This document shows positions 1-64,000 of a DNA stretch of 64,000 bases, piece by piece. Where the stretch lies: the NCBI GenBank assembly GCA_963796455.1, contig CAWCLO010000005.1:32001-96000 (forward strand), given 5' to 3'. Position 1 is the stretch's first letter; the number at the start of each line of letters is the position of its first letter. The notes beneath the pieces are model-generated. The model had not been told where the DNA came from. It saw only the letters and a program-made list of their open reading frames with translations, and ran no database searches. Source of the DNA: Candidatus Sulfomarinibacteraceae bacterium (GTDB lineage: Bacteria > Acidobacteriota > Thermoanaerobaculia > Thermoanaerobaculales > Sulfomarinibacteraceae). The translations under genes and the position numbers were made by a program.

Positions 1-1320
1 GGACGGATGGATCTCTATCTCGAGCGCATCGATCTCAAAAAGATGTTGGATGAAGCGGCGGCCACCGTCCAACCGCTGATCAGCAAGAACAAGAACCGAT
101 TGCAGACGGATTTCGCCGATGATCTGGGAACGGTGCGTGCCGATTTGACCAAGCTCCGCCAATCGCTCTTCAATCTCCTGTCGAACGCGGCCAAATTCAC
201 CGATGGCGGCACGATCACCCTTTCAGCAGCAAGACAAATGAGGGGTGAGGTCGAGTGGCTTCTGCTCGGCGTCACGGACACCGGGATCGGTATTCCCCAA
301 GACAAGCTCGACACGGTATTCGAGGAGTTCTCCCAGGCCGACGACTCCACGACCCGTGACTATGGCGGGACCGGTCTCGGTCTGCCGATCAGCAGGCGTT
401 TCTGCCAGATGATGGGAGGCGATATCACGGTCGCGAGCGAGACCGGCCGGGGAACGACATTCACCATCGAGCTTCCGGCCCAGGTCGATGCCCTCGAGGT
501 TGCTCGAGCCGTATCCGAGATCGAAGAAGAGGCTGTACCGACCGGCCCGAGCGCCGGTGGAGATACGGTCCTGATTGTTGACGACGATCCGAACTCCCGG
601 GACCTGTTGCAGCGGACCCTTCAGTCTGAAGGGTACACGGTTGCTACCGCATCAACGGGTGAGGAAGGTATCGAGCTGGCGCGGAGGCTGAAGCCTTCGC
701 TGATGACTCTCGATGTTTTGATGCCCAGCATGGACGGCTGGTCGGTCCTGCAGGCGGTGAAGGCCGATCCCGAACTCGAGCACATTCCGGTGATGATGAT
801 TTCGATCGCCGGCGACAAAGAAATGGGATACACCCTCGGGGCTGTCGAATGTCTCACCAAACCCGTTGATCGGGACAGGCTGAGGCAGCTTGCCGCGCAG
901 TACGCCCGGCCGAGCGGTGGTGGGCACGCGTTGATCGTTGACGATGACGAGGGGATTCGCTCGCTTTTTCGACGCGCCCTGACGGATGATGGCTGGACGG
1001 TGGACGAGGCTGAAGATGGTGCCGTGGCCCTCGACAGGGTGAACGCTCGCCGGCCTCAATTGATCCTCCTCGATTTGATGATGCCGGTGATGGACGGCTT
1101 CGAGTTCGTGATGCACTATCGCAAGCTGGATGGATGTCTGGCGACCCCGATCATCGTCGTGACGTCCAAGGACCTCTCCGCGGGCGAGCGCGAACAGCTT
1201 CTCGGAGGCGTGGAGCGGATCGTTGAGAAAGGTGCACTCACGAAGAACCAACTTCTGGATCAGGTTCGGGAGCTGGTTTCTGAGCGGTCGAGGCCTTCCG
1301 GGAGCCCGGAAAGCGTATGA
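1..1320 (+). CDS. Hybrid sensor histidine kinase, 5'-partial (HATPase plus two receiver domains)
   Basis: N-box NLLSNAAKFT, G1 DTGIGI, G2 GGTGLGL, then two REC domains (LIVDDD...DVLMPSMDG; LIVDDD...DLMMPVMDG). The frame is open to the window edge and the HisKA H-box is absent, so the start lies upstream. Confidence 0.95.
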   Translation, partial: GRMDLYLERIDLKKMLDEAAATVQPLISKNKNRLQTDFADDLGTVRADLTKLRQSLFNLLSNAAKFTDGGTITLSAARQMRGEVEWLLLGVTDTGIGIPQDKLDTVFEEFSQADDSTTRDYGGTGLGLPISRRFCQMMGGDITVASETGRGTTFTIELPAQVDALEVARAVSEIEEEAVPTGPSAGGDTVLIVDDDPNSRDLLQRTLQSEGYTVATASTGEEGIELARRLKPSLMTLDVLMPSMDGWSVLQAVKADPELEHIPVMMISIAGDKEMGYTLGAVECLTKPVDRDRLRQLAAQYARPSGGGHALIVDDDEGIRSLFRRALTDDGWTVDEAEDGAVALDRVNARRPQLILLDLMMPVMDGFEFVMHYRKLDGCLATPIIVVTSKDLSAGEREQLLGGVERIVEKGALTKNQLLDQVRELVSERSRPSGSPESV

Positions 1321-1343
1321 TTACGAAGAGTGAGGTGAACTGA

Positions 1344-1703
1344 ATGGCGAGGATTCTGCTCGTAGAGGACAACGAAATGAACCGCGACATGCTGTCGCGT
1401 CGATTGAAGAAACGGGGACACGATGTCTCGATAGCGGTCGATGGACGCGAGGGCGTCGATATGGCAACGGCCGATCATCCCGAAATCATCCTTCTCGATA
1501 TGAGTCTGCCGGTGATGGATGGGTGGGAGGCGTCTCGGTTGCTCAAAGCGGATGCCGGAACAAAGGGCATCCCAATCATCGCCCTCACAGCCCATGCGAT
1601 GTCGGGCGATCGTGAGAAATGTCTCGAGGCTGGTGCTGACGACTACGACACCAAACCCGTGGATTTCAAACGGCTGCTGGGTAAGATCGAAGCGCTGCTC
1701 TAG
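1344..1703 (+). CDS. Single-domain response regulator (CheY/DivK-like)
   Basis: ILLVEDN, LLDMSLPVMDG, ALTAHA and KP motifs; SD GAGGTG upstream. Confidence 0.95.
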   Translation: MARILLVEDNEMNRDMLSRRLKKRGHDVSIAVDGREGVDMATADHPEIILLDMSLPVMDGWEASRLLKADAGTKGIPIIALTAHAMSGDREKCLEAGADDYDTKPVDFKRLLGKIEALL

Positions 1704-1719
1704 GCCGGTCGCGAACCGA

Positions 1720-2692
1720 ACACACCACAGAGACACAGAGATCGAGCAGAGGGCGGCAGCGTCAGAGGAATGCCCGCTGATCACGCAGATGGCGCAGATC
1801 CATCGCTATCGCTATCGCTATCGCTATCGACGGGAGACGGGACCGGATATCCCACAGATTACCCAGATCACCCAGATAGCGGACGTCGCAACCACCAAGA
1901 CACAAAGACACGAAGGAGTCACACCAAGAAAACCACAGAGGCACGGAGACACAGAGAGATCACAGAGGAGAAGTGCAGCCGAGACGGCTGCACCACCATG
2001 GTGGTGCACGCGTCTCGCGTGCACATTGATGAACCGCAAAGAACGCAAAGAGCTGAATGGCGAGCTTGTGAGGTGTTGCCATCAGTGTCGGCAGATCGAC
2101 AGACGATCTCCAATCGCCTGTCACCGGTGAGAAGCGGGGTGACCCCGATCGCCGGCGCTCGGAGTCACCCCGCTCCCCACCGGCCGGCACGCCTCCGGCA
2201 TGCCGGATCTGCCTTGCATCGGAGACCCCCCTTTCTTGATTGAAGGACAGGGAAGGGAGGAGGCGATGCCTGCGCGGTCGCGCAGGCAGCTGGGTCAGGA
2301 AACCGCGACGAAAGCTGGTTTTCGGGGCGGTTTCCTGACCCAGCTGTACCTGGCCGCCCTTGGCGGCCAGAATCTCGCCGGGCGGAGGATTCTTCCGGGA
2401 CGTCCTCTGCGTCTCTGCGCCTTTGCGTCTTTGCGTTAAGAACCCGAGAGGCGGACGTGGATTGTTTGCGGCGGTGGCTGATGTCTCTGCAATTGATCCG
2501 TCATCTGCGTCTATCCGCGTGATCTGCGGGCAAATCGTGCGGCCGTGCGATGGCTTCTGTGTTTTTCTGTGTGTTCTGTGGGCCTTCGCGCTGTTTTATT
2601 CTGTCTTCTTTGTGATGCCTTCGTGTCTTTGTGCCTTCGTGTTTGCGACGTGATGGCCCGGCCGTTCAGGTTCGGCTCTGTGCCTCTGTGGT
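1720..2692. repeat. Composite palindromic repeat, family R copy 1
   Basis: Nested 9-mer arms. 34-bp inverted repeat 1883-1916 / 2618-2651 (31/34 match). Core ~1973-2412 is shared with the copies at ~17965 and ~24037. Confidence 0.9.
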
Positions 2693-2721
2693 CTACCCGC
2701 TGACTGGTCGAAAAGGGTGGC

Positions 2722-3537
2722 TCAATGACCGCCGGAGAACTGCAACTTCCAGGTGGCGACATTTTCGCGGACATAATCCGCGCAACGGACGGAATCTCTG
2801 AATGCGCGTTCCTGGCCGGCGCGGAGCTGGCTGACCGAGATCGCATCGACACAGATCAGTTCGCCGGAGACGTCATAAAAACTCAGATCGAAATTGGCGA
2901 CCTGGTAGGCGCTTCCTGAACGGTTGACCACCACTCCCATCACATCAACCCATGTGCCATCGGCGCGTGAGTGTTTGACCTGACCTTTGAGCTCGAATTC
3001 GGGAGGGGTGCCCACCGGTTCGTTTGCTTGCGCGAGAACGGCTGTTGTCGCGACGGCCTCGGATGCCGCTGATTCAATGCTCTCCACGGGGACATCGGGT
3101 TCTTCGGCCGCCAAATCGGGCGCTGATTCGATGGCTTCGGCGACCGCCGCGGCCTTGGCTTCCTCGGCCTTCTGACAGTCATCCTCACTGCTGATCGCGA
3201 GGGCGGCATAGCCCTTTTTGATGACCTGCGCGTAGGCCGAAATTCCGTTGCCCGACCACTGGAGCTTTTTTTCGTCGCCCGCGCCGCGGACATTCGTATA
3301 GCCCGCCATCAGATCATCGATCTCGTCGAGGATGTCTTTGCCGTCGGTTTTCAAGAGCAGCAGCAGACCACCGTGGCGGCCGATCTCCGCACTTTCGAGG
3401 GAAAGCGGTGAATCGACCGGGAGTATTACCGAGGTGTCAACGGAGCCTTTACAGAGTGTGGCACCGAGAAACTCCGCTGCTACGCTTGGGATTGCCGCAA
3501 AGAGAACGATCATGATCGTGATGAAAAACGGACGCAT
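2722..3537 (-). CDS. Exported hypothetical protein with C-terminal FxLYD-like domain
   Basis: Signal peptide MRPFFITIMIVLFAAIPSVAA; Ala/Glu-rich linker; C-terminal G.VVN.S...FDLSFYD.SG. Confidence 0.65.
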   Translation of the reverse strand: MRPFFITIMIVLFAAIPSVAAEFLGATLCKGSVDTSVILPVDSPLSLESAEIGRHGGLLLLLKTDGKDILDEIDDLMAGYTNVRGAGDEKKLQWSGNGISAYAQVIKKGYAALAISSEDDCQKAEEAKAAAVAEAIESAPDLAAEEPDVPVESIESAASEAVATTAVLAQANEPVGTPPEFELKGQVKHSRADGTWVDVMGVVVNRSGSAYQVANFDLSFYDVSGELICVDAISVSQLRAGQERAFRDSVRCADYVRENVATWKLQFSGGH

Positions 3538-3658
3538 GGTGGCTCCTCCGACGGGTACGCGATGATTGTAGCCGGAACCCAGTCAGATTTTCCGAGCGAC
3601 CGGACTTGTCGTCTCGAATTTTGGGGCTTCCCTGTTCTTGAGGTAGGATTCGTGCACC

Positions 3659-4408
3659 ATGACGGCCAAACCAAGCTTGTTCCAGTTGTATCGAAAGCAG
3701 CCGTACCGCAATATCTTCTTTGCACTCCTGGTGCTCATCCTGATTGATGCCCTGGCGCCGAACGAATATGCGCGCGGTCGTTTTGCGGACCTCATGGTCG
3801 CGGGGGTGTTGCTGGCGGCGCTGGTCGAAACCGTCTGGTCCAGACACAATGCCGTGTGGGCCTTGGTTTGGGGTGTGCCGGCCATCCTGGCTCGAGTCAT
3901 CGCTGCCTTCCGGCCGGACACGACGGCGCAGAACACGACGGTTCTGGTTCTCACTGTGGTGTATTTCCTTTTCTTGATCTGGAATCTACTTCACGATCTC
4001 AACCAGGGCGGCCGTTCGACCAGCGAACGGGTTTTTGGAGCCCTGTGCGCATATGTTTTTGTCGGTATTCTTTTTGCGTTGATCTATGCCCACCTGGAGT
4101 ATCGAGAGCCCGGCTCGTTCACGATCTCCAACCAACGGCTCGCCGACGAGGCAGCGGGTGAGTCGTCGCAGATCCCTCTTTTCAACTATTTCAGTTTCGT
4201 GACGATCACCACTCTCGGTTATGGGGATATCACGCCGGTTTCTGAGCACGCACGGACACTGGCTTGGTTAGAGGCTCTTTTCGGCCAGCTCTATCTTGCG
4301 GTGATGGTGGCGGCATTCGTGGCTCTTCACGTGTCCGAGGGATCGCGGCGGAAAGATCCGGCTGACCCGGACAGAGGACCTCCTTTGAACCGAGAACCCG
4401 GTCAATAA
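3659..4408 (+). CDS. Potassium channel family protein
   Basis: Pore signature YFSFVTITTLGYGDITP and several TM helices. Confidence 0.9.
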   Translation: MTAKPSLFQLYRKQPYRNIFFALLVLILIDALAPNEYARGRFADLMVAGVLLAALVETVWSRHNAVWALVWGVPAILARVIAAFRPDTTAQNTTVLVLTVVYFLFLIWNLLHDLNQGGRSTSERVFGALCAYVFVGILFALIYAHLEYREPGSFTISNQRLADEAAGESSQIPLFNYFSFVTITTLGYGDITPVSEHARTLAWLEALFGQLYLAVMVAAFVALHVSEGSRRKDPADPDRGPPLNREPGQ

Positions 4409-4422
4409 GAGGGCACGACCAC

Positions 4423-6189
4423 ATGCAGTTGGCATCAATCGACTGGATCGTTATCGCCGTGTGCCTGGGATCGGCATTTGCCCCGGCGCTTTTTCTCGCT
4501 CGCCGGGCCGGCAGCGGCACGGCCGAGTTTTTTGCATCGGGAAGATCGGCACCATGGTGGCTGATCGGCACCTCGATGGTGGCCACGACCTTTTCAACCG
4601 ACACTCCGAATCTGGTCACCGATTTTGTCCGTACCGGGGGCGTTTCGCAGAACTGGGCGTGGTGGGCCTTCCTCCTGACCGGGATGATGACGGTCTTTTT
4701 CTACGCCCGAATGTGGCGGCGGTCGGGTGTGCTCACCGATCTCGAGTTCTACGAACTCCGCTACTCCGGTCGCTCGGCGGCCTTTGTTCGTGGCTTCCGG
4801 GCGGTCTATCTCGGTCTCTTCTTCAACTGCGCCATCATGGCTGCTGTGACCCTGGCCGCGGTCAAGGTTGCGAACGTGATGCTCGGGTGGAGCCGGCTTC
4901 AGACCGTGATCATCTGCGGCGTGATCTGTGTGGTTTTTTCAGCCATCGCCGGGCTCTGGGGGGTGATGGCGTCGGATCTCGTCCAGTTCGTCATCGCCAT
5001 GGTTGGTGTGTTGGCTGCTGCATATGTGGCCCTGTCCCAACCCGAGGTCGGCGGGTTGTCCGGGATGGTGGCGAAGATCGATCCCGAAACCCTGCGGCTG
5101 TTGCCCGATTTTTCGAACTGGAGCCTGACCTTCTCCGTTCTGATCATCCCACTCACGATCCAGTGGTGGTCGGTGTGGTATCCCGGGTCGGAACCCGGAG
5201 GCGGGTCCTATATCGCGCAACGTATGCTGGCAGCAAAGGACGAGAAGAACGCGATGGCCGCGACCCTGTGGTTCAATATCGCCCACTATGCCCTGCGGCC
5301 GTGGCCGTGGATCATCGTCGCCCTGTGTTCGATGCTTGTCTTCCCGACCCTCGGTGATATCAAGACCGCACTGCCCCATGTTTCCGACGAGTTGATCGGT
5401 AACGATCTCGCGTATCCGGCCATGTTGACCCTGCTGCCGGCGGGTCTGCTGGGTTTGCTGGTGGCCTCACTGCTTTCGGCCTACGTCTCGACCATGTCCA
5501 CGCACCTGAATTGGGGCTGCTCCTATCTGGTGCATGATCTTTATCGCCGCTTTCTCAACCCCGAGGCATCGGAGAGGCACCTCGTATGGCTGTCGCGGGT
5601 GATCACCGTCTTCCTGATGGTGCTCTCCGGCGCGACCGTCTTTCTGCTCTCAACGGCCGGGGAGGCTTTCCACCTCCTGTTGTCCATCGGCGCCGGCACC
5701 GGGTTGATCTATCTCCTGCGGTGGTTTTGGTGGCGCATCAACGCATGGTCTGAAATCGCCGCCATGGCTGCGTCTTTCACCATCGCGCTGTCCCTCTTTT
5801 TTGCCCGGAAGGCGGGGCTCGAATTGTCATCTCACGCGGCCCTCGTGTGGTCGGTGGCGCTGACAACCGTGGTGTGGGTCGTGGTGACCTTCGCGACCAA
5901 ACCCACGGAAACCGAGACCCTGCGGCGATTCTACCGGAGAGTCCGCCCCGCCGGACGTGGTTGGGCAAAGGTCGTGGAACCCGAGGACCAGATCGGGCCG
6001 CGGGACAGTCTTTCTCTGGCTCTCGCCGGCTGGGTGCTCGGCTGCACTTTTGTCTACGCAAGCCTTTTCGGAACCGGGGCACTGCTTTACGGGCAGATGG
6101 CGCAGGGCATCGTCTGTTGGGTGGTCGCGGTCGCTTCGGGTCTCGGCTTGGCGTGGGTGGTCCCGAAAGTGTGGCAGGACGGCAGCTGA
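4423..6189 (+). CDS. Sodium:solute symporter (SSS) family protein
   Basis: FFASGRSAPWW, SMVATTFSTDT and QRMLAAKDE motifs; many TM segments. Confidence 0.92.
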   Translation: MQLASIDWIVIAVCLGSAFAPALFLARRAGSGTAEFFASGRSAPWWLIGTSMVATTFSTDTPNLVTDFVRTGGVSQNWAWWAFLLTGMMTVFFYARMWRRSGVLTDLEFYELRYSGRSAAFVRGFRAVYLGLFFNCAIMAAVTLAAVKVANVMLGWSRLQTVIICGVICVVFSAIAGLWGVMASDLVQFVIAMVGVLAAAYVALSQPEVGGLSGMVAKIDPETLRLLPDFSNWSLTFSVLIIPLTIQWWSVWYPGSEPGGGSYIAQRMLAAKDEKNAMAATLWFNIAHYALRPWPWIIVALCSMLVFPTLGDIKTALPHVSDELIGNDLAYPAMLTLLPAGLLGLLVASLLSAYVSTMSTHLNWGCSYLVHDLYRRFLNPEASERHLVWLSRVITVFLMVLSGATVFLLSTAGEAFHLLLSIGAGTGLIYLLRWFWWRINAWSEIAAMAASFTIALSLFFARKAGLELSSHAALVWSVALTTVVWVVVTFATKPTETETLRRFYRRVRPAGRGWAKVVEPEDQIGPRDSLSLALAGWVLGCTFVYASLFGTGALLYGQMAQGIVCWVVAVASGLGLAWVVPKVWQDGS

Positions 6190-6352
6190 GAAAAGATCGA
6201 CGAGGGCACGGATCGTGGTCTCTGAGCCTTGACTCGATATATGATGAAGTGGTGAGTCTTCGCGTCGAATTGAGTGGGAACCGCGATCCGAGCCTGGTCT
6301 TTGATCACAAAAGACCGGGTGATTCGTGGTCGGACATCGAAAGGACCGCTTG

Positions 6353-7210
6353 ATGCAGCTGAAAAACCCTGATGCTGATGTCTTCGTGCCCGACGGCTCG
6401 TCAGTGGCGGAGGCTCTCACGAAAACGACGCACATGGCTGTGGGTGCGCACCAGGACGATATCGAATTCATGGCACTCCACGGGATCCTCGAGTGTTTCA
6501 ACCGGACCGATCGCTGGTTTACCGGTATCACGGTGACGGATGGGTCCGATGGTGTCAAAAGCGGCACCTACGCGCAGTACTCGGACGACGAGATGCGAAA
6601 GATCCGGATCGGTGAGCAGCGGAAGGCGGCCCTGGTCGGCAACTACGCCTGCCAGATCCAGCTTGGATTCCCGAGTGCGGTTGTCAGGGACCCGTCGAAG
6701 GACGAAGTGGTGGTCTATCTCAAAGCGATCTTCGAGGGCGCGAGACCGGATATCGTCTATCTCCACAATCCCGCCGACCGACACGACACCCATGTGGCCT
6801 GTTGCCTTCGTGCGATCAAAGCTCTGCGCCAGGTGCCCGAGAGCATTCGCCCGCAAAAGGTCTATGGCTGCGAAGTGTGGCAGGGTCTCGATTGGATGCT
6901 CGACGAGGACAAGGAAATTCTACCGGTCGACGGCCACGACAGCGTTGCCGACGCTCTGGCCGGGGTTTTTGACTCTCAAATATCGGGTGGCAAGCGCTAT
7001 GACCTGGCGGTTCGTGGACGCCGTCATTCCAATGCGACCTTTCTCGCATCGAGAGAACCCGATACCCATCGATCGCTGACCCTCGCGGTGGATCTGACGC
7101 CGCTGATCGCAGACCCCACACTCAACGTCGGTGATCACATGCTGGCCAAGCTCCGCCGGACGAAGGACGACATCACCGACCGCATTATTCGGATGAGCGG
7201 TCCGCTCTGA
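6353..7210 (+). CDS. PIG-L/LmbE family deacetylase
   Basis: AHQDDIE and H.DTH metal-binding motifs; SD AAGGA before the start. Confidence 0.88.
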   Translation: MQLKNPDADVFVPDGSSVAEALTKTTHMAVGAHQDDIEFMALHGILECFNRTDRWFTGITVTDGSDGVKSGTYAQYSDDEMRKIRIGEQRKAALVGNYACQIQLGFPSAVVRDPSKDEVVVYLKAIFEGARPDIVYLHNPADRHDTHVACCLRAIKALRQVPESIRPQKVYGCEVWQGLDWMLDEDKEILPVDGHDSVADALAGVFDSQISGGKRYDLAVRGRRHSNATFLASREPDTHRSLTLAVDLTPLIADPTLNVGDHMLAKLRRTKDDITDRIIRMSGPL

Positions 7211-7231
7211 GACCGGCATAGGGGACAGATT

Positions 7232-8665
7232 CTACTGCCTGGAGAGCCAGCGCTGGAAGAATGCGCTGGCGATGGCGTAGCGGTTTTCGCCATCCGCCCG
7301 AATGAGACCGAGATTGGTCAGGGTTGCTGCAGATTCGGCGATCACCTGGTCGGACTCGCCGAGTCGTTTCTGAATCGCGGCCAGCTTCGCATCGGGTTTC
7401 TCGGCCAGAAAGCGAAGCAATTCTCGATCCGTTGCGCCCAGCAGTTCGAAATCCACCGCAAAGAAAAATCCGACGGCACGATCGGCCGCCAGCCCTTCGA
7501 TCGCCGGCTCCAACTCTCCGTGATCAAGATACCGGCGACACAGAAGTTGAATCACGTAGGGGTGGTTGCCGCACACCCGACGGATCGTTTCGATCCGGTC
7601 GTCCGAAAATGTCGGTCGGGCATTCTCCGCCAACTGGTTTTGTCGGATGACCGCCTCGGCCTCGTCGTCGCTCATGGGACCGATATACAGCGGCGGCGTG
7701 AATCCATCGAGAAACGGCGAGGTGTCTTCGCCCGGCGTGGCGAGCTCCCAGAGACGGCCGCTGGCCGCCAATACCGATCGGATTCCTTCGCGCGACTGGA
7801 GGGCGCGGCGGAGTTTGCGGAGGAGGGAAGGGTCTTTCTGATTCAGATTCAGGAGCTCTTCGACCTCGTCACACAAGAGCAGCAGACGAAGTTTGCGTGA
7901 CAGGAGTTGTCGTCGAAGTCGACCCAGCGACTCGAAACAATCATCGGCACGGACATCATCAAGCCGAACACCGGCATCCGAGAGGCGTTCCTCGGCGTCG
8001 AGCAGCGCCTCGGTAAAATCGAGATGGAGGTCCTCGGGGGTATCGGCACCCTGGAGGTCCCAGAATACCGGGACAAACCCCAGGTCCGGCGTCGTCGAAG
8101 CGATGAACTCCAGTTGTTTGAGAACCGAGGTCTTGCCGATGCGCCTCGTGCCGAGGAGCCAGATCCAGTTCCGATTGCCGCGCAGGACCTCTTCGATCAA
8201 GGCGGAGCGCCCATAGAAGTTTTCACCGCGCACCCATTGGCCGACGACGAATGGAATGCTCGGGCCCGTGGTCCGGTGAGGCTCCGGTGGAGGGATTGAC
8301 GTCGTCTGCTTTGTGCCGGGGCTTGCGCTGACCTCGGCGATTAAACGATAGCCGCGTTTCGAGATCGTCTCGATAAAGCGAGGCTGCCGGACATCGTCGC
8401 CAAAAGCCCGTCGCAGACCGGCGATCGACCGGGTGATGACCGATTCCGTGATGAAGACTTCGGGCCAGACCGCGTCGGTGATTTCTATTTTCGAAACCAC
8501 TGAGCCCGCGTGCTCGGACAGAAAGACCAACACATCCATCAATTTCGGCTCGAGTTGCACGATCGTGTCGTCGAGGGTGAGCCGGTTGAGGCTGGGTTCG
8601 ACGAGCCAGTCCCCGATTCTGAAATCGACGGCGCCAGCCTGGTTGTTTCTGTTCGAGCTATCCAT
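7232..8665 (-). CDS. CadC/ToxR-type winged-helix DNA-binding domain fused to a STAND-like AAA ATPase
   Basis: N-terminal LEPKLMDVL...LRRAFGDD...IETISKRGYRL; Walker A GTRRIGKTS; Walker B LLLCDEVE. Confidence 0.88.
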   Translation of the reverse strand: MDSSNRNNQAGAVDFRIGDWLVEPSLNRLTLDDTIVQLEPKLMDVLVFLSEHAGSVVSKIEITDAVWPEVFITESVITRSIAGLRRAFGDDVRQPRFIETISKRGYRLIAEVSASPGTKQTTSIPPPEPHRTTGPSIPFVVGQWVRGENFYGRSALIEEVLRGNRNWIWLLGTRRIGKTSVLKQLEFIASTTPDLGFVPVFWDLQGADTPEDLHLDFTEALLDAEERLSDAGVRLDDVRADDCFESLGRLRRQLLSRKLRLLLLCDEVEELLNLNQKDPSLLRKLRRALQSREGIRSVLAASGRLWELATPGEDTSPFLDGFTPPLYIGPMSDDEAEAVIRQNQLAENARPTFSDDRIETIRRVCGNHPYVIQLLCRRYLDHGELEPAIEGLAADRAVGFFFAVDFELLGATDRELLRFLAEKPDAKLAAIQKRLGESDQVIAESAATLTNLGLIRADGENRYAIASAFFQRWLSRQ

Positions 8666-9356
8666 CGAAAGGCATTCTATCGCGCGACGGTCGGAGCGAG
8701 GTCATATCGATCTCTTCGAAGAAGTTGTACCAGGGGCTCCCTTCCTGTTCCCACCGTTTGTCGATTTCGACCGCTGAAGCCACCATCACGAGATTCTCCG
8801 CCATGCTCATCATGAAGAGGCTCCGCACCTTCTGGTTGATTCGAGGGTCGAAGCCGTTGAGGGTGTCGATCTCGTTGACGAGCAGAGTCAGTCGAGCACG
8901 TTTCGGGCTGCGTGCGGCGAGCGCTTGAATGACGCGGCGAAAGTCCCGGGCGAGATCGCGGTGGTCGTAGTCCTTGCCGGGCCGTCGTGTGTCGGCCGGG
9001 GGTTCGGAACTGGGGATCGGCCCGAGTTGCGCCAGGACGGCGCGGCCGACCGTGGCGAAGAGCTGTTCCTCGGGCACGTCGTGAAGATCGATGTAAACGG
9101 GGTAGTAGTTGTGGACAGTGTCGTCATATGTTTTGAGGCGGTCTCTGAGATCGAGCAGCAGCGCGCATTTTCCAGTCCGTTTTTCGCCCCGGAGCAGCAG
9201 GCTGTTGTTGCTGATCGTACTGAGTATTCGGCTGAGCAAGCGCTCTCGGGTCGCGCCGTCGAGATGATCGTCTGTTCGACCGTCCACCGGGCCATCGCGG
9301 AGCCTGTGGTCCTGTTTGCACCAAAGATGGCGCCAGATCGAACGAAGAGACTGCAT
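8658..9356 (-). CDS. Short STAND-like ATPase paralog with degenerate Walker motifs
   Basis: Paralog of the C-terminal domain of 14384-16840 (shared NNSLLL.GE, DPRINQ..RSLFM, EGSPWYNFFEEI). Walker A GEKRTGKC, Walker B LLVNEID. Overlaps the next gene by 8 nt. Confidence 0.75.
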   Translation of the reverse strand: MQSLRSIWRHLWCKQDHRLRDGPVDGRTDDHLDGATRERLLSRILSTISNNSLLLRGEKRTGKCALLLDLRDRLKTYDDTVHNYYPVYIDLHDVPEEQLFATVGRAVLAQLGPIPSSEPPADTRRPGKDYDHRDLARDFRRVIQALAARSPKRARLTLLVNEIDTLNGFDPRINQKVRSLFMMSMAENLVMVASAVEIDKRWEQEGSPWYNFFEEIDMTSLRPSRDRMPFDG

Positions 9357-9512
9357 CAGTAGTTCCTTTGAGGGGTCGTGGCGACCTCCCACTCCAAGCT
9401 ATGCCGATGCTGGATTGAGTACTTGAGGTTGATATGAGGCTCCGGTGAGGGTTTTCCTCGTGCTAAAGTCGCCGATGACCTCCCCGCCCGAAATGGGGGA
9501 TCGGAATTGGCA

Positions 9513-10859
9513 ATGAGGGCTCTTCGTCTTCTTCTTGTGGTGCTCGCCGTGGCCGGCATTCTGACCTCGACTTCAGATGCCCAGCAAACCCCTGCGACCT
9601 TCGAATTCAGTTTCTCGAACCCCGGTGCCCGGAGCCTCGGTCTCGGAGGGGCCTTTGCCGCCCTCGCCGACGACGCCACGGCAGCTTTTGCCAACCCGGC
9701 GGGGTTGGTGCAGTTGGTTTCTCCCGAAATTTCGGCTGAACTTCGCCACTGGAGCTATTCGACACCCTATATCGAAGGTGGTCGTTACGAGGGTGAACCA
9801 ACTGGGATCGGTCTTGACACAACCGACTCTTTGCGGACCGCCGTTTCAAAAGAAGATCTCACCGGTCTGTCTTTCTTGTCATTTGTTTATCCGATGGGGA
9901 AGTGGTCTTTTGCGGTGTACCGCCACGAGCTGGCCAACTTCCGCGCCACCACCGCGACCGAGGGTCTGTTTCCTGGCGAGGACCTGCCCCGGGCGATCGA
10001 TCGAAGATGGTCGACCGATCTCGATATCGTCAGTTTCGGGGCAGCCGGCGCCTACCGGATCAGCGACCGGCTCAGCCTCGGCCTTGGTGTCGTGTATTTC
10101 GGCGGCCGTCTCGATGCTCCATTCGAGTGGTCTCTGCCGGACGATATTCAAACGTTCGAAGGCTTTTTTGGTCCGACCTCCTATCTTCCAGAGCAGCAGC
10201 TTGCCAATGGAGAGATGGCGATCGATGATTCTGATTGGGGATTGAACGTGGGTCTGCTCTGGAGCTTCGCTGAGGGGTGGAGCCTCGGGTCCTTTTACCG
10301 TCAGGCGCCGGAGTTCAGTCTGACCTACACCATCCGTGCGGGTCCGTCAGCACCCTTGTTGAACCCGGACTACACGGATGGCGGAACCATCGTGAAGATT
10401 CGTACGCCGATGCAATTCCCGGATGTCTATGGTGCGGGCCTCTCGTATCGCTCGGCCGACGGAAAGCTCGCCGTCGGATTCGAGTGGGACCGGGTGGAGT
10501 ACTCGTCGATCTTTGGCAGCTTCGATCCTGTCGCGATCGAAACGGTCGATGACGACCTCGACCTCGAGGTGGTGCTGGCCGCAGATGATGGGAACGAGTT
10601 TCGCCTGGGTGCCGAGTACGCCTTCCTCGATCTGCAGCCGGTTGTGGCCGTGAGGGCTGGTTTGTGGATTGACCCCGATCACCGTTTCCACAGCATCAGC
10701 GATGAACCCGAGCACCGCGCCTTGTTTCCGCCCGGGGAGGACGAACTCCACATAGCGCTGGGCCTCGGTCTCGCATTCTCTTCCTTCCAGATCGATCTCG
10801 CAGCCGATTTCTCCGATCTCGTCGACACCGTTTCGCTGTCGGCGATCTACAGTTTTTGA
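9513..10859 (+). CDS. Outer-membrane beta-barrel, FadL/PorV-like
   Basis: Signal peptide; GARSLGLGGAFAALADDATAAFANPAGL motif; C-terminal YSF beta-signal. Confidence 0.85.
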   Translation: MRALRLLLVVLAVAGILTSTSDAQQTPATFEFSFSNPGARSLGLGGAFAALADDATAAFANPAGLVQLVSPEISAELRHWSYSTPYIEGGRYEGEPTGIGLDTTDSLRTAVSKEDLTGLSFLSFVYPMGKWSFAVYRHELANFRATTATEGLFPGEDLPRAIDRRWSTDLDIVSFGAAGAYRISDRLSLGLGVVYFGGRLDAPFEWSLPDDIQTFEGFFGPTSYLPEQQLANGEMAIDDSDWGLNVGLLWSFAEGWSLGSFYRQAPEFSLTYTIRAGPSAPLLNPDYTDGGTIVKIRTPMQFPDVYGAGLSYRSADGKLAVGFEWDRVEYSSIFGSFDPVAIETVDDDLDLEVVLAADDGNEFRLGAEYAFLDLQPVVAVRAGLWIDPDHRFHSISDEPEHRALFPPGEDELHIALGLGLAFSSFQIDLAADFSDLVDTVSLSAIYSF

Positions 10860-10862
10860 CGG

Positions 10863-10991
10863 TCAAAGCACGGCCACGATCATCAGTACGATCAGCAGAA
10901 TCAATGCGGTGATGACTGTGATCGGCACGTCGGAAGGCCGCGGTTCGCCCGTGCTCGAATATCGTGAGGTGGCTTGTCGTCGGGATCCCAT
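10863..10991 (-). CDS. Small 42-aa single-TM protein (not in ORF track)
   Basis: My translation: MGSRRQATSRYSSTGEPRPSDVPITVITALILLIVLMIVAVL. SD GAGGAG upstream of the ATG. Confidence 0.55.
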   Translation of the reverse strand: MGSRRQATSRYSSTGEPRPSDVPITVITALILLIVLMIVAVL

Positions 10992-11164
10992 GACCCTGCT
11001 CCTCTCCCTCAGCTCTTCATTTCTCGAATATGGGTCTTCTCGATAGCCGTCGCTTGATGGATTTCTGAGGTCAGCGTGAGGGTCTGGTGAGGCTCTGCCC
11101 CGTGTTAGGATCGGGCCCGAACCAGGGTCATTTATTGATGGTCGAGGAACTGTGGAGGAGCAGT

Positions 11165-12478
11165 TTGAGCTTCAAACACCGAATCCCGGCGATGATGGCT
11201 GTTTCGTGCCTGATTGCTGCCTTCACCGCCGCGCAGGAAGCACCGCCGGCGCTCGAGTTCAACTTCTCGAACCCGGGTGCCCGGAGCCTGGGGCTCGGTG
11301 GTGCATTTGCAGCCCTCGCCGATGACGCGACCGCCGCCTTTGCCAACCCCTCCGGCCTGGTCCAGTTGGCACTGCCGGAGATCTCGCTCGAACTGAGATC
11401 TCGCCGCTATCAGATTCCCTATACCACCGGAGGGCGGGTCGAGGGCCCCCCATCCGGTCAGGGCATCGATACCGTGGACGGCCTCCGAACCGGGGTCTCG
11501 AACGAAACCGTGTCCGGCCTGTCTTTTCTGTCTTTCGTCTACCCGGGCGAGCGGTGGTCGCTCGCCGTCTATCGCCACCAGCTTGCCGAGTACGCCATTC
11601 GGACCGAAATCGACGGTCTCTTCGGCGATGTGCCGGAAGGGGGCACCCGGCGCTATGACGACCAGCAACTGGTCACCCAGCTCGACATTGTCGGGACCGG
11701 CCTGTCGGGTGCTTTCAGAGTCAGCGACAACCTGAGCCTCGGGGTGGGTCTGAGCTATTTTACGGGTGATGTTCGGAATCAGGCGCATGTCTATCTGATC
11801 GACAGCTTCCCGGAGACATTTTGGCAGTCGAACTCGTTTTTTCCCGACCGCTTGTACACCATGAGCGACTTTGTCATCAAGGATTCGGATTGGGGTATCA
11901 ACCTCGGTTTTCTGTGGAAGATCGCCGACAGCTGGCGTCTCGGTGGTGTGTTTCGCGAGGGCCCGCGTTTCGACTACGAGTTGCAGATTCTGGCCGGTCC
12001 GGCATCCCCGCTTCCGGAGGGCAGCGTCATCGATTCACTGAACGGTCGATCCCTGGCCTTCCCGGATGTCTTGGGCCTGGGTGTCGCCTATCGATCGCCG
12101 GACGGCCGGTGGACGGTCGGCTTCGAGTGGGACCGGGTTGAATATTCGGTCATCAAAGAAACGCTCGACTCGCCATTGGCGGACACCTCGCTCGTGGCGC
12201 TCGAAGATGGTGATGAACTGCACCTCGGGGTCGAGTACGCCTTTCTGAAAACTTCTCCGCTGATCGCGGTTCGCGGCGGTCTTTGGCGGGATCCCGATCA
12301 TCGTTTTCGCTACACGGGATCGGACCCGTTTCAACAAGCGCTCTTTCCGGCGGGACAGGACGAACTGCACCTCGCACTGGGTGTCGGCATCGCCTTCAGT
12401 CGATTTCAGATCGATCTCGGAATCGATCTTTCGGAAGAGATCGACACCCTTGCGCTGTCGGCCATTTACAGCTTCTGA
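11165..12478 (+). CDS. Outer-membrane beta-barrel, FadL/PorV-like (paralog 2)
   Basis: Same N-terminal motif and SAIYSF terminus as 9513-10859; TTG start after SD GGAGGAG. Confidence 0.85.
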   Translation: MSFKHRIPAMMAVSCLIAAFTAAQEAPPALEFNFSNPGARSLGLGGAFAALADDATAAFANPSGLVQLALPEISLELRSRRYQIPYTTGGRVEGPPSGQGIDTVDGLRTGVSNETVSGLSFLSFVYPGERWSLAVYRHQLAEYAIRTEIDGLFGDVPEGGTRRYDDQQLVTQLDIVGTGLSGAFRVSDNLSLGVGLSYFTGDVRNQAHVYLIDSFPETFWQSNSFFPDRLYTMSDFVIKDSDWGINLGFLWKIADSWRLGGVFREGPRFDYELQILAGPASPLPEGSVIDSLNGRSLAFPDVLGLGVAYRSPDGRWTVGFEWDRVEYSVIKETLDSPLADTSLVALEDGDELHLGVEYAFLKTSPLIAVRGGLWRDPDHRFRYTGSDPFQQALFPAGQDELHLALGVGIAFSRFQIDLGIDLSEEIDTLALSAIYSF

Positions 12479-14382
12479 TCGCGGGAATTCTCCGCAATGC
12501 GGTCGAGCGCTTGTTCGAGGTCGACGGCGCTGGCAATCCGATCCGCGGGATCTTTGGCAAGGCAGCGCAGGATCAGGGCCGCAAGCTCTCCCGGGATCTC
12601 CTCGGTCAGCGCCACCAGATCCGGCAGCGGGGCGTTGCGTTGCATCGCCAGGACCTCGGGGATGGAGTCGGCCTCGAAGGGGCGCCTGCCGGTCGCCATC
12701 TCGAAGATGACCAGACCCAGGGCATAAAGATCCGAACGTTCATCGAGCGGGTCGAGGGAAACCTGCTCCGGTGAGGCGTAGTGGGGGGTGCCGACAAAGA
12801 GCCCGTGTTGAGTGAGGCCGTGTTCGCCGATCAGTCTGGCGAGCCCGAAGTCGGCCAGAAAGGGTTCGCCTTTGGCGTCGAGAAGGATATTCGAAGGTTT
12901 GATGTCGCGATGGAGCACATTGCGCCGATGAGCCGAGGCCAGTGCCGAACACAGCTTGGCCGCGATCGAGATGACATCCGGCGCCGGCAAGGGCGCACTC
13001 TCGGAAATCAGATCGGCCAGGGTGCCACCTTCGATCCACTGCATTGTGAGATAGGTCCCGGCATCCGATGACCCCAGGTGGTAGACGCGGAGAATGTTGG
13101 GGTGGGCGATATCCCGCGACAACAGAATTTCCTGGCGGACGCGATCGAGAGCCTCCCGGTTGGCCACGTACTCGGGTCTGAGAAGCTTCAGGGCGACCCA
13201 CGAATCGAGCAGCGTGTCGCGAGCCTTGTAGACGCTGCCGGTGGCCCCAACGCCGATCTCTTCCGAAAGCGTGTAGCGTTGATCCACCATCCGAACCGAG
13301 ATGGTCGTGTCGCAGTCGCTCGCCTCGGGTGCGGGTGGCACTGGCGGTGGAGCGTATTCTTCGAGCCAGCGCCGAAGAAAAAACCCCGAGACGCAAAAAC
13401 TGCGCTGTTCATCGCGGCTGATCTGACCCAGGTTTTCGAGCCGTTGCAGAGCGTCCTCGCGGTCGACGGTGGAGACCCTGAGTGCCTCGTGAATTGACTG
13501 ATCGGAGGCCGATCCCTGTTCCGCAATCAGCCGGAGCACGGTTTGCTCGGTCGATGACAACAGCTCGAAATCCACCGAGAGGAAATAGCTGATCATTCGG
13601 TCACCGGAGACCTGTCGAACGGCTTCTTCAAGATCTCCGAGTTCGAGAAAGCGCTTGCAGACCAGTTGAATCAAGTAGGGGTGGTTGTCGCACCGGCTGC
13701 GGATTTCCTCGGCTTCGTCGACACCGATTCCTGCCCAGGCATCCTGAGTCAGGTGGTGCTGACGGATAAGCGATAGCGCTTCACGATCGGTGAGACCGGC
13801 GATGTAGAGAGGGGGGCTGAAACCGTGCAAGAAAGGCGATGTGTCGCCTCGTTGTTCCGCCAACGCGCAGAGCCGGACCGATGAGGTGAGTACCGATCGA
13901 AGTCCGTCGTGCGACTGCATCGCGCGGCGCAGTTTGCGCAGCAGAGCCGGGTTCTGACGATGGAGATTGAGGAGCTCCTCCACCTCATCGCAGAGCAGCA
14001 ACAATGAACGCCCCAGGCCCCGGACCTTGCGGCGAAGCAAACCCATGGATGCAAAGAGGTCGTCGCCCTCGATTTCTGAGATTTCGATTCCCATGCTCTG
14101 AAGACGGTCTTCGGCATCGAGCAATGCGTCTGAAAAGGTGAGGTCGAGCTCGGCCGAGTCTTCCGCTCCCTGGAAGTCCCAGAAGATTGGAACAAAGCCG
14201 CTGTCCTCGGAATCGGTCAGGTGCTCGAGTTGCTTGAGGAGCGAGGTCTTGCCGATCCGGCGGGTGCCGAGCACCCACAAGGAATTGCGGGGCCCATTCA
14301 GGATCTCGTCGATCAGCGCTGCCCGTCCATAGAAGCGTTGGCCACGGACCCACTGTCCAACGACGAAGGGATTCACCTGCAT
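12466..14382 (-). CDS. STAND-like AAA ATPase fused to a Hanks-type Ser/Thr kinase
   Basis: NPFVVG...FYGR, GTRRIGKTS, LLLCDEVE; intact kinase motifs GVGATG, VALK, HRDIKPSN, DFG, GTPHYASPEQ. Confidence 0.92.
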   Translation of the reverse strand: MQVNPFVVGQWVRGQRFYGRAALIDEILNGPRNSLWVLGTRRIGKTSLLKQLEHLTDSEDSGFVPIFWDFQGAEDSAELDLTFSDALLDAEDRLQSMGIEISEIEGDDLFASMGLLRRKVRGLGRSLLLLCDEVEELLNLHRQNPALLRKLRRAMQSHDGLRSVLTSSVRLCALAEQRGDTSPFLHGFSPPLYIAGLTDREALSLIRQHHLTQDAWAGIGVDEAEEIRSRCDNHPYLIQLVCKRFLELGDLEEAVRQVSGDRMISYFLSVDFELLSSTEQTVLRLIAEQGSASDQSIHEALRVSTVDREDALQRLENLGQISRDEQRSFCVSGFFLRRWLEEYAPPPVPPAPEASDCDTTISVRMVDQRYTLSEEIGVGATGSVYKARDTLLDSWVALKLLRPEYVANREALDRVRQEILLSRDIAHPNILRVYHLGSSDAGTYLTMQWIEGGTLADLISESAPLPAPDVISIAAKLCSALASAHRRNVLHRDIKPSNILLDAKGEPFLADFGLARLIGEHGLTQHGLFVGTPHYASPEQVSLDPLDERSDLYALGLVIFEMATGRRPFEADSIPEVLAMQRNAPLPDLVALTEEIPGELAALILRCLAKDPADRIASAVDLEQALDRIAENSRDQKL

Positions 14383-14383
14383 T

Positions 14384-16840
14384 TTACGGATTCTGATCGC
14401 GTTCGACGGCCTCGACATCGGAGACGGTGATGGTACGGCGGCCCTCTTCGTGGAGGCGGTTGACGAGGCTGATACACAGCCTCTGAACACGGTAGGGTTT
14501 GTTGTCGGTGAGCTCGACGATTCGATCCGCGACGCCCTCTTCGATCTTGAAGACGCCGAGGATCGGTCGGGTGATCAAGGCCTCCGTATCCTCCGGGCCG
14601 ATTGAGGTGATCTCGATCTCCTCGAAGAAGTTGTACCAGGGGCTGCCCTCTTTGTCCCACTGCTTCCGGATCTCGACCCCCGATACGACAGCCACCAGGT
14701 TTTCGGCGAAGCTCTTCATGAAGAGGCTTCGAAGCCGTTGGTTGATCCTCGGGTCATAGGCGTTCAGTTCATCGACTTCGTCGATGAGCAGTACGATCTT
14801 GACGTGTTTTGATGTTTGCTTTTTGAGCTGCTGCATGACCCGACGAAGATCTCGAACCAATTCGCGATAACCGTAGGCTGAGCCATCCTTGAGATCGGCC
14901 GGCGGTTTGACTTCGCCAAGCAGGGGGGCCAGTTCGTGAAACACATCCTCTGCGAGAGTTGCAAAAAAATGATCCTCGGGCGTGCCCTGAAGATCGATAT
15001 AGACGGGGAAGAACTCGTACTGCGGGTCCTCGAGTTGCTGCAACCTCTTTCTCAAGTGATGCTGCAGTGAAGTTTTGCCGATTCGGCGCTCTCCGTAGAG
15101 GAGCAGGCTGTTGTTGTGAACGGTCTGTAGAATCCTCTCGACGAGCTGTTCGCGGCCAAAAAACATCTGGTTGTCGAGCACCGGAGCCCCGGCGATATAG
15201 GGGTTGAAACGTCTCTTCAAGAGCCGGCGGCGTCGCGTCGCGCGCCGGGCCCAGACAATGGCCAGGACCGCGATCGGGGTGACGGCGACGAAAAGCTGGA
15301 ACCAGCCCGAACGATAGAAGGGAGCCGCGTATAAAACCGTGTACTCGGCGCTCGACGACAGACCTGCGCTGTCGGTTGCGAGCAGCTGATAGGTCGTCGG
15401 CCCGTCTTCGAGCTCGTCCGCGATGGAAAACTCGGTGATATAGATCTCGCCGACCGGCTGGCTCGAACTCGTGCCCTCGATCTCTTCGCCGGTCGACTTC
15501 TGGAAGCGCACCTCGACCGGCGAGTTGTCGATCACGACGCCGCTCAGGAAGAACCCGGGACGCGAAACCATCTGGACCCGCGAGCCGTCCTCACCGTCGA
15601 CCCTCGAATCGGCAAACCTGACGGCCGGTGGGATGTTCTCGACCGTCCGTGAACCGAGGAGGCGGCGGCTGATTGCTCCGTAAGACTGGCGAATCTGCTC
15701 GAGCGCCGCGGCGTTGCCCGGGTCGAGGGCGAGGGCGCGGTTGGCGCCCGATATGGCCCCTTCGAAGCGACCGTTCGTGAAATCTCTTTGCGCCTGGTCC
15801 AGCACGTCGGCGAGCGATGTCCGAGCCAGCGACGCCCGCTGATCGTTGAGTGCGCGTTGCTGCAGGGCCAGGGCCTCGCGGTTTTCGGGGTCGGCCGCGA
15901 GCACCGGTTGCAGGCGATCGAGGGCCTCCTCGTATTGTCCTGCCCGTTGCAACTCGCCGGCCTGGGCAAGGCCGCGGGCAACGGCTTCCCTCTGTGCTTC
16001 GGCGTCCTGGTCGGCCTGGATCTCCGCCAGCAATCCGGCCCTCGCCCGTGCCAGAAGTTGCCCGGATTCGTCGCTCGGCCGGAGCGATTGTGCCTGCTGG
16101 AATACGCTTGCGGCCTCGCTGAAATCTCCTTCTTGGAGGTGCTTCCGACCGGTTGCAACCAAGGCCTCTGCTCGGATTCGATCGGATTCGGTCTGTTCTC
16201 TCCGAACGACCTCCGTCCTCAAGTCTTCCATTTTGGAGACGGCTTCGGCATTTTCCGGATCCACCGCGAGACCGGCCCCGAGGGCCTCCATGGCAGCTTT
16301 GAGGCGGCCCTGTCTTTCGAGGATCTCGGCCTCGCGGAGGCTCGAGCGGACAATCTCCGTTATTCGTTCGCCTTCGGCCGCAGCCGCGCCTTCGCGGGCT
16401 TCGATCGCCAGTCTCCGATAGCGCTCGAGGTCGGCCATGGCCTCTTCAGAGGCCTGGACCGCACCCAGTTGTTCCTCGGTCTGGAATGCCTGCAGGGCGG
16501 CGTCGAGCTGACCGAGGTTGTAATAGGCGATGCCGAGCTTGAGGTATGGAAAATAGGCGACGACCTTCATTCCATAGGACCGAACCCGAGCTCCGGAATC
16601 ACCCTTGCGCTCCAAAGCTTGTTGCAACTCGCTGACTGCCACGGTCCACTCGCCGCGTTTGAGAGCGGTTTCGGCACGCGCGTAGTGTTCGTACCAATAG
16701 TCGGCCCAGGCAGGCGGGACGGCGGCCGTCAGCACACAGGCGAGGAGAATGCAGACGATGCCCGGTCGGACCGAAATGGAGGATCGCCAGATCGGATCTG
16801 CGCTGGCGGCCCGGCGGCGATGATGAGCTGTGGTCTTCAA
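14384..16840 (-). CDS. Signal peptide-TPR-beta domain-TM-STAND-like ATPase (receptor-like)
   Basis: Hydrophobic leader ending PAWA; TPR-like repeats; TM WFQLFVAVTPIAVLAIVW plus Arg-rich stretch; FNPYIAG, GERRIGKTS, LLIDEVD. TTG start after GGAG inferred; the longer ORF overlaps the divergent gene. Confidence 0.85.
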   Translation of the reverse strand: MKTTAHHRRRAASADPIWRSSISVRPGIVCILLACVLTAAVPPAWADYWYEHYARAETALKRGEWTVAVSELQQALERKGDSGARVRSYGMKVVAYFPYLKLGIAYYNLGQLDAALQAFQTEEQLGAVQASEEAMADLERYRRLAIEAREGAAAAEGERITEIVRSSLREAEILERQGRLKAAMEALGAGLAVDPENAEAVSKMEDLRTEVVRREQTESDRIRAEALVATGRKHLQEGDFSEAASVFQQAQSLRPSDESGQLLARARAGLLAEIQADQDAEAQREAVARGLAQAGELQRAGQYEEALDRLQPVLAADPENREALALQQRALNDQRASLARTSLADVLDQAQRDFTNGRFEGAISGANRALALDPGNAAALEQIRQSYGAISRRLLGSRTVENIPPAVRFADSRVDGEDGSRVQMVSRPGFFLSGVVIDNSPVEVRFQKSTGEEIEGTSSSQPVGEIYITEFSIADELEDGPTTYQLLATDSAGLSSSAEYTVLYAAPFYRSGWFQLFVAVTPIAVLAIVWARRATRRRRLLKRRFNPYIAGAPVLDNQMFFGREQLVERILQTVHNNSLLLYGERRIGKTSLQHHLRKRLQQLEDPQYEFFPVYIDLQGTPEDHFFATLAEDVFHELAPLLGEVKPPADLKDGSAYGYRELVRDLRRVMQQLKKQTSKHVKIVLLIDEVDELNAYDPRINQRLRSLFMKSFAENLVAVVSGVEIRKQWDKEGSPWYNFFEEIEITSIGPEDTEALITRPILGVFKIEEGVADRIVELTDNKPYRVQRLCISLVNRLHEEGRRTITVSDVEAVERDQNP

Positions 16841-16904
16841 CGGTGCTCCACGCCGAGTGTAACCCGGGACCGGGCCGAGGAAGCGGGCTTGTGAGTCGAG
16901 TAGG

Positions 16905-17627
16905 ATGGTCTCCATGACGAGTGAGAAGAGAATTCTGGACATCGACGGGGTGGAACTCGAACTGCGGTTGGTCCGGAAACGAGTCAAAAACGTCAATGCG
17001 CGGCTCTGCGGCGGCACGCTTTCGGTGAGTGCCCCATTCAGGATGTCGCGTCGCGAGCTCGACGAAACCATTGTTGATCTTGCCAGGTCTCTTCTGAGGC
17101 GGACGCGGGCCCTGCAGGTCAATGCCGACGGAAGGGCGGAAAAAGTCGCCCGCAAGATCGCGGCCCGGTTTGAATCACCACCAGCGGTCAACGAGGTGCT
17201 TTTTGTCACCAATCAGCGATCGCGTTGGGGAAGCTACAGTCCGCAGAAGGGTGTCGTTCGACTCAATGCCGCCCTCAAGCTCATGCCGCCGTGGGTGCTC
17301 GAGGCGGTTGTCGCACACGAGTTGGCGCACGCGTTTCACCTCGACCATTCCCCCGAGTTCTGGGAGCTGACGCGCTCCGTTTGCCGCCACACCGATCGGG
17401 CACGTGCATTTTTGGAAGGTGTGACCTGGCTCGCCTCATCCTGGGAGACCTTGCCGCCGGTCGAGAGGTCGCAGCTGGTAGGGGAGGAGCCGGTCCGTCC
17501 CGAAAGTGGCGATCTCCGGCGAAAGGGGGAAGGGGAGAAAGGGGGAAAGGGAGAGCCGTCACGAGTCCGTGGAAACAAAAATGAACAGCCCCCGGTTTTC
17601 TCTGCTCCCCGATTGCCCTTCGATTGA
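16905..17627 (+). CDS. YgjP/DUF45-like (M48-related) metal-dependent hydrolase
   Basis: RWGS motif, VVAHELAH (HExxH), HSPEFW. Confidence 0.85.
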   Translation: MVSMTSEKRILDIDGVELELRLVRKRVKNVNARLCGGTLSVSAPFRMSRRELDETIVDLARSLLRRTRALQVNADGRAEKVARKIAARFESPPAVNEVLFVTNQRSRWGSYSPQKGVVRLNAALKLMPPWVLEAVVAHELAHAFHLDHSPEFWELTRSVCRHTDRARAFLEGVTWLASSWETLPPVERSQLVGEEPVRPESGDLRRKGEGEKGGKGEPSRVRGNKNEQPPVFSAPRLPFD

Positions 17628-18758
17628 ACCCAGGTGACCCAGACCGAGGGACGTCGCAAACACGAAGACACAAAGACACAAAGCAGCCACACCAAGAAAA
17701 CCACAGAGGCACGGAGACACAGAGAGAGAGAGAACGCCCGCAGATCACGCAGATAGACGCAGATTGATCATCGCTATCGCTATCGCTATCGCTATCGACG
17801 GGAGACGAATCGGATATGCCCACAGATCACCCAGATGGCCCAGATCGATGGACGTCGCAACCACGAAGACACAAAGACACGAAGAACATCACAAAGCCGG
17901 GCCATCGGTTTTGCCCACAGAGCACACAGAAAAACACAGAAGCCATCGCAAAGGCATGACCGGAGTGCAGCCGGGACGGCTGCACCACAATTGTGGTGCA
18001 CGCGTCTCGCGTGCACATGGTTGAACCGCAAAGAACGCAAAGAACGCAAAGAACGCAAAGTCGCAGAGACGCCAAGGCCTGGTTGGCGAGCTTTTGCGAC
18101 GTAGCCATCAGTGTCGGCAGATCGACCGACGATCTCCGATCGTCAGTCGCCGGTGAGAAGCGGGGCGCCTCCGATCACCAGTGCTCGGAGCCACCCCGCT
18201 CCCCACCGGCCGGCACGCCTACGGCATGCCGGATCTGCCTTGCATCGGTGACATCCTCACTTGATTGAAGAAAAGGAGAGGCAGGAGGCGAGCCCTGCGC
18301 GGTCGCGCAGGCAGCTGGGTCAGGAAACCGCGACGAAAGCTGGTTTTCGGGGCGGTTTCCTGGCCCAGCTGTACCTGGCCGCCATTGGCGGCCGGGACCT
18401 CGCCGGACTGGGGGTTCTTTCGGGAAGTCCTCTGCGTCTCCGCGCCTCTGCGACTCTGCGTTTAAAAACCGAGAGGCCGCCGCTGCTCGTTTGCAGAGGT
18501 GGTCGATGTCCATTCAATCAATCTGTCCATTGCGACTCTGCGTTCAATACACTCTTGGCAATATCGTCCAGCAGTTCGGCTGCCGTTGCGTCTCCGCGCC
18601 TTTGCGCCTTTGCGTTGAAAAACCCCGACGCTGACGCCGTTCGATTGCGGAGATGGCTGATGCCTCTGCAATCAGGCTGTCATCTGCGTCTATCTGCGTG
18701 ATCTGCGGGCATATTGCGCTGCTTCGCGACGTCTTTGTGTCTTCGTGTTTGCGACGTC
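17628..18758. repeat. Composite palindromic repeat, family R copy 2
   Basis: Perfect 28-bp inverted repeat GACGTCGCAAACACGAAGACACAAAGAC at 17650-17677 / 18731-18758; conserved hairpin core ~17965-18440. Confidence 0.92.
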
Positions 18759-18849
18759 GATGGGATTCGGCGTCAAGTAGAAGATCGAGCTTGCCACGGC
18801 CTAGCCAGAGGCGAAGCCGAGTGTCTCTGTACTTCGTCCCGGCTGGGAG

Positions 18850-20310
18850 TCAACCGGCGTCGATCTCCGGCAGCTTGTTCATCCCGGCTTCGCGAGCCGC
18901 GGCCGACATCACGTCGAGCAGGTCTCCCCTGACATCGTCACCGAGACGGCTCGGGGTGAAGTCGGCGATCAAACGGTCGACTTCAGATGCGACCCGTTGA
19001 TCAAAATCCGGTGAGCCTTCCTCCAACCAGCGCGCCCGGCTGGTCCGGTCGATGGTGGGGCCGGGGAAGGAGATCTCCTGCCGCAGGTGGCGCCGGGTGT
19101 GGTCGGCGATCAGTAGATGTTTTTCGGCCAACAGTTCTTCGAAGAGTGGTCGCGAGGGGAAGTCTTCCCGCGGCTCGATGCCGGCTCCCAGACGACGGGT
19201 CATGCCACAGATCTCGTTGTCCAACACCAGCTTTTCGAGACTCTGGCAACTCTCGAAGTCGAGCATGCCGGGACCGGAGACGTTGTCGATGCCGCTGAGT
19301 ACCGCCATCACCGCTCCCATGGAGGTCTCGAGACCTGCCTGGGCGTCGAGGGCCTTGGAATCCGAAAGCGCGATATAGCCCTGGGTCGGAAGCTCGAGGT
19401 GGCGTCCGATTTCGGCCGCGGCGCAGGTCAGCATGGTGGTTTCCATGGCACCCATGGGAGTGGTCTCATAGCGAAGGTCGAAAATCGCCGGTGAACCACC
19501 AAAAAGGATCGGTGTGCCGGGTTGAACAAGCTGGGAGATGACGATGCCGGAAAGAACCTCGGCGGTGTGTTGCACCAGCGTTCCAACGAGGGTGACCGGC
19601 GCCATGAAACCGGTCAGCGGCACTGGGATGATTTCAACCGGAATTCGGAGTCTGGCGCAGTCCATCAGATTGACCGAACCCTCCTGCGTCCAACGCAGGG
19701 GCGAGGTCGGGCAACAGGTCAAGATCGCGAGGGGACGGTCGGCAAGCTTTTGTTGGGAAGCGCGAACGGCCAGCAGCAGATCCCTGATAACGGAAAAGCC
19801 CTCTTCGGTGAAGGCCCCGGTAACGACCGGCTTTTCGCAGTGGAGCAGATTGAGGTAGAGACGATAGCTGTCGGAGATTGCCTCCGGGACATCCGAGGAC
19901 ACGAGCGCGGTGCTCTGCGCGTTCATGTTTTCCAGACCACTGACGACCTTTGCGAGACGGACCAGATCATCGGTCACGGCAGATCGGATTTCGCCGCTTG
20001 TGCGGTCGAGGATATTGATCGCCGCCGAACCCGGTGTGAAGTGGGTCGTGGTGCCGTCAAAGCGGTGGGTCTCGTTGTCGAAGACGTCATAGAGAGAGAA
20101 TGAACGGGGAGTGCTTGCCAGGGCCGATTCAACCATATCGGCCGGGATCAAGACCCGGCCGTCGTCCCGGACCGCGGCCCCGGAATCGGTCAGCAGCTCT
20201 TGGGTCCCGGGGTCTCCGATATCGATGCCGACCTCATCGAGGATCGTCTTCGCCTCTTGCACGATGCGTACCCGGAGGTCGTCTTCAAGCATCCGAAAAG
20301 TAGGTTTCAC
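18850..20310 (-). CDS. Trimethylamine methyltransferase (MttB) superfamily protein, no pyrrolysine
   Basis: SPLRW, APVTLVGTLVQHTAEVLSG, DSKALDAQAGLE and SLEKLVLDNEI motifs; GTG start after GAGGAGG; no in-frame TAG. Confidence 0.9.
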   Translation of the reverse strand: MKPTFRMLEDDLRVRIVQEAKTILDEVGIDIGDPGTQELLTDSGAAVRDDGRVLIPADMVESALASTPRSFSLYDVFDNETHRFDGTTTHFTPGSAAINILDRTSGEIRSAVTDDLVRLAKVVSGLENMNAQSTALVSSDVPEAISDSYRLYLNLLHCEKPVVTGAFTEEGFSVIRDLLLAVRASQQKLADRPLAILTCCPTSPLRWTQEGSVNLMDCARLRIPVEIIPVPLTGFMAPVTLVGTLVQHTAEVLSGIVISQLVQPGTPILFGGSPAIFDLRYETTPMGAMETTMLTCAAAEIGRHLELPTQGYIALSDSKALDAQAGLETSMGAVMAVLSGIDNVSGPGMLDFESCQSLEKLVLDNEICGMTRRLGAGIEPREDFPSRPLFEELLAEKHLLIADHTRRHLRQEISFPGPTIDRTSRARWLEEGSPDFDQRVASEVDRLIADFTPSRLGDDVRGDLLDVMSAAAREAGMNKLPEIDAG

Positions 20311-20342
20311 CGGAACCTCCTCATTTCTCGACGGAGTCGATT

Positions 20343-21275
20343 TCAACGAGCTTCGACGCACTCTCGTACGGTGACCGCTGCGGCAAGGGCGGCCGCACCT
20401 GTTCGGCCGTCGACATAGGCGGTTTTCTCGCCGCGGCAGGCGCCGATAAAGGCTTCGAGCTCGGCTTTGAGAGGCTCGTCCTTTTCGACTTCCACCACCC
20501 TTGGTGCGATGGTCGCGCCTTCGGATCCCTTGATGAGCTGAACCGAGGCAACACTTTGCTCCGCATAGTCGATGGAGAAATACGAGTCCTGGGCGAAGAG
20601 ACGAAGCTTTCGGATCCGTTCTGCAGAGACCCGGCTCGCGGTGAGGTTGGCCACCAGACCGCTTGGAAACTCAACCCAGGCGTGGCAGAGATCGACCTTG
20701 TCCGTGAGTACCGGCACACCCACCGCGCGAATCTCGGAGGGTTCCTCTCCAGCCACCGCGAGGGTGATCTGTAGATCGTGGATCATGAGATCGAGAATGA
20801 CGTCGACATCGATCGAGCGTGCGGTAAAGGGCGACAAACGCTGGCTCTCGAGATAACGCACGTCCTCTGCCAGACCGAGAGCCGCCTGAACCGCGGGGTT
20901 GTGGTATTCCACATGCCCGACGGCCAGGATCCGATCCGCCTCATCGGCCAGCGTGATCAACTCTGTGGCTTGCTCGACAGTTGTCGTGATCGGTTTTTCC
21001 ACCATGACGTTGCAACCCGCCTGCAGCATCTGAACCGCAACGTCGCGGTGTGCCACCGTCGGGGTGGCGATCACCACGGCATCAGCGGCTGATGCGGCTT
21101 CCATCGACGAGAGGGCCGGCACCTTATGTTCGCCGGTGATTTCGGCGAGACGCGCTGGATCGGTGTCGTAGGCGCCGAGAAAATCGACTCCCTCCATGGC
21201 GGCGAGAATTCGAACATGGTGGCGGCCGAGGTGCCCGCATCCGACGACAGCAGCGGAGATATTCGTGTTTGTCAT
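20343..21275 (-). CDS. Gfo/Idh/MocA family oxidoreductase
   Basis: VVGCGHLG, VEKP and DLMIHDL motifs. Confidence 0.92.
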   Translation of the reverse strand: MTNTNISAAVVGCGHLGRHHVRILAAMEGVDFLGAYDTDPARLAEITGEHKVPALSSMEAASAADAVVIATPTVAHRDVAVQMLQAGCNVMVEKPITTTVEQATELITLADEADRILAVGHVEYHNPAVQAALGLAEDVRYLESQRLSPFTARSIDVDVILDLMIHDLQITLAVAGEEPSEIRAVGVPVLTDKVDLCHAWVEFPSGLVANLTASRVSAERIRKLRLFAQDSYFSIDYAEQSVASVQLIKGSEGATIAPRVVEVEKDEPLKAELEAFIGACRGEKTAYVDGRTGAAALAAAVTVRECVEAR

Positions 21276-21358
21276 GAAGCGCAGGATAATACCGCGGCGT
21301 CGGGAGTACAATTCTCGCACGGTCCGGAATCAGGGAAACCGTGGAAAGGCAGCGCCAA

Positions 21359-22438
21359 ATGTTCGATGTGAAAAAACTTCTGATCGATGTCTTCGACCCG
21401 CAACCGGGTGAAGTTGTGACCTTTGCAGTCGACCTTCCGCACGGCGAAATTTCCGATCATGAAAGTTGGTCGGCTCGAAGGGCAATGGCCGAACGATGGC
21501 GTGCGGCGATGGCCGAAATCGGTGCCGAAAGAGAATTCAGCGTGCAGCCGATGCTTTCCTTTGAAGCCACCGGCGGCAACAACGCAGATCTTCCATCGAG
21601 GGCCCGCCGTGACGGCGAAGAGATCGATCTTCTCGAGGCACTCGAAGCATCGACGCTGGTGGTGGCGATGACCCAGTTTTCAGCCACGGCGCCGCTTGCC
21701 AATCTGGCTGAAGAAAACGATGATTTCCGTGCCGCGTCGATGCCGGGTGTCGAGGAGCGCATGGAGGGCACCGCGCTCGCTGCTGATTACTCGGTGGTGG
21801 CGGCCCACTGCAAGGCGATCTTCGACGCGATGCAGGGCGCGGAATTGTGCGACGTTCGTTTCTCGACCGGACACCGCTGCTTCTTCGATCTCCGCCACCG
21901 CACGCCGGAGATGGATGACGGGTTTCTGCCGCGCGGCAAGGACGGCGACCGCATCATCAACCTGCCCTCGGGAGAGACCTTCATCGTGCCCTATGAGGGT
22001 GAGTTCGAGGCGGTTCCGTCGTGGACCGCGGGCACCATCCCGGTGATGGAGGAGTCGGAGCTCGTGCTCTTTCACGTGGTTGCAAACTCGGTGGTGGTGA
22101 TTGAAGGTGAAGGCCCGGTGGCGGACAGATATGCTGCCCTTTTCGACGCCGATCCGGCGCGGGCCAACATCGCCGAGGTCGCATTCGGGGTCAACGACCA
22201 CGCCGAAGTCACGGGAATCGTCCTCGAGGACGAGAAGGCGGGATTCCATTGGGCCTTCGGACGTTCCGACCATCTCGGCGGCGTGGTGGGTGTGGAGGAC
22301 TTCGACGAGCCTGAGAACGTGATCCACCAGGACATCGTCTATGCGAAGGGCAACCCGATCCAGGCGGAACGCGTCGTGCTCATCCACCCGGACGGCCGGC
22401 AGGTGGTTGTCATCGACGAGGCGGAATATAAAATCTAG
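21359..22438 (+). CDS. M29 aminopeptidase-like hypothetical protein
   Basis: NLPSGE, IAEVAFGVN, LEDEK, HWAFG and IHQD motifs resemble thermophilic metalloprotease M29. Confidence 0.65.
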   Translation: MFDVKKLLIDVFDPQPGEVVTFAVDLPHGEISDHESWSARRAMAERWRAAMAEIGAEREFSVQPMLSFEATGGNNADLPSRARRDGEEIDLLEALEASTLVVAMTQFSATAPLANLAEENDDFRAASMPGVEERMEGTALAADYSVVAAHCKAIFDAMQGAELCDVRFSTGHRCFFDLRHRTPEMDDGFLPRGKDGDRIINLPSGETFIVPYEGEFEAVPSWTAGTIPVMEESELVLFHVVANSVVVIEGEGPVADRYAALFDADPARANIAEVAFGVNDHAEVTGIVLEDEKAGFHWAFGRSDHLGGVVGVEDFDEPENVIHQDIVYAKGNPIQAERVVLIHPDGRQVVVIDEAEYKI

Positions 22439-22493
22439 AGTTCGGAGTTCGGAGTTCGGAGTTCGGAGTTCGGAGTTCGGATTTTGGATTTTG
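22438..22493. repeat. Heptamer tandem repeat (GAGTTCG)6(GATTTTG)2
   Basis: Read directly; starts at the stop codon of the upstream gene. Confidence 0.95.
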
Positions 22494-22551
22494 GGGGCGA
22501 CTGTGTCGGGCAGTGAGCGGTTGCGGTATTCTGTGCGTTCGGTGAGGAGGA

Positions 22552-23097
22552 ATGATGACTGAAGAAATCACCCTGAGTGAAGCGATTGATCAGCGTGGGC
22601 CATATGCGGTCTGGGAACTGATGAGTGACGAAGACAAAAAGACCGCGGCGATCGCCTTCTGGCAGGGGGCGGATCGTGAGAGTCGAGCCGCGCTCGAGAT
22701 GGCGCTCGCCCAGGATCTCAAGTTTCGCCCGCAGTCGGTGCGCCAGCTGTCGGCCGAGAGGGTTTCCGGGCGTCTGGTCAGGATGGCCGACACGCTGCCC
22801 GATACCGTTCTGTTTCAGTACCTCTTCCATCTCCACATGGATGAACGGCGGCCGCTGATGGTCGAGTTCCTCGATGCAGTGGGTCTGCCGCACGACGACG
22901 GCGCCCTCGATCTGCCGGACGATTTTGATGGGCCCGATGCCGACAAGGTAACAGCATCCGCCCGCGATCTGGCTGCGTCCAAGGGAACCGAAGCGCTGGT
23001 CTATCTCGGGACGCTCTTGGTCGCCGACGGAGAGTTCTGGGAAGGCCTGGAGCCGGTGTTGGCTGAGTATGGGAGCGACGGCAAAGCGATCGCATAG
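22552..23097 (+). CDS. Hypothetical protein
   Basis: 181-aa ORF with strong SD GAGGAGG; no recognised family. Confidence 0.75.
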   Translation: MMTEEITLSEAIDQRGPYAVWELMSDEDKKTAAIAFWQGADRESRAALEMALAQDLKFRPQSVRQLSAERVSGRLVRMADTLPDTVLFQYLFHLHMDERRPLMVEFLDAVGLPHDDGALDLPDDFDGPDADKVTASARDLAASKGTEALVYLGTLLVADGEFWEGLEPVLAEYGSDGKAIA

Positions 23098-23099
23098 TG

Positions 23100-23200
23100 T
23101 TGAGTTTTAAGTTTTAAGTTTTGAGTTTCCGCCCAATATCCCGGAAAACTCGAGCGGACGAGAAAAGGCGCCAACTCAAAACTCATAATTCAAAACTCAA
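23100..23200. repeat. AT-rich heptamer inverted repeat between convergent genes (possible bidirectional terminator)
   Basis: TTGAGTTTTAAGTTTTAAGTTTTGAGTT (23100-23127) pairs with 23173-23200 (24/28). Confidence 0.85.
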
Positions 23201-23203
23201 ACC

Positions 23204-23614
23204 TCATTCGCGGTAGGTCGCCGAGTTTCTTTCGGTCTCGTGGACGGTGATCGACTTCAGTTCGACGCCATCCGGGAGTTCGGGTGCAACTCGCTTGAAG
23301 AAAACACGGGCGAGGTTCTCTGCCGATGGGATGACGTTTGCGAGCCACTCCACTTCGATGTTCAGGTGGCGGTGGTCGACATGATCGAGGACTGTGCGAT
23401 CGATGACCTTTTTGAGGTCTTTCATGTCGATGAGATAACCGGAATCCGGGTCGACCTCGCCGCTGACTGTAGCTTCGATCACATAGTTATGGCCGTGACC
23501 GTGGGGGTTGTTGCATTTGCCGAAGACGCGGCGGTTCCACTCATCCGATTGGTCGGGGTTGTGGAGACGATGCGCCGCCTCGAAATAGACTTTGACCGTG
23601 ACTGAAATTGCCAT
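23204..23614 (-). CDS. queD: 6-carboxytetrahydropterin / 6-pyruvoyl-tetrahydropterin synthase
   Basis: FEAAHRL, GKCNNPHGHGHNY, DHRHLN, PSAENLA and ET motifs. Confidence 0.9.
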   Translation of the reverse strand: MAISVTVKVYFEAAHRLHNPDQSDEWNRRVFGKCNNPHGHGHNYVIEATVSGEVDPDSGYLIDMKDLKKVIDRTVLDHVDHRHLNIEVEWLANVIPSAENLARVFFKRVAPELPDGVELKSITVHETERNSATYRE

Positions 23615-23682
23615 TGTTCTCCCTTCAGCTTAGCGCATGAAGGCGCCGGGATATTCCGACTTGACCCGTCGCCGACACGATT

Positions 23683-24700
23683 GCCCACAGATTACCCAGA
23701 TAACCCAGATAGCCGACGTCGCAACCACCAAGACACCAAGACACGAAGGTGCCACACCAAGAAAACCAGGGAGGCACGGAGACACAGGGAGAGAGAATGC
23801 CCGCAGATCACGCAGATAGACGCAGATCCATCGCGCTCGCTTTCGTCGCAAACACGAAGACACAAAGACACGAAGGCGTCACACCAAGAAAACCACGGAG
23901 GCACGGAGACACAGAGAGAGAACGCCCACAGATCACGCAGATGGAAGCAGATCCATCGCAAACGGTCTCGTTGCAACCACGATGGCCCACAGAACACACA
24001 GAAAAGCACAGAAGCCATCGCAAAGGCACGACCGGAGTGCAGCCGGGACGGCTGCACCACCATGGTGGTGCACGCGTCTCGCGTGCACATGGTTGAACCG
24101 CGAAGAACGCAAAGAACGCAAAGTACGCAAAGACCTGAATGGCGAGCTTGTGCGGTGTTGCCATCAGTGTCGGCAGATCGACAGACGATCTCCGATCGCC
24201 CGTCGCCGGTGAGAAGCGGGGCGCCTCCGATCGCCAGCGCTCGGAGTCACCCCGCTTCCCACCGTCCGGCACGCCTCCGGCATGCCGGATCTGCCTTGCA
24301 TCGAAGACCCCCATTCTTGATTGAAGGAAAGGGGAGGGGATAGGCGAGACCTGCGCGGTCGCGCAGGCCGCTGGGTCAGGAAATCGAGACGAAAGCTGGT
24401 TTTTGGAGCGGTTTCCTGACCCAGCGGTACCTGGCCGCCCTTGGCGGCCAGGATCTCGCCGGTACTGGGGATGTTGCCGGGAAGTCCTCTGCGTCTTTTT
24501 TTTTCCGCGACTCTGCGTCTCTGCGTTCAATACACTTTTGGAAATATGGATCCAGCAGTTCGGTGGCCTTTGCGTTGATGAACCCGGACGCTGAAGCCGT
24601 TCGACTGCTGAGATGGCAGATGCGTTCGCAAGCAGGCTGTCATCTGCGTCCATCTGCGTGATCTGCGGGCATATTGCGCGGCTTCGCGATGTATTCGAAT
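23683..24700. repeat. Composite palindromic repeat, family R copy 3
   Basis: Same 9-mer arms and hairpin core (~24037-24495); right terminal repeat decayed. Confidence 0.9.
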
Positions 24701-24711
24701 TTGCGCGCTGT

Positions 24712-25497
24712 TCAGCCCTCGTCCTCGAGCCGCCGGTAGAGTCCGGGTCGGCGGTCGTTCAGAAAGGTGAATCGTTCGCGGGCAGAGCGCACCACCTCGG
24801 GGTCGACTTCGCCGAGGACGACACCGGCTTCGTCGGCCATGGTTTCAACGACGGCCCCCCACGGGTCGAGCAGGGTCGTGTCACCGCGGTGGGGATGACC
24901 CTGGGCCTCGCCGACCCGGTTCACGCCGAGCACCCATGCCTGGTCGTCGATGGCGCGCGCCGCGAGGAGTGTTCGCCAGGCGTGGGCCCGGCGCTCGGGC
25001 CAGTTGGCAACCACCACGAAGAGATCCGTCGACTCCGCAGTGACACGGAAGAGTTCGGGGAATCTGAGGTCGTAGCAGATGAGCGGCGTGATCCGCACCC
25101 CCTCCACCTCGATGGTCGCCATCCGCTCTCCGGCCTCGAAATGTTCGGGTTCCCCGGCCAGGGTGAATGGGTGGATCTTGCGGTAGTGAAGGAGTTCATC
25201 TCCCTTTGGGGACAAGACCACGCAGGCATTGGCCGGCCGTTCTTCTCCCGGTTCTGCGAGACCGGCAACGACCCATACGGAATGCCGGGCGGCAAGATCG
25301 CGGAGGAAGGCGCGGATCACCGGCGAGTGGGCCGCCATCGCCTGCGAACGCATCGAAAAACCGGTGGCGAACATCTCCGGCAGCGCCAGCAGGCGAGCCC
25401 CCCCTGCGGCGGCTTCTGCGGCCAGCGGCTCGACGCGGCGGAAGTTTTCTGCCGGGTCCTCCCACGCGATGTCGAACTGGAGGCCGGCGACGATCAT
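24712..25497 (-). CDS. Carbon-nitrogen hydrolase (nitrilase superfamily, omega-amidase-like)
   Basis: Glu-Lys-Cys triad LPEMF, YRKIH, ICYDLRFPE; ATGA overlap with the upstream gene. Confidence 0.92.
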   Translation of the reverse strand: MIVAGLQFDIAWEDPAENFRRVEPLAAEAAAGGARLLALPEMFATGFSMRSQAMAAHSPVIRAFLRDLAARHSVWVVAGLAEPGEERPANACVVLSPKGDELLHYRKIHPFTLAGEPEHFEAGERMATIEVEGVRITPLICYDLRFPELFRVTAESTDLFVVVANWPERRAHAWRTLLAARAIDDQAWVLGVNRVGEAQGHPHRGDTTLLDPWGAVVETMADEAGVVLGEVDPEVVRSARERFTFLNDRRPGLYRRLEDEG

Positions 25498-26363
25498 GGG
25501 CCGGTGACGATGGGTACCGGGACCCGACACTCATCGAGGCGGCCGGCGAGGAGGATGTTGAATATCAACTCCTGTCCGTCATCCCATCCATCCCTCCACG
25601 ATCTCGATTCGTCCTTGGGCGCATTGTGATCGTAGCCCGAGAAGGAGGCCGTCAACAGGGACGAACAATCGGTGGGATAAAAGGAACTCATTTTCTCAGC
25701 GCCCGCCGCAAACCCGGCCAGGTAGTCGGCGTCGTCATCCAGGTCCTCGGCGATGTCGGTAGCCTTGGCGAGAGCCTTTGAGATGCCCGCCTGGACGGAG
25801 GCGTTGGTCTGCTCGGCCTTCCAGGCGGCGTAGAGTTCGAGCGTATGTTCGTAGTCGTCGGGCAGCTCCTCGAGCTCGCGTCCGTTCCAGTCATCTGATT
25901 CCCAGGCTGCTTCGAGGGAAGAAAAGAGCGTGATCCGCTGCTTGATCTGGGCCAGGATCGCCTCCATATCGCCGCTCTTCACCTGGTCCCTGGGGACGGG
26001 GAAGATCATCTGCACCTTGCAGACCCGGTCGTCGTAGAGTTCGAATGGGCCGTCCGTCCGTCTGGTCCGGATCCCGGTATTCAGGGTCAGCAACAGATCG
26101 ACCCGCTGCCGTTTGACCTTGACGTTGTCGATCTTGACGATTTCACCGGCATTGAATCGATTCGGGGCCTTGCTGGCAACCCCTCCGGCAGAGACCGTGT
26201 TGTCGTTGTAGGACCCGCTGCAACTCGAATAAAGCTCCGTCTCGACGACGCCCCAGGCTCCCTTGAGTTCGCGGTTGAGGCGGTCACCGAGTTCGGATGC
26301 GACGAGCGTCGATGAGAGCGTGAGAGTGAAAAGGCTCAAAAACAACAGCTGGCGAGCGTGCAT
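25494..26363 (-). CDS. Exported hypothetical protein
   Basis: Signal peptide; SD GGAGG; four Cys. Confidence 0.7.
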   Translation of the reverse strand: MHARQLLFLSLFTLTLSSTLVASELGDRLNRELKGAWGVVETELYSSCSGSYNDNTVSAGGVASKAPNRFNAGEIVKIDNVKVKRQRVDLLLTLNTGIRTRRTDGPFELYDDRVCKVQMIFPVPRDQVKSGDMEAILAQIKQRITLFSSLEAAWESDDWNGRELEELPDDYEHTLELYAAWKAEQTNASVQAGISKALAKATDIAEDLDDDADYLAGFAAGAEKMSSFYPTDCSSLLTASFSGYDHNAPKDESRSWRDGWDDGQELIFNILLAGRLDECRVPVPIVTGP

Positions 26364-26434
26364 ATCGGACCTCCGCTGGTTTCATCGAGGCTACCACGCA
26401 CCCCGATCGGGTTCTGCCATAATGCTGGCGTCTC

Positions 26435-27289
26435 ATGAATGGTGAAGAACCTCAAACCAACGATTGGGCGGCTCAACCTTCTCAGCCCCGACGCCGGCGG
26501 CCGCGGGCGCCGGCGGTGAAGGTCATCATCGGTTTGAACATCGCGGTCTTTCTCGCGTGGCAGGCGGCCGTATTGTCGCCGGCCCTCGAGTTGTTCATGT
26601 TCGAAAACTTCCTGGTCAGCAGCACCCACCTTGCCCACGGTCACGTGTGGACGCTCGTGACCGCCGCCTTTTCCCACAACGAAATCTGGCATCTCGCGAT
26701 CAACATGTTTGTTTTATGGAGTTTCGGGGTTGTGTTGGAACATCTGTGGGGGACCCGAACCTTCGTCACTTTCTATCTCACCGCGGCGGTGGTGGCGTCG
26801 CTCTGCCACTGCGCCGTCTCTTCGTTCTTGATGGGCAGCCCCGACATACCGGCCCTCGGTGCATCGGGTGCGGTCAGTGGCTTGTTGCTTGCCTATGCGT
26901 TTCATTTTCCCCGCTCCAAGATCCTCCTCTTCGGCATCGTGCCGGTGCCGGCGCTGGTCGGTGTTCTCGGTTTTGTCGGCATCGATCTGTGGGGGCTCTT
27001 CGCACAGACCCGCGGGGGTGGTTTGCCGATCGGTCATGGGGCGCATCTCGGAGGGGCTCTTGCAGGCGCGCTGATGTTTTTCTTCTATCTGCGCGAAAGA
27101 TATCGGATTCCAGCGCCCGCCCCGGCCACCACCGTGCGCGCCCTCGACCCTGATGAGGCACGCGAATTTGAACGGATTCGTTACAAGGTCGAGAGTCTGG
27201 GGCCGCAGTCATTGAACCCCAAGGAGCAGGCATTTCTCGATCAATTGCGGGCACGGGTGATGGGGGATCCCGGTCCTCCACAGGTGTGA
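26435..27289 (+). CDS. Rhomboid family intramembrane serine protease
   Basis: H...HLAINM, GASG and AHLGG motifs. Confidence 0.93.
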   Translation: MNGEEPQTNDWAAQPSQPRRRRPRAPAVKVIIGLNIAVFLAWQAAVLSPALELFMFENFLVSSTHLAHGHVWTLVTAAFSHNEIWHLAINMFVLWSFGVVLEHLWGTRTFVTFYLTAAVVASLCHCAVSSFLMGSPDIPALGASGAVSGLLLAYAFHFPRSKILLFGIVPVPALVGVLGFVGIDLWGLFAQTRGGGLPIGHGAHLGGALAGALMFFFYLRERYRIPAPAPATTVRALDPDEAREFERIRYKVESLGPQSLNPKEQAFLDQLRARVMGDPGPPQV

Positions 27290-27350
27290 GATTCCGGTTT
27301 GCTGAGTGATTGTCAGAATGGTTCATGTCGCGAGCTTCGGGAGGTATTGA

Positions 27351-28778
27351 ATGGGTGGTGACGCGCGAAAGATCCGTATGCAGACCTTCGAGTCCTTCAG
27401 CGAAGTCTTTGCCAGCGCCCCGATACGGCTGATGAGCCGCACGGTCAGCGCCATGCGCGCCCTCGGCTACGAAGACCTGGCGTCGGCCATCGGCGATCTC
27501 GATTGGCGGACGGTGCCCGAGGATGATCCCGAAGACCCGAACCTCCACCACGATTGGCAAAGCCTGCTCGATGCGGCCTTTGCACACGTGGACGGCTGGC
27601 TGCCCGAGCTGAGCCCACACCCGTATGGTTACAACCTGGACTCGATTGGTTTTCCGGCGGTCACCCGTGCGTGGAGCGGTCTCTGGTCGACACAACTCGG
27701 TATCGATTTCAAAAACGAAACCCATTCGCCGGCCGAGATCATCGTGTTTCACGGCGGCAACCAGGCCCTCCAGGCTTCGCTTCTGGCCGTGGCGGAGGCG
27801 CGCCGAAATCGGGTCTGCAATGCCAGTCCCTCAACCGTTCTTGTGCCGATCCCGACCTTCTCCTGCCCGATGGACCAGATGGCCTTGCAGGGGATGAACG
27901 TGGTGCTCCTCCCGCCCGGCCGGGCGGACATGGATCCAAGCCCCGAGGATCTCGATCAGGTGCCCGAGGACGTGGACATCGACGGCGTCTATCTCATGCC
28001 GATCAACAATCCCACCGGTCGGACCCTGCCGCCGGATCAGATGCGGGCCTTTGTCGATGCGGTGCTCGATCGCTGGCCGCACGCCGGTGTGATTCTCGAC
28101 TCGGTCTATGTGCGGCTCCATCCCCGCTATCGGGATCTTCTCTCCTGGTATGAGGAGGATCCCCGCTACGCGGATGCGGTGCTGTTCATCGATTCCCTGT
28201 CCAAGACCCACGGCGTCACGGGGCTTCGCGCCGGCGCCATCCTGACTCGCTCCGACAGACTCAGAAACGGCATTGTCCGCTACGCACAGAACATCATGGC
28301 CGGGCCGTCCAACGCGATGCAGGCGGTGATGATGTCCCTGTTGGCGCCATTCGCCCTCGGCGACGACGAAGTCGCCAGCCATCGCATCCAACTCAGCGTG
28401 AGGATCGGGAAACATCTGCAGCGCCGTCGCCGTTTGTTGACCGCTGCGGCCTTCGAACGATACGGCGAGCTCTTTGACGACGATCAACCCCTCCTTCCGG
28501 ATCCGAATGGCTTCGATTGGGAAGGCTCCATGTACGCCGATCCCCAGTTGTCGCCGCGCTGCCGCGAAATCGCCGCCGACAACGACATCTCGCCGACGGT
28601 CGCCTTCTATCTCGAGACCGGGATCGGTGGTGTGCCCCTTGACGGATTCTGCCGCAACCCGAATCTCGAACGGCACGGGTTGGTGGTGAATGCCGGCTCA
28701 GAGCGACTCGCGGCTTTTCAAAAGGAAGCCAGCAAGTATGTGCGGCTGTCCTTTGGGATGACCCCACCACCACGGTGA
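27351..28778 (+). CDS. PLP-dependent aminotransferase class I/II-like
   Basis: NNPTG, DSVY, SLSKTHG..GLRAG and VRLSF motifs. Confidence 0.85.
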   Translation: MGGDARKIRMQTFESFSEVFASAPIRLMSRTVSAMRALGYEDLASAIGDLDWRTVPEDDPEDPNLHHDWQSLLDAAFAHVDGWLPELSPHPYGYNLDSIGFPAVTRAWSGLWSTQLGIDFKNETHSPAEIIVFHGGNQALQASLLAVAEARRNRVCNASPSTVLVPIPTFSCPMDQMALQGMNVVLLPPGRADMDPSPEDLDQVPEDVDIDGVYLMPINNPTGRTLPPDQMRAFVDAVLDRWPHAGVILDSVYVRLHPRYRDLLSWYEEDPRYADAVLFIDSLSKTHGVTGLRAGAILTRSDRLRNGIVRYAQNIMAGPSNAMQAVMMSLLAPFALGDDEVASHRIQLSVRIGKHLQRRRRLLTAAAFERYGELFDDDQPLLPDPNGFDWEGSMYADPQLSPRCREIAADNDISPTVAFYLETGIGGVPLDGFCRNPNLERHGLVVNAGSERLAAFQKEASKYVRLSFGMTPPPR

Positions 28779-28988
28779 GTTTTCGGGCGATAGGCTATGG
28801 GCTTCAGGCTGTGGCATTTGAGGGGTGAATCGGTCGCGATCGATTGCGGTCGGGTGACTCCTTCAGGTTGGAGGTTGCGTTTCGTTCGAAATGGCCGTGA
28901 CGGACGAAATGCTTGCAGCCCACGCCAGGCCTTTTCGGGGACCGGCAGCAAGAGAACCCGTAGCCGAGCTTCCCTGAACCCCTGATCC

Positions 28989-30623
28989 CTATCCGTCAGC
29001 GTCCGCTGGGGTTGGAGCAATCGCCGAGACCGCCAATGCCGCAAATCCTGCCAGGAAAAACGCCGGGACCAGTTCGTAGAAGTTGGACAAACCCCACTGC
29101 TGGACGAGCCACCAACTCGCGACGGTGATCAAACAAGCCGCTGCGACCGCGGTGAAATCACCCCGAGAGAATGCGCGGGTCACCCGACCGAGGACGAAGA
29201 TGGCCGCCGCGAGCAGGAGCGTGATCCACCAGGCCCGGGCGAAACCGTCGGGGTTTGACGCGATGTCGCGACCGAGCTTCCAGACGACGGTGACCCCGAT
29301 GCCGGTGAGCATGGCTGCGAGGGCTCCGTGGCGATTGACCGATCGTTTGGTCAAGGCCAGCAGAACCAGCGGTGCAAAGGCCGCACCGAGGCCTGACCAG
29401 GCAAAGAGCACGAACCAGAAGACCAGACGAACCTCCGAGAGCGCGACCAGGATGCCGATCAACCCGACGATGGCCACCGTCCAACGCCCGAGGGTCAGGC
29501 TGCGACGATCGTCCCGTGCCTGGCCGAAGGTCTCTTCCACAAGATCGTAAGAAACCGCCGACGCCGCCACCAGAAGTTGCGAAGAAACGGTGGAGAGAAT
29601 TGCCGAAATCACTGCGGCCAGCAACAACCCGGCGAGCACCGGGTGAACGAGTTTCAGGGCGATCGCCATCAATGCCTGTTCGCCGTCTGCAAGATCGGGA
29701 ATCATCACCCGGCCGACGAGACCGACGACTCCCGCGCCGTAGAAAACCGCCACTCCCCAGAGCATGGCGATCACCTGGAGACGTTGGATTTCGCGATCGT
29801 CGCGCGCCGCCATATAGCGGGTGATGACGTGGGGCATCCCGGGGTAACCGAGACCGATCCCGAGGTTGCCGATGACAAATCCGAACAATACCGGTCCGAT
29901 GCGATCGCCTCCGGCGGACAGGAGGTGTGGGCTGATCGATCCCAGGCCCTGGATGAGGGCATCGAGCCCACCGAGACGAGCGATGGCATAAACCGGGAGC
30001 GCGATCAGAGCGCCGGCGACCAACAGACCCTGAAAAAGATCGGTCCACGCGACGGCGCGAAATCCTCCGAGCGAGGTGACCAGGATGATGACTGCAGCGC
30101 CGATCACGACGCCCAGGATGTATCCCCCGCGCCCCTCGAGGCCGAATGACGAGGAGAAGGCCTTGCCCGCGGCGGTCATCTGCGCCGCAACGTATCCCAT
30201 CATGCACAATAGGACGATCGAGGTGGCGGTCACCCGGAGGACGTTGCGGGGGTCGCCCCACCGACGGGTGATGATGTCGGTCATTGTGATCGAGCCCTGG
30301 GCCTCGGACAGGGGCCGCAGCCGAGGCGCGACGATATAGACGTTGACCATATAACCGAGCAGACAACCGGGTGCGTACCACAGACCGGAGATCCCGTGAG
30401 TAAAGGTCATCCCGACCGCGCCGAGGGTGACCCAGCCGGATTCGGAGCTTGCGGTGGACGACACCCCGGCCGCCCAGGCGCCGAGCGATCGGCCGGCCAG
30501 ATGAAAGTCCTCGCCGCCGTGGGTACGTCGCGCCGCTCGCCAACCGATAAAGATCAGAATCCCGAGATACGCGAACATCACGACGGCGACGGTGGTGAGG
30601 GTGGAGCCCTCGAGCGGCGTCAC
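28989..30623 (-). CDS. putP: Sodium/proline symporter (PutP-like SSS)
   Basis: FHLAGRSLG, SSESGW, AVAWTD, GYPGMPH and ILSTVSSQLL motifs; GTG start overlaps the stop of a small upstream ORF. Confidence 0.8.
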   Translation of the reverse strand: MTPLEGSTLTTVAVVMFAYLGILIFIGWRAARRTHGGEDFHLAGRSLGAWAAGVSSTASSESGWVTLGAVGMTFTHGISGLWYAPGCLLGYMVNVYIVAPRLRPLSEAQGSITMTDIITRRWGDPRNVLRVTATSIVLLCMMGYVAAQMTAAGKAFSSSFGLEGRGGYILGVVIGAAVIILVTSLGGFRAVAWTDLFQGLLVAGALIALPVYAIARLGGLDALIQGLGSISPHLLSAGGDRIGPVLFGFVIGNLGIGLGYPGMPHVITRYMAARDDREIQRLQVIAMLWGVAVFYGAGVVGLVGRVMIPDLADGEQALMAIALKLVHPVLAGLLLAAVISAILSTVSSQLLVAASAVSYDLVEETFGQARDDRRSLTLGRWTVAIVGLIGILVALSEVRLVFWFVLFAWSGLGAAFAPLVLLALTKRSVNRHGALAAMLTGIGVTVVWKLGRDIASNPDGFARAWWITLLLAAAIFVLGRVTRAFSRGDFTAVAAACLITVASWWLVQQWGLSNFYELVPAFFLAGFAALAVSAIAPTPADADG

Positions 30624-30742
30624 TGCTTGCGCTCCTTGGAGCGGGAATCCAGGAGGCTCTCGCCGACCACAAAGATCGTCAGAACCAGAGGGAACACCCA
30701 ACTCAGCAGATGGGCGCCGAGGGTCAGCGAGTAGTTCTCCAT
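30620..30742 (-). CDS. Small 40-aa membrane protein coupled to the symporter (not in ORF track)
   Basis: My translation: MENYSLTLGAHLLSWVFPLVLTIFVVGESLLDSRSKERKQ. SD AAGGAGG; GTGA overlap with the symporter start. Confidence 0.7.
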   Translation of the reverse strand: MENYSLTLGAHLLSWVFPLVLTIFVVGESLLDSRSKERKQ

Positions 30743-30777
30743 CACGGCCTCCTTGCCCGTGAAGTGTAACGCGGAAG

Positions 30778-31875
30778 AGGAGCAGAGGAGCAGAGGGGCA
30801 GAGGGGCAGAGGGCACCCGCCCCTCATCACGTAAAGAGCTTCCTGTACGGTTCTCCCTTTCCCCTTTCCCCCTTTCTCCCTTCTCCCTTTCCCCTTTCTC
30901 CCTTTCGGGAACGGGATCGGAACTGTCGTTCAAGATGTCATCCTGAGCGAAGCGCCTTCGGCGCGAAGTCGAAGGATCTGCGGTCACGGGTCTTTCCCTT
31001 GTGCGTCATAGATCCTTCGACTGCGCCCCTGTGGGGCTGCGCTCAGGATGACATCGGGAGGCGACATGCCCGTGCAGGAGGAATCAGCGCCGGGTGGTTC
31101 TCCCTTTCCCCCTTTCCCCCTTTCCCCCGTTCTCCCTTTCAGGATCGGTATCCACCGCAGCCGTTCGATAGCGATAGCGATTCCGATAGCGATAGCGAGG
31201 ATGTCGAGCGATCCTCTGCTCCTCCGCCCCCGTGCCCCTCTGCCATGTGGACGCTTGTTCTCGCTTTCGGGATCGGGATCGAAACTGTCGTTCAAGATGT
31301 CATCCTGAGCGAAGCGCCTATGGCGCGAAGTCGAAGGATCTGCGGTCTGAGGCGGAGCCGTTCTATCTCATAGATCCTTCGACTGCGCCCCTGTGGGGCT
31401 GCGCTCAGGATGACATCGGGAGGCGACATACCCGTGCAGGAGGAATCAGCGCCGGGTGGTTCTCCCTTTCCCCCTTTCCCCCTTTCTCCCTTTCAGGAGC
31501 GGTATCCACCGCAGCCGTTCGATAGCGATAGCGATTCCGATAGCGATAGCGAGGATGTCGAGCGATCCTCTGCTCCTCCGCCCCCGTGCCCCTCTGCCAT
31601 GTGGACGCTTGTTCTCGCTTTCGGGATCGGGATCGAAACTGTCGTTCAAGATGTCATCCTGAGCGAAGCGCCTATGGCGCGAAGTCGAAGGATCTGCGGT
31701 CTGAGGCGGAGCCGTTCTATCTCATAGATCCTTCGACTGCGCCCCTGTGGGGCTGCGCTCAGAATGACATCGGGAGGCGACATACCCGTGCAGGAGGAAT
31801 CAGCGCCGGGTGGTTCTCCCTTTCTCCCTTTCAGGAGCGGTATCCACCGCAGCCGTTCGATACCGATAGCGAGCG
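30778..31875. repeat. Tandem array of about three 354-362 bp units, each containing a 122-bp REP-like palindrome
   Basis: GATGTCATCCTGAGCG...CGCTCAGGATGACATC at 30934-31055, 31296-31417 and 31650-31771, with inner stem AGTCGAAGGATCT/AGATCCTTCGACT. Confidence 0.93.
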
Positions 31876-31913
31876 CCTCCTCCGCCAACCTGGTTCGGGA
31901 TCGAGCATCGAGC

Positions 31914-32351
31914 ATCACTGCTGTCCAAAACAAATCGGCATGTGAGGTTGCGCACCAGGAAGCACGAGATTTGCGGGTCGGTTTTTGGAAATTTCCGTTC
32001 GCGGTTGCCCTTGTCCGCGTCCGTGTCCTTGCCCGAATTGCAGCGGCAGCGACAGTGTCCAGGGGCAGCGACAGGGATCAGCGATCAGAGGCAGAAATCA
32101 GGGGCAGCGACGGCGTGATCACCTCCGGGTCGTTCAATAAAAGGAACAGCCGTTGTGGTGTCGGCGTCTCGCCTGCCCACCGTGCGGCCGAGACGGCCGC
32201 ACCACCAAGGGCGGAGTCCCGAAGAAACGAGTGCTGTTCACTGTCCCGGCCGCTGATCGCTGACGCTGATGACTGAACACTGCCGCTGGCGACTGTTTGC
32301 TGCCGCTGTCCCTGTGCGCTATCCGAGACTCTGTCTTGGACAAGAGTGATC
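31914..32351 (+). mobile_element. Family F element copy C (non-coding derivative)
   Basis: Ends ATCACTGCTGTCCAAAACA and TGTCTTGGACAAGAGTGATC match copies A and B; keeps CACCTCCGGGTCGTTCA but has no four-helix-bundle ORF. Confidence 0.8.
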
Positions 32352-32416
32352 GAGCATCGAGCATCGAGCATCCAGCACCGGGTGCGCTAAACTCCCCGCT
32401 ACCCGCAGGAGGAGAT

Positions 32417-33292
32417 ATGAAAACACTTCAATTCACCATCGAATGTCTTCTGGTTCTGATCGTGGCGGCCGTGCCGGCGATGGCAGGAGAACCGATCCAC
32501 GTCATGTTGGCCAACGACGACGGATTCGAGTCCGAAGGCCTGGCGGCCATCGCCGAGGTGCTGGCCGCGGATCCCGGGTATCGGGTGACGGTGGTCGCAC
32601 CCAAACACCAGCAGAGCGTTTCCGGCCATGGGCTCGTCACCCGGCGCGAAATCGAGGTGCGGGAGATCGAGAAGATCGCCGGGTCTCCTTCGTGGTCGGT
32701 GGATGGGACCCCGGCAACGGTGGCCCGGGTCGGTCTGACAGCGCTCCTTCTCGAGGATCCGCCGGATCTCATCGTCTCCGGCATCAATCGCGGTGAGAAC
32801 GATGGCCTCGGAGCCTGGACCTCCGGTACCGTCGCGGTCGCCCGTGAAGGCGCCCTGGCCGGGATTCCAGCGGTGGCGCTCTCGCTGCAGCTCGATTGGG
32901 AGAATCCCGATCCCGATTGGCGGGCGGCGGCCCTGTGGGCGAAACCGGTGATCGATGCGGTTCGGGTCGAGGGATTGCCCACCGGGGTGTACCTCAACGT
33001 CAACGTGCCGGTGGACACGAGGTCGATCAAAGGCTATCGGGTGGCGAGAATGGCGCTGGATCCTTCGGAGGAGGGCCGCTACGTGCTGGCTCGGGCGGAT
33101 TCGGATGGGACGCGCTGGTACACCAGTCGATGGAAACCGCCGCTCGTGACCGAAGCAGGCGGCGACAGTCATTTGATGACTCTGGGTTGGGTGACGATCG
33201 TTCCACTCGGGCTCGATCAGACCGCCGAGGGAGCCTTCCCCCAGCTTCTTCAACTCGAGATCCCGCTGCCGGCTCAAGTGATGGCGCCATAG
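32417..33292 (+). CDS. surE: 5'/3'-nucleotidase SurE, with signal peptide
   Basis: ANDDG, VVAP...QS..G, VDGTP, SGINRGEN and SGTV motifs; SD AGGAGG. Confidence 0.88.
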   Translation: MKTLQFTIECLLVLIVAAVPAMAGEPIHVMLANDDGFESEGLAAIAEVLAADPGYRVTVVAPKHQQSVSGHGLVTRREIEVREIEKIAGSPSWSVDGTPATVARVGLTALLLEDPPDLIVSGINRGENDGLGAWTSGTVAVAREGALAGIPAVALSLQLDWENPDPDWRAAALWAKPVIDAVRVEGLPTGVYLNVNVPVDTRSIKGYRVARMALDPSEEGRYVLARADSDGTRWYTSRWKPPLVTEAGGDSHLMTLGWVTIVPLGLDQTAEGAFPQLLQLEIPLPAQVMAP

Positions 33293-33339
33293 GTCGGGCG
33301 ATTCTCAGCCTTGCGGAGGCGGGTGTTTGGTGATCCACG

Positions 33340-33368
33340 TTGACACCAACGGCCCGTCCGCCTAGAGT
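33340..33368 (+). promoter_or_regulatory. Sigma70-like promoter
   Basis: TTGACA-17 bp-TAGAGT upstream of 33442. Confidence 0.55.
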
Positions 33369-33441
33369 TGGGGGCCCCGTGCGCCGGGAGAGTTGAGTTG
33401 CGCTCGAGGGACACGGCAGAAAATGCTGTGGGAGGATGTGA

Positions 33442-34134
33442 ATGGGACGTCGGATTACCCGCAAGCAATTGAAAAAAGACGACGAGTTCGTCTCGGCAGC
33501 TGAAATGATTTTTGGTTGGGTAGCGGAGAACTGGCGGGCGTTGGCCGCCGGCTTCGCTGCTGTGTGCCTGGTCGCCGTCCTGTGGTGGGGCGTGAGCCAG
33601 TGGACCGGGGCGCAGGCGGACGATGCCTCGCTCGCTCTCCACCGAGCGTCGCAGACCTTCGAGGGAGAAATCCCCTCGCCAAACGGAGTTCCCGGCGGAG
33701 ACATGGATGCCGCCGAACAGGAGTTCCGTGCGGTGATCGAAGACCATGGGGGTTCCGATCAGGCGGACATGGCTCGCCTTTACCTCGCGAGGATTGCTCT
33801 GAGCCGGGGGCAGACCGACGAAGCGAAGGCGGAGTTGGTCGAAGTGAGCGAGCGCCAGGGCGACAGTCTGATCGGCCGGCTCGCCAATCTCGATCTGATC
33901 GACATGAGGATAGCCGCCGGTCAGAAATTGGAAGTCGTGGCTGAACTCGAAACAATGATCACAAATGGATCGACGGAACTGCCCCGCGACCTCGTTCTGT
34001 ACAAGCTCGGCGAGCTGTATCACGCCGACGGCCAGCCGGATCTGGCTCGTGGTTACTTTGATCAGTTGCAGGAGGAGTTTCCGGACTCGCCTTATCTGGT
34101 CAACGTGCAACAACGATTCGCCGAGCTCGGTTAG
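33442..34134 (+). CDS. YfgM-like TPR membrane protein
   Basis: RKQLKKDDEF N-terminus, single TM, TPR-like helices, FPDSPY. Confidence 0.75.
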   Translation: MGRRITRKQLKKDDEFVSAAEMIFGWVAENWRALAAGFAAVCLVAVLWWGVSQWTGAQADDASLALHRASQTFEGEIPSPNGVPGGDMDAAEQEFRAVIEDHGGSDQADMARLYLARIALSRGQTDEAKAELVEVSERQGDSLIGRLANLDLIDMRIAAGQKLEVVAELETMITNGSTELPRDLVLYKLGELYHADGQPDLARGYFDQLQEEFPDSPYLVNVQQRFAELG

Positions 34135-34158
34135 GCGAGTCGTAGCGAGGCGGGCGAG

Positions 34159-35463
34159 GTGGGTTTCGTCGAAGCGATCGCCGCAAAGCGGGACGGCGGC
34201 ACACTCACCCAGGACCAGATCGCCACCTTTGTTCGCGGCGCAAGCGATGGATCGCTGCCGCCGGAACAGTTGGCCGCGATGCTCATGGCAATCTGCTGCC
34301 GGGGTATGGAAACAACCGAGACTCGTTGGCTGACCGAGGAGATGTTGCAGTCGGGCCAGACCTGGGACATCGCCAAGGATGTGCCGGAGGCCGTCGACAA
34401 GCACTCCACGGGTGGCGTCGGCGACACGGTTTCTCTCATCCTGGCTCCGCTGCTGGCGGCGCTTGGCGTGCCGGTCGCAATGATGGCGGGGCGCGGGCTC
34501 GGGCATTCACAGGGGACACTCGACAAGCTCGACGCGGTGCCCGGCTGGAACTCGAAGCGGAACCGGCGCGAGACTCTGCAATTGATCGAAGACTGCGGTG
34601 CGGCGATCATCGCCCAGACCGACGAAGTCGCGCCGGCCGACCGTACCCTCTACGCCCTCCGGGATGTGACCGGTACGGTTCCATCTCTGCCCTTGATCGT
34701 AGGCTCCATCATGTCGAAGAAACTGGCCCTGGGAGCCGGAACCTTGATCCTCGATGTGAAGTGGGGGAGCGGTGCATTTCGAAAAACGCTCCCCGACGCC
34801 CGCGAACTCGCGGAGGCCCTCAAAACCGTTGCAGTCGAAACTGGCGTTCGTTGCGAAGCGCTTATCACCGACATGAATCAGCCGCTCGGCCCCGCGCTGG
34901 GAAACGCCTGCGAGGTTCGGGAGGCGATTTCGATTCTTTCCGGCGGCGGTGACGCGAGGTTGCGTGAGGCGACTCTTCGACTCTGTCGCGAAGCAATGGT
35001 CCTGCGGGGATGGGTAGCCGAAGAGGCGGATCGGGCCCTTGTTCGTGCGATCGACGATGGGTCAGGCATGGCTGCGTGGGAGCGCATGGTGGTCGCCCAC
35101 GGAGGAGATCCGAATCCGGATCTCCTCGCCGAACCCGACAGAATTGTCGAGGTGGCGGCCGATCGTGGAGGATTCGTCAACAGTTGTGATGGTGAAGATC
35201 TCGGTCGGATCGCCGCCGAGGTCGGTGCCGGGCGCCGGACGGTGGATGAAGAATTGGCGCTTGGCGCCGGTCTCATGATCCATGCCCGCCTCGGTGACCG
35301 GGTCGAAGAGAAGCAACCCATCGCCAGCCTGCTCATCGGAGAACGCGTGGTGGACGAAGCGCGATGCGTGGAGCGGGTCCGCAATGCATTTGCGATCGGT
35401 GACGACCCGATCGATGTTCCTCCATTGATCGTCGGCACCGTCGACAACGTCGATATCGGTTGA
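34159..35463 (+). CDS. pdp: Pyrimidine-nucleoside / thymidine phosphorylase
   Basis: DKHSTGGVGD, GRGLGHSQGTLDKL, LRDVTGTV and SIMSKK motifs. Confidence 0.93.
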   Translation: MGFVEAIAAKRDGGTLTQDQIATFVRGASDGSLPPEQLAAMLMAICCRGMETTETRWLTEEMLQSGQTWDIAKDVPEAVDKHSTGGVGDTVSLILAPLLAALGVPVAMMAGRGLGHSQGTLDKLDAVPGWNSKRNRRETLQLIEDCGAAIIAQTDEVAPADRTLYALRDVTGTVPSLPLIVGSIMSKKLALGAGTLILDVKWGSGAFRKTLPDARELAEALKTVAVETGVRCEALITDMNQPLGPALGNACEVREAISILSGGGDARLREATLRLCREAMVLRGWVAEEADRALVRAIDDGSGMAAWERMVVAHGGDPNPDLLAEPDRIVEVAADRGGFVNSCDGEDLGRIAAEVGAGRRTVDEELALGAGLMIHARLGDRVEEKQPIASLLIGERVVDEARCVERVRNAFAIGDDPIDVPPLIVGTVDNVDIG

Positions 35464-35515
35464 ACTCTCGAGTGAGCGAGTTCCGGAATTCATCGGGCTG
35501 TTCTCCATCTCAAAA

Positions 35516-35580
35516 CCGCAGATAGCGCAGATGGGCGCAGATACGCGGCCAACATCTGGGTTCATCCGTGGAATCTGCAG
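35516..35580. repeat. Minimal 9-mer inverted-repeat element
   Basis: CGCAGAT x3 facing ATCTGGG/ATCCGTG/ATCTGCA, the same arm type as family R. Confidence 0.7.
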
Positions 35581-35690
35581 TTTCTCCACGGTCGAGTGAG
35601 GGCTCTGCCGTTCACCCATTCTCCCCTTCCCTCGCCCTTCTATTCGAAAACGGGGGAGGGTCTATACTTGAGTTTCCTATTGGAGGTCTG

Positions 35691-36626
35691 ATGTCTGCAC
35701 GAAAACGCGCTCTGGTAACTGGTGGTGCGGGATTTCTCGGTTCGCATCTGTGTGGCAGGATTCTCGATGAAGGTCTCGAGGTCATCTGCATGGACAACCT
35801 CATCACCGGTTCGCTGGAAAACATCGAACAGTTTATCGGCCGCGACGGTTTTACCTTCGTCCACCACGATGTCACCAATTTCATCCATGTGCCGGGAGAA
35901 CTCGACTACATTCTCCACTTTGCTTCGCCGGCATCTCCGATCGACTATCTCAAGCTGCCGATCCAGACCTTGAAGGTCGGTTCGCTGGGCACTCACAAGG
36001 CACTCGGTCTCGCTAAGTCGAAGGGGGCTCGTTTCCTGCTCGCCTCGACCTCCGAGACCTATGGTGATCCTTTGGTCCATCCCCAACCCGAGTCCTATTG
36101 GGGAAATGTGAATCCGGTGGGACCACGGGGAGTTTATGACGAGGCGAAACGCTTCGCGGAAGCCATGACCATGGGGTACCACCGCCACCACGGGCTCGAG
36201 ACGCGGATCGTTCGTATCTTCAACACCTACGGCCCGAGGATGCGTGCGGGAGACGGGCGGGTCGTGCCGACCTTTATCTGTCAGGCTTTGGCCGGAAAAC
36301 CGCTCACCGCCTTCGGTGACGGCCTCCAGACGCGTTCGTTCTGTTTTGTCGACGACCTCATCGAGGGGATCTGGCGGCTTCTGATGTCGGACTATGTCGA
36401 GCCGATGAATATCGGCAATCCGGCTGAGATGACGGTGCTCCAGTTTGCCCAGGAAATCATCAGGATCACCGGGTCATCTTCCGAGGTCGTATTCGAGCCC
36501 CTGCCTGAGGATGATCCAAAGGTGCGGCAGCCGGACATCACGCTGGCCCGGAAGACCCTGGGTTGGGAGCCGAAGGTATTGCTGGCCGACGGGCTCGCGA
36601 CGACCATCAAGTTCTTTTCGAAGTAG
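35691..36626 (+). CDS. UDP-glucuronate decarboxylase-like NAD-dependent SDR
   Basis: [29 protein letters not shown] and RIFNTYGP motifs; SD GGAGG. Confidence 0.93.
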
Positions 36627-36675
36627 TCGCGTCCAGGTCCCCCCGGGTCTGCAATTATTACCGCCCCATCGTCTC

Positions 36676-39039
36676 CTACCGAAGCGCCTGAGCCAGAATG
36701 TCGTCAACGGTCTTCGCAAACACCACGTTGAGTTTCTTGAGCGCGTGAGCCGGAAGATCAACCAGGTCGCGCTCGTTGTCGGCCGGCATCAGAATATCGG
36801 TGATGCCGGCGCGAAGAGCTGCGAGCAGCTTCTCCTTGATGCCGCCCACCGGAAGGACATCCCCGCGAAGCGTGATTTCTCCCGTCATCGCGAGATCGTG
36901 TCGGATCGGGCGAGCCGAGGCGGCCGACACGATGGCCGCCAGGATCGTCGCGCCGGCCGAGGGCCCGTCCTTTGGCACGCCACCGGCGGGCACGTGCACG
37001 TGGAGTTGGTTTTCCGAGAACCAGTTCTCTGCGATTCCCATCTCAGCCGATCGTGACCTGGCGAGCGAAAGGGCCGCGGCCGCGGATTCTTTCATGACCT
37101 CGCCGAGCGAACCGGTGAGTTCGAGCTTTGCTTTGCCGGCCAGCGAAATCGCTTCCACCAAAAGGACATCTCCGCCGACCGGGGTGTAGGCGAGGCCGGT
37201 GGCAACCCCGATTCGATCCGAATCGAGGGCCCGGTCGGCGACGAACTTCGGCGGGCCCAGAAGTCGTTCCGTCGTAACCGGTGTGATCCGGTGCGGAGCC
37301 TTCTTTTTTTCGGCAACCTGCACCGCCACCTTGCGGCACACCGAACCGATCTCGCGTTCCAGGTTTCGAAGACCGGCTTCCCGCGTGTAGCCCGCGATCA
37401 AAAGGCCGAGAGCGGCGGTGGTGAACTCGAGGCCATGCTCGGCGAGGCCGTTCTCACCGACCTGCCGCGGGATGAGGTGGCGGCGGGCGATTTCGAGCTT
37501 CTCCTCCTCGGTGTATCCCGGCAGGCGGATGACCTCCATGCGATCGAGAAAGGCCGGTTGGATACTGTGGGTAATATTGCCGGTCGCGATGAAAAGGACC
37601 TTTGACAGGTCATATACGACGCCGAGATAGTGGTCTCTGAAACTGTCGTTCTGCTCCGGGTCGAGGACCTCGAGGAGGGCGGAGGATGGGTCGCCACGGA
37701 CATCCGCCCCCAACTTGTCGACCTCGTCGAGCATGAACACAGGGTTTGATGTGCCGGCCTGGGAGAGTCCCTGGATGATCCGACCGGGGAGGGCGCCGAC
37801 GTAGGTCCTGCGGTGTCCGCGTATCTCTGCCTCGTCGCGCACGCCACCGAGAGATGATCGCACGAACTCGCGCCCGAGGGCGCGGGCGATGGAACGTCCC
37901 AGCGAGGTTTTACCGACACCTGGAGGGCCGACAAAACACAGGATGGGGCCCTTGCTGTCAGGTTGCAGCTGGCGCACCGCCAAAAACTCCAGAATCCGCT
38001 GTTTGACCTTTTCCAGGTTGAAGTGATCCTCGTCGAGGATCGTCCGCGCTGCGCCGATATCGAGATTGTCGGTGCTCAGCGTGTTCCACGGAAGGGTGGT
38101 CATCCAGTCGAGCCAGGTCCGGACGACTGAAGATTCGGCACTTTCGGGGTGCATTGTCGAGAGTCGGCGCAGCTGCCGGTCGACCGCATCCGATGCCTCG
38201 TCGCTGAGCCCGAGCTCTGCCGCTTTCTCGCGGTATTCGACCAGCTCCTTCTCGAGGTCGTCGCTCTCTCCGAGTTCACTCTGAATCGCCCGCAGCTGCT
38301 GGCGCAGGAAATACTCGCGCTGGTTGCGGTCGATCTCTCCGCGAACCTGAGATGAGAGCTTTTGCTGCATCTCGGCCATCGCGAGCTCCCTTTCGAGGAG
38401 CTCGTGAACGCGAACGAGTCGTGCCATCGGATCGATGGTTTCGAGCATTTCCTGGGCATCAGCCACATCGAGCCCGAGGTTCGAAGCCGCGAGATCGGCC
38501 AGACGCAGGGGGTCCTCCAGGCTCGATGTGATCAGGATGACCTCGGGCGAAATCTGTTTGCCGATGGTGCTGACCCTCTCCAGACCCTGTCGAATCGATC
38601 GCACAAAGACTTCCACCTCGGTCTTCGAGGGTCCGGGCGACGGTTCTTCGAGACGGGTGAAACGGGCCTCGAAGAATCCCTCGGTGCGGGTGAAGTAATC
38701 GACCCGTGCACGCGACAGCCCCTGGACGAGAACTCGCACGGTCCCGTCGGGAAGCTTGAGCATTCGCATCACCACGGCGACGCAACCGGTTTGAAAAAGT
38801 TCCTCAGGCGCAGGCGTTTCACTGGTCTGGTCGCGCTGGGTGAGCACCAGGATCAGACGGTCGGCAGCCAACGCTTCGTCGACGGCCTTGACCGAAATGT
38901 CGCGACCGACAGTGAGGGGAATGATGGCGTAGGGAAAGAGCACCGTATCGCGTAAGGCCATCACCGGCAACACATCGGGAATATTGATTGTCTCCAGCGG
39001 AGTTTCCGCCTGATCGAGGAAATCAGGAGCATCTACCAT
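36676..39039 (-). CDS. lon: ATP-dependent protease La
   Basis: [15 protein letters not shown], catalytic KDGPSAG and GGIKEK. Confidence 0.97.
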
Positions 39040-39107
39040 CTTTGGTCCTACCCCTTCAGCCTGAATGCTTCATGCGTGTTTGGCGCGGGCCACAGCCGAC
39101 ATCATGG

Positions 39108-39569
39108 CTATTCGTCATGCTTGATCAGCAGGGTCTTGAGTTCATCCATGAACTGGTTGACGTCTTCAAAGCGCCGGTAGACGCTGGCAAACCTCACGTA
39201 GGCCACCTGGTCGAGTCGCCGGAGCTCCTCGATCACCGCACTGCCGATTTCTTCCGTCGACATCTCCCGGACGTCTCGCGCCGCCAGCAGGCTCTCGACC
39301 GAGTCCACGATGGCCACAAGATCCCTGCGCGGGACCGGCCTTTTCTCGCACGCCCGGAGCAGCCCGTTGAGCAGCTTTTCCCGATCGAAGGACTCTCGCC
39401 GGCCATCTCTCTTGACGACCGTAGTGGGCACCTCGTCGACCCGCTCGTAGGTCGTGAATCTTCGGGTGCAGTCGGCGCACTCCCGGCGGCGACGGATTTC
39501 TGATCCATCGCGGACATCGCGGGAATCCACGACTCGATTGTCGGCATCGCCGCAGAAGGGACAGTTCAT
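39108..39569 (-). CDS. nrdR: Transcriptional repressor NrdR
   Basis: CPFC...DSR...RRRREC..C..RFTTYE; ATP cone; AYVRFASVY. Confidence 0.97.
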   Translation of the reverse strand: MNCPFCGDADNRVVDSRDVRDGSEIRRRRECADCTRRFTTYERVDEVPTTVVKRDGRRESFDREKLLNGLLRACEKRPVPRRDLVAIVDSVESLLAARDVREMSTEEIGSAVIEELRRLDQVAYVRFASVYRRFEDVNQFMDELKTLLIKHDE

Positions 39570-40594
39570 TCCTTTGTGTCCTCGGTCGAAATGGCTTCGA
39601 CCTCACGCAAATTGACCCCCAACAGGGGCAGACACAGGAGACCGATGATCGTGATGGGCACGAAGCAGATCGCGTGGTAGGCGATGGCGATACCGGTGGC
39701 CTTGTTGAGGCCGATGCCGAAGAACATCGTCATTCCGACCTGTGTGGCCTTGTGAAAGCCCCCGACGCCGCCCGGCGTCGGCACCGCGAGACCCAGGACC
39801 GCCAGCGTGACGAGGAGATAAGACGCCCGCAATGGGAGATGCACGTCAAAGGCGAGGAGGGTCATCTGCACCTGCCAGCAGATGACATACCACATGGCGA
39901 TGGAGGCTATTGTCGTGATCAAGAGGTCCCGGGGCCGCTGCAGTACCCGAAGCCCATCGAGAAAATGGACGAAGAAGTTTTCGGCCGGTTGCTGCCAGTC
40001 CTTTTTGATCCAGGCGATGGGTCGGGTGATCACGCTGATAAAGCGCTCCTGGTATTTGAAAAGACCGAGCAGAATGAGCGTGCCGATGACCAGGCCCACA
40101 CCAACCACGTAACCGCTGATCGAGAGCACCTCGAGGCTGCGTTTTGCCTGGTCGTCGAGGTTTGGCATTGCGGGCGGCCAGACGATAAAGACCAGAAAGA
40201 AAAAAACCACCGTCCACATGTCGAAGACCCGTTCGGTGAGAATCGAGGCCAGACTGGCGGAAGTCGGTATCTTTTCTCGCCGTGCCAACAGGATCGGACG
40301 AATGAGGTCGCCCATTCGCGCCGGCAGCAAAGAGAGGGCGGCGTAGCCGACGGCGGTCGTCAATAGGACGCTCGTGTGCCGGACCTTGGCCACCGGAAGG
40401 AGGATGAACTGCCAGCGGAGAGCCCGCAGCCAATAGGCGATGAGGGCGATCACGGCCGCGGCTGCGAGGCGGGCCGGGTCGGCGTTGGCCATCGCACGAC
40501 CTACCTCCGCAAAATCGACGTTCCATAGAAAGATCGCCAGGAGGGCGATCATCAATACCAGGGACACGGTCACTCGAACAGCCTTATTTGCCAT
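39566..40594 (-). CDS. Lysylphosphatidylglycerol-synthase TM / flippase-like (UPF0104) protein
   Basis: LRALRW, LPARMGD..R, ERVFD and PTPGGVG motifs. Confidence 0.85.
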   Translation of the reverse strand: MANKAVRVTVSLVLMIALLAIFLWNVDFAEVGRAMANADPARLAAAAVIALIAYWLRALRWQFILLPVAKVRHTSVLLTTAVGYAALSLLPARMGDLIRPILLARREKIPTSASLASILTERVFDMWTVVFFFLVFIVWPPAMPNLDDQAKRSLEVLSISGYVVGVGLVIGTLILLGLFKYQERFISVITRPIAWIKKDWQQPAENFFVHFLDGLRVLQRPRDLLITTIASIAMWYVICWQVQMTLLAFDVHLPLRASYLLVTLAVLGLAVPTPGGVGGFHKATQVGMTMFFGIGLNKATGIAIAYHAICFVPITIIGLLCLPLLGVNLREVEAISTEDTKE

Positions 40595-40651
40595 GCGACA
40601 TAGGGTAGCCGCTTGGCTCATGATGCACAACACGCACCTGGCGGCTCGCGA

Positions 40652-41082
40652 ATCACTCTTCTCCAAGACAGAATCTCGGACGGCGTTCAGGGACAGCGCC
40701 AGCGACAAGGAACAGCAGACAGCGTTGGCGAACGGTAGTCAGCGGCAGCGGCAGTGTCCAGGACAGCGGCAGGTAGCAGGGACGGCGAACAGCGATCAGT
40801 GTTCAGCGGCAGCGGTCAGGATTTCAGACGGCGACGTGGCCACCTCCGGGTCGTTCAACGGAAGGGGTAGCCGGTAGGCGGCCGCCCGTGACGCGATGAA
40901 CACCTTCGATCAAGTCGGTGCCATGACCCGGCGGCTGTTGAATCCAATGAAGTGAGTGTTATTCGCGGTGCGCTGGCGCTGATCACTGCCGCTGCCGCTG
41001 ATTCCTGTTCCCTGACGCTGTCTACCGTTCTCTGTCCCTGTCCCTGCACGCTTTCCGAGATTCTGTTTTGGACAAGGGTGAT
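40652..41082 (+). mobile_element. Family F element copy D (internal deletion; retains the 3' end of the four-helix-bundle gene)
   Basis: ~45-bp terminal inverted repeat; CACCTCCGGGTCGTTCAACGGAAGGGGTAGCCGGT followed by a remnant encoding AMNTFDQVGAMTRRLLNPMK*. Confidence 0.85.
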
Positions 41083-41164
41083 CCGATTGGGACGATTCGA
41101 TGATTATCCCAGTTCCTCGTTCCATATTCCTGATTCAAATCAGGTATTCGCTATCATCGAGGAT

Positions 41165-42160
41165 GTGAATGCACAAATCCTCGAGCCGCTATTGAGTGTC
41201 CGTTCCCATCCCTGGTGTCTCGAACACCAACCGGGCCTCGGCCATCCGGAAGCGCCGGATCGGATCCAGGTGATCCTGGATGCCGTCAGTGCCAGGGTCG
41301 ACGGCCGTTGGGTTGTCGATCGCGAAAGTCCCCTGCCCAGGGAAGAAGACATTGTCGGCGTTCTCAAGTGGATTCACGATGAGGACTATATCGACCGGGT
41401 GCGCGAGGCGGCGGAGAAAGGGTCAGGTTGGCTCGATTCGGAAGACTGCCGCGTCTCAGCCGGAACCTTTCGCTCGGCACTCGCGGCGGCGGGTCTGGCC
41501 CTGCAGGCGGCGATCGATCTACTCAACGAACGCATTGTCCGTTCCTTTGTCGTTGCGCGGCCGCCCTCTCACCACGCGCAACACGACCGTGCGTCCGGTT
41601 ATTGTTTCTTCAATACGGCCGCCATCGCCGCTGAGGTCGTGGCCCGGGGTTGGGGCCAGGGGGTCGTGGTTGCCGATCTCGGCGCCCTCCACGGTGACGG
41701 GTTGCAGCAACATTTCTACGATCGGGAGGATGTGGGGTTTGTCTCGGTCCATCGTTATCCGGCCTTTCCGGGATCCGGTGGGGCTGACGAGACCGGCGAC
41801 GGTCCCGGTGTCGGTTTGACCCGCAACGTGCCTCTCGCAGCCGGTTCGGATGACGAGATCGTGTGCGGCGCCTTTGAACATGCATTGTTTGACATTTGCG
41901 GTGCGATCAAGCCCGCGGCGATCATTCTGGCTACCGGTTTAGACGCCCATCGAGACGACCCTCTTGGCGGTATGCAAATGACTGAAATGGGACTTGGAAG
42001 ACTCACAACAATTGCAGTTCGAGCGGCAGAATACTGGACTGGCGGGAGATTGTTGTCCATTCTCGAAGGCGGTTTCGAACTCGAAGCGTTGGCAAAATCC
42101 GCGCGCATTCACGTTGAGGAATTGGCGAAAACAGAAAGCGAAATTCCGGAACAGGAATAG
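41165..42160 (+). CDS. Histone-deacetylase family protein with degenerate active site
   Basis: GHPE.P.R, RPPSHHA, GYCFFN, DAHRDDPLG and LEGGF motifs; start codon uncertain. Confidence 0.85.
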   Translation: MNAQILEPLLSVRSHPWCLEHQPGLGHPEAPDRIQVILDAVSARVDGRWVVDRESPLPREEDIVGVLKWIHDEDYIDRVREAAEKGSGWLDSEDCRVSAGTFRSALAAAGLALQAAIDLLNERIVRSFVVARPPSHHAQHDRASGYCFFNTAAIAAEVVARGWGQGVVVADLGALHGDGLQQHFYDREDVGFVSVHRYPAFPGSGGADETGDGPGVGLTRNVPLAAGSDDEIVCGAFEHALFDICGAIKPAAIILATGLDAHRDDPLGGMQMTEMGLGRLTTIAVRAAEYWTGGRLLSILEGGFELEALAKSARIHVEELAKTESEIPEQE

Positions 42161-42257
42161 CGCGTGGAAACGTGATCTGCGTCACGTGGAAGTCATTGTA
42201 GGTTCAAGAACCTACCGAGTTTCTTTTCAAAAAACGTGTCGTTTTTTATGTCTTTTC

Positions 42258-42286
42258 TTGACCCCTGAATGGCCCTGGTATATCAT
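42258..42286 (+). promoter_or_regulatory. Sigma70-like promoter
   Basis: TTGACC-17 bp-TATCAT in an AT-rich stretch upstream of 42338. Confidence 0.6.
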
Positions 42287-42337
42287 AATTACGTTCGTAA
42301 ATTGTTCGTTGGACTTCGGTTCAGAGGAGGAAACGCA

Positions 42338-43996
42338 ATGCGTTACAAGGGATTCGCTGCTGCGCTGATTCTGCTGTCTCTCCTGCTGCCGACCAGCGCC
42401 TATGCGGACACCATTTTCTGGCTTGATACGCCGGCTGATGGTGCCACGGTATTTGGCCTCGTCGAAGTCAACGGTTTTGTCGTTGATGACGGCCAGCAGT
42501 GCGGTCCGCAGTGGACATGGTTCTCATGTGAATGGGACTCCGCATTGGTGAGCGAGATCGACCTCTATGTCGACGACGTCTATGTTGCGTCGGCAGATCT
42601 CAACCAACCGCGCTATGACATTCTTCAGGCCTATCCGTGGTATGCGGGCACACCGTATTCCCGGCCGGGGTTTGTGACCTCCTTTGACTCGGAAGACTAC
42701 ACGGATGGTTGGCACACTGTCTTCCTCCGGGTGACATTCAGTGATGCAAGCATCGAAGACTTCGGTATTCGGTCGGTGTTCGTGAACAATGATCTCAATC
42801 AAGCGCCGATCGGCGAACTCGAGCTTCCTGGATTCAACCAACCGATGAACGGCGTTTTCCCGGTCACCGGGTGGGCGCTCGACGATGGCTCGATCGCCTA
42901 TGTGGAAGTGATGGTTGACGGCCTGGCCATGGGCAATGCCGTGACCGGCGTCCGCCGTCCAGACATCGCGAATCGTTTTCCCGGGAATCCGGATGCTGAA
43001 TTCGCGGGCTTTACCAGGATGTTGAACACCACGGTGCTCAACAACGGTATCCACGTGCTCGCCGTGCGGGTGGTTGACAACGAAGGCGCCTCGCGGGTGG
43101 TCGGCCGGCGATTCGTCCAGGTCTTCAATACCGGTGGTAATCTGCCGCCCTTTGGCAAAATCGATTGGCCGATTGCGGATCATGTGATGTTTGCCGACGG
43201 CTGTCAGGATGTCGGCGGCGTTATTCCGCCGTGGTCGGGTGACATTTTCGGCGATCCGAGCAATGTCGAGATGGTGATCGGTTGGGCCCTTGACGTGGGT
43301 TCGCGCACGGATTTCGGTGGTGTTTCATACGTTCAGCTGCTGATCGATGGCAATATCCTGGCCGACACCAACCAGGGCAGTTTCTACTACGATCCCGCCG
43401 AAATGGACTTCAACTATTACGGTCATGAGCGACTCGATGTGCACGAGCTCTATGCGGACGTACCGAACTCGAAACACTCCGGCTTCGCCTTCCTGTTGGA
43501 TATCTCATGGCTGATTCAGGGTCGCGGCTATAGCGAAGGCCTGCACTATCTCAAGATTCGTGCCGGTGACATCGAGAACAATGTGATCGATATCGCCCAG
43601 TTGCCCGTCATCTTTGATTGCAACGACGATGCGGATGATCCGGCGATCGGCGACATTCTGTCTCCGAAGCATATGGAGAGAATCGCCGGGACCTTCGAGG
43701 TCACCGGATTCGCCTACGATCGCAACAGGGTCGATTTTGTCGAGATCTGGGTCGATGGCGTCTTCATCGGCTATGCCGAATACGGTCTCGATTCAACCGA
43801 TATCGATTTCGAGGAACGTTATCCCTGGCTGCCGTCCACCGTGACTCGCAACAGGGGATACAGCTACGACCTCGATACCGTCGCCGCCAACCTGGCTGAC
43901 GGCCAACACGTCCTGGTGGTGCGAACCCAGGATCGTTTCGACAACTTCAGCATCATCGGCGAACGGACCTTCGTGACCGACAATCAAAGCCGATAG
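42338..43996 (+). CDS. Secreted protein with four Ig-like repeats
   Basis: Signal peptide ending AYA; four units of P....G...V.G(W/F)A.D....V...(V/I)DG...R.D...GF...D....G.H...R; SD AGGAGG. Confidence 0.8.
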   Translation: MRYKGFAAALILLSLLLPTSAYADTIFWLDTPADGATVFGLVEVNGFVVDDGQQCGPQWTWFSCEWDSALVSEIDLYVDDVYVASADLNQPRYDILQAYPWYAGTPYSRPGFVTSFDSEDYTDGWHTVFLRVTFSDASIEDFGIRSVFVNNDLNQAPIGELELPGFNQPMNGVFPVTGWALDDGSIAYVEVMVDGLAMGNAVTGVRRPDIANRFPGNPDAEFAGFTRMLNTTVLNNGIHVLAVRVVDNEGASRVVGRRFVQVFNTGGNLPPFGKIDWPIADHVMFADGCQDVGGVIPPWSGDIFGDPSNVEMVIGWALDVGSRTDFGGVSYVQLLIDGNILADTNQGSFYYDPAEMDFNYYGHERLDVHELYADVPNSKHSGFAFLLDISWLIQGRGYSEGLHYLKIRAGDIENNVIDIAQLPVIFDCNDDADDPAIGDILSPKHMERIAGTFEVTGFAYDRNRVDFVEIWVDGVFIGYAEYGLDSTDIDFEERYPWLPSTVTRNRGYSYDLDTVAANLADGQHVLVVRTQDRFDNFSIIGERTFVTDNQSR

Positions 43997-44027
43997 TTCC
44001 CTTCGAGGGATCGATCACCCGTGGAAC

Positions 44028-44062
44028 CGCGATTCCCCGCTTCGGCGGGGTTTCGCGTTTTT
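44028..44062 (+). terminator. Rho-independent terminator
   Basis: CGCGA..CCCCGC-TTCG-GCGGGG..TCGCG followed by TTTTT. Confidence 0.85.
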
Positions 44063-44133
44063 GCAGTTCACCACGTTCGTCGACGGGCGATCGTCGTGCT
44101 TTGCAGCGTTACAATGTTCTTCGCGGAGGACAG

Positions 44134-45165
44134 ATGAAGGCCCTATTTTTTGCAGAGCACGGCGGGATTGACAAGATTCAATTCGGCGAACAACCGGTTC
44201 CCGAGCCCGGACCGGGAGAGGTGAGGGTCAAGCTCGCAACCGCGGCTCTCAATCATCTCGATCTCTTTGTTCTCGAAGGGATGCCCGGGATCCCCATCGG
44301 TCTGCCTCACATCGGTGGTGCGGATGGTGCGGGTCGGGTCGATGCGGTCGGACCCGGTGTTGCAGGAGTTGAAATCGGTTCCGAGGTCGTCTTTGATCCC
44401 GGGCTCTCGTGTGGAACCTGTGGTTATTGCCTCGCCGGCGAGCAGAGCCTGTGTGTTCGTTTTGGTGTTCTCGGAGAGCACAACAACGGGACCTTTGCCG
44501 AGTGCGTGGTGGTTGCAGCGGCCTCGTTGGCCCCGAGGCCGCCCCATCTGTCGTGGGAGGAATCGGCAGCCTTTGGCCTGACCTATTTGACCGCGTGGCG
44601 AATGCTGATCAACCGTGGACGATTGCAGGCGGGAGAAACCGTGCTCATCCACGGGATTGGCGGAGGAGTCTCTCTTGCCTGCCTGCAGTTGGCGAAGGTG
44701 GTTGGTGCGAGAGTCATTGCCACCTCGCGCGATCAGATAAAACTCGACCGGGCGACCGAGATGGGGGCGGATCACGTCCTCCAGTCTGATTCAACGGTGG
44801 CCAAGAGTGTTCGGGGTCTGACCGAAAAGCGTGGCGCCGATGTGGTCGTGGACTCGGTTGGTGAAGCGACGTGGATGCAGAGCCTCAAAGCTGCTGCCAA
44901 GGGCGGGCGCATCGTGACCTGTGGTGCCACATCCGGCCCCAATCCGGCCGAAGAGATTCGAATAATTTTCTGGAATCAACTGAGCATCATTGGATCCACC
45001 ATGGGCTCCCGTGAGGATTGGCGACAATTGCTTGCCGCGGTCAACGCCCATCAGTTGCGGCCGGTGGTGGATCGGGTATTTGATCTCGAACAGGGGCGGG
45101 AGGCGTTCCAACGACTGGACCGGGCCGAGCAATTTGGTAAGATCGTGCTGTCCATGAATGGCTGA
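44134..45165 (+). CDS. Zinc-binding alcohol dehydrogenase / MDR family
   Basis: CGTCGYC...C structural Zn site; GIGGGVS; GKIVL. Confidence 0.92.
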   Translation: MKALFFAEHGGIDKIQFGEQPVPEPGPGEVRVKLATAALNHLDLFVLEGMPGIPIGLPHIGGADGAGRVDAVGPGVAGVEIGSEVVFDPGLSCGTCGYCLAGEQSLCVRFGVLGEHNNGTFAECVVVAAASLAPRPPHLSWEESAAFGLTYLTAWRMLINRGRLQAGETVLIHGIGGGVSLACLQLAKVVGARVIATSRDQIKLDRATEMGADHVLQSDSTVAKSVRGLTEKRGADVVVDSVGEATWMQSLKAAAKGGRIVTCGATSGPNPAEEIRIIFWNQLSIIGSTMGSREDWRQLLAAVNAHQLRPVVDRVFDLEQGREAFQRLDRAEQFGKIVLSMNG

Positions 45166-45247
45166 GTCTGCTCCGTGCGCCCGGTTCGCTTCGGCTGCGG
45201 GCCGGCCTGCTCGGCGAGCGGCCAATCTCTGACCAAATCGGAAATTG

Positions 45248-46636
45248 ATGGACAGTGAGAAATCAACGCAGTTCAATTTGTTTTTGAAAGGTATCAACGA
45301 CGCCATGGGTTTGCCGGCGGAAGACAGCTTGGGGCCCCGAGTCCTGACGCGGCCCGATCACCGTGTATCGCGACAGGATCTTTCGGCAGAGGCGCTCAAG
45401 GTCCTCTACCGCCTGCATCGCTCGGGATACTCGGCCTATCTGGTCGGTGGCAGCGTTCGCGATCTGCTCCTGGGAGGACGTCCCAAGGACTTTGATGTGG
45501 CCACCAACGCCAGACCGCAGGAAATCCGGCGCCTCTTCAAAAACTCACGCATCATCGGCCGGAGATTTCGATTGGTCCACGTGTTTTTTCGCGCCGGCAC
45601 GATCGAAGTCGCCACCTTCCGGGCCAGCCCGGAGCCGCCGGAAAGCCCCGAAGACTGGGCTGAAGCCGAGGTCGAGGCCACCGAAGAGGAAACCAGCACC
45701 GATCGCTCCCTTCCCCAATCCGATGACCATATCTATGGAACGCCCGCAGAGGATGCGTGGCGCCGCGACTTTACGGTCAACGCACTGTTCTACAACATCG
45801 CCGATTATTCGGTGGTCGATCATGTGGGTGGGATTGAGGATCTCGAAAAGGGCCTGATCCGCACCATCGGCGATCCGGTGGCGCGTTTCGAGGAGGATCC
45901 GGTGCGCATGATGCGGGCTCTGGAGTATTCGGAGCGCCTCGGTTTCACCATCGATCCACGAACCGTGGAGGCCATCGACCGGCAGCAGGGGTTGATCTCG
46001 GGGGCCTCTTCCCCTCGGCTCACCTACGAACTGCTGGAGTGTATGCGTTCGGGCAAGGCAGCGGGCATCCATGCCGCCTGGCGCAGGGCGGGCGTATTCA
46101 CCCGCGCATACCCGGATCTTCCGATCGACACCGACGAGACCGTTCGGGTGCTCGAGATGTTGGATGCGCATATCAACAACGGCAAGGAATACCCCGACTC
46201 GAGCCTCTTTGGTTCGCTCTTTCTTCCCCGCTTCCTGGCGATCGCGGAAGAAGAGACCGATGCCAAGAACCGGGTCGACAATGCCCAGGTGCTGGGCCGT
46301 TTGCGGGAGGTCCTGGATCCCGCGGCGGCGAGCATGCATCTGTCCAATCTGAATATCCACAAAGTGCACCAGGGATTGTTCGTATTGACCAAAATGCGGA
46401 AACCCCCGGAGCGAGGCCGACAGGTCCTCAAACTGGCCCGGCAGGACTATTTCAAGGTGGCTTGGGATCTTTACGAATTTGCCAATGCCCTGGGCTACAT
46501 CACGCCGGAGGCATATCAGGGTTGGACGCGAGCGCTGCGGCGGGTGGGCAAGAAAGACAGTCCCGAGCAGATCCTCGAGCATCCGAGGCGGTCGCGGCGA
46601 CCACGGCGCCGCAGACCCCGTAATCGACCGCGGTGA
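45248..46636 (+). CDS. pcnB: Poly(A) polymerase I
   Basis: VGGSVRD, DFDVAT, PAP-specific IIGRRFRLVHV, RRDFTVNAL, EDPVRMMRA; Arg-rich tail. Confidence 0.9.
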   Translation: MDSEKSTQFNLFLKGINDAMGLPAEDSLGPRVLTRPDHRVSRQDLSAEALKVLYRLHRSGYSAYLVGGSVRDLLLGGRPKDFDVATNARPQEIRRLFKNSRIIGRRFRLVHVFFRAGTIEVATFRASPEPPESPEDWAEAEVEATEEETSTDRSLPQSDDHIYGTPAEDAWRRDFTVNALFYNIADYSVVDHVGGIEDLEKGLIRTIGDPVARFEEDPVRMMRALEYSERLGFTIDPRTVEAIDRQQGLISGASSPRLTYELLECMRSGKAAGIHAAWRRAGVFTRAYPDLPIDTDETVRVLEMLDAHINNGKEYPDSSLFGSLFLPRFLAIAEEETDAKNRVDNAQVLGRLREVLDPAAASMHLSNLNIHKVHQGLFVLTKMRKPPERGRQVLKLARQDYFKVAWDLYEFANALGYITPEAYQGWTRALRRVGKKDSPEQILEHPRRSRRPRRRRPRNRPR

Positions 46637-46644
46637 AGTGGTGA

Positions 46645-48657
<2,013 letters not shown>

Positions 48658-48715
48658 ACCGGTTTTTTACGGAACAAAAAGACTCCCGGCGACGATACCG
48701 GGCGAGGAGTTGGAA

Positions 48716-50098
48716 ATGTCGGCGGTCATATTTCTGGTGGACGATGACGACGGGTCGCGGGACGCCATGAAGCGCACCCTCGAAAGGGTTGGCTACACCC
48801 TGAGGGCCTTTCCATCTGCGGAGGAAGCGTTGGAACAGCTTGCGGCCGGTGCTCCAGTCGACGCAATCGTTTCGGATGTCAGAATGCCTGAAATGGACGG
48901 CTACGAATTCTTGCGAGCGGTGCGGGTCGAGCACCCGAATCTCCCGTTTCTTCTGGTGACCGCCTACGCGGAAGTCGAAGATGCGGTGGCCGCTCTTCAG
49001 GAAGGGGCCGACGACTATCTGACCAAACCGGTCAAGATGCAGGAACTCCGTCAACGGGTACAGCTTCAGCTCGAACGCCGAGTGCTTTCAGAAGAGAACC
49101 GGAGGCTGCACCAGCGGCTCGAGAAGACCTTTGGCTTCGAAGGCATCGTTGGACACTCGCCGGCAATGGAACAGTTGCTCGAGAGGCTCCGGGTCGCGGC
49201 GCCGACCCGGTCCACCGTGCTGATCGTCGGTGAATCCGGTACCGGCAAGGAGTTGGTCGCCAACGCGCTCCACCAGAATTCTCCACGATCCAAAGGCCCC
49301 TTTGTCGCCATCAACTGCGGCGCCATACCTGGTGAGATCCTCGAGTCCGAGCTCTTTGGTCACGAAAAAGGGGCCTTTACAGGCGCCCACCAAAAACGCA
49401 TCGGGCTCATCGAGCGAGCTTCTGGGGGCACCCTCTTCCTCGACGAGATCTCCGAACTGTCACCGGATCTCCAGGTGAAACTGTTGCGGGTTCTGGAAGA
49501 GCGCCACATCATGAGGGTTGGTGGTGCGGTCCAGATTCCGGTGGATTTCCGTCTTGTCGCTGCGACCAATCGCGACCTCGCAAAGTGGGTGGATACGGGC
49601 CGTTTTCGCCAGGACCTCTTTTATCGCCTGAAGGTCGTGACCCTGGCGATCCCTCCACTGCGCGAGCGCAGGGAGGACATTGCGCTCTTTGTGCAGCACT
49701 TTCTCGAGTACTTCAATACCGAATTGGATCGGAGTGTCCACGGTGTCCACCCGGCGGTTTTATCGGCGCTCAAACGGCAACAGTGGCCCGGTAATGTCCG
49801 AGAGCTTCGGAATCTGATCGAGTCGATGGTGCTTTTCGCTGGCAGTGACGAAATCTCTATCGAAGACCTCCCGGCCGACTATCGGATGGCATCCGAAACG
49901 GGCCCGCAGATCGAAACGATTCAGTGGAGCCCACGGCCGATGGCCGAAATTGAACGGGAGGCAATCCTGAAGGCCATCGATTACACCGATGGACACCGGG
50001 CGCGAGCCGCCGATCTGCTCGAGATAGGTCTACGGACCCTGCAACGGAAGCTCAAGGAATACGGGGAGATCTCTCCGAAGGGGGATGGTGGAGAGTAG
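48716..50098 (+). CDS. Sigma-54-dependent response regulator (NtrC family)
   Basis: REC domain, GESGTGKE, GAFTGA, LFLDEI, WPGNVREL, Fis-type HTH. Confidence 0.95.
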   Translation: MSAVIFLVDDDDGSRDAMKRTLERVGYTLRAFPSAEEALEQLAAGAPVDAIVSDVRMPEMDGYEFLRAVRVEHPNLPFLLVTAYAEVEDAVAALQEGADDYLTKPVKMQELRQRVQLQLERRVLSEENRRLHQRLEKTFGFEGIVGHSPAMEQLLERLRVAAPTRSTVLIVGESGTGKELVANALHQNSPRSKGPFVAINCGAIPGEILESELFGHEKGAFTGAHQKRIGLIERASGGTLFLDEISELSPDLQVKLLRVLEERHIMRVGGAVQIPVDFRLVAATNRDLAKWVDTGRFRQDLFYRLKVVTLAIPPLRERREDIALFVQHFLEYFNTELDRSVHGVHPAVLSALKRQQWPGNVRELRNLIESMVLFAGSDEISIEDLPADYRMASETGPQIETIQWSPRPMAEIEREAILKAIDYTDGHRARAADLLEIGLRTLQRKLKEYGEISPKGDGGE

Positions 50099-50102
50099 AT
50101 TC

Positions 50103-50158
50103 GAGTTCGGAGTTCGGAGTTCGGAGTTCGGAGTTCGGAATTCGGAGTTCGGATTTCG
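50103..50158. repeat. Heptamer tandem repeat (GAGTTCG-type) x8
   Basis: Read directly; immediately after a stop codon, as at 22438. Confidence 0.95.
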
Positions 50159-50231
50159 GAATGAGGTTCGTTGTCCCCAAGCCCTCGATTCCCGCCGGTG
50201 ATACCATAAATAGACGGGAAAGGAGCCCCCT

Positions 50232-50447
50232 ATGGAAATCCCCGGTAAGGTCTCAATTTACTGTCCTCTGATCGACGCCAAGGGAACCGCCGCGACTCTG
50301 GTCTCCATTTCCCCTCAGGGTTATTATCACGTCGAGGTGCCCATCAAGGGCAGGACCCATGTGATGCTTCTCCCAGTGGCTCACACCGCCGTGTATTTCG
50401 CGGAGCCCGAACCGGAAGCGGAAGAAGGATTCGTGGTCGAGCGCTGA
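50232..50447 (+). CDS. Small hypothetical protein (71 aa)
   Basis: SD AAGGAG; protein-like beta-rich composition. Confidence 0.7.
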   Translation: MEIPGKVSIYCPLIDAKGTAATLVSISPQGYYHVEVPIKGRTHVMLLPVAHTAVYFAEPEPEAEEGFVVER

Positions 50448-50542
50448 GTCCTCCGACAATCTGAGCCGAGGGCGGCGCCGGAAAATTTCTGAAATACACC
50501 AAAAACGCGAATAAAACCGGTTCACCCGACTGTTAGAAAGGT

Positions 50543-51661
50543 GTGGTAAGACATTCGCGAGAACCTCTGGACGGGTCGTGGAACGAAGTTCTCGACCAGC
50601 TTGGCGAGGCCGTCATTGTCCTGGACCATCAGCGCGTCCTTCAGCATGTCAATGACGCCGCGCGGCGTCTGCTCGGATATGAGAAGGGCCAGGCGATTGG
50701 CGGGCGGTGTCGGCTCACAACCCGTGGTGTCGATTGTGAGAATGCGTGCCCCCTGACCTTTGCTCTCGATTCCGGGCTCGACCGGGTCGAGGATTTCGCG
50801 ACGGTCTACAAGACCCGGGACGGCAGGTCGATTCGTCTCCGAATCACCGTCATTCCGTTTACCGATGACGAGGGCTCTTTTCAAGGTGCGGTGGAGATCC
50901 TGAGACCCTCCGACCCTGAACCGGGGTTTTTTATGGCTGGCTGTTCCGAAGCGGCGGAAGCCATGAGAAATCGAGCATTCGAGTTGGCTCGCAGTCGTGC
51001 TCACGTGCTTGTGGTGGGAGAGATGCCGGCGTGCCGAGACGTTGCCCACACCCTTCATCGTTTTTCCGGTGCCCCTCCAGAGCTCTTTCAAAACTGGTCG
51101 GGATCCTGGGATGCGGTCCAGGTGTGGCCGCCGGGGACCGTTTACGCGGATGGTGATGATGCGCGGTCTCTCCTCGATTCTGACCTGCCTGAGGATTGGC
51201 GGGTCATCGTCGGTGCGCAGAGCCCGGAATTCAGCGGCAACGGCTTCGAGGTCTTCGAGTTGAGTTCGTTGTCCGATCTCGGTCCGGATCTCGGGCGGAT
51301 GATCAGATCGTGGGCCGAGGAATTGGCGCCATCCACCCGTCTGACCGGGGAGGCCCTGGAACAACTGACTCGCCTGGCCTGCGATCGTGGCCTGGAAGAG
51401 GTCGAACAGGTCATCCGGGAGGCGGCGCGTACGGCGGGTGACTGTATCGATCGTGCCGATCTGCCGCTCGATGGGTATCAAACGGCGTTTATCGACGAGC
51501 TCCTCCAAACTGCGAATCCGCTGGCGGCCCTGGAGGAGCTTCTATTGCGCGAAGTCCTCGACCGCTGCGGTTGGCGGATGCAGGAGGCTGCTGAACGGGT
51601 CGGCGTCTCGCGTGTCACCCTGTGGCGCAAAATGAAGGATCTCGGCATCGAACGCCCCTGA
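50543..51661 (+). CDS. PAS + degenerate AAA-like + Fis-HTH regulator
   Basis: N-terminal PAS (VIVLD...VN.AA..LLGY); C-terminal AAERVGVSRVTLWRKMK; no Walker A or GAFTGA. Confidence 0.75.
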   Translation: MVRHSREPLDGSWNEVLDQLGEAVIVLDHQRVLQHVNDAARRLLGYEKGQAIGGRCRLTTRGVDCENACPLTFALDSGLDRVEDFATVYKTRDGRSIRLRITVIPFTDDEGSFQGAVEILRPSDPEPGFFMAGCSEAAEAMRNRAFELARSRAHVLVVGEMPACRDVAHTLHRFSGAPPELFQNWSGSWDAVQVWPPGTVYADGDDARSLLDSDLPEDWRVIVGAQSPEFSGNGFEVFELSSLSDLGPDLGRMIRSWAEELAPSTRLTGEALEQLTRLACDRGLEEVEQVIREAARTAGDCIDRADLPLDGYQTAFIDELLQTANPLAALEELLLREVLDRCGWRMQEAAERVGVSRVTLWRKMKDLGIERP

Positions 51662-51803
51662 GGCGAGCGAGGAGCTCGCCTCGGGTGCTTTGGATGCTGG
51701 ACGCTGGATCCGTCCACTCCGCGATCCGCTCCCGCACCCTTTTCGAAAGGGAGAAAGGGAGAAAGGGAGAAAGGGGAGAAGGGAGACCGCTCAGTCGCTC
51801 GAC

Positions 51804-52665
51804 GCTGGATCACTCTTGTCCAAGACAGTGTCTCAGACAGCGTCCAGCTGCAGCGGCAGAGTCCAGTGGCAGCGACAGCCGACAGGGTCAGCTAACAGAA
51901 GTCAGCGACAGCGAACAGCGCTCAACTCTTCGGATTCAATAGCCGCCAGGTCATGGCACGGACCTGATCGAAGGCTGTCATCGCTTTGCTGGCTCCATTT
52001 TGACTGATCGCCCCGGCGTGGGCGAGGAGCTCCAAGTGGCTGTCGACCTCTTTCGCCGAAGCGTAGGCGATTCTCCAGTGGTTCGATCGGTCTCTACCGA
52101 AACGGCCGTGGCCTTCTGCCAGGTTCGCAGGGACTGAACTCGCCGATCGGACTACCTGATCGGCTATGGATTTCAGCGGAGCGGGAACTCTCATCACGAG
52201 TTTGATCGTGATGCCTGCTGCTTCGAGTGCTTTCGAGTGGGCAATGAGGTTGGTGTTCGTGGCGGCTGAGGACATGGTCACCTCCGGGTCGTTCATGCCC
52301 ACACCCACAAGCCGGTGTGGTGGCCGATGTCAAGGATGCCCTGCACCCTGCCTGTCCTTGACATCGGCCGCCCACCGGCTACCCCTTCCTTGGAACGACC
52401 CGGTGGTGGCCACGCCGTCACTGCACCTGATCGCTGGCCCTGAACACTGCCCGCTGCCCGCTGCCCGCTGCCCGCTGTCCCTGTTCGCTGTTGCCTGTCG
52501 CTGCCGCTGGAAACTGTCGCTGCCGCTGCAATTCGGGCACCCGCACGGGCACGGACTCGGGCGCGGGGCAACCGCGAACGGGAAACGCCAAAAACCAACC
52601 CGTAACCCTCGTGTTCTCAGGTGCGCAACCTCATGCCTATTTGTTTTGGACAGCAGTGATCCAGC
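51804..52665 (-). mobile_element. Family F element copy A (complete)
   Basis: Terminal inverted repeats GCTGGATCACTCTTGTCCAAGACA (51804-51827) and TGTTTTGGACAGCAGTGATCCAGC (52642-52665). Confidence 0.8.
51922..52275 (-). CDS. Four-helix-bundle protein (23S rRNA IVP / Avd-like)
   Basis: DQVVRSASSVPANLAEG and IAYASAKEV motifs; SD GGAGGTG; 117 aa. Confidence 0.9.
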   Translation of the reverse strand: MSSAATNTNLIAHSKALEAAGITIKLVMRVPAPLKSIADQVVRSASSVPANLAEGHGRFGRDRSNHWRIAYASAKEVDSHLELLAHAGAISQNGASKAMTAFDQVRAMTWRLLNPKS

Positions 52666-52720
52666 ATCCAGCGTCCTCGTAGCTTGTTGCTTGCAGCGAG
52701 CAAGGAATTGAGCGAGCTCT

Positions 52721-53455
52721 CTACTCCTCCGGTTCGGAGGTGAACCGGTAGCCGACTCCGCGGACCGTGTGGAAGTGGACGGGGTGGCGGGGGTCGTTCT
52801 CGAAGGTCTTTCTGAGACGGTGGACAAAGGTATCGAGGGTTCTCGTGGAGGTGTCGAAGGTGTAGCCCCACACTCTCTCCAGGAGCTCTCCGCGGGTCAG
52901 CACCCGCCCGTCGTTTTCCGAAAAGAACCGCACCAGCATGACCTCACGTTCGGTGAGCGCCACCGACCCGTCGCTGGTGGTGGCACGCATGGTGTTCAGA
53001 TCGACTTCACAGCTGCCTATTTGAACCAGAGGACCGCTTCGGGCGGGAGTTTGAGCCCACTCGGCGCGGCGCAGAATGCCGCGCACCCTGAGGACCAGTT
53101 CTTCCACCAGAAAGGGTTTGGTCAGATAATCATCGGCGCCGAGCTGCAGACCGAGGATCCGGTCGGCGTCGCTCCCCCTGGCGGTGAGAAACAAAATCGG
53201 GATCAGATTGCCGGCGGTTCGTAGTTGTCGACAGACTTCGAAACCGTCAATTCCCGGCAACATGATGTCGAGGATGAGGAGCTCGTAGTCTGCCTCGGGG
53301 TTTGCCAGTGCCTCGAGGCCGGCCTCTCCGGTGGCAGTCCATTTGAAGGAAAAACCCTCGAGTTCGAGATTGCGGCACAGACCCTCGGCGAGCGGTCCGT
53401 CGTCTTCGACGACCAACAGACGGGTCGGTTGGTCCGCAAGTTGTGGATCGTTCAC
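52721..53455 (-). CDS. OmpR/PhoB family response regulator (orphan)
   Basis: LVVEDD, LDIMLPGIDG, GADDYLTKPF and TVRGVGYRF motifs. Confidence 0.95.
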   Translation of the reverse strand: MNDPQLADQPTRLLVVEDDGPLAEGLCRNLELEGFSFKWTATGEAGLEALANPEADYELLILDIMLPGIDGFEVCRQLRTAGNLIPILFLTARGSDADRILGLQLGADDYLTKPFLVEELVLRVRGILRRAEWAQTPARSGPLVQIGSCEVDLNTMRATTSDGSVALTEREVMLVRFFSENDGRVLTRGELLERVWGYTFDTSTRTLDTFVHRLRKTFENDPRHPVHFHTVRGVGYRFTSEPEE

Positions 53456-53643
53456 TACTTAATTGTAGCGTGAAACTGTTTTTACAAGGGGTGCTGGGCG
53501 CTAGATACTCGATTCCCGATGCTCGATACGACAAGATCATCTGTCGATTCTCACCCCTGTCGAGAGTTTCATTGGGTTCTTTTCTGGATTTGTCGATGGC
53601 AGCGGTTGGGGAGACAGGCTGAATCGAGGATCCAGTACCTGGC

Positions 53644-54510
53644 ATCACTGCTGTCCAAAACAGGTCGTCACCTGAAGTTTCCCACCTGACAACACGTGGT
53701 TTACGGGTTGGATTTTGGCATATCCGGTTCGCGGTTGGCCCCTACCCGATCCCGATCCCGAATTGCAGCGGCAGCGACAGCGTCCAGCGTCAGCGACGGC
53801 AACAGCGAACAGGGACAGGGGGCAGTGTTCAGGAACAGCGAACAGGGACAGAGATCAGTGTTCAGCGACAGAGAGCTGCGGCAGCAGTCTGGAGTTCATG
53901 TGGCGAAGTGGCCACCACCGGGTCGTTCAACAGAAGGGGTAGCCGGTGGGCGGCCGATGTCAAGGACAGGCAGGGTGCAGGGCATCCTTGACATCGGCCG
54001 CCACACCGGCTTGTGGGTACGGGCATGAACGACCCGGAGGTGACCATGTCCAACGCCGCCACGAACTCAATCCTCGTTGCCCACTCAAAAGCCCTCGAAG
54101 CAGCAGGAATCGCGATCAAACTCGTGATGAGGGTTCCAGCTCCGCTGAAGTCCATAGCCGATCAGGTCATCCGGTCGGCAAGTTCGGTCCCCGCGAACCT
54201 GGCAGAAGGTCACGGCCGATTCGGTAGAGACCGATCGAACCACTGGAGAATCGCCTACGCCTCAGCCAAAGAGGTCGACAGCCACTTGAAGCTCCTCGTC
54301 CACGCTGGGGCGGTCAACCGGAATCGAGCCAGTGAAGCGATGAAGGCCTTCGATCAGGTCCGTGCCATGACCTGGAGGCTGTTGAACCCGACAGAGTGAG
54401 TGCTGTTGCCTGTCGCTGACGCTGTCTGCCGTTCCCTGTCTCTGTCTGTCTCTGTCTCTGTCGCTGTCCCTGATCGCTGTCGGAAACTCTGTCTTGGACA
54501 CGAGTGATCC
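53644..54510 (+). mobile_element. Family F element copy B (complete)
   Basis: Ends ATCACTGCTGTCCAAAACA (53644-53662) and TGTCTTGGACACGAGTGATCC (54490-54510). Confidence 0.8.
54046..54399 (+). CDS. Four-helix-bundle protein (23S rRNA IVP / Avd-like), copy 2
   Basis: 101/117 aa identical to 51922-52275 by my count; SD GGAGGTG. Confidence 0.9.
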   Translation: MSNAATNSILVAHSKALEAAGIAIKLVMRVPAPLKSIADQVIRSASSVPANLAEGHGRFGRDRSNHWRIAYASAKEVDSHLKLLVHAGAVNRNRASEAMKAFDQVRAMTWRLLNPTE

Positions 54511-54571
54511 TGCATCCAGCATCCTGCATCCAGGAGCCAGCATCCAGAAAGCGGGCGGTTTGGAATGCCGG

Positions 54572-55576
54572 CTACGGAGAGGTCGAGTTGAGTCCGACGA
54601 ATGTTCCGTCGTTACGCCGACAGAGGATCCGCATCAGGGTGGCAAAACGCACACCGGTATGTTCTCCGGCACCGGCCACCATGAAAACCGTCGGAAATCC
54701 GATGGCGTGAATCCGCACCTTCCGTTTGCCGTCGCGACCGGTGGTGTTGAGGTCGTCAACCGTTCGCACGACGCTGTCGATCGATGGGCCGGTGAACTCG
54801 TCGCCCAGGACGTAAATTGAAATACGGTGATTGGGATTGGCAAAGGTCCGGATGGCGCGGGTGATGCCTTCGACCGGACTGGAGTTGGAAAAGACGCTCC
54901 AAGAACGTAAGCGCGAGATCACCGCCTTGCGCCGGCCGGGGGTGTCTGGGATCCATTTTCCGGCATATTGCGAGTACATGTACTGCCCCATGTCGTTCAT
55001 GATCTGCATGCCTTTGACCTTGGGGTACGTGTCCAGCACCTGCGTCATCTTCTCCACCACCGCAGGCCACGCATGGTGATACATCGAACCGGATGTGTCG
55101 ATCACGAAAATGATGTACTCGCTGTCGACCGGGATACCCCCCACCGCAGCGTCCCGTTGTCGCCGCATCTGGCTCTGGTCGAGCAAGCGCCGCATCTCTT
55201 CGGTCAGATCCTGTTGTGCCGCCAGCATCCGGCCCTCGAGGATGTCCTGAACCTCGGAGAGCTGTGAGCTGGCGGCGTACTCACCACGAATTTCAGAGAG
55301 ATCACCGCGGAGGCGGGCGATCCCCTCCTGTTCGATCGAAACCTGTTGCTGGCGGGTGCGGAGCCTGCGATCGAGAATTGCTGTTTCGCCACGAATCTCG
55401 AAAATTTCCTCTTCGAGCCGGGCGATCAAACTGTCGAGATCGATCCGAGCATCCTCGATCTTTTGCGGCTCACCGAGTTTGGTCAACACCAGCAGGAGCA
55501 CGATGGCGCCGAAGCCGCAACACACGACATCCAGAAAGGACAGCGAGAAAACCTCGAATTCGCGGCGTCTTCTCAT
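54572..55576 (-). CDS. ExbD-like TM + coiled coil + vWA domain protein
   Basis: N-terminal LSFLDVVCCGFGAIVLL; MIDAS-like IDTSGSM. Confidence 0.8.
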   Translation of the reverse strand: MRRRREFEVFSLSFLDVVCCGFGAIVLLLVLTKLGEPQKIEDARIDLDSLIARLEEEIFEIRGETAILDRRLRTRQQQVSIEQEGIARLRGDLSEIRGEYAASSQLSEVQDILEGRMLAAQQDLTEEMRRLLDQSQMRRQRDAAVGGIPVDSEYIIFVIDTSGSMYHHAWPAVVEKMTQVLDTYPKVKGMQIMNDMGQYMYSQYAGKWIPDTPGRRKAVISRLRSWSVFSNSSPVEGITRAIRTFANPNHRISIYVLGDEFTGPSIDSVVRTVDDLNTTGRDGKRKVRIHAIGFPTVFMVAGAGEHTGVRFATLMRILCRRNDGTFVGLNSTSP

Positions 55577-56664
55577 GGCCAGTCCCTGGCGATGCTCATG
55601 AAGGAACCCCGGCTGCGCATCGCGACCTTCCAGAACTCGCTGGCGGCCAGGGGATCTCCTTCCATCGGGAAGAGGATCACGTTGACCGGGACGCCGCTCG
55701 GTAGTTGTTCCAATGCGCGGCTGAAAAGCCGCAGACGTTGTTGAGGAGAAATGGTCGTCGAGCGGGCCGCTTTGTTGCCGACCGTCGGAAGACCATCGGT
55801 CAATACGATCACATTGTCGGGACGCGGGTTCATCTGAGAGGCGACGCCAAAGGCGTGGAAAAGGCTGGTTCCCTTCCCGGGAACGATCGCGCGAAGGTTG
55901 CGGACGGCGCCGTCCAGCACCTTGCGATCGCTGCCATCGAGCCAGGTGCCACCGGTGTCGGGGAGCACCGGGGCCGCCTCGGTATTGAAGCTGTAGATCT
56001 GGAACCGGCTGTCGCGCGGAATCTGGGTCGTCAGCCAGTCAACGGTCGCCAGATTCTGCTGCCACTTGGCCGCCCGTACCTTTTCGTTGTCGGGCAGGTT
56101 CCGGCGCCGGATCACGTTGACCAGGGTACTGCCGAGCATGGAAGCCGAGGCGTCCACCAGAAAGAGGATCCGTTTTCCGCCGACCTTGAGACCGGTCAGA
56201 TATTGCCGGTCGCCATCGCCGACAAAGGTCCGCACCCTGTCTCCCGGAGTCTCTTGCGATGGCAGGGAAGCGGAGAGGCGGCGGGCCTCCTCCTCCAGGG
56301 AGCGGAGATCGGTTTGGAGCCGGTTGATGTGCTCCCGACGGGCCAGCGTTGAGGCATCGAATGTCGCGAGCTCGACCCGGATCTCCTCGAGAGCCTCGAT
56401 CAAACGGCGGGCGAGACCCTGGGCCAGAGCCCGCTCCTCGTCGGTCTCTCGGACCGAGTTGCGCAGCTCCACCAGATTTCGATGACCCTCCAGAACCTCG
56501 CGCTCGAGGCGGTTGACCTCTCCCTGAAGATCAGAAGTGACCGTGGCCTCGTGGTCGCGAACCGCCCCGTTGATGATCATGAAGAGCAGAATGACCGCCC
56601 CCAGGCCGCAGGTCATCGCGTCCAGGAAGGAGAGCCCGATCGGGTTGACGCTTCGGGTCACCAT
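55573..56664 (-). CDS. ExbD-like TM + coiled coil + vWA domain protein
   Basis: N-terminal LSFLDAMTCGLGAVILL; VDASASM and LTDGLP. Confidence 0.8.
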   Translation of the reverse strand: MVTRSVNPIGLSFLDAMTCGLGAVILLFMIINGAVRDHEATVTSDLQGEVNRLEREVLEGHRNLVELRNSVRETDEERALAQGLARRLIEALEEIRVELATFDASTLARREHINRLQTDLRSLEEEARRLSASLPSQETPGDRVRTFVGDGDRQYLTGLKVGGKRILFLVDASASMLGSTLVNVIRRRNLPDNEKVRAAKWQQNLATVDWLTTQIPRDSRFQIYSFNTEAAPVLPDTGGTWLDGSDRKVLDGAVRNLRAIVPGKGTSLFHAFGVASQMNPRPDNVIVLTDGLPTVGNKAARSTTISPQQRLRLFSRALEQLPSGVPVNVILFPMEGDPLAASEFWKVAMRSRGSFMSIARDWP

Positions 56665-56665
56665 C

Positions 56666-58021
56666 TCACTTCGCCAGCGTGACGAGCAGGATTTCGTTGG
56701 AACCGACTCGGAGGCGGTCCCCCGTCACCACCTCGGTGGGACCTCTGATCGCTTCGCCGTTGATGAAAACCTGGGCGTTGGGCGGAGCCTCGATGATGGC
56801 CCTGCCGCGATCGATGCGGACCCGGGGCAGGTGGCCGATTTCAGGGTCGGAACCGTCAGTCGGAGCAGTCTCGTTGCTCGCGGTGAGACCCAGCGCCTGG
56901 CTCGACAGTTGATGGGCGACACCGTTGATGACGACGTGGGTCGGCACATTTTCGTGCGCGGCATTCCCGCTCTGCCGATCCACAGCGACCGTCATAGGGG
57001 CCGGTTTCTTTGCATCGTATCCGGGAAGCCGGGTGATCAGCCGCAGCTTTGGACCTTCCGAGCAGATGATCTCGGCCCAGTTGAGCGCCGTGCTGCCGGC
57101 GGCAGCCGGATGGAGGGCGACGATTTCCATATCTTCGGATTCAGAAAGGTGGGCCGCCAGCCCCGGCAAAGCCGCCGCGCGATCACCGAGGAGCAGGGTG
57201 ATGGGCCCTTCCTCGCGGTTTCGGCTGATCAGGTTGCGCACGATGTCGTACGGGTGGGATGCGGCTTCGACCAATTCGCGGCGCTCGATCTCGATGGAGT
57301 GGCGCCGGCCTCCCGATGAGATCGCCACTTCGGCCGACTGCCGGTCGGCGAGAGTCGCCAGGTGCGTATGGAGCTGGATATAGAGGATCTGTTCGGTGGC
57401 GGCCTGGTGGAGCGGGTCGAAACGGGTCGTGCGGACAAAATGCCGAGAAATGGCGCGGGCCCACAGGTCGTAAAGATTGACCAGGCCGACTTGGGACTCT
57501 TCGACAACGGACCGGCGCACGACCTCGTCGCCATGTTCGAGAACCGTCAGGACAGCACGGTGGAGATGAAAATCGAGGTGGAGGCAATGGCGCCGGGTTT
57601 CACGGTCGGCGCATGAAGCGACGGCCACATCCACGAGGCCCCGAGCGGGCATCGTGCAGGCCTGGGCGATTCCGAGAAGAAGACCGAGTTGTTCGCCGGA
57701 GAAGGTCCCGGGCACCGCCATGATGACCTCGTCCGCCGTGCGCCCGGTCGCGTCCCAGATCTGCGACAAATGAGCGTGAGCCAGGTCCGCGGTCCTGAGG
57801 TGACCAGGGTAGGGACGTCCGAGTTCCCGGGTGCTGAGTTGCTGCCAGAAGCGGCTGTGCAGACGGCGGGGTTTGAGCCGCGCGTTGCTTGCTGCATCGA
57901 GCCCGATCTCGAGCTGATCGCCATCGGAGATGGCGAGACCTGGGTTCGCCAGCGAGACCTTGCCGCGGCTGCTCACCGTGACGATCCCGGAATCCACCAA
58001 CTCGAGGGCCAGCCGTTCCAT
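56666..58021 (-). CDS. Degenerate Hsp70/actin-like domain + FHA-like C-terminus
   Basis: VIMAVPGTF...GLVDVAVA...LHLDF resembles Hsp70 segments; VFINGE....GDRLRVG resembles FHA. Confidence 0.55.
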   Translation of the reverse strand: MERLALELVDSGIVTVSSRGKVSLANPGLAISDGDQLEIGLDAASNARLKPRRLHSRFWQQLSTRELGRPYPGHLRTADLAHAHLSQIWDATGRTADEVIMAVPGTFSGEQLGLLLGIAQACTMPARGLVDVAVASCADRETRRHCLHLDFHLHRAVLTVLEHGDEVVRRSVVEESQVGLVNLYDLWARAISRHFVRTTRFDPLHQAATEQILYIQLHTHLATLADRQSAEVAISSGGRRHSIEIERRELVEAASHPYDIVRNLISRNREEGPITLLLGDRAAALPGLAAHLSESEDMEIVALHPAAAGSTALNWAEIICSEGPKLRLITRLPGYDAKKPAPMTVAVDRQSGNAAHENVPTHVVINGVAHQLSSQALGLTASNETAPTDGSDPEIGHLPRVRIDRGRAIIEAPPNAQVFINGEAIRGPTEVVTGDRLRVGSNEILLVTLAK

Positions 58022-58025
58022 TTGC

Positions 58026-58853
58026 TTAGATGCCCCCACGCAGATCTGCTGATGCGGCGCCGGCCTGGAGATGGCGAATCAGGTGGGTGTCGACATAGCT
58101 TTCGGTATCGAGCACCAGCCGCTCCTGCCGCAGCTGGAGCTGGTGGAGCAGAAACATCAGGACGATGGAGATCAGGAGGGCGATGAAGGTCGAGTTGAAG
58201 GCGATGCCGAGGTTGCGGGTGACACCGGTGATGTCTCCCTCGACGGCGCGGTGGGCCTGGCCGAGAGCGGTCCCGATGCCCCGCACCGTTCCGATGAACC
58301 CGATCGAAGGAATCGCCCACGCGATGTAGCGCACCATGGCGAGTTCTGAGTCGAGGCGTTCCGACTCGGTGTCGGCGGCGGCGCGAGCAGTGTCGGATGC
58401 GTCCTGGATGCTGCCGGTGGCACCGAAGCGGTGGAGGGCGGCGAGCAGCGCGCGCGGCAGCAGCAGGCGTTTTTTGCCCGTCGGCAGCGCCTCGATCTGG
58501 CGTGCGTATTCCCGAGAGTCTTCGGGCAGGATGCGCACTCCATCGGCGACCGGGACCAGTTCGTCTTCGAGGAGCTGGCTCTCCCGCGCGGTGGTGATGC
58601 CCTTTGAGGCCATGATCGCGATGGCCCACAGCATGAGGACAAAACAGGCCTCTTGTTCGAAATCGCGAACGATGACCCACACCGATCGTTCCTGGATGTA
58701 CTCGGGATCGGCTGCCATCCGGGCCGATTGTTCGGCCATGAAGGTGTCCGCTTTGGGTCTCACAATCGTCACGTAGACCGCATGAACGATGATCAGGGCG
58801 ACCACCAGCGAAGCGAGCTGAAAGACAAAATCGACGGAATCATTTCGACGCAT
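58026..58853 (-). CDS. MotA/TolQ/ExbB proton channel family protein
   Basis: AIPSIGFIGTVRGI and LGIAFNSTFIAL motifs. Confidence 0.9.
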   Translation of the reverse strand: MRRNDSVDFVFQLASLVVALIIVHAVYVTIVRPKADTFMAEQSARMAADPEYIQERSVWVIVRDFEQEACFVLMLWAIAIMASKGITTARESQLLEDELVPVADGVRILPEDSREYARQIEALPTGKKRLLLPRALLAALHRFGATGSIQDASDTARAAADTESERLDSELAMVRYIAWAIPSIGFIGTVRGIGTALGQAHRAVEGDITGVTRNLGIAFNSTFIALLISIVLMFLLHQLQLRQERLVLDTESYVDTHLIRHLQAGAASADLRGGI

Positions 58854-58860
58854 GTTGGCC

Positions 58861-59064
58861 TCAGATATCAGTCGGAAACGCGACCGCGCTGTCCGCAGGT
58901 AGCTTTTCGGTTGGTTGAAAATCTGGCAGTGGGGTCGCTCCGGTTTCCGTGCCCTGGGGCTCGGCTGCCGGTGAAGCACCGGCGGCCACCAGCCAGCCCG
59001 AAGCCAGTATGAGGGCCGCGGCCAAAACTGTGAGAAGGACCCGGTATTTCGTGATGGCTCTCAT
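58861..59064 (-). CDS. Small exported or membrane-anchored hypothetical protein
   Basis: Hydrophobic leader; C-terminal FQPTEKLPADSAVAFPTDI; tight operon spacing. Confidence 0.7.
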   Translation of the reverse strand: MRAITKYRVLLTVLAAALILASGWLVAAGASPAAEPQGTETGATPLPDFQPTEKLPADSAVAFPTDI

Positions 59065-59077
59065 TTTTCTCTCTCTT

Positions 59078-61504
59078 TCATTGCGCATTGCGTGCGATCC
59101 GAAAACCGACGTCCGGGCGCGCCGTGTCTCCGTAATCGCGATAGCTGAGCCGGAGTTCGGTCACCGCGGTGTCCATCCAGCTCGCGCCGCGGATCACGTG
59201 GTAGGCACCGGTGGTCGGACCTGATGGGTCCTTTTCGACGGTACCTGGAGCTGTCGGTGTGAGTGCGTAGAGATCCTGGACCCATTCGGAGACGTTGCCT
59301 CCTAGATTGAATACTCCGATGGCGTTGGCGCGAAAGCTGCCGACCGGGGCCGTGGCGGGATAACCGTCACGATAATCGGGGAGCGATCCACCGAGGGTGC
59401 CGGCCGCCGAGAGATCACCATAGTTTCCGCCTTCGAGCGGAATCGGCAGCGTGTTGCCCCAGCCGTATTTCTGGCCATCAGCGGTGGACGCCGAACGGGC
59501 GGCGAGGGCCCATTCCGCCTCAGTGGGCAGGCGATAGCCGTTCGGCATCGGCGTCCGCGCCACGAGGGTTCCCCCGCGTTCGATATAGACCGGCGGCAGA
59601 CCCGCCTTCTGGCTCAACCAGTTGCAGTAGCGGGCGGCGTCCTGCCACGTTACGTTGACCACCGGGTGGTGATCGATCTCCAGATTGTTGCCGCCATAGG
59701 CCCCGGAGAGATGGGAGCTCTTCCATTCGCGAAATTGTCGATTCGAAACCTCGCTGACCGCCAGATAAAAGGCCCTGGTGATCTCGATCTCACGCAAGAC
59801 CTCGTTGGCACGACGACCGGGCTCTCGACGAGAAGCACCCATCGTCATCCGACCCGGCCCGACCATGACCATCTCCACACCCTGGGGAGATTTCACTGTC
59901 TTGGGGAGACCGGCCGGTCCCTCGAGGCGAAGCTCGGCGCGCACGGACTGGGTGATCCCGACCTTTGGCGTGACCACGGTGCGAAACGGAACGAACCCGT
60001 CGAGCCGGATCACGATCTCGTGGGGCCGCGTGGCGAGCTCAAGTCTCTGCTCGGTCGTGCCCGAGGGCACACCATCGATCAATACTTCGGCCTGGGGTGG
60101 TTGGGAACTGATGACCACTTCGCCGGTCAAAACTTCGAGTGAGGCGCGAAGGTCGCTCAGCTGTCCGGGACCAACGCTGACCGTTTTTTGGAATGTTGAA
60201 TGGCCCGCCAGCGAAACCTTGACCTCGTGTGGAGTGTCCGGTGTCACCGCGATCTGGAGCGGGGTCGTGCCGCGAAATTCACGATCGATGGTGACTGTGG
60301 CGCCTTCGGGTTCGGATCGGACGGCCAGCCGGCCATCCACCGGTACGAGCCGCAGTGTGCCGAGATCGACGGGTTCGCCGGTCGTGATCTGCACCCGCCG
60401 GCTGGTTGATTTGAAACCGTTCCGCCGGACTTCGATGACCCGAGGCCCGGATTCCACCTCGAAGGAACCAGGTGTCGTGCCGATCGATTGACCGTCCACC
60501 AGAACGTTGGCTCCGGGTGGGTTCGAGGCGATGATGACCGGCGCCCAGTTCGGTTCGAGATCGACCTCGAGCAAAATCGGGGCGGCGCCGGGTTCGACTG
60601 AGAGGTCGGTCGCGTGGGGGAGGTGTCGCAGGGCACGAAGCTCGATGCTGTGCGACCCGGCGCTGAGCGGATGGCTCTCGATGGGGGCCGTGCCGACTTC
60701 AATTCCGTCGATGATGACGACCGCGTCGGCCACCGGGCGAGACCGAATGCTCAGCATGCCTCCGAGCGGTTGCATCTCGAACTGCACGAGAGCCGGTGTT
60801 TCGGGGCCAACGACGAGCGCGGCCCTCAGATCGAGATGACCGGGGTGTTCGGCCCGCACCGTGTACGTACCGGGTCGGAGCAGGTATCTGCCGCCGATTT
60901 TGAGCGCCGGGCCACCTTCGATGCTGATGTTCTCGGCATTCGGGTTCGTTTCGATCCGGACCGCGTGGGCTGTCAGGACAAACCAGGCGCCGGCCGCCAG
61001 AACCGTGATCACGGCGAGTGCGGCGATCAAGCGTGGCCGGAGACGCAGACCTCGGCGCGGCGGTGGGAGCTGCCACCGGGGCTCGAAGGGGGTCGGCGTG
61101 ATTTCCATCTCCCCGTGTTCGTTTGCCACCTGGGTTGATGATTTCAGCCGCGGTTCTTCAGTCGGTTTGGAAACGACGGTCAGCAAACAGTCGCCTTCGT
61201 TCAGGCGGAATTGGATCCGGGTCGATTCGACGGCCAGTTCATCACCATCGGTTATCCATCTCGACGTGGTGAGAGGGATCCCGTTGATCGATACGAGGGG
61301 GGCGGAACGGGAGGAGTCAGCGGCTTGCAGAAAGAGGTCGCCGTTCTCCTGGCCGACAAAGGCTACGGCCGAAGCCGACTGGATACTCGAGAGGACGACA
61401 TTCGATCCCTCACCTCCGATGGACAGCGGGAGATCGTCGGCAACATAGGTTTTGCGCTGACCGTCGTGGACGACGGTGACAGTGTTCACAGGGCCTCCCG
61501 ACAC
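59078..61504 (-). CDS. FHA-like-TM-PEGA repeats-FGE-sulfatase (SUMF1-like) protein
   Basis: About five PEGA units (S.P.GA.V.IDG...G.TP); C-terminal PVVNVTW, RLPTEAEW, GNVSEW, RGASW, GFR. Confidence 0.88.
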   Translation of the reverse strand: MSGGPVNTVTVVHDGQRKTYVADDLPLSIGGEGSNVVLSSIQSASAVAFVGQENGDLFLQAADSSRSAPLVSINGIPLTTSRWITDGDELAVESTRIQFRLNEGDCLLTVVSKPTEEPRLKSSTQVANEHGEMEITPTPFEPRWQLPPPRRGLRLRPRLIAALAVITVLAAGAWFVLTAHAVRIETNPNAENISIEGGPALKIGGRYLLRPGTYTVRAEHPGHLDLRAALVVGPETPALVQFEMQPLGGMLSIRSRPVADAVVIIDGIEVGTAPIESHPLSAGSHSIELRALRHLPHATDLSVEPGAAPILLEVDLEPNWAPVIIASNPPGANVLVDGQSIGTTPGSFEVESGPRVIEVRRNGFKSTSRRVQITTGEPVDLGTLRLVPVDGRLAVRSEPEGATVTIDREFRGTTPLQIAVTPDTPHEVKVSLAGHSTFQKTVSVGPGQLSDLRASLEVLTGEVVISSQPPQAEVLIDGVPSGTTEQRLELATRPHEIVIRLDGFVPFRTVVTPKVGITQSVRAELRLEGPAGLPKTVKSPQGVEMVMVGPGRMTMGASRREPGRRANEVLREIEITRAFYLAVSEVSNRQFREWKSSHLSGAYGGNNLEIDHHPVVNVTWQDAARYCNWLSQKAGLPPVYIERGGTLVARTPMPNGYRLPTEAEWALAARSASTADGQKYGWGNTLPIPLEGGNYGDLSAAGTLGGSLPDYRDGYPATAPVGSFRANAIGVFNLGGNVSEWVQDLYALTPTAPGTVEKDPSGPTTGAYHVIRGASWMDTAVTELRLSYRDYGDTARPDVGFRIARNAQ

Positions 61505-62565
61505 TGGACCACCACCGGTTTCTGGGACGAATTCGGGGTCACCTGAAGCTGAACGCGCACGTCCCGAAAGCCATCTCGGCTCCCGACAACGGTATAGGTT
61601 CCGGGTCTCAGATCCAACTCCCGGCGAACGAATGTGCCCTGCCGACCGACCTTGTAAATCACCACATCGGTCAGATTGTCACTTTCGATCACGACTCGAA
61701 TCGGTCGTGAAGCGACATCAACGACTTCCTGCAGCCTTTTGATCTGAGCCTCGAGCCGGGGACCGGGCGGATTGACCGCACGGGCTTCATCGAGCAGATC
61801 GTTCACCTCTTCAAAAACCTTGGCCGAGGAGAGTCGAACGGGATTTCGCAGGTGGTATTCGAGTTTTTCGTCGAGTTTGGATCGGGTGCTCGAACGGTCG
61901 AAACCGGTGAGGGCCGAGGCGGCCGCGGGATCGATTGCCAGTATTTCGGTGTAGGTCTTTTCCGCTTCCTGCCACCGTTCTGCCTTTTCGAGATCCGCGG
62001 CCAATCGAATTCCTGCGGCGATTGCATCGCGCCGTTCTCCGGCGGCGACTCTTGCGAGGCCGTCCGCGACCTCAGGTGCATTCGGCCGCAGTCGGGAGGC
62101 GGTTTCAAACGCGGTGCCGGCCTCCTGCCACTGTCTCCGTTCGAGGGCCTCCAGGCCCTCGGACATTGCGCGGGCGTATGCCCGTTCGTCTTCAGACGGA
62201 CCGCGTGTCGGCGCTGCGGGGCGATAAGAGGGGGGCGGGGTGTCGCGGACAACCGGTTGCTGCGGCGGTGTGGTGGGAATCGGTGGAACGTGCGCTGGAC
62301 CGGCCGTAGGCTCCATCGGTGTCGGTGCCTGGAGTTCGATGTTGTCGGCTGCGCTGGATGTTGTCCGACCCTGCCATTTCGGAAGGAGAAGAAAGACGGC
62401 CGCGAGAACGGCAAAGAGAACGCCAAAAAGGGCGAAAGCGGCGGATCTTGAATAGAACCACGAACCTTGGCCTCCAGGGGATGGCCCATCCGGCGATCTT
62501 GGTTCACGGGCAGCAGGTATTCGCGGCGGAGGCTGCAGCCGCGGCGGCCGCTCACGGTCTCCCAT
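61486..62565 (-). CDS. TM-Pro-rich linker-TPR-PEGA-like protein
   Basis: Single TM (FALFGVLFAVLAAVFLLL), Pro-rich stretch, TPR-like helices. Confidence 0.75.
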   Translation of the reverse strand: MGDRERPPRLQPPPRIPAAREPRSPDGPSPGGQGSWFYSRSAAFALFGVLFAVLAAVFLLLPKWQGRTTSSAADNIELQAPTPMEPTAGPAHVPPIPTTPPQQPVVRDTPPPSYRPAAPTRGPSEDERAYARAMSEGLEALERRQWQEAGTAFETASRLRPNAPEVADGLARVAAGERRDAIAAGIRLAADLEKAERWQEAEKTYTEILAIDPAAASALTGFDRSSTRSKLDEKLEYHLRNPVRLSSAKVFEEVNDLLDEARAVNPPGPRLEAQIKRLQEVVDVASRPIRVVIESDNLTDVVIYKVGRQGTFVRRELDLRPGTYTVVGSRDGFRDVRVQLQVTPNSSQKPVVVQCREAL

Positions 62566-62568
62566 GGC

Positions 62569-63847
62569 TTAGCGGGAATCCTGTTGCAGCCGGCCTGAGG
62601 TGGAGCCTTCGCTTTCAGATTCCACTGCAGCCGGTTGGTTGGGATCCTGCGGAAAACCGGTTTCGGTGGTCCAGATCTCCTGCAGGAGGCGCCGCCATTC
62701 CTGATACTGGGTTTCCGCCGTACCGGTCAGTCGCAGGGTCTGTCCCTCGACCTGGATCACAATCGGCTGCAGTTCGGTCTCCACCGAGCCGCCGAGTTCG
62801 CGCAGCGCTTCGGCGTGGATCTTTGCCTCTTTGGAAGTTCCGATGCCGGCGTGGATCGCCGCCATTCCGCCGACCACCGCGGCGTCGCGGACCACCGCAG
62901 CAGCCTGTGATCCGGGATCGGCCAGAATTGCTCCGAGGATGGCCAGACCGCCAAGGATCTTCTGTGTCATGGCCTTGCGTTTGAGTGCTCGATAGGCCTT
63001 TTCCTCCTCGAAGGTGTACTTGCGCCAACTGTCGTAGGGCCCAGCCATCTGCTCGAAATAGTTGGCGTAGTACTGATCGAGGGTGTCGACGAAGAGGTTT
63101 TCGCTGCCGCGAATGCCGTCGATGCGTCGCATCATCGGATCCTCGCGCGCCGGAAGCCGGGTTGTCGTGACGCGTCCCTTTTTGTTGGTCGTCAGATATT
63201 CCTGGAACGGAACCGGGGCGACATCGGCCGCGAACTGCATCCGGGACACCTGTCGTATGGCCGTCACGTGGTGGGTTTTGAGTTTCTGCCGCGCCTTGAG
63301 AAGGTCGTTGGAAATTTCGTTGTAAATCGACTGGAAGGGGTCGATCTTGCCTCCCTCAGAGCTCAAATAGACGAGTTCATCCGCTTCCGCCCGGTAGCGC
63401 TCCGTCGAGCCACTCGCGACCGGTGGCGTCGACGGCCCGGACGTCGAGAGCGAGCCGCATGCCGGTCGACAGGAGGATCGTCGCGGAGACCTTGAGATCC
63501 GTGAACCCCTGGTCTCCGGGCAGGACTCTCACCGCGCCCCACTGGCCGGTGGCCTGCATGGTGTTTTTGAGTTGGATGGCGAGAAACCGGGACTCCGCCT
63601 CGCGAAGCTCCGGAAAGACATCGTCGGGCACCGGTTGACCTGCCGGTGGCAATCCGGGATCGAAGACCTTGATCCCGACGTCGAGCAACTGGTCCTGCGG
63701 GATTTCACCGGTGGCCTGAATCGCCTGGATGGTCTGGGAGCCGGAGGTTGACGATCCTTGGGACGCACAGCCGGCGCCGATCAAAAGGATCGTGAATACT
63801 CCGAGAGCCCTTGAATATCGACCTGCCTTGATCGGAAACCCCGTCAT
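62569..63847 (-). pseudogene. Lipoprotein gene split by a 1-nt frameshift (or a sequencing error)
   Basis: Lipobox-like LIGAGC. Removing one base at 63402-63403 joins the 156-aa and 265-aa ORFs into one 425-aa frame (WLDERYRAEADELVYLSSEGG). Confidence 0.7.
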
Positions 63848-63848
63848 T

Positions 63849-64000
63849 TCAGTTGCTCCCGGATGAGGAAACCGACGCCTTGTAGCGTCGGTATTCGTCC
63901 CAGAGTTTTTCGCGCAACTCGGGGTCCTGCTCCGTCATGGCGGCCTCGCGGAGTTGTCGGGCCACGATGTCATCGTCAGATCCATCGCCGACATCGGTCG
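63849..64000 (-). CDS. C-terminus of a hypothetical protein (5' end outside the window)
   Basis: My translation: ...DDDIVARQLREAAMTEQDPELREKLWDEYRRYKASVSSSGSN*; stop 1 nt before the next start. Confidence 0.7.
   Translation of the reverse strand, partial: TDVGDGSDDDIVARQLREAAMTEQDPELREKLWDEYRRYKASVSSSGSN

Follow-up and report, generated by a model that had tools for sequence, protein, structure and literature searches.

A four-helix-bundle gene and its leader hairpin within IS4-type ends in a Sulfomarinibacteraceae genome

MIC231 carries a peptidase within IS231 ends. Mobile insertion cassettes (MICs) and MITEs depend on an active transposase, as set out in the part of PMC6542083 cited here. 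IS4Sa elements have ends of the form CA------T and target duplications of 8-10 bp (PMC2266710, Table 1). S23p-type four-helix-bundle proteins are widespread and have solved structures, and their function is not known. For the 23S rRNA intervening sequences that can encode them, origin as a transposon remnant and origin as a mobile element with a mobility ORF are both open hypotheses in the sections of PMC4990558 used here, where the Coxiella relative was translated only after a ribosome site had been added. Avd, of the diversity-generating retroelements (DGRs), is a pentameric, positively charged barrel acting with a reverse transcriptase and RNA (PMC6182149, in part), and the substrate of TnpA-REP is GTAG plus a palindrome (PMC8266576, in part).

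Here we describe cassettes that touch on each of these systems. The window, the whole stretch of 64,000 nucleotides that was analysed, belongs to assembly G000 (5.02 Mb, 90.5% complete) of a Candidatus Sulfomarinibacteraceae bacterium. A sequence-only reading had proposed four elements with shared terminal inverted repeats, whose only gene encodes an Avd-like protein and whose mobility might rest on an undescribed RNA- or hairpin-based mechanism. The element is real, and its core is unexplained but testable. No description of such cassettes was found in the full-text literature searched, outside of which subscription papers mostly fell, and helix-bundle genes go without mention in the cited portion of PMC4679880.

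Window elements and their IS4-type ends

The eight ends of the four elements (Table 1) all lie where they had been reported, against a chance expectation of 0.03 matches. Their boundaries, previously given as starting ATCACT, were drawn 2 bp too wide; the elements run from CACT to AGTG, while the 'AT' outside them is part of a target duplication of 9 bp. In each of the four elements the left arm pairs with the right one more stably than shuffled sequences do (z −4.9 to −6.3), and the whole 861-nt F4 copy folds at z −7.0, bearing out the earlier claim of foldable complementary arms. A search of 51600-54700 against Rfam gave no match, nor did the leader hairpin described below. The window copies sit between protein-coding genes, outside rRNA. 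The stretch unique to the A side of F4 is likely a remnant of an IS right subterminal region. Both short copies had been taken for internal deletions. This holds for F2, whose junction fuses the 5′ arm of the hairpin to the last codons of the gene and which is a deletion separate from the REP-doublet subfamily; F1 is no plain deletion and carries a REP doublet at its centre.

Table 1. Coordinates of the cassettes and their parts, numbered from the first letter of the window
Feature	Coordinates	Strand	Basis or remark
F4, full cassette 861 bp, IS4-type ends	53646..54506	+	ends and target duplication
F4 left copy of 9-bp target duplication	53637..53645	+	6/9 match to right copy, 54507-54515
F4 A end, 17-bp terminal inverted repeat	53646..53662	+	equals autonomous IS4 right end
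F4 A-unique non-coding stretch	53663..53755	+	resemblance to IS right subterminal region, by eye, unscored
F4 left low-complexity arm	53763..53900	+	duplex z −4.9
F4 conserved leader hairpin	53909..54047	+	pairs with the initial codons and the second start; GTAG, 53939-53942
F4 four-helix-bundle gene (TIGR02436/PF05635, S23p/Avd fold)	54025..54399	+	124 aa from 54025, 117 aa from 54046
F4 right low-complexity arm, complementary to left arm	54400..54480	+	arm-pairing test
F4 B end, 17-bp terminal inverted repeat	54490..54506	-	match to autonomous IS4 left end
Heptamer array, ~6 units, contains F4 right target duplication	54507..54547	+	
F3, full cassette 848 bp	51811..52658	-	flanking arrays mutually inverted; direct duplication 5/9
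F3 four-helix-bundle gene	51922..52296	-	second start at 52275
F3 leader hairpin	52274..52412	-	
F1, ORF-less cassette 433 bp	31916..32348	+	perfect 9-bp duplication; 98% identity to contig C8 copy
F1 RAYT-type REP doublet in place of most of hairpin and gene	32154..32208	+	junction common to 67 loci
F2, deleted copy 427 bp	40654..41080	+	B-type ends both sides; duplication absent (2/9 bases match)

Weight matrices built on the ends found 275 of them in the assembly (104 of A type and 171 of B type), compared with none in reversed or complemented controls at the same threshold. Merged matches amount to 245 loci covering ~2.4% of the genome, padding included, and 64 of these cover at least 105 codons. 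Ungapped full genes number 59, of which 58 are open and one has a stop close to the gene end; in about five further gene copies frameshifts appear to have split the reading frame, and the other tblastn pieces are deletion fragments. By a crude gene caller, and after genes mostly inside loci had been removed, no family locus is spanned by a gene; by the same caller, full copies lie preferentially in convergent spacers (26/64 vs 460/2720).

The earlier claim of mobility, with some copies complete and others shortened, is upheld, and the family shows presence/absence among relatives. The closest whole-element pairs diverge by 1-2%, and other Candidatus Sulfomarinibacteraceae records carry the same ends with a protein 85-88% identical. 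We compared 24 relative loci around the response regulator situated between F3 and F4. Where the F3-side neighbour was present (20 loci), 19 had a short gene-less spacer and one (G006) a full cassette; where the F4-side neighbour was present, the gene was absent in 15/15, and the G008 spacer on this side holds a deleted core with an ISL3-type end. These relatives are other species, and their spacers were compared for gene presence rather than as exact pre-insertion sequences. No sequencing run shared half of the region's words (best 0.23).

Flank identity peaks at 9 bp, and duplications of 2 bp ('AT') and 5 bp were dropped. Amongst the 66 well-paired elements (of 80 paired; 14 with a weak end were left out), 9-bp flanks were 0.79 identical compared with 0.54 when shuffled (z 14.4); for 20 elements outside the main heptamer arrays the values were 0.69 and 0.33 (z 9.1). 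Perfect duplications flank 21/66 elements. The match averages 8.6/9 in the 13 copies with the closest sister, and overall duplications are best preserved in the youngest copies (rho 0.39, p 0.001, n = 66). Heptamers outside the ends, which had been reported, are indeed seen, and are unlikely as element footprints: 47/134 arrays touch no family locus, and one is already present in the G006 spacer that is empty.

The same ends also bound autonomous elements. Searching species genomes with the 17-mer end gave at least 123 loci, and at no fewer than 11 distinct loci both ends surround an IS4-type transposase (L125, from the same genus, and others including L045 and L053), with a perfect 9-bp duplication at six or more of them. 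The two transposases scanned pass NF033592 (240 bits, cut-off 115) and contain DUF4372 and DDE_Tnp_1. Cassette ends CACT(G/C)(C/T)TGT... and the 9-bp duplication agree with IS4Sa as given in the part of PMC2266710 cited, a placement resting on ends and duplication and not on a transposase tree; they do not fit the ISPepr1 subgroup of the same source. The cassette gene is oriented opposite to the transposase of the autonomous elements. In G008, G012, G020 and G024 these IS4 ends hold an unrelated palindromic cargo of 280-390 bp. The window cassettes themselves contain no DDE/YREK transposase, the four-helix-bundle ORF being their sole ORF, and the catalytic partner is absent from the element, as had been supposed.

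A cognate transposase was found in 1/41 genomes, of the same genus, and that genome has no ends beyond the pair that bounds the IS. None was detected in G000 by tblastn or NF033592, nor in 39/40 relatives, all end-rich genomes included. The single PF01609 gene of G000 was rejected as a candidate, having unrelated ends and being IS1182/IS5-like. Since seven genomes nonetheless hold 13 to 191 end matches each, transposition of the IS4-type wrapper was likely past or intermittent. Given that autonomous IS4 elements are bounded by the same ends, the wrapper calls for no new mechanism: it appears to be a non-autonomous IS4 cassette, its insertion best explained by ordinary DDE transposition. A known IS with these ends elsewhere in the genome had been named beforehand as evidence against a new mechanism; such elements occur in other genomes, one of the same genus, and not in this assembly, which comes close to refuting that mechanism for the ends.

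A core module probably older than its wrapper

Inside the wrapper lies a module that the sequence-only reading had noted in part. It missed a 140-nt leader hairpin, which folds at z −8.8 and covaries at 17/46 pairs across 26 copies, counts that are inflated by the relatedness of the copies but were reached by 0/500 shuffles and by no slid control. G-U compared with A-C pairs (10 vs 6) show no bias as to which strand folds. The 117-aa ORFs reported for F3 and F4 are both open, 86% identical and match TIGR02436/PF05635; their start had, however, probably been placed seven codons too late. The upstream ATG (54025 in F4) is kept in 58/59 copies and is the only start in all 15 G040 loci read, which would give a protein of 124 aa; the second start is buried within the leader. 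Its AlphaFold model has four helices (pLDDT 94.5) and matches the solved structures of Xcc0516 (TM 0.81) and BT_0352. The Avd-like fold proposed earlier is also recovered (TM 0.77-0.79 to 4DWL and 8UB7), at 7-8% identity and more weakly by E-value. The protein has a small positive net charge of +5.

Leader hairpin and gene recur in relatives inside ISL3 ends or without IS ends, with up to ~48 matches per genome. In G005, G008, G014, G016 and G017 the core lies in GG(C/T)TCATCCGG ends, at L165 with an 8-bp duplication around it, and the same ends bound autonomous ISL3 elements at L231 and L234; no ISL3 transposase was found in G000. G040, from another family, has 46 core matches (29 at E < 1e-30) and none to the IS4-type or ISL3-type end pattern. 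The 15 loci read there lie within direct hexamer arrays and retain a homologous leader whose outer stem has been rewritten. In G004, 14/15 loci read showed no IS end within the stretch examined. The G040 and G004 cores may have other, unrecognised ends. Copy number within the genus ranges from 0 to 98 matches, and 4/24 genus relatives have no match. The core is probably older than the wrapper and separable from it, having been captured separately by IS4 and ISL3 ends and having multiplied without them.

We next consider selection. Across the 59 full genes, median nucleotide identity was 89.6% and pairwise dN/dS 0.14. In the 24 copies with both ends, p-distance was 0.19-0.24 for the wrapper and 4-fold sites and 0.05, or 4–5-fold less, for the hairpin and codon positions 1+2. 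This contrast within the same copies implies that constraint acted while the core was in the IS4 wrapper. We computed pN/pS by variant frequency class in place of branch-wise dN/dS, and obtained 0.11-0.16 for shared and 0.59 for private variants, the latter still being somewhat constrained (p 0.007). The low ratio of shared variants can also come from host-level selection together with repeated hits at silent sites. Neutral decay at the rate of the duplications would have given ~23 stops, where one is seen; replacements against the column majority have a median of 6 per copy, with ~10 expected from duplication decay, an expectation that is rough and that array slippage may inflate.

Linkage decays with distance (p 0.001). 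One mosaic copy agrees completely with a second copy at its two wrapper ends, whereas its hairpin and the 5′ half of its gene are 99-100% identical to those of a third; mosaic copies may be assembly mosaics. Segment congruence (Mantel) was non-significant for all pairs, which fits mosaicism or a star-like history with little signal. The core is under purifying selection and is swapped between wrappers.

The gene-less form is about as widespread as the full one. Its 67 loci share one junction, from hairpin 5′ arm to REP doublet to last gene codons, and A-unique haplotypes are identical between full and REP-type copies. Repeats matching the doublet flank two short Y1 genes; one of these genes was scanned, and its best score was as RAYT, although the fragment used stayed below cut-off. 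An ORF-less form at 67 loci implies that the protein is not needed in cis for spread of the wrapped unit.

Explanations for the spread of the core

The account to which we incline is a composite one, in which an IS4 wrapper moved in trans encloses an older, selected core whose protein would likely bind its own leader and favour copying of the intact module. Its parts differ in strength. Because of the ends and the 9-bp duplications, an IS4Sa-like DDE transposase, now lost or unassembled, very probably inserted the wrapped units by cut and paste, acting in trans. The older core (complementary arms, leader hairpin and S23p/Avd-fold gene) was probably captured separately by IS4 and ISL3 ends. The final part is tentative and falls somewhat short of probable: given the likeness to Xcc0516 and Avd (PMC4990558 and PMC6182149, each in part), the protein may be a nucleic-acid-binding oligomer whose cis-acting target is its own leader, as RNA or as single-stranded DNA, raising the use of working copies as donors. 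Such copies would thereby be preferred in conversion-like copying between loci, with host recombination or a further nuclease supplying the catalytic step. The gene-less spread to 67 loci and the lack of a cognate transposase in the assembly tell against the composite, as do the constraint on private variants, a replacement count near the decay expectation, the lack of a strand bias in the pairing, and a buried second start, together with the need of the Coxiella relative for an added ribosome site.

Host-level selection is the main rival to a cis role for the protein. The cassette would then be an IS4-ended mobile insertion cassette whose passenger stays intact because the protein benefits the cell or because mutant subunits poison a shared oligomer, and the mosaicism would be ordinary gene conversion among repeats. 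The 58 open genes out of 59 agree with this, with the caveat that the stop expectation is rough and arrays may decay faster, as do the partly constrained private variants and the spread of ORF-less copies. We nevertheless consider it unlikely, as numbers swing from 0 to 98 matches within one genus with some relatives lacking any, ~60 copies are unnecessary for a host function, and the hairpin is constrained like the protein and accompanies it across two families.

A second rival, which we regard as improbable, takes the core for an element resembling REPINs, a hairpin of single-stranded DNA that a resident RAYT (HUH) enzyme moves at GTAG, with IS ends acquired later. GTAG stands ahead of the inner stem in 52/59 copies and in the majority of the G040 copies read, TnpA-REP acts on GTAG followed by a palindrome (PMC8266576, in part), and RAYT-like genes are present whose REP doublet entered the family just after the GTAG spot. 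Several relatives, however, have ATAG, the stem is far longer than in REP, and the GTAG bases could belong to a reverse-strand promoter-like site. The leader profile matched none of 35 Y1-gene loci (6 own and 29 from relatives, part of all Y1 matches), and Y1 genes occur in 35/41 genomes, which makes co-occurrence uninformative. Nor was the suspected link to GxxExxY or Y1 genes seen: three GxxExxY loci and four of six Y1 loci are separated from the closest family locus by 1-36 kb. A RAYT acting at the conserved GTAG is no more than a lead.

The earlier proposal, an undescribed mechanism based on RNA or single-strand hairpins that would move the element complete with its ends, is barely plausible, since the foldback and the missing cognate transposase in the assembly are outweighed by 9-bp duplications, ends identical to those of autonomous IS4 elements, the same ends on unrelated cargo, and the absence of a PF00078 reverse transcriptase match in G000. 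It fails for the ends and survives only as an unproven idea for the inner module.

The core might even be a minimal selfish element, with an Avd-like protein that binds the leader of the core and causes intact cores to be copied to further loci and into the ends of unrelated insertion sequences, IS4 here and ISL3 in relatives. We think this rather doubtful; if true, S23p-bearing rRNA intervening sequences would represent this element caught in rRNA, and Avd would be a relative that retroelements had recruited. The cassette makes two questions assayable, namely the ligand of the protein and its possible part in its own spread, as the gene here sits on a defined unit with known ends and transposase class, a covarying leader that is a candidate ligand, and natural alleles that number in the dozens and are under selection.

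Comparison with known systems

The cassette is neither an IS, an rRNA intervening sequence nor a DGR. ORF-bearing 23S rRNA intervening sequences (S23p; Coxiella, Leptospira, Brucella; Xcc0516) have the same protein family and fold and likewise hold the gene within complementary termini with a poorly accessible start, whereas the cassette lies between protein genes at high copy number and has IS ends, and its gene is under purifying selection instead of decay. With Avd the protein shares the fold and a positive charge, a small net one in the cassette protein, but little sequence, and no template or variable repeat was seen beside the cassette gene. Like REP/REPIN-RAYT systems, the cassette is intergenic, enriched in convergent spacers and foldback in structure, with GTAG ahead of the stem in most copies but ATAG in several relatives, and 67 loci carry a true REP doublet as cargo; unlike them it is protein-coding, with 9-bp duplications and IS ends, and its leader was not found beside Y1 genes, where only the REP doublet of the short subfamily occurs.

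In make-up the cassette resembles MICs and the MITEs of IS4-family elements. Judged by its sequence it qualifies as a mobile insertion cassette, and it would work like one, having IS ends, a target duplication, a passenger gene and no transposase. It differs in that the cognate transposase was not found in this assembly, in its ~60 intact passenger copies per genome, in a passenger lacking any known host function, and in the occurrence of the same passenger bare or in ISL3 ends, with cores swapped between wrappers. Transposition of the wrapper is ordinary; the apparent capture of the same core by both the IS4 and the ISL3 family, and the maintenance of so many intact copies, is not.

Reverse strand and variants of the leader hairpin

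When the alignment of the leader, the conserved hairpin 5' of the four-helix-bundle gene, was read by eye, its reverse strand was seen to carry a perfect TTGACA 16-17 bases from a conserved TA in nearly all aligned copies, the final base of a -10 box usually being absent. From their sequence, these elements may form a weak antisense promoter. At three loci (L127, L158 and L160), a second, different hairpin segment interrupts or partly replaces the leader, with loss of the upstream ATG.

Related genes, cargo and wrappers

The genome holding the window (G000) also encodes a distant four-helix-bundle gene (31% identity) flanked by inverted hexamer arrays, around which IS ends are absent. Three short RAYT-like genes have REPs alongside; the REP of those at C4:210157 and C1:952748 has 113-139 matches in this genome, about half within the IS4-ended cassette family. 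Y1 proteins of ~340 aa are clustered a few kb apart, as in many relatives. Each of three GxxExxY genes, one of them broken, is enclosed by inverted repeat arms of 8-10-nt units. In relatives, the family's IS4 ends enclose two different REP-like palindrome cargos (L146-L155, L022, L024 and L026), with mostly perfect 9-bp duplications. At L234, an intact ISL3 element adjoins a four-helix-bundle core that begins with the same ISL3 end.

Coordinates of the features described (C, contigs of G000)
Feature	Location
TTGACA and TA, leader reverse strand	window 53939-53965
Distant four-helix-bundle gene	C10:733010-733321
RAYT-like genes	C4:210157, C1:952748, C1:740752
Y1 genes	C4:1144044, C4:1147021, C8:150867
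GxxExxY genes	C1:453963, C1:750134, C1:748392
ISL3 element beside four-helix-bundle core	L234 948-3199
354-bp repeat	window 30896-31832
127-bp repeat	window 23717-23982
6-9-nt tandem arrays, window spacers	1802-1829, 17770-17797, 22438-22488, 50103-50160, 51745-51786, others

Tandem repeats in the window

Immediately left of F1, an ORF-less cassette, lie 2.6 copies (94% identity) of a 354-bp unit composed of 6-8-nt arrays and a palindromic core. Elsewhere, a 127-bp unit built of purine-rich 8-10-nt microrepeats is present in two copies, and tandem arrays of 6-9-nt units are numerous in the window's spacers. Equivalent spacers in relatives are occupied by different heptamer arrays, often inverted.
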